Source: a virus
Taxonomy: Duplodnaviria; Caudoviricetes
Direction: 5' to 3' (one strand)
IMG/VR virus record: IMGVR_UViG_3300032257_000088
Coordinates: 1 to 24,924 of that record
DNA length: 24,924 nt
A program made the translations under genes and the position numbers. Positions 1-24,924 of the stretch are shown here, piece by piece; positions within the stretch are counted from its first letter, which is position 1; every line of letters starts with the position of its first letter. Below the pieces are notes generated by a model, which saw only the letters and a list, made by a program, of their open reading frames with translations, was not told the origin of the DNA and searched no databases.

Positions 1-623
1 TACAATCATTAAATGATGAAACAATGGTAACTATTCGGGCTAGTGGTGCGAATACGGTCACTAATCCTACCTTTGCACCTGATGGATTAACGGCTAAGAC
101 GATTGTTAAAAACGGCAATCAGGCGCTGATAATTGGCGATATATTTGGAGCAGGCCACGAATTACAACTTAAATATAATTCAAGTAATGATGTTTGGGAG
201 CTAATAAATCCATACAATCCAAATATAACTGCAACAAGCGGGAACTCTGGTTCAGCAGATATAACAACAGCGCCAGTAACATTAGTAACGTTAGGCAGTA
301 TAAATGTTAAAGAAAATGATATTGTGCTTATTCAGGGATACTCATCTGGTACTAAAGGCGGTGCTGGTGGTAATGTTGCCATTGAGTGCTCAAAATCATC
401 AGGAACGGCGACGATTGAATTTTATGGCCCAACCGTATCAGGTTCGTCGCTTCTAGGTGATGATGTGCCTGTTCTTTCTTCTGCTGCCTACAGTGGGCGA
501 ATCAATGGCTCAATAAAAGCATTAACTGCTGGAACGCTTGTTTTAAAAATGACAGGAACATCATCTGGTTCAAATGTAACCAGCGCGGGACATGTATTAC
601 ACGCTATGGTATTAAGAGGCTAA
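1..623 (+). CDS. Tail fibre / baseplate-attached structural protein, C-terminal part (5' truncated by window)
   Basis: Frame is open from base 3 (QSLNDET) into the ATG at 24, so the true start lies upstream. G/S/T-rich. The segment 'GANTVTNPTFAPDGLTAKTIVKNGNQAL..GDI' is typical of phage tail fibres. Lies directly before a tailspike gene. Confidence 0.65.
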   Translation, partial: QSLNDETMVTIRASGANTVTNPTFAPDGLTAKTIVKNGNQALIIGDIFGAGHELQLKYNSSNDVWELINPYNPNITATSGNSGSADITTAPVTLVTLGSINVKENDIVLIQGYSSGTKGGAGGNVAIECSKSSGTATIEFYGPTVSGSSLLGDDVPVLSSAAYSGRINGSIKALTAGTLVLKMTGTSSGSNVTSAGHVLHAMVLRG

Positions 624-626
624 CAA

Positions 627-2495
627 ATGAAAGATTTAAACGATTATGTAGATGGTAACACATTAGAGCCTTCTGACTTCAACGAGATACCTAGTGAGAT
701 ACAGCAAGCTATCACGGACTCAGGGCAGACTTTAAGCTCAGGCGACTTAGGCCAGCTTAGTAAAGCTATCGGGGGTTATTCTAAAACGGACAAAACAGCC
801 GCTGCTTTAATCACCCCCGTAGCTGGCAAAACCATGTTTGTCGAAAGCTCAGACGGTGGACTATTCAAAGCCGTAACCGGAGCAGCCCCTGCCACTTACT
901 CAGACAATGGCGGCTCCTACTGTGGCACTCAGTTTATCCCTACTGGGGGTGATGGGTCTGCGGCTTGGGTTAGGGTTGACGGGGGTTATAATGTCGGATT
1001 GGGCATGGATATTAGATGGTTTGGTGCAGTTGTTGACGGAACTACAGACGATAGCACGGCTGCACAATTAGCTTATACCGCTGTAACCGCTGGCGGTGAT
1101 GTACTGTTTCCTGATGGCACTACCTATATCGAGACAGGGATTACCGTACCAACCAGAGCAGACTTAGCAGGCGAGAGAAGGATTAGAACACTAGGTCGAG
1201 GAAACGCAATCATTGAACAGGGTACTAATAATACTTATATATTCTCTTATCAAGCGCCAGCCACATTTTTTGAAATAAACAATGTTATCTTGCAGTACAC
1301 AAACCAACAAGCATCAACAGCTACTAATGCGGTAGCGATCCGGTATGTTAAAAAGACAGCCGGAGGCGAACAGGTTGGTATAGGTCAGTTTAAGCTAAGA
1401 GATGTTCGGTTCGAGAAGATAAATAAAGGATTTGGTTATGATTCCTCTGCTAGTTCTTCTGATGCCTGCCCCGTATGGGGTTATGATATACAAGGAATCT
1501 ATTCTGTTCAAAACACAGGACAAGTTATCCAGATGATGCAAGACGGTGAATCTGCCGGTGGTGTTAGGGGTAAAATATCAGATGTTACTATTTTTGGAAC
1601 AGTCAGAGACAGCAATGTGGCCGCTATGGATTTAGTTCAACAAATTGGTGGCTATTTAGAAAATATAGAATTTCTATCGTTCAATCAGGCTAATAATGGA
1701 ACATTAATGCGTATTGTTGGGCCCGCTAATTACCAAGCTAACAATATCAGAATAGAGAGCTATGACTCTGGGGCATCGACAGATACTAACCCGATGATAA
1801 ATGTAATAGGCACAGGTGCTAATTGTAAGATTAACGGTCTAGAGTTACATAATTGCACTATTAAGGCTGGATCATCAGGTGGTCTTAATTTCTCGATGGT
1901 TAGATCAGAGGGGGCAAATGTACATGTTGATGATATTAAGCTAACAGGCACAACTATTTCAAGCGGCACATTTGACGTGCTACAACCTAAGAATAATGGA
2001 AGTCGCGATGGTCATATTCGCTATGGCGGAAGCTACCTGTCTAACACAATTACAGAAACAGGCAAACTTCAATTACATAGGGAGTCTGTTGATAACGGAA
2101 GAGTTCAACCTGTTGAATATGAAGTTTTAAGATGGGACGAATCAATAGCCGGTACTGGGGCATTGACAGCTACCTATGTAGTGCCTTACGACTGTTATTT
2201 GGTTGGCGGCAAGGTCTCATTAAGCGCCGCCGTTATTGCAGGTCAAACCGTGTACCCTGCAATTAGGGACGTATCAACATCTACAATTAGAGGCGATAAC
2301 ATATCTATAATTCAAGCTACTACCGATGCCGAGAAACAATGGGGCGCGTGGTTTGACCCTGATGCAACTTATGATAATTTTATTGCCGCAGGAACAGAGA
2401 TAGAGCTATATGTTAATACATCAGCAGATACTGGCTACCCCAAAACAATGAAAGCGCAGGCAGTTGTTGCTTATCTGACGGGCTATAAAGCTTAG
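627..2495 (+). CDS. Tailspike / receptor-binding protein with pectate-lyase-like beta-helix (putative depolymerase)
   Basis: Fibre-anchor-like N-terminus (FNEIPSEIQQAITDSGQTLSSGDLGQLSKAI), a 'DGG.F...DNGG...WVR' tailspike N-domain, the Pectate_lyase_3 entry motif 'DIRWFGAVVDGTTDDSTAAQLA...VLFPDGTTY', then N/I/G-rich beta-helix rungs. Confidence 0.8.
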   Translation: MKDLNDYVDGNTLEPSDFNEIPSEIQQAITDSGQTLSSGDLGQLSKAIGGYSKTDKTAAALITPVAGKTMFVESSDGGLFKAVTGAAPATYSDNGGSYCGTQFIPTGGDGSAAWVRVDGGYNVGLGMDIRWFGAVVDGTTDDSTAAQLAYTAVTAGGDVLFPDGTTYIETGITVPTRADLAGERRIRTLGRGNAIIEQGTNNTYIFSYQAPATFFEINNVILQYTNQQASTATNAVAIRYVKKTAGGEQVGIGQFKLRDVRFEKINKGFGYDSSASSSDACPVWGYDIQGIYSVQNTGQVIQMMQDGESAGGVRGKISDVTIFGTVRDSNVAAMDLVQQIGGYLENIEFLSFNQANNGTLMRIVGPANYQANNIRIESYDSGASTDTNPMINVIGTGANCKINGLELHNCTIKAGSSGGLNFSMVRSEGANVHVDDIKLTGTTISSGTFDVLQPKNNGSRDGHIRYGGSYLSNTITETGKLQLHRESVDNGRVQPVEYEVLRWDESIAGTGALTATYVVPYDCYLVGGKVSLSAAVIAGQTVYPAIRDVSTSTIRGDNISIIQATTDAEKQWGAWFDPDATYDNFIAAGTEIELYVNTSADTGYPKTMKAQAVVAYLTGYKA

Positions 2496-2676
2496 TATTA
2501 TTTTATAATGCCCCTACATCTCTGAGGTCATGGATGACTATTCTATCTGCTTGATGCCTATTAAAACTCTCGGATTGTCTTTGTCTACATGGCTAAAGCT
2601 TTAACCCTCTCCCCATACCACCCAGCAATATCTCTAAGGTCTTCTATGGTGAGGTTTTGGGGTTCTTGCGGGCCTT

Positions 2677-2973
2677 CTAGCTATTAGATACAGCAATTAG
2701 GAAGTTGTGTACATCAGATATGCTTTCGATTATATGGACAGATCCTAGCCAGTTATCATGCCATTCTTGCTCATCATCGGTAAGTTTGCGTTTTGATGGT
2801 GGTTTTGATCCGTCTTTAATTTCGATTAAATAATTATTGCCTTGAAACCCTACGATAATATCTGGTATTCCATCCCCTACCATGTGGATATGCGCCACGC
2901 TACAACCTAATTTTCTAAATGATTTAACGATGTCCGGTTGATTTGCGTCTATTCGTGCTGCGTATTTAGGCAT
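2677..2973 (-). CDS. VRR-NUC / PD-(D/E)XK nuclease (putative Holliday junction resolvase)
   Basis: Motifs 'RIDANQ..IV..FRKLG', 'GIPDIIVG', 'LIEIKDG' and 'KLT.DE..W'. Confidence 0.8.
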   Translation of the reverse strand: MPKYAARIDANQPDIVKSFRKLGCSVAHIHMVGDGIPDIIVGFQGNNYLIEIKDGSKPPSKRKLTDDEQEWHDNWLGSVHIIESISDVHNFLIAVSNS

Positions 2974-3256
2974 TAATTAGCTCCTGTACTTGTTTTAATA
3001 GTTCAGCCTGAGTACCGTATAGTTTTTCCCATTGCGCCCTGCCTGCGTGTAATGCGACACCATAGCCACCATTCCTGTGGTGATTCGGGCAAAGAGGAAT
3101 CGTTTTAAAGTGACAGTCAGGCTTACGACAGCCATCCATGTGATGTGGCTCTGCTGGCGAATAGATCGCAAATTCATTAGCACATACGCAACACCCTGAT
3201 TCGCAGATTTTATCTAACCACTCGCGTTCCGCTTTGTTGGGTTTTCTTCCGTTCAC
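2966..3256 (-). CDS. Ref-like (recombination enhancement, RecA-dependent) HNH-family nuclease
   Basis: CxxC..PAEPHH...IPLCPNHHR.G..GVALHAGR..WEKLYG pattern. Likely start is GTG 3256, overlapping the upstream TGA (GTGA coupling), rather than 3289. Confidence 0.7.
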   Translation of the reverse strand: MNGRKPNKAEREWLDKICESGCCVCANEFAIYSPAEPHHMDGCRKPDCHFKTIPLCPNHHRNGGYGVALHAGRAQWEKLYGTQAELLKQVQELINA

Positions 3257-3750
3257 GCTGGCCGTCCATGATTCTTGTGATATCCACACTCTTCTTCTGC
3301 TGTTTTTCTAGCAATAACCGCATCATCAAAACTTGAAAATGAACCTATTGTTTTTGTTTTTCTATTTACTCTGACCTGAACCGCCCACTTGTTTCTGTCT
3401 CTTCTCCAGTAAACCCCTGTCACACCAGAATTATTATCTGATCTAATGCATTTATTCTTTGCGTTTATTTCCTTGCTTACCGATCTTAAATTTATCCATC
3501 GATTATCTGTTTTAATGCCATTGATGTGATCCGCGTGAACAGGAGGCAATCTTCCGGTCATATATAAACAAGCCAATCTATGCAATCTTTCAGATTTATA
3601 GTCAATAGTTAGGCGCAAATAACCTACAGAGTCTAGATGACCGGCTGCGCTCCCTGCTTTTATTCTATTTGCGTTTGGCTTTATCCAAGTAAATATCCCA
3701 GTTTCTGGATCGTAGTGAAGTAGCTCTTTGAGTCGGTTTTGAGTAAGCAT
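3253..3750 (-). CDS. Free-standing HNH homing endonuclease with C-terminal AP2 DNA-binding domain
   Basis: 'LKELLHYDPETGIFTW', 'HRLA..Y', 'DHINGIKTDNRWINLR' (HNH_3) and 'NNSGVTGVYW....KWAVQV......IGSF..FDDAV.ARK.AE' (AP2). RBS GAGG. Confidence 0.92.
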   Translation of the reverse strand: MLTQNRLKELLHYDPETGIFTWIKPNANRIKAGSAAGHLDSVGYLRLTIDYKSERLHRLACLYMTGRLPPVHADHINGIKTDNRWINLRSVSKEINAKNKCIRSDNNSGVTGVYWRRDRNKWAVQVRVNRKTKTIGSFSSFDDAVIARKTAEEECGYHKNHGRPA

Positions 3751-3842
3751 ATTAACCTCAGTATGGTTATCAGTAATTATTGAAGCGGCAGAGGTGATAC
3801 TGTGTCACCCTTTTCGGTCGCTAAACCTAGCCTGAGAAATAT
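3751..3842 (-). ncRNA. Structured 5' leader of the HNH gene (3-way junction plus RBS-occluding hairpin)
   Basis: Minus-strand stems GGC(T)AG/CTGCC, GGT/ACC and GGTGA/TCACC. The hairpin TAACC-ATACTGA-GGTTA covers the RBS. Confidence 0.55.
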
Positions 3843-3851
3843 ATTATATCA
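3843..3851 (-). promoter_or_regulatory. Extended -10 promoter for the HNH cassette
   Basis: TGATATAAT (TGnTATAAT) on the minus strand, using the TGA stop of the upstream gene. Confidence 0.55.
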
Positions 3852-4307
3852 CGCGAACCTCAATAATTCTTCTACTACATGGTCAATATCACCGCGCGTG
3901 TAATTCTTAAACACCATTTTCAGCAGCACATTGATTGCCGCGTTATATAGTTTATCAAATTCTTCCTCGCTCATACTTCCAAAACTGATAGATTTGCTCT
4001 CATATCTAATCTCGTTCTTGAGATTGACCACAGGGAACCCATAGCCAGCCATGATTTGTATATTCTTTCTGAATGTATCGCGGTTTTTCTCTATCTCGAC
4101 CCCCTGCCATTTTTCCGGTATCTCAGGATTCCAGCAGTCATAAGCATAATTAATCAAAGCCCAATATTTCCGATGAAACTGGATATTACGCGGCTTTGAT
4201 ATACTGGCCTTTAGTATCACGCCCTCTTTGCATTGAAACAGATATTTACCTGACTCATCATCAGCAGGGTATAGAGCGCCATTAGCTTTTTTTAGTAGTA
4301 TGTCCAT
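3849..4307 (-). CDS. DUF1367-family phage protein
   Basis: 'LYPAD', 'KPRNIQFHRKYWALINYAYD.W', 'FRK.IQIMAGY' and 'KSISFGSMSEEEFDKLYNAAINVL'. Confidence 0.75.
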   Translation of the reverse strand: MDILLKKANGALYPADDESGKYLFQCKEGVILKASISKPRNIQFHRKYWALINYAYDCWNPEIPEKWQGVEIEKNRDTFRKNIQIMAGYGFPVVNLKNEIRYESKSISFGSMSEEEFDKLYNAAINVLLKMVFKNYTRGDIDHVVEELLRFA

Positions 4308-4341
4308 ATCACCCCATTCACGACTATTGTGGTTTTATTGG

Positions 4342-4566
4342 TCATACCCTTGTAAATCCAGTTGCGATTATTATCTCCTCATTAAGATCTAAGTCTTTTA
4401 ATTTACAGACCTTCTTCATTGCAAGGTATTTGGTCTTTTCTGGATTTGAAAAGAATGATCGATTATGGACGAAACCAGAAACAATAGTTACTTTTCCTTG
4501 CTCTATCCTCTCTGCTCGTAATGGTGGTATAACTTCTATTGTGAAAAAATATTGTCGTTTAATCAT
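4342..4566 (-). CDS. Hypothetical protein
   Basis: 74 aa, RBS GAGGTG, ATGA overlap with the upstream ORF. Confidence 0.65.
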   Translation of the reverse strand: MIKRQYFFTIEVIPPLRAERIEQGKVTIVSGFVHNRSFFSNPEKTKYLAMKKVCKLKDLDLNEEIIIATGFTRV

Positions 4567-4736
4567 CTCTCACCTCTCTTAATCGCTCTGCATAAATTCC
4601 AGATAGTCTCGCCCCATTCTCGACCATAAATCCGTACCCTTAATTCGAAATCCGGCATCCATTTGTCTTTATCGCTAACCAGCCGTCTCGCGTATCTTAA
4701 CTGGTTATACTCTCTCATTCGGTCTTGTGGGGTCAT
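4563..4736 (-). CDS. Hypothetical protein, 57 aa (not in ORF track)
   Basis: MTPQDRMREYNQLRYARRLVSDKDKWMPDFELRVRIYGREWGETIWNLCRAIKRGER. TAATG coupling at the start and ATGA coupling at the end fill the gap exactly. Confidence 0.7.
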   Translation of the reverse strand: MTPQDRMREYNQLRYARRLVSDKDKWMPDFELRVRIYGREWGETIWNLCRAIKRGER

Positions 4737-4924
4737 TAGTTGGTCTTATCTAAATATCGCCACTCTATGACAACATCATTAGCGCCTAGGGTTTTATCCA
4801 TCGTTAACCATCGACGTGTTAAATCCCAGTATTTAGCCACGCCAACCTTGCCTTCTTCTGTTTTTACTTCAACATCTATGCCGGTCTTTGGCGTTTCTGT
4901 TTTTTCATTTATCCATTCCATCAT
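4736..4924 (-). CDS. Small DUF551/Eaa-like protein
   Basis: 'MEWINEKTETP...V.V......W......VIEWRYL' pattern. RBS AAGGA. Confidence 0.55.
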   Translation of the reverse strand: MMEWINEKTETPKTGIDVEVKTEEGKVGVAKYWDLTRRWLTMDKTLGANDVVIEWRYLDKTN

Positions 4925-4940
4925 CTTTCCTTATGTGGGG

Positions 4941-5129
4941 TTAATCGAAAAATGGCATCATTGATAACTTCGGGAAACCATGAGACATTAGCCAATACGA
5001 TACCGCGCCAGTTTCTATCAGGTTAAGGTGCGGCAAAGCTTGCTTTAAATAATCCACATCAGACCTCTTTGGTACTCTGGCTGATACTCTTTGATCTGTC
5101 TCAATATCCCATGCAATTAAGTAAATCAT
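4941..5129 (-). CDS. Hypothetical protein
   Basis: 62 aa, RBS TAAGGA, operon orientation. Confidence 0.65.
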   Translation of the reverse strand: MIYLIAWDIETDQRVSARVPKRSDVDYLKQALPHLNLIETGAVSYWLMSHGFPKLSMMPFFD

Positions 5130-5140
5130 ATCAATTCCTT

Positions 5141-5171
5141 AAAAAGGCTGAGGGTAGTGGGTACCCCCAGC
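5141..5171 (-). terminator. Intrinsic terminator-like hairpin
   Basis: Minus strand GCTGGGGGTA-CCCAC-TACCCTCAGC followed by CTTTTT. Confidence 0.55.
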
Positions 5172-5225
5172 AAACACTAAGCCCGAAGGCTTCGCAGGAG
5201 TGCCGGACTTAACCGGCTAGGAGAA

Positions 5226-6218
5226 CTAATATTCGATGATAACGCTTTTAATTTTACCATCTTTAATGAGATTAATAATCTCTACTGCATCATTCGCGTC
5301 AATTCCATTATCTACAAATGAGTCTTTAGCTGCTTTGTGAATCTTTGCTCGATAAGCCTGCTTTTCCTTTTTAGCGGCTTCTTTACGCTCGGCTTCTGCT
5401 TGTTTTTCGGCCTCTGCCTTCTGTTCAGCTTCAATCCGCTTTCTTTCGTTTTCGGCTGCTTGTTCAAGTTCACGCTGTTTTGCTAGTTCAGCTTTTTCAG
5501 CATCTTCAATCGCTTTGCGCTCTGCCGCTTTTGCTTGCTCAATTTCTTTTTGCGCTGCCTTCTCAGCTTCAATACGGGCATTCTCAGCGGCTTCTTTTCG
5601 GATTTGTTCTTCTCGTTCAGCTTGCTTTCTCTGTTCGTCTTCAATACGCAATCGCTCAAGCTCTGCTTGTTCTTCTTCATGTTTAACACGCTGTTCAAGC
5701 ATTAATTTTAGCTTTTTAACGGTATCGACTTGAGCTAGTGTTGCATCAGCCTTACGATGCTCATAGCTATCATCCACATTAACAGATTCCGCTTTATCAA
5801 CCAATAGTCGTAATTGATCAGAGTCGGGGTTCTCAAAATCACCAAACTCACCCAATGAGCTGATTGCTAAAACCATGTTATGAAGCTTTGCGTCATGTTC
5901 AGCTTTTTTAAATTCGTGCTGTTCTAGCTGGTGCTTGATTGCTCCTTGCATTGATAGCAATTCGTCTTTAATTCGCTTACGCTCATGGTCGATTAAGTCG
6001 GTTTTGGCCTTTAATGGCGCTTTTAATTCCTTGTGCTTTTTATCAAGTGCGCTAATTACCTTGCCAATTGCCAATTTATCAGATTTTGCTTTTTTCTCCT
6101 GATCTATATCAAATAAGTTATAAACAATATCGATGTATTGGCCTTTGAATTCTTCCATATTTGTTTCAAATGGCTTGAATTCCGTGATCTCATTTACTAC
6201 TTTTTCTGTGGCGCTCAT
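5226..6218 (-). CDS. Coiled-coil E/K/A-rich phage protein of recombination operons
   Basis: 330 aa with a long charged helical region. The C-terminus 'IHKAAK..F...G.....A..II.LI..GKI..V.IEY' is typical of this phage family. ATGA-coupled to erf. Confidence 0.7.
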   Translation of the reverse strand: MSATEKVVNEITEFKPFETNMEEFKGQYIDIVYNLFDIDQEKKAKSDKLAIGKVISALDKKHKELKAPLKAKTDLIDHERKRIKDELLSMQGAIKHQLEQHEFKKAEHDAKLHNMVLAISSLGEFGDFENPDSDQLRLLVDKAESVNVDDSYEHRKADATLAQVDTVKKLKLMLEQRVKHEEEQAELERLRIEDEQRKQAEREEQIRKEAAENARIEAEKAAQKEIEQAKAAERKAIEDAEKAELAKQRELEQAAENERKRIEAEQKAEAEKQAEAERKEAAKKEKQAYRAKIHKAAKDSFVDNGIDANDAVEIINLIKDGKIKSVIIEY

Positions 6219-7027
6219 TTTTTATCTCCTGATTCATAGTACGCTTTGCGTAGTTCTTCTTTCATAATTCGACGTTCTTCTGTTGTGAATATACCGCCCT
6301 TTGTCGGTGCGACCCATAAGCTTTTTTGCTCATCTTGTGACAGCTCAAACCATGCCTCACCAGCAGAATATAGGTCGTTATCGCGAATACCATGCTTAAC
6401 CGCTACGATGGTGTCAAAATGCTTTCTGATAGCATCTTGAAGGGCTGCCAGATTAACTGTGTGACCGTCTGTGTCCTCATCAGATGATGCTAGGCCAAGA
6501 GCTGCAAATAATGTATATCGTTGCAGGTAGGACACTGTAGATCCGACAGCCTGAATACTGTTCTTACTGCCCGATGTATCTGGCTCTCCAGTTAATGTCA
6601 CGCTTTCCTCATGGCCTCCAATATGAGCTACAATACAAGTAACAAGCACATAACCATCGCTATCTTTACCAGTTGTCCATCGGTGACTAATGCCGTTGTC
6701 CGCCATAATATCTTTGATCTGGTCAATACTTTCAGCTAATCCTGCATACTTGCAGTTATGGCCTGATTTTGTCTTAGTGACAGCAGGGCAAGCCTTACGA
6801 AAGTTATTCATAGCCACAACATATTGTTTCTTGGCTTCGTTGGCTTCGTATTCTTTCTTAAGCGCCATTAATTCTTTCAGGCTTTCTACATCGGTATTGC
6901 CCGATTGAATGAACATGGCCAATAAATCAGGCTGTCCATTTGACTGCATTGGTATTGCACTACCGACATTAGTAACTTGCCTAAACTCACCTGTTTTGAT
7001 TGTTTCTACGTCTGTTTTATCATTCAT
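6215..7027 (-). CDS. erf: Erf-family single-strand annealing protein
   Basis: 'KYAGL..SID.IK......GIS', 'VTCIVAHIGGHEES' and 'NSIQAVGSTVSYLQRYTLFAALGLASSDEDTDG'. Confidence 0.9.
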   Translation of the reverse strand: MNDKTDVETIKTGEFRQVTNVGSAIPMQSNGQPDLLAMFIQSGNTDVESLKELMALKKEYEANEAKKQYVVAMNNFRKACPAVTKTKSGHNCKYAGLAESIDQIKDIMADNGISHRWTTGKDSDGYVLVTCIVAHIGGHEESVTLTGEPDTSGSKNSIQAVGSTVSYLQRYTLFAALGLASSDEDTDGHTVNLAALQDAIRKHFDTIVAVKHGIRDNDLYSAGEAWFELSQDEQKSLWVAPTKGGIFTTEERRIMKEELRKAYYESGDKK

Positions 7028-7246
7028 TATATTCTCCTGTAATATTATTTAGCTGGTAAACTCAAAGAATACGGTAGCTTCGCCAGTCTCTTTGACTGTT
7101 GTTACAATATTAGGCTCAAGGCAGTCTGAATGTACCACCATGCAGAGCATAGGGCGCTTAATCTTAGCTACCGTGTATTCGTTCCAGAATTCGTACATTT
7201 CTGGGTCTTTACTCTGTGTTACTGTGTAAATCATTATATTCTCCTG
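7024..7246 (-). repeat. 16-bp perfect direct repeat (RBS+start) at 7024-7039 and 7231-7246
   Basis: CAGGAGAATATAATGA on the minus strand precedes both the 61-aa ORF and erf. Confidence 0.85.
7049..7234 (-). CDS. Hypothetical protein
   Basis: 61 aa, strong RBS AGGAG. Confidence 0.7.
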   Translation of the reverse strand: MIYTVTQSKDPEMYEFWNEYTVAKIKRPMLCMVVHSDCLEPNIVTTVKETGEATVFFEFTS

Positions 7247-7261
7247 CTTTTGTGGGGATGG

Positions 7262-7498
7262 TTAATCCTCTGCTTTTACTGCTGCTCGTTTTGAAACAAT
7301 CTCATCAAAATCCATAGCGTTGCGGTCACAGAGAGCCTTTAAAGCGTCATCATCAATTGTCACGTATGCCGTGTGGTCGTTTCCTATACCAATAATTAAC
7401 TGATACCATTTGCCAGCTCTTTGCGTCTTAGGTGGCGCATCACAAACATGATCGGCAATCCAAAATAGACTAGCTAATTTATTTTCTTCATCTTCCAT
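7262..7498 (-). CDS. Hypothetical protein
   Basis: 78 aa, TAATG coupling, RBS AAGGAG. Confidence 0.7.
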   Translation of the reverse strand: MEDEENKLASLFWIADHVCDAPPKTQRAGKWYQLIIGIGNDHTAYVTIDDDALKALCDRNAMDFDEIVSKRAAVKAED

Positions 7499-7695
7499 TA
7501 TTCCGTCTCCTTAAATATTCCATATCGCTTCATAATCTGATGCAATATATTAATCCCATCGGTCCCGTCTATTTCACGCTTTGGCGGTTTGTCATACATA
7601 TCGCAGCCATCCATGATAAGACTTTCAAAATCAACGCAATCAAAACAAGCGCCATCTCTTAGCTCTAATTTTCTACCGCATACTTTACAGCTCAT
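7498..7695 (-). CDS. Small zinc-ribbon-like protein
   Basis: CKVC...CFDC. RBS GAGG. Confidence 0.65.
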   Translation of the reverse strand: MSCKVCGRKLELRDGACFDCVDFESLIMDGCDMYDKPPKREIDGTDGINILHQIMKRYGIFKETE

Positions 7696-7726
7696 CTCTC
7701 TATCCTCTGGTTAATTAAAATAAGGG

Positions 7727-7912
7727 TTAAGGCTTAGCTTGCCTGTGCTTTATATTAAATTCAGCATCACCTATCTGTCTCTTTGCTACCTGTCTTAGCC
7801 GATTTAGTGCTCTATGCATTTCGTCTGGGGTGTAATTCTCTACGTTAGAAATGATAATATTTAGCTGCTCTTTAAAGTATCTATCATCTAGACCGTATTC
7901 GTTATATGCCAT
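7727..7912 (-). CDS. Hypothetical protein
   Basis: Start more likely ATG 7912 (MAYNEY), which follows RBS AGGAG. Confidence 0.65.
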   Translation of the reverse strand: MAYNEYGLDDRYFKEQLNIIISNVENYTPDEMHRALNRLRQVAKRQIGDAEFNIKHRQAKP

Positions 7913-7944
7913 CTTTATCTCTCCTATTAAATACATAATCTATC

Positions 7945-8312
7945 TAATGACCGTAGGACACCTAGCCCTATCTTTTACCTACAGCCTTGTAAGCAATACA
8001 TAAATATAAATCAATTATCAGAAACCTTTCATCAATCCTTGATTGCTAGGCCAAGCCCCTACGTGTCACTAAATCTGTTTTCTTCCGTAGCTCCGGTCTA
8101 AAGAGCTGATTTATAGTAAGCTATTAACAGATAGCCGCTTATGCCAAACAATAACCGCCTGTAACGGATAGATGGCTTGCAGAGTATTCAAGTGTTTACT
8201 TGATTAGTTGTATTACTAGAGGGATATGATTTATAATTGCCTTATCGACAAGTTGGAATCGTATTAACCCAATCATTAAATACTTCTGACGACCCTGCAA
8301 GGTCACCGATAA
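7945..8312 (-). ncRNA. Candidate ~370-nt structured non-coding RNA / leader
   Basis: Long gap without a sizeable ORF, downstream of a consensus promoter. Hairpins GACC-TTGCAG-GGTC and AGCTC-TTTAGACCG-GAGCT. Long-range stems TGAC/GTCA, CGTAGG/CCTACG and CCTAGC/GCTAGG. Confidence 0.5.
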
Positions 8313-8317
8313 AACTA

Positions 8318-8346
8318 ATTATACGCCTGTTTCCTGACTAGCTCAA
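8318..8346 (-). promoter_or_regulatory. Sigma70-type leftward internal promoter within an inverted repeat
   Basis: TTGAGC-N17-TATAAT on the minus strand, flanked by ACGCCTG/CAGGCGT. Confidence 0.65.
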
Positions 8347-8365
8347 GATTCAGGCGTTTTTATTT
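8323..8365 (+). terminator. Terminator-like hairpin on the strand opposite to the early-left genes
   Basis: ACGCCTG...CAGGCGT followed by TTTTATTT. Confidence 0.4.
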
Positions 8366-8593
8366 ATAGATATGAAATGCCGGCATATCTTCACTACAAA
8401 CAACCCTTCTGCCTGTTGCTGTGATTGAAAACAATTCTCCATCCCATTGCCATTCCAAAATAGCTGAGCTGCTAATATGATCTGGATGTGATTGTTCGTG
8501 CGATGGAGAAGCGTAAATTTTACCGGCCTTCTTGACCATATATACAAACTTTTCTCTTGATGTTTCTTTATCTTCAATCATTAATTCGCTCAT
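8360..8593 (-). CDS. Hypothetical protein
   Basis: 77 aa, overlaps the end of the upstream ORF. Start 8593 or 8581. Confidence 0.6.
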   Translation of the reverse strand: MSELMIEDKETSREKFVYMVKKAGKIYASPSHEQSHPDHISSSAILEWQWDGELFSITATGRRVVCSEDMPAFHIYK

Positions 8594-8837
8594 AACTCAG
8601 GCCTCTCTTCTTCATTTGTGGTAAAATATACTTATCAAGGCGGCCATAGCAATCTTGAGCAATATCGTCGATTGTAGGTGATGCCATGATTCCCATGCTT
8701 AAATCTATCCAGCCGGTTGCGTCATCAAACGAATGTAGTATTTGCTGGTCTGATTTACGATCCCAGATGGCGTATATCTGTCTATTTGCCACTTTATCTG
8801 GCAAAAAAGGTAATATAAAAAACGGTAGTCTAATCAT
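8574..8837 (-). CDS. Hypothetical protein
   Basis: 87 aa, RBS AGGAG. Confidence 0.65.
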   Translation of the reverse strand: MIRLPFFILPFLPDKVANRQIYAIWDRKSDQQILHSFDDATGWIDLSMGIMASPTIDDIAQDCYGRLDKYILPQMKKRGLSYERIND

Positions 8838-8866
8838 CCTTCTATCTCCTATCTATAGGTTAGGGG

Positions 8867-9058
8867 TTAGTCTTCAAATACGAAGGCGTTATTCTGTTCA
8901 CATAGCCTGCCAACCACTTCAACCAGATGATTATGCTTTTCCATCAGTAAATCGAAATTACGTGGCGTTAGATCAATAACTGTTTTCATGTCGTAACCAT
9001 CAGGCTCCATGTGTGTATCAGGGAAATCCCATGCGGTTAATTCTTTTGGTCTCTTCAT
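8867..9058 (-). CDS. Hypothetical protein
   Basis: 63 aa, ATGA coupling. Confidence 0.65.
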   Translation of the reverse strand: MKRPKELTAWDFPDTHMEPDGYDMKTVIDLTPRNFDLLMEKHNHLVEVVGRLCEQNNAFVFED

Positions 9059-9345
9059 TTCAAATCATCCTTATAAACAACTTTAAACTTCTTAGCCTGA
9101 TCGCTATCAAGCCCCATAATCTCAGCTACTTGATAATGCTTCTTACCTGCTTTGATATTACAGGTATAAGCAAAGAATTCTGATGATCTGCGAAACTTAA
9201 CAAGGTCTGACTCGTATTGTTCAGCACACAGACCGGCCTTATCATCCGCAAAGCCTAGTATCTCGCATAAGTCCTGATGACCCATACCAAGGTTGCGGTT
9301 ATGCTCGTATGCCGTGTAGGTGAGGCTGTCTAGTATTTGATTCAT
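9055..9345 (-). CDS. Protein with two tandem HTH-like repeats
   Basis: Two ~37-aa units (AYEHNRNLGMGHQDLCEILGF.. / AYTCNIKAGKKHYQVAEIMGL..). RBS AAGGAG. Confidence 0.6.
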   Translation of the reverse strand: MNQILDSLTYTAYEHNRNLGMGHQDLCEILGFADDKAGLCAEQYESDLVKFRRSSEFFAYTCNIKAGKKHYQVAEIMGLDSDQAKKFKVVYKDDLK

Positions 9346-9357
9346 TCTCTTAACTCC

Positions 9358-9537
9358 TTAACTCGCCTGTACTTTCAATAGCGCACATTGCTCCATACGC
9401 TCTCTTAACCGCTTTGCTTCTGCTAGTGCATCAGCTGGGTTCATTACCTCACTATCTTCATCACCTGAACCTTCTGGCGGCTCTTTATCGATGTAGTAGC
9501 CTGAGTCGTAATCACTTTCTGCGTTGATTATGCTCAT
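9358..9537 (-). CDS. Acidic hypothetical protein, 59 aa (not in ORF track)
   Basis: MSIINAESDYDSGYYIDKEPPEGSGDEDSEVMNPADALAEAKRLRERMEQCALLKVQAS. TAATG coupling, GGAG upstream. Confidence 0.65.
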   Translation of the reverse strand: MSIINAESDYDSGYYIDKEPPEGSGDEDSEVMNPADALAEAKRLRERMEQCALLKVQAS

Positions 9538-9662
9538 TATTTACACTCCACTCGTTCATCTTGATACAGGTTGTAGCATATTTCCTGATTTGGCTCATAG
9601 TCATTTGAAAACTCTGCATAAGCCAGAATGATGATTATTAGTATTATTAGTCCTTTTCGCAT
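9537..9662 (-). CDS. Small membrane/exported protein, first gene of the leftward operon
   Basis: Start ATG 9662 after AGAGGAG. MRKGLIILIIIILAYAEF hydrophobic N-terminus, two Cys. Confidence 0.65.
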   Translation of the reverse strand: MRKGLIILIIIILAYAEFSNDYEPNQEICYNLYQDERVECK

Positions 9663-9690
9663 CTTCTTATCTCCTCTGTCTATGGCTATC

Positions 9691-9719
9691 AATATAGACC
9701 TATCCTTATGCCGTGTCAA
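9691..9719 (-). promoter_or_regulatory. Major leftward early promoter (PL-like)
   Basis: TTGACA-N17-TATATT on the minus strand with an AT-rich upstream tract (9720-9770). Confidence 0.75.
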
Positions 9720-9754
9720 CTATAATACACAAAATAAATTAATTAATTATTTTC

Positions 9755-9787
9755 TTTACTTTCTTATAAAAGTCATTACACTATAGT
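9755..9787 (+). promoter_or_regulatory. Probable rightward early promoter (PR-like)
   Basis: TTTACT-N16-TACACT, with an alternative -10 TATAGT at 9782-9787. Lies before the first rightward gene. Confidence 0.4.
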
Positions 9788-9815
9788 ACATAGTCAACGA
9801 AAAGGAAAAATAAAG

Positions 9816-10034
9816 ATGAGTAATGAAGTAGGTATTTTGTTTGATAAAGCGCAGCGTATGGCGCGAGGCACAGGATTAAAGGTAAACGATCTTGAGCGCA
9901 TAACCAGTGAGGACAGAGGCTGGATTCGCAAGTTCTTAAATAATGAGATTGCAGACCCCGGCTCTATTCGATTAGAGGGATTTATCAGGGATATAAAGAA
10001 ATACAATGTTGAGAAAAGGAAGGGTAAGAAATGA
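9816..10034 (+). CDS. Small Cro/XRE-like HTH regulator
   Basis: 72 aa, first rightward gene. 'LKVNDLERITSEDRGWIRKFLNNEIADPGSIRLE' fits the XRE/Cro HTH pattern. Confidence 0.6.
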   Translation: MSNEVGILFDKAQRMARGTGLKVNDLERITSEDRGWIRKFLNNEIADPGSIRLEGFIRDIKKYNVEKRKGKK

Positions 10035-10261
10035 TTAAATTACCAGAGGATAAAAACAAGATAAAATCCCAAGACCTGGTTGCTGGTGATATTGCTCTTA
10101 TTAGCAGCGACGGTGAAAGGCATATTGTTTACATGACGGATTTTTCAGAGGGTAGACGGTTGTTTTCTTTGACGGCTCAAAAAAAATGGCATCCAGCGGG
10201 TTTTATTGGCATGGATGTAATCAAGGTTTATAAATCTGGCGATAAATTGGAGATAGCATAG
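10031..10261 (+). CDS. Hypothetical protein
   Basis: 76 aa, ATGA coupling. Confidence 0.65.
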   Translation: MIKLPEDKNKIKSQDLVAGDIALISSDGERHIVYMTDFSEGRRLFSLTAQKKWHPAGFIGMDVIKVYKSGDKLEIA

Positions 10262-10452
10262 TGATCTGTTTGCAAACAACCGACAAAGTAGAGGCTAAGA
10301 CTTTCGAGCATTACAAAAGGATGCTTGAAGTAGGTCACATACCGCAATGGCTAGTTGATCACATGACGGCCTATGTAAGAGCCTATAAAATGAAGCATAA
10401 CGACGAGCTACCCTCTTTTATTGACGTTATACATGGTGATAGTGATGAGTGA
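10261..10452 (+). CDS. Hypothetical protein
   Basis: 63 aa, GTG start overlapping TAG, RBS GGAG. Confidence 0.6.
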   Translation: MICLQTTDKVEAKTFEHYKRMLEVGHIPQWLVDHMTAYVRAYKMKHNDELPSFIDVIHGDSDE

Positions 10453-10867
10453 GCAGGATATAACAGATGATGAGATTAAAGATTTATTTACCCGTATTCA
10501 GCATAATCTATCGCAGGTAGAAATTGATTACCGCCAGATAGGCAAGCCGTGTGACGCATGGCAATACGCATTCGGGGGCTCTGATCTAAGGTTGATAGCT
10601 AAACTAATCGCCCACTACAACCGCACCCGTGATATGCAGTGGGTGAGTGTAGAGGATCGATTGCCGGAAGATAGATCTTTTGTCGATGTTTGGTGTGGGG
10701 CGGAGCGATGGTCAGATATTGAGTTTGCAAATGGCGTTTTTAGCCATCTGGTGGTTGATGATGACGGGGATTATTCTTATTCTGTTGATATAAATCCTAC
10801 CCATTGGATGCCTCTACCAACCCGCCCTACTCAGGACGAAGGAGTGAGTGATGGAAGAGTTGATTAA
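10445..10867 (+). CDS. DUF551 (Eaa-like) domain protein
   Basis: C-terminal 'QWVSVEDRLPE...PTHWMPLP'. Likely start ATG 10445. Confidence 0.75.
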   Translation: MSEQDITDDEIKDLFTRIQHNLSQVEIDYRQIGKPCDAWQYAFGGSDLRLIAKLIAHYNRTRDMQWVSVEDRLPEDRSFVDVWCGAERWSDIEFANGVFSHLVVDDDGDYSYSVDINPTHWMPLPTRPTQDEGVSDGRVD

Positions 10868-10958
10868 TCATTTTATATTAGTAGTTCTACTGGTGATAAG
10901 TCACTTTATGATGTTTGCTGGCGGTTACTGGTTTCATAAACATGTTATTAAAGACTAA
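10851..10958 (+). CDS. 35-aa single-TM peptide (not in ORF track)
   Basis: MEELINHFILVVLLVISHFMMFAGGYWFHKHVIKD. RBS AAGGAG. Confidence 0.6.
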   Translation: MEELINHFILVVLLVISHFMMFAGGYWFHKHVIKD

Positions 10959-10981
10959 CCACCACACAGGAGAAGGGATAG

Positions 10982-11164
10982 ATGAGTGAAATTAAAAAAC
11001 TTACCAAACATGAGCATAACTGGGCAGTTTTTAAAGACGGTGTTCAAGTAGATGCTCTGGTAACAATCGATAAAGTATGGCGATTATGGAAAGACAATAT
11101 CAATTACGCGCCAGAAGAAAGAAAAGTAATTAACGATAAGCTGGAAGAGCTTAACGGGCTTTAA
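10982..11164 (+). CDS. Hypothetical protein
   Basis: 60 aa, RBS AGGAG. Confidence 0.65.
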   Translation: MSEIKKLTKHEHNWAVFKDGVQVDALVTIDKVWRLWKDNINYAPEERKVINDKLEELNGL

Positions 11165-11189
11165 CCCCAACCAACAGAGAGAAAGAGAG

Positions 11190-11393
11190 ATGAGTATTAA
11201 GACAGTTATAAATTGCGATGGAGCAGGATGTTATACAGAGTATGAGTATGACGGTAGTGATTATATTACCGATATTACACAAAAAGGTTGGATTCATATT
11301 CCAAGCGAAGAAACCGATTATTGCCCTAGGTGTAAACCTGTAGTTATTAAAGAGCTTAAAGAAGAAAACGAGGGTGTCGAGTACATCGACTAA
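11190..11393 (+). CDS. Small zinc-binding protein
   Basis: CDGAGC...GW......DYCPRC. Confidence 0.65.
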   Translation: MSIKTVINCDGAGCYTEYEYDGSDYITDITQKGWIHIPSEETDYCPRCKPVVIKELKEENEGVEYID

Positions 11394-11433
11394 CCCCTAC
11401 CCCTAACAAAGACTAGATAACGAGGTGAGAAAT

Positions 11434-11685
11434 ATGAGTGAATGGATATTAACAATCGAACAGCAGCCGCCATTTAATGAAAAATTATTATGCACTGTTA
11501 TAGGCGATAAGACACAAACACCGCCACCACGCAGGACAGCAATATGCTTTTTAAAGTCAATAAAAGCTGACGGCCTATATTTTGAAGAATGGGATGATTA
11601 CCATGAAAGCTATTTTGAAGTTGATGTTATTGCATGGCAATTATATCCAGAACCATACGATGGCGAAATAAAAACGCCAGCTTGA
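11434..11685 (+). CDS. DUF551-like protein
   Basis: 'MSEWI.....PP...VIAWQLYPEPY'. RBS GAGGTG favours ATG 11434. Confidence 0.65.
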   Translation: MSEWILTIEQQPPFNEKLLCTVIGDKTQTPPPRRTAICFLKSIKADGLYFEEWDDYHESYFEVDVIAWQLYPEPYDGEIKTPA

Positions 11686-11709
11686 AATTAATCAGAGCTG
11701 GCGTATAAT
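11682..11709 (+). promoter_or_regulatory. Sigma70-type promoter for the replication genes, within an inverted repeat
   Basis: TTGAAA-N16-TATAAT flanked by ACGCCAGCT/AGCTGGCGT. Confidence 0.65.
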
Positions 11710-11715
11710 ATTAGG

Positions 11716-11866
11716 CATCAGGTACGACTTGAAACCGGACTTGATATTTTGTTATTGGGATTAGACCACCATAGCAAACTGAACAACCGAGAATAGTAAG
11801 GGTTAATATGTGCTAGTTGGGGTTCTCGGCTCCGGTCTAAAGCTAGCAACATATTAACCCTTTTTT
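11716..11866 (+). ncRNA. Attenuator-like leader RNA of the replication initiator (c4/P4-CI-like layout)
   Basis: TTAGACC (11761-67) and CCGAGAA (11787-93) are complementary to GGTCTAA (11834-40) and TTCTCGG (11823-29) in the loop of a long hairpin. Confidence 0.6.
11798..11866 (+). terminator. Long large-loop terminator hairpin upstream of the initiator
   Basis: AAGGGTTAATATG-TGCTAG ... CTAGCA-A-CATATTAACCCTT followed by TTTT. Confidence 0.7.
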
Positions 11867-11880
11867 GTGGAGCAAATAAA

Positions 11881-12582
11881 GTGGATAACGGATGGGTGAA
11901 AGCCCATAGAAAACTAATAGAATGGGAATGGTACGATGATTCTAAAATGGTTCATCTGTATTTGCATTGCCTATTAAAAGCCAATCACAAGCCCAATAAG
12001 TGGCGCGGCATTGTTATCGAATCAGGCCAGTTTGTGACCTCGTATAACAAGCTATCTTGTGAATTACCTATGACGGTACAGCAAATTCGCACATCATTAA
12101 ACAAGCTAAAATCAACAAGCGAATTAACAATCAAATCAACAAGCAAATATTCAATAATATCAATAACTAACTGGGATTCGTACCAGCAAGATAACAAACA
12201 AACTAACAATCAAATAACAAACGATCAACAATCAAATAACAAACAAGTAACAACAAACAAGAATGAAAAGAACAAAGAAAAGAAGGGGGTAAAAAGATTT
12301 ACCCCGCCCTCTCTTGATGAGATCCAAGGTTATATCACAGAGAAAAACTATACTGTCATTGCAGAACGGTTTTTAAACCATTACGAGTCAAACGGCTGGA
12401 TGGTTGGTAAAACTAAGATGAAAGACTGGAAAGCAGCGGTAAGAAACTGGCATTCACGAAATAAGGATAAACAGCATGAAGAAAATCAGCGACCTAGCAC
12501 CACAAGATCAGCGCGAGTTATCAACAAACTCGACGAAATCACCAGACGCGACATTGAAGAAAACGGAATGCCAACCGATTAG
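11881..12582 (+). CDS. Phage replication initiator (O/DnaD-like organisation)
   Basis: N-terminal 'GWVKAHRKLIEWEWY.D...HL.LHCLLKANH...GQFVTS...LS......QQIRTSL.KL', an N/Q/K linker, and C-terminal 'FTPPSLDEI..Y....AERFLNHYESNGWMVGKTKMKDWKAAVRNW'. Confidence 0.85.
   Translation: MDNGWVKAHRKLIEWEWYDDSKMVHLYLHCLLKANHKPNKWRGIVIESGQFVTSYNKLSCELPMTVQQIRTSLNKLKSTSELTIKSTSKYSIISITNWDSYQQDNKQTNNQITNDQQSNNKQVTTNKNEKNKEKKGVKRFTPPSLDEIQGYITEKNYTVIAERFLNHYESNGWMVGKTKMKDWKAAVRNWHSRNKDKQHEENQRPSTTRSARVINKLDEITRRDIEENGMPTD
12192..12258 (+). repeat. Iteron-like 11-bp repeats (probable replication origin)
   Basis: Units TAACAAACAAA, TAACAATCAAA, TAACAAACGAT, CAACAATCAAA and TAACAAACAAG. The 18-mer AACAATCAAATAACAAAC occurs at 12205 and 12227. 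Confidence 0.7.
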
Positions 12583-12928
12583 ACACGCATGGATAGCTCA
12601 AATATTTAAAAAGTTTCAGGTTCGCTATGGTCACAAGTGGTCGAGCTTTATTGATGGGATCGAAGAACTAGCGGTTCAGGAATGGTCTGAGCAGCTCTCA
12701 GGGCTTACAGGTGACGAGATTAAGTACGGACTTGATACATGGAAAGAAGACTGGCCGCCTAGCTCTGTAGAGTTCGTTAAATGCTGCAAACAGCAATCAG
12801 GCGCATGGCAGCACAACACAGCGGCCTACAAAGAATACGTTCCAAGAGATCGCCAATTAACCCACAAATGCGACCCTGAGAAAGCAGAGAGTGCAATTAA
12901 ACATATGAGAAAGGAGATAGGATTGTGA
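12476..12928 (+). CDS. Lambda P-like helicase loader / replication protein
   Basis: Follows and overlaps the initiator. 'IFKKFQVRYGHKW.......W...L.GLT..EIKYGL......WPPS..EF...C'. Confidence 0.65.
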   Translation: MKKISDLAPQDQRELSTNSTKSPDATLKKTECQPIRHAWIAQIFKKFQVRYGHKWSSFIDGIEELAVQEWSEQLSGLTGDEIKYGLDTWKEDWPPSSVEFVKCCKQQSGAWQHNTAAYKEYVPRDRQLTHKCDPEKAESAIKHMRKEIGL

Positions 12929-13161
12929 ATAATAGCCAAATTTTTGAGATTGTTTTATCAGCAATACCATACGCGAACCAAATAAATGATATTGATTTCA
13001 CGCAAGAAGGTGTAATTAGATTTAGCTGGAGGAGCTCAAGATACAGGGTAGACGAGAATCTACATGTTGAAGAGATTGAAGGCTCATTTTTAACTGGAAC
13101 AGACAAGGCTATGTTGTTTAGAGAGCTATTAAAAAAGACAAAGCTTATTAAAGAATTTTAA
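12925..13161 (+). CDS. Hypothetical protein
   Basis: 78 aa, GTGA coupling, RBS AGGAG. Confidence 0.65.
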   Translation: MNNSQIFEIVLSAIPYANQINDIDFTQEGVIRFSWRSSRYRVDENLHVEEIEGSFLTGTDKAMLFRELLKKTKLIKEF

Positions 13162-13172
13162 CTAACGAGGCA

Positions 13173-13487
13173 ATGAGAATGGATATTGATGATGTAAGAC
13201 GGGCTTTATGGGCTGCGTATAAAAAAGAAGAAAAAAGCGAGTACGGCATAGAAGGGAAAAGCAATGAGGCGTTTTGTTCTGTTGAGTACCCTAATTATTG
13301 GGAATGTGAAACTGAAGAAGAGTTTTTAATGCCTGATGCTTTGATGGTATATAGCTATGCACTAGGGCCAAGCAGGACGCATTATTTTAAATACGGCAAG
13401 AAAGACAAAGAGATTAATTATTATACATGGGAGTCGCCAGATATTTACGCTAAGGCTGTAGAAGTAATTAATAGCTGGGTCGATTAA
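13173..13487 (+). CDS. Hypothetical protein
   Basis: 104 aa, RBS GAGG. Confidence 0.7.
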   Translation: MRMDIDDVRRALWAAYKKEEKSEYGIEGKSNEAFCSVEYPNYWECETEEEFLMPDALMVYSYALGPSRTHYFKYGKKDKEINYYTWESPDIYAKAVEVINSWVD

Positions 13488-13518
13488 CCACTAACCACCA
13501 TTAACAGAGGGTAGAGAG

Positions 13519-13722
13519 ATGTTTGTCGTAATGATAATGAAAACCAAGCAAAAAGTGAGCGTCAGGAATTGTGAGCCACCATTAGAACAAGATATTAATA
13601 TCTGCTGGGCTGATGGAATGTCAGGCGCTTTGCCGGTATTTGAAGATAGAGAAGATGCAGAAAAGTACGCAAATGGCGCGGAGGTCGTAGAGGTAGAAGA
13701 AAAGTTTAGTGATCCAGTATAG
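13519..13722 (+). CDS. Hypothetical protein
   Basis: 67 aa, RBS GAGGG. Confidence 0.65.
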   Translation: MFVVMIMKTKQKVSVRNCEPPLEQDINICWADGMSGALPVFEDREDAEKYANGAEVVEVEEKFSDPV

Positions 13723-13764
13723 ACAAAACCTATCAATAAGCTGGTAAGGATAGATATAAGTAAT

Positions 13765-13792
13765 TAGACTTGTTACCGGTAATCATTAAGAT
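13765..13792 (+). promoter_or_regulatory. Putative promoter with palindromic operator
   Basis: TAGACT-N16-TAAGAT with the perfect palindrome TTACCGGTAA (13773-13782) in the spacer. Confidence 0.45.
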
Positions 13793-13827
13793 AGTAAGCA
13801 TAGTTTAAATAAATCAGGAGAAAGGAA

Positions 13828-14058
13828 ATGTCAGACCATAATTGTGCATTTACTGGGAATTGCAAATATAAGTCAGCGTTTGGGCAGACATGCTTACGCC
13901 CTAATGGTGAGGTTTGCCAAAACCCCATGACAAGTGACGAGGTACGCGCTTATCTGAATGAGCAGGAAGAGTATCAAGAGCCTGTTCCTGTTTATGCGGA
14001 CGACCATGCAGAGCGTTTTGAGGCAGAAGGCGCTTTCTATTCAGCGGATTTAACTTAA
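13828..14058 (+). CDS. Cys-rich/acidic hypothetical protein
   Basis: 76 aa, four Cys in the N-terminal half, strong RBS AGGAG. Confidence 0.7.
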   Translation: MSDHNCAFTGNCKYKSAFGQTCLRPNGEVCQNPMTSDEVRAYLNEQEEYQEPVPVYADDHAERFEAEGAFYSADLT

Positions 14059-14255
14059 TGCCTAAATCAAACGCAGAGATACAGAGAGCCTTCAAGGCCC
14101 GCAGGGATGCAGAAGGGCTAAAGCGCCATGAGATACGCTGCCATGATCAAGACTGGCCGCATATCCAAGCCTATGTAGACTCTAAAGCAGAACGTAGAAA
14201 GCTAATAGACTCAGTAGATAAACTGGACAGCGTTAAACAGGAGGCGGAGAAATGA
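14058..14255 (+). CDS. Small basic putative DNA-binding (ribbon-helix-helix-like) protein
   Basis: 'MPKSNAEIQRAFKARRDAEGLKRHEI' pattern. TAATG coupling. Confidence 0.55.
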   Translation: MPKSNAEIQRAFKARRDAEGLKRHEIRCHDQDWPHIQAYVDSKAERRKLIDSVDKLDSVKQEAEK

Positions 14256-14533
14256 TTGATACACCATGCCATAGAGCAAGCGATCCAATCACATCAATGT
14301 TAGCTGATAAGCATATTACACAGTCAGGCATAAGACAAAGACAGGTAAGGCTGGCTGAGTATGCAGTAAAGCAGCACAGCGGATACACAGCAAGGGAACT
14401 AGCGGCTATTACAGACCTTGACCATGAGATGTTACACAAGCGTCTGCCTGAATCAAAAAAGCTGCGTAAGGGTGGCAAGGTGCGCTGTATGATTACGGGC
14501 TATGCGGCTTGTCAGTGGGTTGTCGATGCTTAG
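14252..14533 (+). CDS. Winged-helix DNA-binding phage protein
   Basis: 'RASDPITS..A', 'GYTARELA....LD..MLHKRLPE' and 'C.ITG.....W'. Confidence 0.7.
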   Translation: MIDTPCHRASDPITSMLADKHITQSGIRQRQVRLAEYAVKQHSGYTARELAAITDLDHEMLHKRLPESKKLRKGGKVRCMITGYAACQWVVDA

Positions 14534-14876
14534 TTACAAAGAGCGAGACGAGGCAAGGCGACTATATCAAAAAGAGGGTTGGAGCCTAAAAGAGCTTGAG
14601 GTTAAGTTCGGCCAGAAGATGACAGATTACGTCATACCCCAATATTTGCGCACAGCTCGTGAGGAGCGGATAAGAGCCAGAAAGCAGCGAGTTATCAACA
14701 ATCGCAGAATGATAGCAGCAGAAAAGAAGCGCAGAGAAAAGTATTTTAGATTAAACAAAGCTGATGCTGTTCAGATGAATAATATGTCAGAGCGAATCAG
14801 GCAGTTTGATCTTAAATCAGTAAAGATTAATATTAAACAATGTAATATAAATAAATTTCTAATGGGTAAATTATGA
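14526..14876 (+). CDS. Basic HTH-containing protein
   Basis: 'EARRLYQKEGWSLKELEVKFG'. Likely start ATG 14526. Confidence 0.55.
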   Translation: MLSYKERDEARRLYQKEGWSLKELEVKFGQKMTDYVIPQYLRTAREERIRARKQRVINNRRMIAAEKKRREKYFRLNKADAVQMNNMSERIRQFDLKSVKINIKQCNINKFLMGKL

Positions 14877-15241
14877 GCAGACTAACGCGAGTAGAGGTAG
14901 CCAGAAGCATTATTGATGAGGATACGCGGATAAATGCGGGCGGTCTTAATCCAATTGAAAAATATTCCTACAGGGTAGATGGTGAGATGTTTTGCTTTTC
15001 TAGTAAGGCATGGGGTGAATTCAAGACAAGAACGCAGCCACGAGCCTGCAAGCACAGTATAGTCGGTACTCGGATAACTAAAAGTAAGTGGGATATCGAA
15101 AAAGCTATTGAGCAGTATGTGGGTGAGACAGATAAGGAATACAGAGCCAGAACAGGGCGCAAAGAAAAGGTTATGAAGAAAAAGCAGTCTAAAGAAGAAA
15201 TCAACAGCCAGATTGATAAGTTTTTAATGGCGGCATGGTAA
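14873..15241 (+). CDS. Hypothetical basic protein, possible DNA-binding domain
   Basis: 122 aa, ATGA coupling. 'IVGTRITKSKWDIEKAI' resembles HTH tails of phage endonucleases. Confidence 0.55.
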   Translation: MSRLTRVEVARSIIDEDTRINAGGLNPIEKYSYRVDGEMFCFSSKAWGEFKTRTQPRACKHSIVGTRITKSKWDIEKAIEQYVGETDKEYRARTGRKEKVMKKKQSKEEINSQIDKFLMAAW

Positions 15242-15450
15242 TGAAAACACACTGTCCTAAATGTGGAGAGGAAATAGAAAAGACCATTGAATCAGCTAGA
15301 AGTCACGTTAGATGGAAACATTCAAAGCTAACGGATAAAGCAAAGATTGCGCTAAGAGATAAAATAGCGCCATTTGTGCCTACCGGAGGATTCGGGCAGT
15401 CTCGATCAGTATTAGAAAACCAATTAACAAAACAACTTGATATAAAATAA
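15241..15450 (+). CDS. C2H2-type zinc-finger protein
   Basis: CPKC-x13-HVRWKH. TAATG coupling favours ATG 15241. Confidence 0.6.
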   Translation: MKTHCPKCGEEIEKTIESARSHVRWKHSKLTDKAKIALRDKIAPFVPTGGFGQSRSVLENQLTKQLDIK

Positions 15451-15460
15451 GGATACAAAA

Positions 15461-15898
15461 ATGGCAAATGATTTAAACCAATGCACGTTTATAGGCAGGC
15501 TTGGGAAAGACCCGCAAAGCAAGGCAATGCCATCAGGCACAGAGGTATGTGATTTTAGTATCGCAGTCGGTTGGAAAAGCAAGGACAAAGAAGGCACGGA
15601 ATGGGTGAATATCACAGCCTTTGGAAAGCTTGCAGAAATTTGTGGCCAATGGTTGCATAAAGGCTCTCAGGTAATGATATCAGGCAGAATGAAAACAGAG
15701 AGCTGGGATAAGGATGGCGTGACCCAATACAAAACAAAGATTGTAGCGGATTCAATGCAGATGCTAGGCGGCAAATCAGATAATGCAGGCCAAGGCAATC
15801 AAGGTCATCAGTCTGGTAGTAACTTTCAGCAGCCACAAAACAATTCAGTACCAGATAGTGGTGATGATAACGCATTTAATGATGATATTCCTTGGTAA
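15461..15898 (+). CDS. ssb: Single-stranded DNA-binding protein
   Basis: 'LNQCTFIGRLGKDP', 'TEWVNITAFGKLAEICGQWLHKGSQV.ISGRMKT..W', a G/Q/N linker and the acidic tail FNDDIPW. Confidence 0.96.
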   Translation: MANDLNQCTFIGRLGKDPQSKAMPSGTEVCDFSIAVGWKSKDKEGTEWVNITAFGKLAEICGQWLHKGSQVMISGRMKTESWDKDGVTQYKTKIVADSMQMLGGKSDNAGQGNQGHQSGSNFQQPQNNSVPDSGDDNAFNDDIPW

Positions 15899-15944
15899 AC
15901 TATTGATTTATAAAGATTAATTTTTAACATAACGGAGATTAGAT

Positions 15945-16250
15945 ATGAATAACGAGAAAATAAATCATACGGATAACGGATATGATGTTGTATGCACTCA
16001 CTCAGGGCAGAAAAGACCATACGGAGATACTTTTAGAGAGTTTACGATAAAAACAGACAAGCCAGAAAATGAGGTTAAAGACTACTGTACAGAAAGTGTT
16101 TATAAATGCAACTTAACCACTGACGAATATCTGGCTGATGAAAGGGCTGGCGTAAAGGATTTTGGTGATCATTTTAGATCAAATTATAAATTTAGAAAGG
16201 TAAGAGATGGCGAATACTCTTATGTAGTTACTCAGCCATCAACGCATTAA
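15945..16250 (+). CDS. Hypothetical protein
   Basis: 101 aa, RBS GGAG. Confidence 0.7.
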   Translation: MNNEKINHTDNGYDVVCTHSGQKRPYGDTFREFTIKTDKPENEVKDYCTESVYKCNLTTDEYLADERAGVKDFGDHFRSNYKFRKVRDGEYSYVVTQPSTH

Positions 16251-16271
16251 TATAGTGTAAAATAGAGTTAT

Positions 16272-16433
16272 GGCAGTGTGGCGGAATTGGTAGACGCTAA
16301 GTTATACGAAATCTTACTAGAAATGACCCGCGATTTTTCAGTGATGTTGGTTTTGCTGTAGTAGTAGCGGAATGGATACAAGCCAAACAAAACAAGTCAT
16401 TTCGTGCAGGTTCGAGTCCTGTCACTGCCTCCA
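16272..16433 (+). tRNA. Atypical tRNA-like RNA (162 nt) with non-canonical anticodon arm and giant variable arm
   Basis: Acceptor stem GGCAGTG/CACTGCC + T + CCA. D-arm TGGCGGAATTGGTAGACGC. T-arm GCAGG-TTCGAGT-CCTGT. 108 nt lie between the D and T arms. Anticodon not confidently assignable. Confidence 0.75.
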
Positions 16434-16449
16434 AACAACCCAAAAGCGT

Positions 16450-16521
16450 TCAGCACTGTCAGACGTGGCAGCTAAGATAACGTGAGCAGATTGTCGCTAG
16501 TGCTGAGGCGAAAGGCTGACA
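16450..16521 (+). ncRNA. Candidate pseudoknotted RNA element
   Basis: TCAGCACT/AGTGCTGA stem, plus TGTCAG (16457-62) complementary to CTGACA (16516-21). Confidence 0.4.
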
Positions 16522-16529
16522 CAAATTAT

Positions 16530-16614
16530 GGTGTGAAGGCTGGTAAAAGTTCCTTGTTGAATATGCGAGAGCAACCAAACAAGCGGTAGAAGGCAGCCAG
16601 TTTTCACGCCACCA
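16530..16614 (+). ncRNA. Candidate 85-nt small RNA closed by a 14-bp stem ending in ACCA
   Basis: GGTGTGAAGGCTGG/CCAGTTTTCACGCC (3 G-U pairs) + ACCA. Inner CTTGTT/AACAAG stem and a TGC-GAGA-GCA GNRA hairpin. Confidence 0.5.
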
Positions 16615-16629
16615 ACAAAGAGAAAGATA

Positions 16630-16944
16630 ATGAGACTAAAAAAAGGTGTAAGAACATTTATAGGATGGAGTGAGGGTATCTTAAAGGTATTGCCAACCAT
16701 CCAGACGGCTTGTGATAACTATGGTGTTGAATTTGTGGTCACATCAGGCGTAGAAGGCCGACACAAGCAAGATTCAAAGCATTATGAAGGCAATGCACTA
16801 GATATGCGTAGTCGTGAGTTTAATGGCGGCTCTATGGGTGAGGAATGCAGGTCATTCTGTGAATACCTACAAGCCGTGTTAGGGGGTGATTATTTCGTGC
16901 TTCAAGAAGGTCATCATATCCATATTCAGTATAATGGGAGCTAA
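16630..16944 (+). CDS. Endolysin, peptidase M15-like (Zn-dependent)
   Basis: 'VVTSG.EG.H...SKHYEGNALDMR' and 'HHIHIQY' zinc-ligand motifs. Confidence 0.8.
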   Translation: MRLKKGVRTFIGWSEGILKVLPTIQTACDNYGVEFVVTSGVEGRHKQDSKHYEGNALDMRSREFNGGSMGEECRSFCEYLQAVLGGDYFVLQEGHHIHIQYNGS

Positions 16945-17044
16945 TAGAGATGAGTGAAATAAAGCCCGGTATTTAACACCTAACCACTCATAGAGGTATA
17001 ATAAGCAATCTAAATTTTTAATGAACACCAAGAGGTAATTAGTT

Positions 17045-17236
17045 ATGAATGAAGAAAAAGAGATAGTACAAATGCCGGTAGAGCCATGCTGCACAGAGGC
17101 TGTTCATATCGGGGTGCAAGGCAATGACTGGTATCGACAAAGCCAAAAGGATGACAGATTTAACATAGCAAAAGCAAAGAAAGATCACGCCAATCAGCAG
17201 GATTCGCTAATTAATCGATTTGTTGAATCAATGTGA
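17045..17236 (+). CDS. Hypothetical protein
   Basis: 63 aa, RBS GAGGT. Confidence 0.6.
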   Translation: MNEEKEIVQMPVEPCCTEAVHIGVQGNDWYRQSQKDDRFNIAKAKKDHANQQDSLINRFVESM

Positions 17237-17242
17237 TATAAT
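17234..17242 (+). promoter_or_regulatory. Extended -10 promoter candidate
   Basis: TGATATAAT, overlapping the TGA stop of the preceding ORF. Confidence 0.45.
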
Positions 17243-17284
17243 CAAGTAAACCGACGAGGCATTTCACTAACTTAGGGAATTATT

Positions 17285-17386
17285 ATGCCAAGAAAGCAAC
17301 CGAAAAAGCCGACACCAAAGAAAAAAGTCACTCCGAAAAAGAAAAAGCCGCCTGTAAAGCATAATGGCCGCACTAGATACGCATAA
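17285..17386 (+). CDS. 33-aa Lys/Pro-rich basic peptide (not in ORF track)
   Basis: MPRKQPKKPTPKKKVTPKKKKPPVKHNGRTRYA. RBS AGGGA. Its stop overlaps the next RBS (TAAGGA). Confidence 0.6.
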   Translation: MPRKQPKKPTPKKKVTPKKKKPPVKHNGRTRYA

Positions 17387-17395
17387 GGAAGGGCA

Positions 17396-17731
17396 GTGAC
17401 TAAAGCACAAGAACGAACAACAAAAGTATCTGATAGGCCACTAGAGAGAAGCACAACTCTAACGAACATACTAATGGCTTGTGTTCTTGCTGGCGGCTCA
17501 TGGTGGTGTAATACCATCTGGAACGAACAAAAAGTCGGGAACAGGCTTTTAAATGATGCTATAAAAAGTATTGCTGTCATGCAAAATGAAATGCTTAATC
17601 AAAGAAAAGATATAGATAGAAACACAAGGCGGCATGATAAAAACACCTCTGCTATTCAGGAGGTGAGAGTGGATGTAGATGACATAAAAAAGCAGATAAG
17701 AGCAAAGGAACTGCATAATAATGGACGATAA
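17396..17731 (+). CDS. Membrane-anchored coiled-coil protein (lysis module)
   Basis: One hydrophobic segment (LTNILMACVLAGGSWW) followed by a heptad-rich region. Confidence 0.6.
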   Translation: MTKAQERTTKVSDRPLERSTTLTNILMACVLAGGSWWCNTIWNEQKVGNRLLNDAIKSIAVMQNEMLNQRKDIDRNTRRHDKNTSAIQEVRVDVDDIKKQIRAKELHNNGR

Positions 17732-17873
17732 ATACAGATCAAGACGGTTCATAATTACGCTTCTCGGCATGGTCGGATCAATCGGGCTGGCTTATTACGG
17801 CAAAATGGATGCAAATGTAGGTCTAGTGTTAGCTGCGGGTATCGGTTCTTATAATCTCAAGAAGCATGACTAA
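17721..17873 (+). CDS. Putative holin, 50 aa, two TM segments (not in ORF track)
   Basis: MDDKYRSRRFIITLLGMVGSIGLAYYGKMDANVGLVLAAGIGSYNLKKHD. RBS AAGGA. Directly precedes the spanins. Confidence 0.65.
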   Translation: MDDKYRSRRFIITLLGMVGSIGLAYYGKMDANVGLVLAAGIGSYNLKKHD

Positions 17874-18150
17874 ACTACCCCCATCACTGCGCTTATTAAT
17901 CTATTTTGGTATAATGGTGTCATTAATTGGCAGTGGCGCTATTACTGGCTGGTACGCGCATAAATACTATGGGGTATCTAATGAGCTGGCTATCAACAAA
18001 TCAGATGCAATCGCAGCCGGTGAAATCTACACAGAGCAAGCAAAGGGGTTAAAATATGTCGATGATTGGCAAAAGTCTATCGATCTTTCTAGTGATTGCA
18101 GTAAGCTCAGTTTTGACCAATTGCTCAAAAGCCCAGAGCCGAGGCAGTGA
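17866..18150 (+). CDS. i-spanin (Rz-like)
   Basis: N-terminal TM, helical periplasmic part, C-terminal Cys. Overlapped by a lipoprotein gene. Confidence 0.65.
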   Translation: MTKLPPSLRLLIYFGIMVSLIGSGAITGWYAHKYYGVSNELAINKSDAIAAGEIYTEQAKGLKYVDDWQKSIDLSSDCSKLSFDQLLKSPEPRQ

Positions 18151-18286
18151 GTTAATTAAAAACTGTCAGTATGCTATCTATGACGAATCAAAGCCCATCT
18201 ATCAATGCGGCATAGCTAACCGTAAAAATATTGTATTTAAGCGGTCTTGCGACAAGAAATGGCAAGAAATACGGGATAAACAGTGA
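18056..18286 (+). CDS. o-spanin (Rz1-like lipoprotein)
   Basis: Signal peptide with lipobox VLTNC. Starts inside the i-spanin gene in another frame. Confidence 0.65.
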   Translation: MSMIGKSLSIFLVIAVSSVLTNCSKAQSRGSELIKNCQYAIYDESKPIYQCGIANRKNIVFKRSCDKKWQEIRDKQ

Positions 18287-18372
18287 ATGTCTGCCCCTAT
18301 GAGATAGCTTTCCTCATAATGGGCTTAATTGAAGTATTTTTATTGAGTAATTTAAGTCTATGGTTTGTTTAA
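18283..18372 (+). CDS. Possible 29-aa hydrophobic peptide
   Basis: GTGA-coupled ORF (M)NVCPYEIAFLIMGLIEVFLLSNLSLWFV that fills the gap. Confidence 0.3.
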   Translation: MNVCPYEIAFLIMGLIEVFLLSNLSLWFV

Positions 18373-18397
18373 TGATATTAACGAGAGATGATCAATA

Positions 18398-19222
18398 ATG
18401 CTGGCGAATCGAGTAAAAGAAACAACTAGCACAACCGGAACGGGGAGCTTTACTACTACGGGCGCGGTTGCTGGTTTTCAAACATTTAATACAGCATATG
18501 GCACTAATAAGCGGTTTAATTATTGGGCTGTAAATGATACAGATAGCGAATGGGAGACAGGAATTGGTTATCTTTCGGCAGCCACTACTTTAGTTCGTGA
18601 GACTGTTCTTGATAACTCAAGCGATGGCGCAACTGCAATTAATTTTACTACCGCTCCAAGTTTGTTCTGTACTAGCAGTGAAATAACAGCACCATCTATT
18701 GGGCTGGCTCAATCTAATAAGTGGATTACACCTAAAAACCATACACACACAGGATATCGTGCAGAGTATGTTATCCCCGCTGATACTGTTATATATTTAC
18801 CAGTATTTTTTTATGTGGCCAATGAGTTTGACAATATAAGGTTATCAGTTACAACTGCCGCTGGCACAAAGATGAGGATAGGCTTATATGAAAACGATAA
18901 CGGAATACCGGGCGATCTTATAGCAGAGACTTCTGATTTAAGTCCGGCCACAACAGGCATTAAGAGCGCAACCTTTACTCAGGGTAGGTATGGAGGGCGG
19001 TGGTTATTCGCTGCTATTGTATCAGATGGTGCTACTGGCGTTGCTGCACAAGACGATGCCCAAGTTGATTGCGGACCATTGGCAATGACATCAGCAGATA
19101 CTTATAAAGTTACTGTATTGAGTGAGGCCGCTACCTCTTGGACAGCCCTGCCATCTTCTGCCGGTACATTGACAGAATTAGATAGAAAGAACCCTCCTAG
19201 AATCAGCTTGCAAACGGTGTAG
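18398..19222 (+). CDS. Virion fibre/structural protein
   Basis: N-terminal 'ANRVKETTSTTGTG...GAVAGFQTF...WETGIG.....TLVR' module seen in phage fibre proteins. T/A/G-rich. Confidence 0.6.
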   Translation: MLANRVKETTSTTGTGSFTTTGAVAGFQTFNTAYGTNKRFNYWAVNDTDSEWETGIGYLSAATTLVRETVLDNSSDGATAINFTTAPSLFCTSSEITAPSIGLAQSNKWITPKNHTHTGYRAEYVIPADTVIYLPVFFYVANEFDNIRLSVTTAAGTKMRIGLYENDNGIPGDLIAETSDLSPATTGIKSATFTQGRYGGRWLFAAIVSDGATGVAAQDDAQVDCGPLAMTSADTYKVTVLSEAATSWTALPSSAGTLTELDRKNPPRISLQTV

Positions 19223-19226
19223 AGCT

Positions 19227-19682
19227 ATGGCTATTATTTATACAGAAAAAGGAAATAGATTACACGAGGTCATTGAAGATGCCGGTCATTGGTTGCATGA
19301 ACATAACGGCGTATGGATAAGTTCTAATGATATTGCTGTGCAGGCGATCATAGATGAATATAACCCTCTACCGATAGAGCAAGAAAAAGCGGTTATGGAG
19401 ATAGCGGAATACGCGAATAACTTAATCGATTCTAATGTTAATCCTATCAAAGCAAAACGAATACAGGCTGATGCGCTTGCAGCGACGATCCGCAAAGGCA
19501 AGGGCGCAATCAGTTCAGCAGAGCAGGCAAAATTAGACAGATATGAATTAGCTGTTGTTTATCCAGAGGCGATCTTTGCACAGTACGACATTGAAGAGGC
19601 CTTAATACTTGGGCAAACAGACTGTGCATTAATAGCGGGCATTGTAGAAACAGCAAAAGCCAATCTCGACTCGGTAACGTAA
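19227..19682 (+). CDS. Possible fibre assembly/chaperone protein
   Basis: 151 aa helical protein directly after the fibre-like gene. Call is by position and composition only. Confidence 0.4.
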   Translation: MAIIYTEKGNRLHEVIEDAGHWLHEHNGVWISSNDIAVQAIIDEYNPLPIEQEKAVMEIAEYANNLIDSNVNPIKAKRIQADALAATIRKGKGAISSAEQAKLDRYELAVVYPEAIFAQYDIEEALILGQTDCALIAGIVETAKANLDSVT

Positions 19683-20183
19683 ATGAGTATTGGTCAAGGT
19701 GCTATCGGTGAATTTGCAATCGGTGAATTGCCTAGTGCTGGGATTAGCGCGGCATTAACCGGTACAGCCACAGCAAGTATTACGGAATCTGATGTAGTAG
19801 CCGGTGGCAAGACTATTATTCTGACGCTAACAGGCGACACATGGGTGGCGTCAGGCGCTACGTTTGATGCACAACGACAGAACATCATTGATGGCATTGA
19901 TTCAGCGCAAGCGGAGGCCGCTGGATGGGATGCAACGTGGAAAGTAAATGAGGGTGTAACAGCCGTTGTAAGAACATCTAGCGCCGTTGTAACTATCACT
20001 ATGACGGCAGAGGCTGGGTATGACATTACTGCACAAGAAACAATAACTGCCACAATACCAGCAACAGCACTCACAACAAGCGCAAGCGCGGTGGTAGCTA
20101 GTCCGACATTCACTATCGATCCAGTTAGTGGTTTTCAGCCTGCATGGGCGTATAATGCGAGTAAATCAATAGGGTTTATGTAA
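19683..20183 (+). CDS. Virion accessory protein (beta-rich)
   Basis: A/T/G-rich, alternating beta pattern, short N-terminal 'IGxxAIGE' repeat. Confidence 0.55.
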   Translation: MSIGQGAIGEFAIGELPSAGISAALTGTATASITESDVVAGGKTIILTLTGDTWVASGATFDAQRQNIIDGIDSAQAEAAGWDATWKVNEGVTAVVRTSSAVVTITMTAEAGYDITAQETITATIPATALTTSASAVVASPTFTIDPVSGFQPAWAYNASKSIGFM

Positions 20184-22231
20184 TGTTTAAAAAGAATACG
20201 GCAGTGACGGGCTTCACATTTCACCTAAGAAGCGCGAGCGATGGCAGCGACACAACAACCGGCACTCCTGTCGGCTATGTCACTCTGGACGGTGGCACGC
20301 AGACAGCTATCGGAGATGTCACCCCAGTGCATGAAGGAAATGGTGAATGGTCGGTAGATTTAACAGCAGGCGAGATGAATGGTGATATTGTTTCTCTCGC
20401 TTTTGTGTTGGCTGGATCAATAACGGCTGATTTCAAGATAAAAACCACCACGCTCACGACTGATGATACGTTAGCTACCGATGTAATCTCGATATCAGGT
20501 GACTCCACAGCAGCCGATAATTTAGAGCTTCAATATGATGGTACTGGAATAACGGACGATACATTCCCAGCAACTCAGGCACAAGTCGGCAATCTAGCAA
20601 CAGGCTCGGCTGCAATTTCGGTACAGGCCGAGAGCGACACAGTAACAACCGGTACGGAAGTTAATACGTTTGCTGTAACGGATGAGATAGATGGTGTATA
20701 CCACGAAATTTCTGATGTTGCCGGTGCGTTGGAGATGTATTACCAGTTTGATATTGGCGGTAATGGCGTTGCATCTAGTGTACAGATGACCGGCCGATTA
20801 AATGGTGCAAACGATACAATAGGGGTTTTTGCCTATAATTGGGCTGGTACTGCATGGGAGCAAATTGGATCATTAGCGGGTACTAATTCAACTACTGATA
20901 GTGTTGAGATATTCAACTTATTAAACAAGCATACGGGAACGGGTGCGAATCTAGGTAAGGTTCGAGTAAGAGGATACGCTGCATCAGGGCTAACATCTGC
21001 TACGTTATATATGGATCAAGCCTTTGTTTCTTACGCGGTAGTAGCTCAATCAGTGGGCTATGATGGCGGACAAGTATGGGTTGATACCGGAGATGGCACA
21101 GCCGGAACAGAGTCATACGTTAATGGCGTTGCTGATAATCCTGTTTTAACACTGGCAGACGCGATCACAATTGCCTCAAATATAGGTTTGCATCGATTCT
21201 ATGTTTCAAACGAGTCTACAATAACCTTTGCAGAATCCCATGTTAATGAAGTATGGACAAGTAACGGCGGAACAATGGTACTTGGAAGTCAAGACATATC
21301 AAGCACTCATTTGTATCATTGGAATGATATTACTGGTGCAGGTACGTCAGCGACTGGTGAAGTCCATATTATAGATTCTCACATTGCTAACAGTGTGTCA
21401 TGTACATTAGGTCAGGCGCATATCACACGATGCAACATAGGCGCAGGCGGCCTGGTTCTTTCACAAGCTGGAAACTACCTTATAGAAGATTCATCATCAG
21501 GTATCGCAGGCGCAGCAGCACCCGTAATCGACATGGGCGCGGCAGTAGGTGCTACAAATCTGTCAGTGCGTAAATGGGCGGGCGGCTTAACAATCAATAA
21601 TCTAGCATCTGGTGATGTAGTAACCCTTGACGGTACATTCGGCACAATAACGTTAAATGGCGCTGATGCATCGGTAGAACTACGAGGCATTGCAAAGCAG
21701 GTTGTAAACAATCTAACCGGCTCACCTACTGTTAATGACGATACGGTTAAGGCTGATGATATTGCAGCACTCCCATTAGCAACCGATATAGTAAGCAGTG
21801 GCGCAATAACAACCAGTGCCGGAGCTGTGGCTAATGTTGATCTGGTGGATGTCTGCACAACAAATACCGACATGAGAGGTACTGATAGCGCAAATACCAC
21901 AGCACCAGACAACGCAAGCATTGCAGCTATATTAGTCGATACAGCCGATATGCAGCCAAGAATCGGTACGATGGAAACCGATATAAACAATCTTGATCTA
22001 GGTATCATCTATGGAACAGCGGCAACCGGTACATTAACAACCACATCAGCCACCACAAATCTGACAGGCTATGTGGATAATCAGCTAGTGGGCGCTTATA
22101 TCATTGTTACGTCAGGCTCCGCAGAAGGTGAGCGCAGAGAAATAACAGCTTATACAGAAATAGGTGGTGTTATTGAGTTTGCAGCGATGACTATTGCAAT
22201 GGCAAATAACGACACGTTTAAAATAGTGTAA
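20183..22231 (+). CDS. Large acidic virion fibre/adhesin-like protein
   Basis: 682 aa, T/G/A/D-rich with few K/R. Central beta-helix-like region after 'GVADNPVLTLADAITIA'. Confidence 0.6.
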   Translation: MFKKNTAVTGFTFHLRSASDGSDTTTGTPVGYVTLDGGTQTAIGDVTPVHEGNGEWSVDLTAGEMNGDIVSLAFVLAGSITADFKIKTTTLTTDDTLATDVISISGDSTAADNLELQYDGTGITDDTFPATQAQVGNLATGSAAISVQAESDTVTTGTEVNTFAVTDEIDGVYHEISDVAGALEMYYQFDIGGNGVASSVQMTGRLNGANDTIGVFAYNWAGTAWEQIGSLAGTNSTTDSVEIFNLLNKHTGTGANLGKVRVRGYAASGLTSATLYMDQAFVSYAVVAQSVGYDGGQVWVDTGDGTAGTESYVNGVADNPVLTLADAITIASNIGLHRFYVSNESTITFAESHVNEVWTSNGGTMVLGSQDISSTHLYHWNDITGAGTSATGEVHIIDSHIANSVSCTLGQAHITRCNIGAGGLVLSQAGNYLIEDSSSGIAGAAAPVIDMGAAVGATNLSVRKWAGGLTINNLASGDVVTLDGTFGTITLNGADASVELRGIAKQVVNNLTGSPTVNDDTVKADDIAALPLATDIVSSGAITTSAGAVANVDLVDVCTTNTDMRGTDSANTTAPDNASIAAILVDTADMQPRIGTMETDINNLDLGIIYGTAATGTLTTTSATTNLTGYVDNQLVGAYIIVTSGSAEGERREITAYTEIGGVIEFAAMTIAMANNDTFKIV

Positions 22232-22232
22232 A

Positions 22233-22655
22233 ATGGGTACTAGATTAGGCTTATACGGTGGTTCAAGAGGTGATTATGGCGTTATCTCTGCACAACCGCC
22301 ACAACAACCGCCATTAGAGCCAAGCGTAACAGGTATTAAAATTATGATGACACTGAACAAAAACGAATACGGAACGGTTCTATACGCTGACCTGAAAGAG
22401 GATATATCAGCAGCCACGGCTTATAAGTTCATCATTGAGCCAAGGTTAGGTGATAGTAAAGAATTCACCGGTACGTTAGGCACGACGAATATAACGGTAG
22501 ATGATCAAAGCTACACAGCAAACAAATACATAACTTACACGTTATTAGACGGCGATCTAGATCAATCTGGTTTGTGGCGAAAGAAAGGAGAGGCTACAAT
22601 GTCAGCAACAAAAGTGATTTACGGTGATTTTGACTATATTTCTGTATTGGATTAG
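22233..22655 (+). CDS. Structural protein with BppU-N/Ig-like fold pattern
   Basis: 'YITYTLLDGDLDQSGLWR..GEA' and 'DISAAT.YKFII.P..G' pattern. Confidence 0.5.
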   Translation: MGTRLGLYGGSRGDYGVISAQPPQQPPLEPSVTGIKIMMTLNKNEYGTVLYADLKEDISAATAYKFIIEPRLGDSKEFTGTLGTTNITVDDQSYTANKYITYTLLDGDLDQSGLWRKKGEATMSATKVIYGDFDYISVLD

Positions 22656-22756
22656 CAATAAGCACCACCAAGGGGGTGATCTTATCTATTTTAAGGAGCT
22701 TATCCGACAAATAGGGTAAAGGATGACCCGCTTACAGGTTGATAGCATGGTGATCT

Positions 22757-22933
22757 ATGGAGATCAAAGACAACGTAATAGATATGCGGAACTTTTTTGA
22801 ATATATGCAAATGGGAAACCGCATAAAGCAGAAAGAATCGGATAAGGTAAAAGAGGCGCTATTTATCAACCAGCACTCTGATGATGATTCTTTCACTAAT
22901 GAAAACGAGTTTGAATTCAGTGATAAGGAGTAG
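22757..22933 (+). CDS. Hypothetical protein, 58 aa (not in ORF track)
   Basis: MEIKDNVIDMRNFFEYMQMGNRIKQKESDKVKEALFINQHSDDDSFTNENEFEFSDKE. GGTG upstream. Confidence 0.5.
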   Translation: MEIKDNVIDMRNFFEYMQMGNRIKQKESDKVKEALFINQHSDDDSFTNENEFEFSDKE

Positions 22934-22938
22934 GTGAG

Positions 22939-23130
22939 ATGAGTGACGAATATAAGACTTTTTTAAACGATGTAGAAATACCACTCACAGATTGTCTGGA
23001 TAATGGATATATAAAAGCACCATTATATATGAAGGAAGGTGATGTATTTAAGTTCGTAAGCCCATCAATTAGGGTCGGAAAACCAAAGTGCATTTATACT
23101 GAGATGCCTACCAATGAGACTATCCACTAA
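22939..23130 (+). CDS. Hypothetical protein
   Basis: 63 aa, RBS AAGGAG/AGGTG, TAATG-coupled to the methyltransferase. Confidence 0.6.
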   Translation: MSDEYKTFLNDVEIPLTDCLDNGYIKAPLYMKEGDVFKFVSPSIRVGKPKCIYTEMPTNETIH

Positions 23131-24317
23131 TGGCTGAATTAGAAAGCAGTGGAGCAGATTTACCGTCTATAAAAAACATAGATACTGCCTTGCTTATCCC
23201 ATACGCTAGAAACAGTCGTACTCATTCCGATGAGCAGGTTGATCAGATAGCGGCATCCATTAAAGAATTTGGCTTTCTTAACCCAGTGATAGTCGATGGT
23301 GATAACGGCATTATAGCTGGTCATGGTCGCGTTATGGCTTTGAAGAAGCTGAACATAACTACTGTGCCATGCATTGAAGCATCACACCTTACCGAAACAC
23401 AGAAACGCGCTTATATCATTGCAGACAATAAACTAGCTCTAAATGCGGGCTGGGATGATGATATGTTGCGGATAGAGTTTGACGAATTAACCGAGGATGG
23501 CTTTGATTTATCGCTGACAGGGTTTAGTCTTGATGAGATTGATGGACTGCAGATAGAAGTAATTGAGGACGGCTTAACTGATGAGGACGCTGTGCCTGAG
23601 ATACCAGATGAGCCTATAAGCGTTAGAGGTGATGTTTGGGTATTGGGTAATCATAGACTGATGTGCGGAGACTCGACCAGTATTGATGATGTTGAGAAGC
23701 TGATGGATGGCTGCAGTCCTGATTTAATTCATACAGATCCGCCTTATGGGATGAACGCAGTTACAAAGTCAGGGGTGTTATCAAAGAATTACAAAACTGA
23801 TATTTTGGGTGATGATAACCCTGACGTTGCAAAAGACGCTTTTAATCTAATATACGGCCTTTACCCAGAAGCTAAACAGATATGGTGGGGCGCAAACTAT
23901 TACTGCAGCGCTTTACCAGATAGTGAATGCTGGCTTGTATGGGATAAAAATAACGGGGGTTCTGATCAAACAGACTGCGAGCTTGCTTGGGCTAACTTTA
24001 GAAGCGTAGTGCGTCAATTCACGCAGGCATCAGAGAAATCAAACAGAGTTCATCCTACACAAAAACCGGTTTCATTAATGGAGTGGATAATTAAACGATT
24101 CAGGCTATCTGCAGAAAGTGTCGCAGATTACTTTGGTGGGTCAGGATCGACATTGATAGCTGCAGAGAAGCACGGCATCAGTAGCTATACTATGGAGTTT
24201 GATCCTGCATTTTCAGACGTAATAATCAAGCGCTGGCAGGACTTCACCGGCAAAGAAGCCGTTAATGCTACAGGCGAGACATTCAATAACATGATGCGTG
24301 AACGTGATGGCGCATAA
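23130..24317 (+). CDS. ParB-like N-domain fused to N6/N4 DNA methyltransferase
   Basis: 'PYARNSRTHSDEQVDQIAASIKEFGFLNP...IIAGHGR...RAYIIADNKLA' (ParB N-domain), 'LGNHRLMCGDST', catalytic DPPY, 'HPTQKPV' and SAM-binding 'DYFGGSGSTL'. Confidence 0.93.
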   Translation: MAELESSGADLPSIKNIDTALLIPYARNSRTHSDEQVDQIAASIKEFGFLNPVIVDGDNGIIAGHGRVMALKKLNITTVPCIEASHLTETQKRAYIIADNKLALNAGWDDDMLRIEFDELTEDGFDLSLTGFSLDEIDGLQIEVIEDGLTDEDAVPEIPDEPISVRGDVWVLGNHRLMCGDSTSIDDVEKLMDGCSPDLIHTDPPYGMNAVTKSGVLSKNYKTDILGDDNPDVAKDAFNLIYGLYPEAKQIWWGANYYCSALPDSECWLVWDKNNGGSDQTDCELAWANFRSVVRQFTQASEKSNRVHPTQKPVSLMEWIIKRFRLSAESVADYFGGSGSTLIAAEKHGISSYTMEFDPAFSDVIIKRWQDFTGKEAVNATGETFNNMMRERDGA

Positions 24318-24648
24318 ACCAGACGATAAAACGCGCCGAGCTGTTGAACAGATGGCTGCTGTTGGCATTCCACAGCTTGATATAGCCGCTATATTAGATA
24401 TAACAGATAAGACGCTTAGAAAGCACTACGCAAAGGAATTGGCAACGGCTACCAGTAGGGCTAATGCTAATATAGGCGGTATGTTATATAAAAAAGCAAT
24501 GGATGGCGATCTAACGGCTATGATATTTTGGATGAAAACCAGAGCGAAATGGAATGAGAAAAATTCACTCGAAGTAACGGGCGCAGATGGAGGCCCTATT
24601 CAAATGACTCAAATTAACTTTGTTCCTGTTGGTAGCGGTAAGAAATGA
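24307..24648 (+). CDS. terS: Terminase small subunit
   Basis: HTH 'GIPQLDIAAILDITDKTLRKHY..EL', 'LYKKAM.GD.TAMIFWMKTRA.W' and 'EVTGADGGPIQ'. Directly before terL. Confidence 0.85.
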   Translation: MAHKPDDKTRRAVEQMAAVGIPQLDIAAILDITDKTLRKHYAKELATATSRANANIGGMLYKKAMDGDLTAMIFWMKTRAKWNEKNSLEVTGADGGPIQMTQINFVPVGSGKK

Positions 24649-24924
24649 ATCAAGCTGCACAAGTAAATATAGAATATGTTGACAAGCTAGAGCCCGTATT
24701 TACACAGCCCAAAAGAATTAAGATTGTAGTCGGTGGGCGCGGCTCAACAAAATCCACAGGAGTGGCTGATTACGTTGCTGCAATGATATCTAACGGCCAG
24801 CTATGGTGCTGCGCTCGTGAGCATCAAAACTCTATTGAGGAGTCAGTGCATAGAACTATATTAGATGAAATAAGCCGATTCGAGCTGCCGGACTTCACAG
24901 ACACAAAGACAAGTATTACTCACA
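24645..24924 (+). CDS. terL: Terminase large subunit, PBSX/Terminase_3-like, N-terminal part (3' truncated)
   Basis: MNQAAQVNIEYVDKLEPVFTQPKRIKIVVGGRGSTKS... with Walker A GGRGSTKS and 'CAREHQNSIEESVH'. ATGA overlap with terS. Confidence 0.92.
   Translation, partial: MNQAAQVNIEYVDKLEPVFTQPKRIKIVVGGRGSTKSTGVADYVAAMISNGQLWCCAREHQNSIEESVHRTILDEISRFELPDFTDTKTSITH

Follow-up and report, generated by a model that had tools for sequence, protein, structure and literature searches.

The window, which is the whole 24,924-nt stretch of DNA that was analysed, is a record fragment (39% complete) of an uncultured phage. Its left and right arms are transcribed in opposite directions, as the earlier note had read them. 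On the plus strand of the right arm there are a replication initiator-like gene (11881..12582) with a DnaD-like / replisome-organiser N-terminus (phrog_2514, E 4e-35; PF09681 below cut-off) and a P-like helicase loader gene (12476..12928; phrog_109, E 3.5e-6). The statement of that note that the phage has no CI holds for the present, 39% complete fragment only.

Two promoter-like sites, both recognised by consensus match only, lie at 8318..8365 on the minus strand (-35 TTGAGC at 8346-8341, -10 TATAAT at 8323-8318) and at 11666..11709 on the plus strand (-35 TTGAAA at 11682, -10 TATAAT at 11704-11709), each within an inverted repeat with an A-run. They had been described as sister promoters, and indeed the promoter-like hairpin AAATAAAAACGCC...GGCGTATAAT precedes each of both leaders. 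The same promoter type was found in G003, G004, G005 and G007 with different leaders.

The right leader and its cis complementarity

The right leader RNA (11716..11866, plus strand; fold z -3.5) is predicted to be a compact C4/CI-like attenuator, and it has homologues in L004, L005, L008, L239 and L316. In the predicted fold, an upstream target hairpin (11748..11778) displays the word b1, UUAGACC (11761-11767), and a second upstream target, a1 (CCGAGAA, 11787..11793), is single-stranded. They are followed by a terminator-like outer stem with a U6 tract (11798..11866), and within it lie an inner helix P3 (11819-11822:11830-11833) and the words a' (UUCUCGG, 11823-11829) and b' (GGUCUAA, 11834-11840). 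The cis pairing is bipartite: b', just 3' of P3, is complementary to the b1 loop of the same transcript, and a', in the P3 loop, is complementary to a1. When nascent RNAs were folded, a1 and a' were paired in those ending at 11830-11850, and the terminator prevailed from 11855. The outer stem looks like an intrinsic terminator and the leader like a C4/CI-type RNA; the right leader is the best-supported element of the locus. The CUCC linker was also considered as an anti-Shine-Dalgarno sequence, and this reading was dropped because CUCC forms the 3' side of P3 and varies together with the strand opposite.

Collinear two-word complementarity of 12-14 nt was present in 6 of 6 distinct leaders, although one of them, L309, had been selected for it. 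Three leaders with differing words (L004, L008, L239) were obtained through protein searches, and L316 through a pattern without complementarity requirement. In the five leaders other than that of the window the words differ and yet remain complementary, while L005 (G002) has loop words equal to those of the window. These comparisons show that the cis complementarity covaries in the relatives, and the complementarity of GGUCUAA with UUAGACC noticed earlier is borne out. Two-word complementarity was reached by 3-47 of 2000 shuffles, and the loop fitted its own upstream region best in five of six rows; cognate cis pairs were singled out by word lengths but not by duplex energies. The P3 helix, as read from the sequences, also varies on both strands (GGGG/CUCC, GGAG/CUCC, GAAG/CUUC, GAGGU/ACCUC, CCGGG/CCCGG).

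C4 and CI are RNAs of about 77 nt released by RNase P, with three stems P1, P2 and P3. The analogy with P1/P7 c4 and P4 CI drawn in the earlier note is supported by PMC2864571, where the P1 and P4 rows share a layout: the P1 row has an upstream loop UUGACAG against CUGUCAA directly after P3, and the P4 rows have GUGAGAA against UUCUCAC, arranged as in the right leader. According to PMC5320573 and PMC12197685, the c4 words vary between phages, which is the basis of heteroimmunity. By pairing with targets on the same transcript, the P4 CI leader RNA brings about premature termination ahead of the replication genes (PMC4825925).

Like P1/P7 c4 (RF01695, c4-a1b1 motif), the right leader has a hairpin-loop complement just after P3 and a second word in the P3 loop. 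Unlike c4, it has no P2, downstream target or Rfam match, its outer stem runs into a U-tract and would be a terminator in its own right, and it precedes the replication initiator whereas c4 gates icd/ant. The P2 stem was absent in the window leader and in the four related hairpins folded, and no exact complement of at least 6 nt (a2b2 / seqC) was found in 11867-12120, about 250 nt past the terminator. With P4 CI (seqA/seqB/seqC), the leader shares the position ahead of replication genes and the terminating role predicted here. However, CI is processed from within its leader and has a downstream seqC, whereas here the RNA is apparently the terminated leader itself. By analogy with CI and c4, this terminated right RNA is likely the trans effector. 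In Gifsy-1, the terminated leader IsrK (short form) likewise acts in trans on its own read-through transcript, but it activates translation of orf45-anrP, unlike the right leader, which again has no Rfam match.

With Rfam C4, c4-2 and c4-a1b1 no match was found, whether across the window (E up to 1) or in the two leaders and L239 5800-9500 (E up to 10); c4-2 and the other 2017 motifs (PMC5737381) may include a related motif. Among cultured phages no homologue of either leader was found, and three regions of cultured phages that carry a related initiator were without such a leader. The GTDB pattern scan (120 loci) gave no convincing leader among the matches listed, and the four distant loci from the ERF search were all without the leader. 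Model R1 returned significant E-values for its training leaders alone in 100 sources, and nothing in five bacterial genomes. The cis element would extend C4/CI-type control to a P2-less, terminator-fused form that sits immediately before the replication initiators of environmental phages. The element is absent from Rfam 15, and the cis words change between phages as immunity determinants do.

The left leader and the cross-arm match

The left non-coding leader RNA is predicted at 7937..8311 on the minus strand (fold z -2.9), ahead of the ORF at 7727-7936, and L239 and L440 carry homologues of its 3' part. Its predicted fold includes a long stem-closed structured RNA (7945..8075, minus strand, ends approximate). 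The left RNA has its own upstream word UAUAAAUCAG (8106..8115, minus strand), complementary to an internal word UUGAUUUAUA (8005..8014, minus strand). L239 and L440 read GUACAGACUAA / UUAGUUUGUAC at the equivalent positions, a comparison of two lineages only. A second copy of UAUAAAUCA is at 8227-8235.

The upstream word overlaps the base of a hairpin, AGCUC-UUUAGACCG-GAGCU (8089..8107, minus strand), which carries a 14-nt complement (8090-8103) of the right P3 3' strand and b'. The shared 14-mer of the earlier note, GCTCCGGTCTAAAG, was confirmed at 8090-8103 and 11829-11842, and no further copy with up to one mismatch exists elsewhere in the record. The left hairpin is 3.7 kb from the right loop, in the oppositely read arm. 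In folding, its UUAGACC is unpaired with probability 0.99-1.0, and this loop word is identical to that of the native b1 hairpin.

A 14-mer is not unlikely by itself, as was said before, because about two direct repeats of at least 14 nt are expected per 25-kb window. For a 14-nt match to this given loop, the expectation is 4-6e-6 in the 381-nt left leader and about 1e-4 across the whole left arm, and none of 3000 shuffled loops reached 14. Among 4,969 windows, the best duplex with the right loop was the left hairpin (-29.7 kcal/mol, vs -22.8 kcal/mol for the next unrelated site), and 0 of 44 natural 7-kb null segments reached this duplex. At -26.3 kcal/mol, the 15-bp trans duplex is stronger than those with the native targets, the two cis words (-3.6 and -11.4 kcal/mol), and about -10 kcal/mol net is left after opening both sites (-26.3 + 9.4 + 7.0). 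However, the survey as a whole spans some 250,000 windows, and in so many rare coincidences are bound to turn up. Given the terminator loop as a recognition element, these sequence counts support a trans complementarity well above chance.

The complementarity of the proposed 14-nt loop-to-loop pairing stands, but only 7 nt are loop-displayed on each side. The right copy had been placed in the large terminator loop, and this is correct for GGUCUAA (11834-11840), which is mostly single-stranded, but not for 11829-11833, which is paired (11830-11833 in the P3 helix, pair probability 0.96-0.97). Therefore the contact would begin with a 7-nt kiss and proceed by strand invasion. When the full left RNA and the terminated right RNA were folded together as a nested dimer, a method which cannot model kissing loops, the site was unused. 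The second shared word, TATTAACCC, is present at 8262-8270 and 11852-11860, but a contact there was rejected as chance-level and buried: 0.26 such 9-nt words are expected between the two leaders, and opening the site in the terminator costs 15 kcal/mol vs a duplex of -9.7 kcal/mol.

Possible roles of the left hairpin

We favour, with a probability of roughly 0.4, that the right leader is a C4/CI-type attenuator gating the initiator and that the left hairpin is a decoy of this lineage only, favouring read-through. In the nascent right RNA, a' would pair with a1 and b' with b1 in cis, which would trap the 5' arm of the terminator and allow read-through into rep. Terminated RNAs of about 150 nt would build up and bind b1/a1 of new transcripts in trans; this would block the cis lock and enforce termination, a negative feedback as for P4 CI. 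The left hairpin would kiss b' via UUAGACC and then invade P3, with about 15 bp vs 7 bp per native word, and so remove the inhibitor, the terminated RNA. The contact would also unfold the left hairpin, which overlaps one of the words in the switch of the left RNA itself. The earlier idea that the left RNA gates the initiator in trans is thus kept in part: the complementarity is above chance, but the primary switch probably lies in cis, in two words of the right leader, and the left RNA is more plausibly a decoy or third target than a gate.

A site in the opposite arm that covers the P3 strand is unlike P1/P7 c4, and no decoy for P4 CI was found described in the literature as far as it was accessible. 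The sponge AsxR of the Stx2 phage is a phage RNA that neutralises a regulatory RNA by binding to its terminator stem-loop (PMC12197685). AsxR targets FnrS, an Hfq-dependent sRNA of the host, whereas in the present case a C4-like RNA would be targeted and both RNAs are phage leaders. As expected for a sponge, the left hairpin has complementarity extended beyond the native target by duplex energies; conservation or covariation of it was found in 0 of 3 testable relatives. A literature search, with older subscription papers mostly outside its coverage, found no phage decoy of a C4-type RNA linking divergent operons. Should the left hairpin prove to be a true decoy, the phage would encode its own antagonist of a C4-type RNA, and this antagonist would tie two divergent operons together with no repressor involved. 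It is doubtful that a repressor-free phage couples both early arms by RNA alone, each arm opening a sub-operon with its own swappable RNA switch. In such a phage the left-switch hairpin would be retuned as a dedicated anti-antisense to the C4-like terminator RNA gating replication, left transcription would license the initiator, and the decoy could break the immunity of co-infecting phages with the same loop.

It is also rather unlikely that the right attenuator is real and the left 14-mer has no trans function, being a coincidence or an unselected copy in the hairpin of the left cis switch. The relatives speak for this. None of the three testable ones has a comparable loop-displayed non-coding site, and two have marginal partners in coding sequence; the left arms of L004, L005 and L008 (G001, G002 and G010) are missing. 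In the complete genome G006 (L239), which was read from end to end, there is no more than an 11-mer, and it falls within a left-arm coding sequence (expectation 0.07 for the arm and 0.7 for the genome; p 0.05; 2 of 44 nulls). L309 has no exact match of at least 8 nt in its 7.2-kb left arm, and its best duplex is marginal and in coding sequence (2 of 44 nulls). L316/L319 have no same-strand match above 9 nt, and in L440 the left RNA is present and such a right leader was not found in 19.5 kb. The earlier note took loss of complementarity in relatives keeping both regions as evidence against the circuit, and this is partly the case in L239, which keeps the homologous right leader and the left RNA without a complementary left hairpin. 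In L239/L440 the homologous hairpin has another loop, which matches not the right loop but, at 9 of 10 positions, the hairpin's own 3' flank; the window's hairpin still has a cis partner in that place, though a weaker one (-9.3 vs -13.9 kcal/mol). UUUAG is common to the window and L239 hairpins, so that 5 of the 14 nt predate the trans match.

Both modules are also swapped among co-occurring variants, where 7916-8119 is replaced and another leader follows 11709; these pieces are unlinked, with 30 letters read of each. The variant pieces were not found among loci or viral contigs, the left one being sought in loci only, and run X4 listed no differing letter at either site. The exact 14-mer was at 118 loci in metagenome contigs (about a sixth of the collection), none of them two-copy or with flanks resembling either site. 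Against a match without function stand the expected count in the left leader given above and the nine further matching positions beyond UUUAG. Moreover, the match is centred on the sole exposed word, and the stem differs from that of L239 on both strands.

The direction could be reversed, which we consider unlikely: the terminated right RNA would regulate, and the left hairpin would be its third target, like a2b2 or seqC, unfolded so that the left leader switch is reset and the recombination arm controlled. The left hairpin is indeed built like the native b1 target, and 1-2 nt of its stem are shared with the covarying word of the left RNA. No downstream target of at least 6 nt lies within 250 nt after the terminator, and the marginal partners that G006 and L309 have in their left arms would suit mRNA targets. 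However, the left site has a poor a1-like half, with only 4 pairs past a bulge, the site pairs with the P3 3' strand, which would destroy the fold of the regulator, and the left stem has no U-tract terminator after it.

Direct action of the left RNA on the nascent right transcript, covering b' and deciding termination before rep (in the simplest form, by blocking the cis lock and raising termination), is very unlikely. A nascent right RNA ending at 11845 pairs the left hairpin with 11828-11842 in dimer folding (ddG -8.3 kcal/mol), but the terminator would be completed just about 20 nt after b' emerges, which would leave a trans RNA little time, and the second contact is the one rejected above. 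A plus-strand RNA of the left region, antisense to the leader there, in which the same palindromic hairpin exposes GGUCUAA and imitates b' towards the b1 loop, is hardly credible: that hairpin folds on either strand, and the plus strand has a T-run after the inverted repeat at ~8324-8365, but 7617-8124 has no plus-strand promoter-like site, and the nearest lies downstream of the site.

The whole system takes up about 150 + 20 nt.

Predicted cis pairing in the leader of the initiator gene

The 150-nt RNA predicted between a promoter-like site and the replication initiator-like gene rep (right leader, 11716-11866, plus strand; fold z -3.5) very probably carries a real cis attenuator. Its upstream hairpin displays the word UUAGACC (b1, 11761-11767), the word CCGAGAA (a1, 11787-11793) is open, and stem P3 is enclosed by a long stem that has a U6 tract, with UUCUCGG (a') in the P3 loop and GGUCUAA (b') directly after P3. 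We take the UUAG loops to be U-turns (YUNR).

Three relatives reached by initiator or loader protein searches keep this layout with different words (UUCGAC..AACGAAG in L004, UUCAGAC..AACAA in L008 and UUUGAGC..UAAAUAG in L239), and the words of the L005 leader are identical to those of the window. L316/L319 were obtained with a pattern that had no complementarity requirement; L309 is not independent, because its detector demanded complementarity. Collinear complementarity of 12-14 nt was present in 6/6 distinct leaders, including L309, which was selected for it, and 3-47 of 2000 shuffles reached the same level. When the leaders were compared with each other, the best match of the loop was its own upstream region in five of six rows; this cognate diagonal was found in match lengths but not in duplex energies. 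Such leaders were a minority of the scanned loci (211 loci, 2.8 Mb, many redundant; the detector missed L239).

C4 RNA has three stem-loops with a' and b' and is processed by RNase P (PMC5320573), and P4 CI RNA pairs with seqA and seqC, which gives premature termination ahead of the P4 replication genes (PMC4825925). In rows of PMC2864571 (supplementary file 5), phage P1 has UUGACAG in the upstream loop and CUGUCAA directly after P3, and phage P4 has GUGAGAA and UUCUCAC; this word arrangement equals that of the right leader. The right leader is without the P2 stem and ends in a U-tract. No target lies in the 250 nt downstream of it, and no Rfam model matches it. On this analysis it is C4/CI-like in its predicted working and outside the filed membership. 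Neither a P2-less terminator form nor a decoy for a C4-type RNA came up in the literature searched; the c4-2 material that supplements PMC5737381 may bear on novelty.

A different leader family lies ahead of replication genes in the loci L234 (5310-5432) and L091 (6040-6150), with a common CUUGAUCA hairpin loop, then GGACAG, and a stem over the ribosome-binding region; no trans partner was found within those records.

The left leader as a candidate switch

The left leader (predicted minus-strand RNA, 7937-8311) looks like a switch in its own right. L239 and L440 have homologues of its 3' part. The word after a conserved UGAUAA is complementary to a second word that overlaps an upstream hairpin at its base; the two words are UUGAUUUAUA and UAUAAAUCAG in the window and GUACAGACUAA and UUAGUUUGUAC in L239/L440 (two lineages only, window included). 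By simple pair count the AU-rich word of the window reaches 8-9 of 11 against the others. The overlapped hairpin is the one named in the earlier note (8089-8107). We aligned it by structure to the L239/L440 hairpin with loop UUUAGUAGGCG; its position in the MAFFT alignment is 13 nt farther upstream. That loop matches its own 3' flank at 9/10 positions and does not match the L239 terminator loop.

The left leader is thus, after the right one, a second structured leader RNA absent from Rfam (window 7945-8115, minus; L239 5870-6160; L440 9900-10142). A long stem closes it, its AAGGAUUG hairpin is conserved, its predicted long-range pairing differs between two lineages, and it has no U-tract terminator. 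The motif CTCTGCAAGC-N10-11-CGTTACAG is found in the left leader of the window (about 8160-8190, minus) and is intergenic in L239 (7060-7090, plus) and L440, there in the orientation opposite to the arm and ahead of a plus-strand terminator-like hairpin.

Possible pairing between the two arms

Both words that the earlier note described as shared by the two leaders are present at the positions it gave, the 14-mer at 8090-8103 and 11829-11842, and it was right that a bare 14-mer match is not unlikely (14-nt repeats in the window: about 2 expected, 6 seen). As a loop-to-loop contact, the proposed 14-nt pairing would be limited to the seven nucleotides predicted open on each side (left UUAGACC, right GGUCUAA); everything else in the right copy belongs to an inner helix, as its 3' strand. 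The second contact, TATTAACCC, was rejected because it is at chance level (0.26 expected) and would cost 15 kcal/mol to open.

None of the 4,969 windows compared, both strands included, is as good a partner for the terminator loop as the left hairpin. This hairpin beats natural 7-kb segments in 44/44 cases and shuffled loops in 40/40 by energy and 3000/3000 by exact length. Chance-expected matches are 4-6e-6 in the left leader and ~1e-4 in the arm, and the net energy with both sites opened is about -10 kcal/mol. The site is not conserved among the other leaders, six in all, of which L239, L309 and L316/L319 had enough upstream DNA for the comparison and L004, L005 and L008 too little. The L239 genome, G006, has an 11-mer within a left-arm CDS (p about 0.05), L309 has an interrupted marginal duplex inside a CDS (2 of 44), and L316/L319, where upstream genes mostly run in the same direction, have no same-strand match >9 nt; L440 has the left RNA and no such right leader. 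In contigs from microbial-mat runs, of which four of five may be where this DNA came from, both modules are replaced in co-occurring variants, the replacements lying on unlinked contigs. We consider selection on the trans pairing fairly probable.

The CI/c4 analogy, together with the folding of nascent lengths, suggests that pairing of a1 with a' and b1 with b' would trap the 5' arm of the terminator and allow read-through; the terminated RNA would build up and block these targets in trans, restoring termination. Since the left hairpin has the b1 word and the complement of the 3' strand of P3, its binding to the terminated RNA would be stronger than that of either native word and would undo the fold of that RNA, which makes a termination-relieving decoy the leading reading; for the full model we give a tentative probability of about 0.4. 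The same pairing would serve if the left hairpin were a third target, through which the right RNA controls the left arm. Action of the left RNA on the nascent terminator would have only ~20 nt of transcription time, which argues against it.

The observation in the earlier note is confirmed and its interpretation, an RNA circuit, partly supported. The outcome is a C4/CI-type variant whose cis core has good support and whose cross-arm partner is statistically strong but so far confined to a single lineage.

Genome setting

The window spans an entire linear virus record (39% complete) and corresponds to an early region of lambdoid-like type. ERF, a NinB-like DUF1367 protein and nucleases are encoded in the left arm, and a DnaD-like initiator (11881-12582), a P-like loader, SSB and a small terminase in the right arm; they diverge at ~9720-9815. 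Between the arms there is no repressor-sized gene, which agrees with the claim of no evident CI, limited to the part of the genome in this 39% complete fragment. ORF 9816-10034 resembles small HTH proteins with 155 shared features and a score of 0.93, which is no more than a lead.

Ahead of an HNH gene (3253-3750), positions 3787-3832 (minus) matched Rfam int-alpA below threshold (E 0.01; 30.4 bits against a cut-off of 35.8). A 16-nt direct repeat, TCATTATATTCTCCTG (7024-7039 and 7231-7246), takes in the ribosome-binding site and start of each of two left-arm genes, and iteron-like AACAA-rich direct repeats lie within the initiator gene (12096-12248). Module swaps are numerous across the early region in co-occurring variants and fall at 7915-8120, 9492-9611, 9656-11189, 10452-10614, 10671-10961 and 11709, with breakpoints adjoining both leaders. 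Each promoter-like site (8324-8365 and 11666-11703) lies inside an inverted repeat that has an A-run on its 5' side and reads as an intrinsic terminator on the opposite strand, and this promoter type heads other leaders in four further genomes (G003, G004, G005 and G007).
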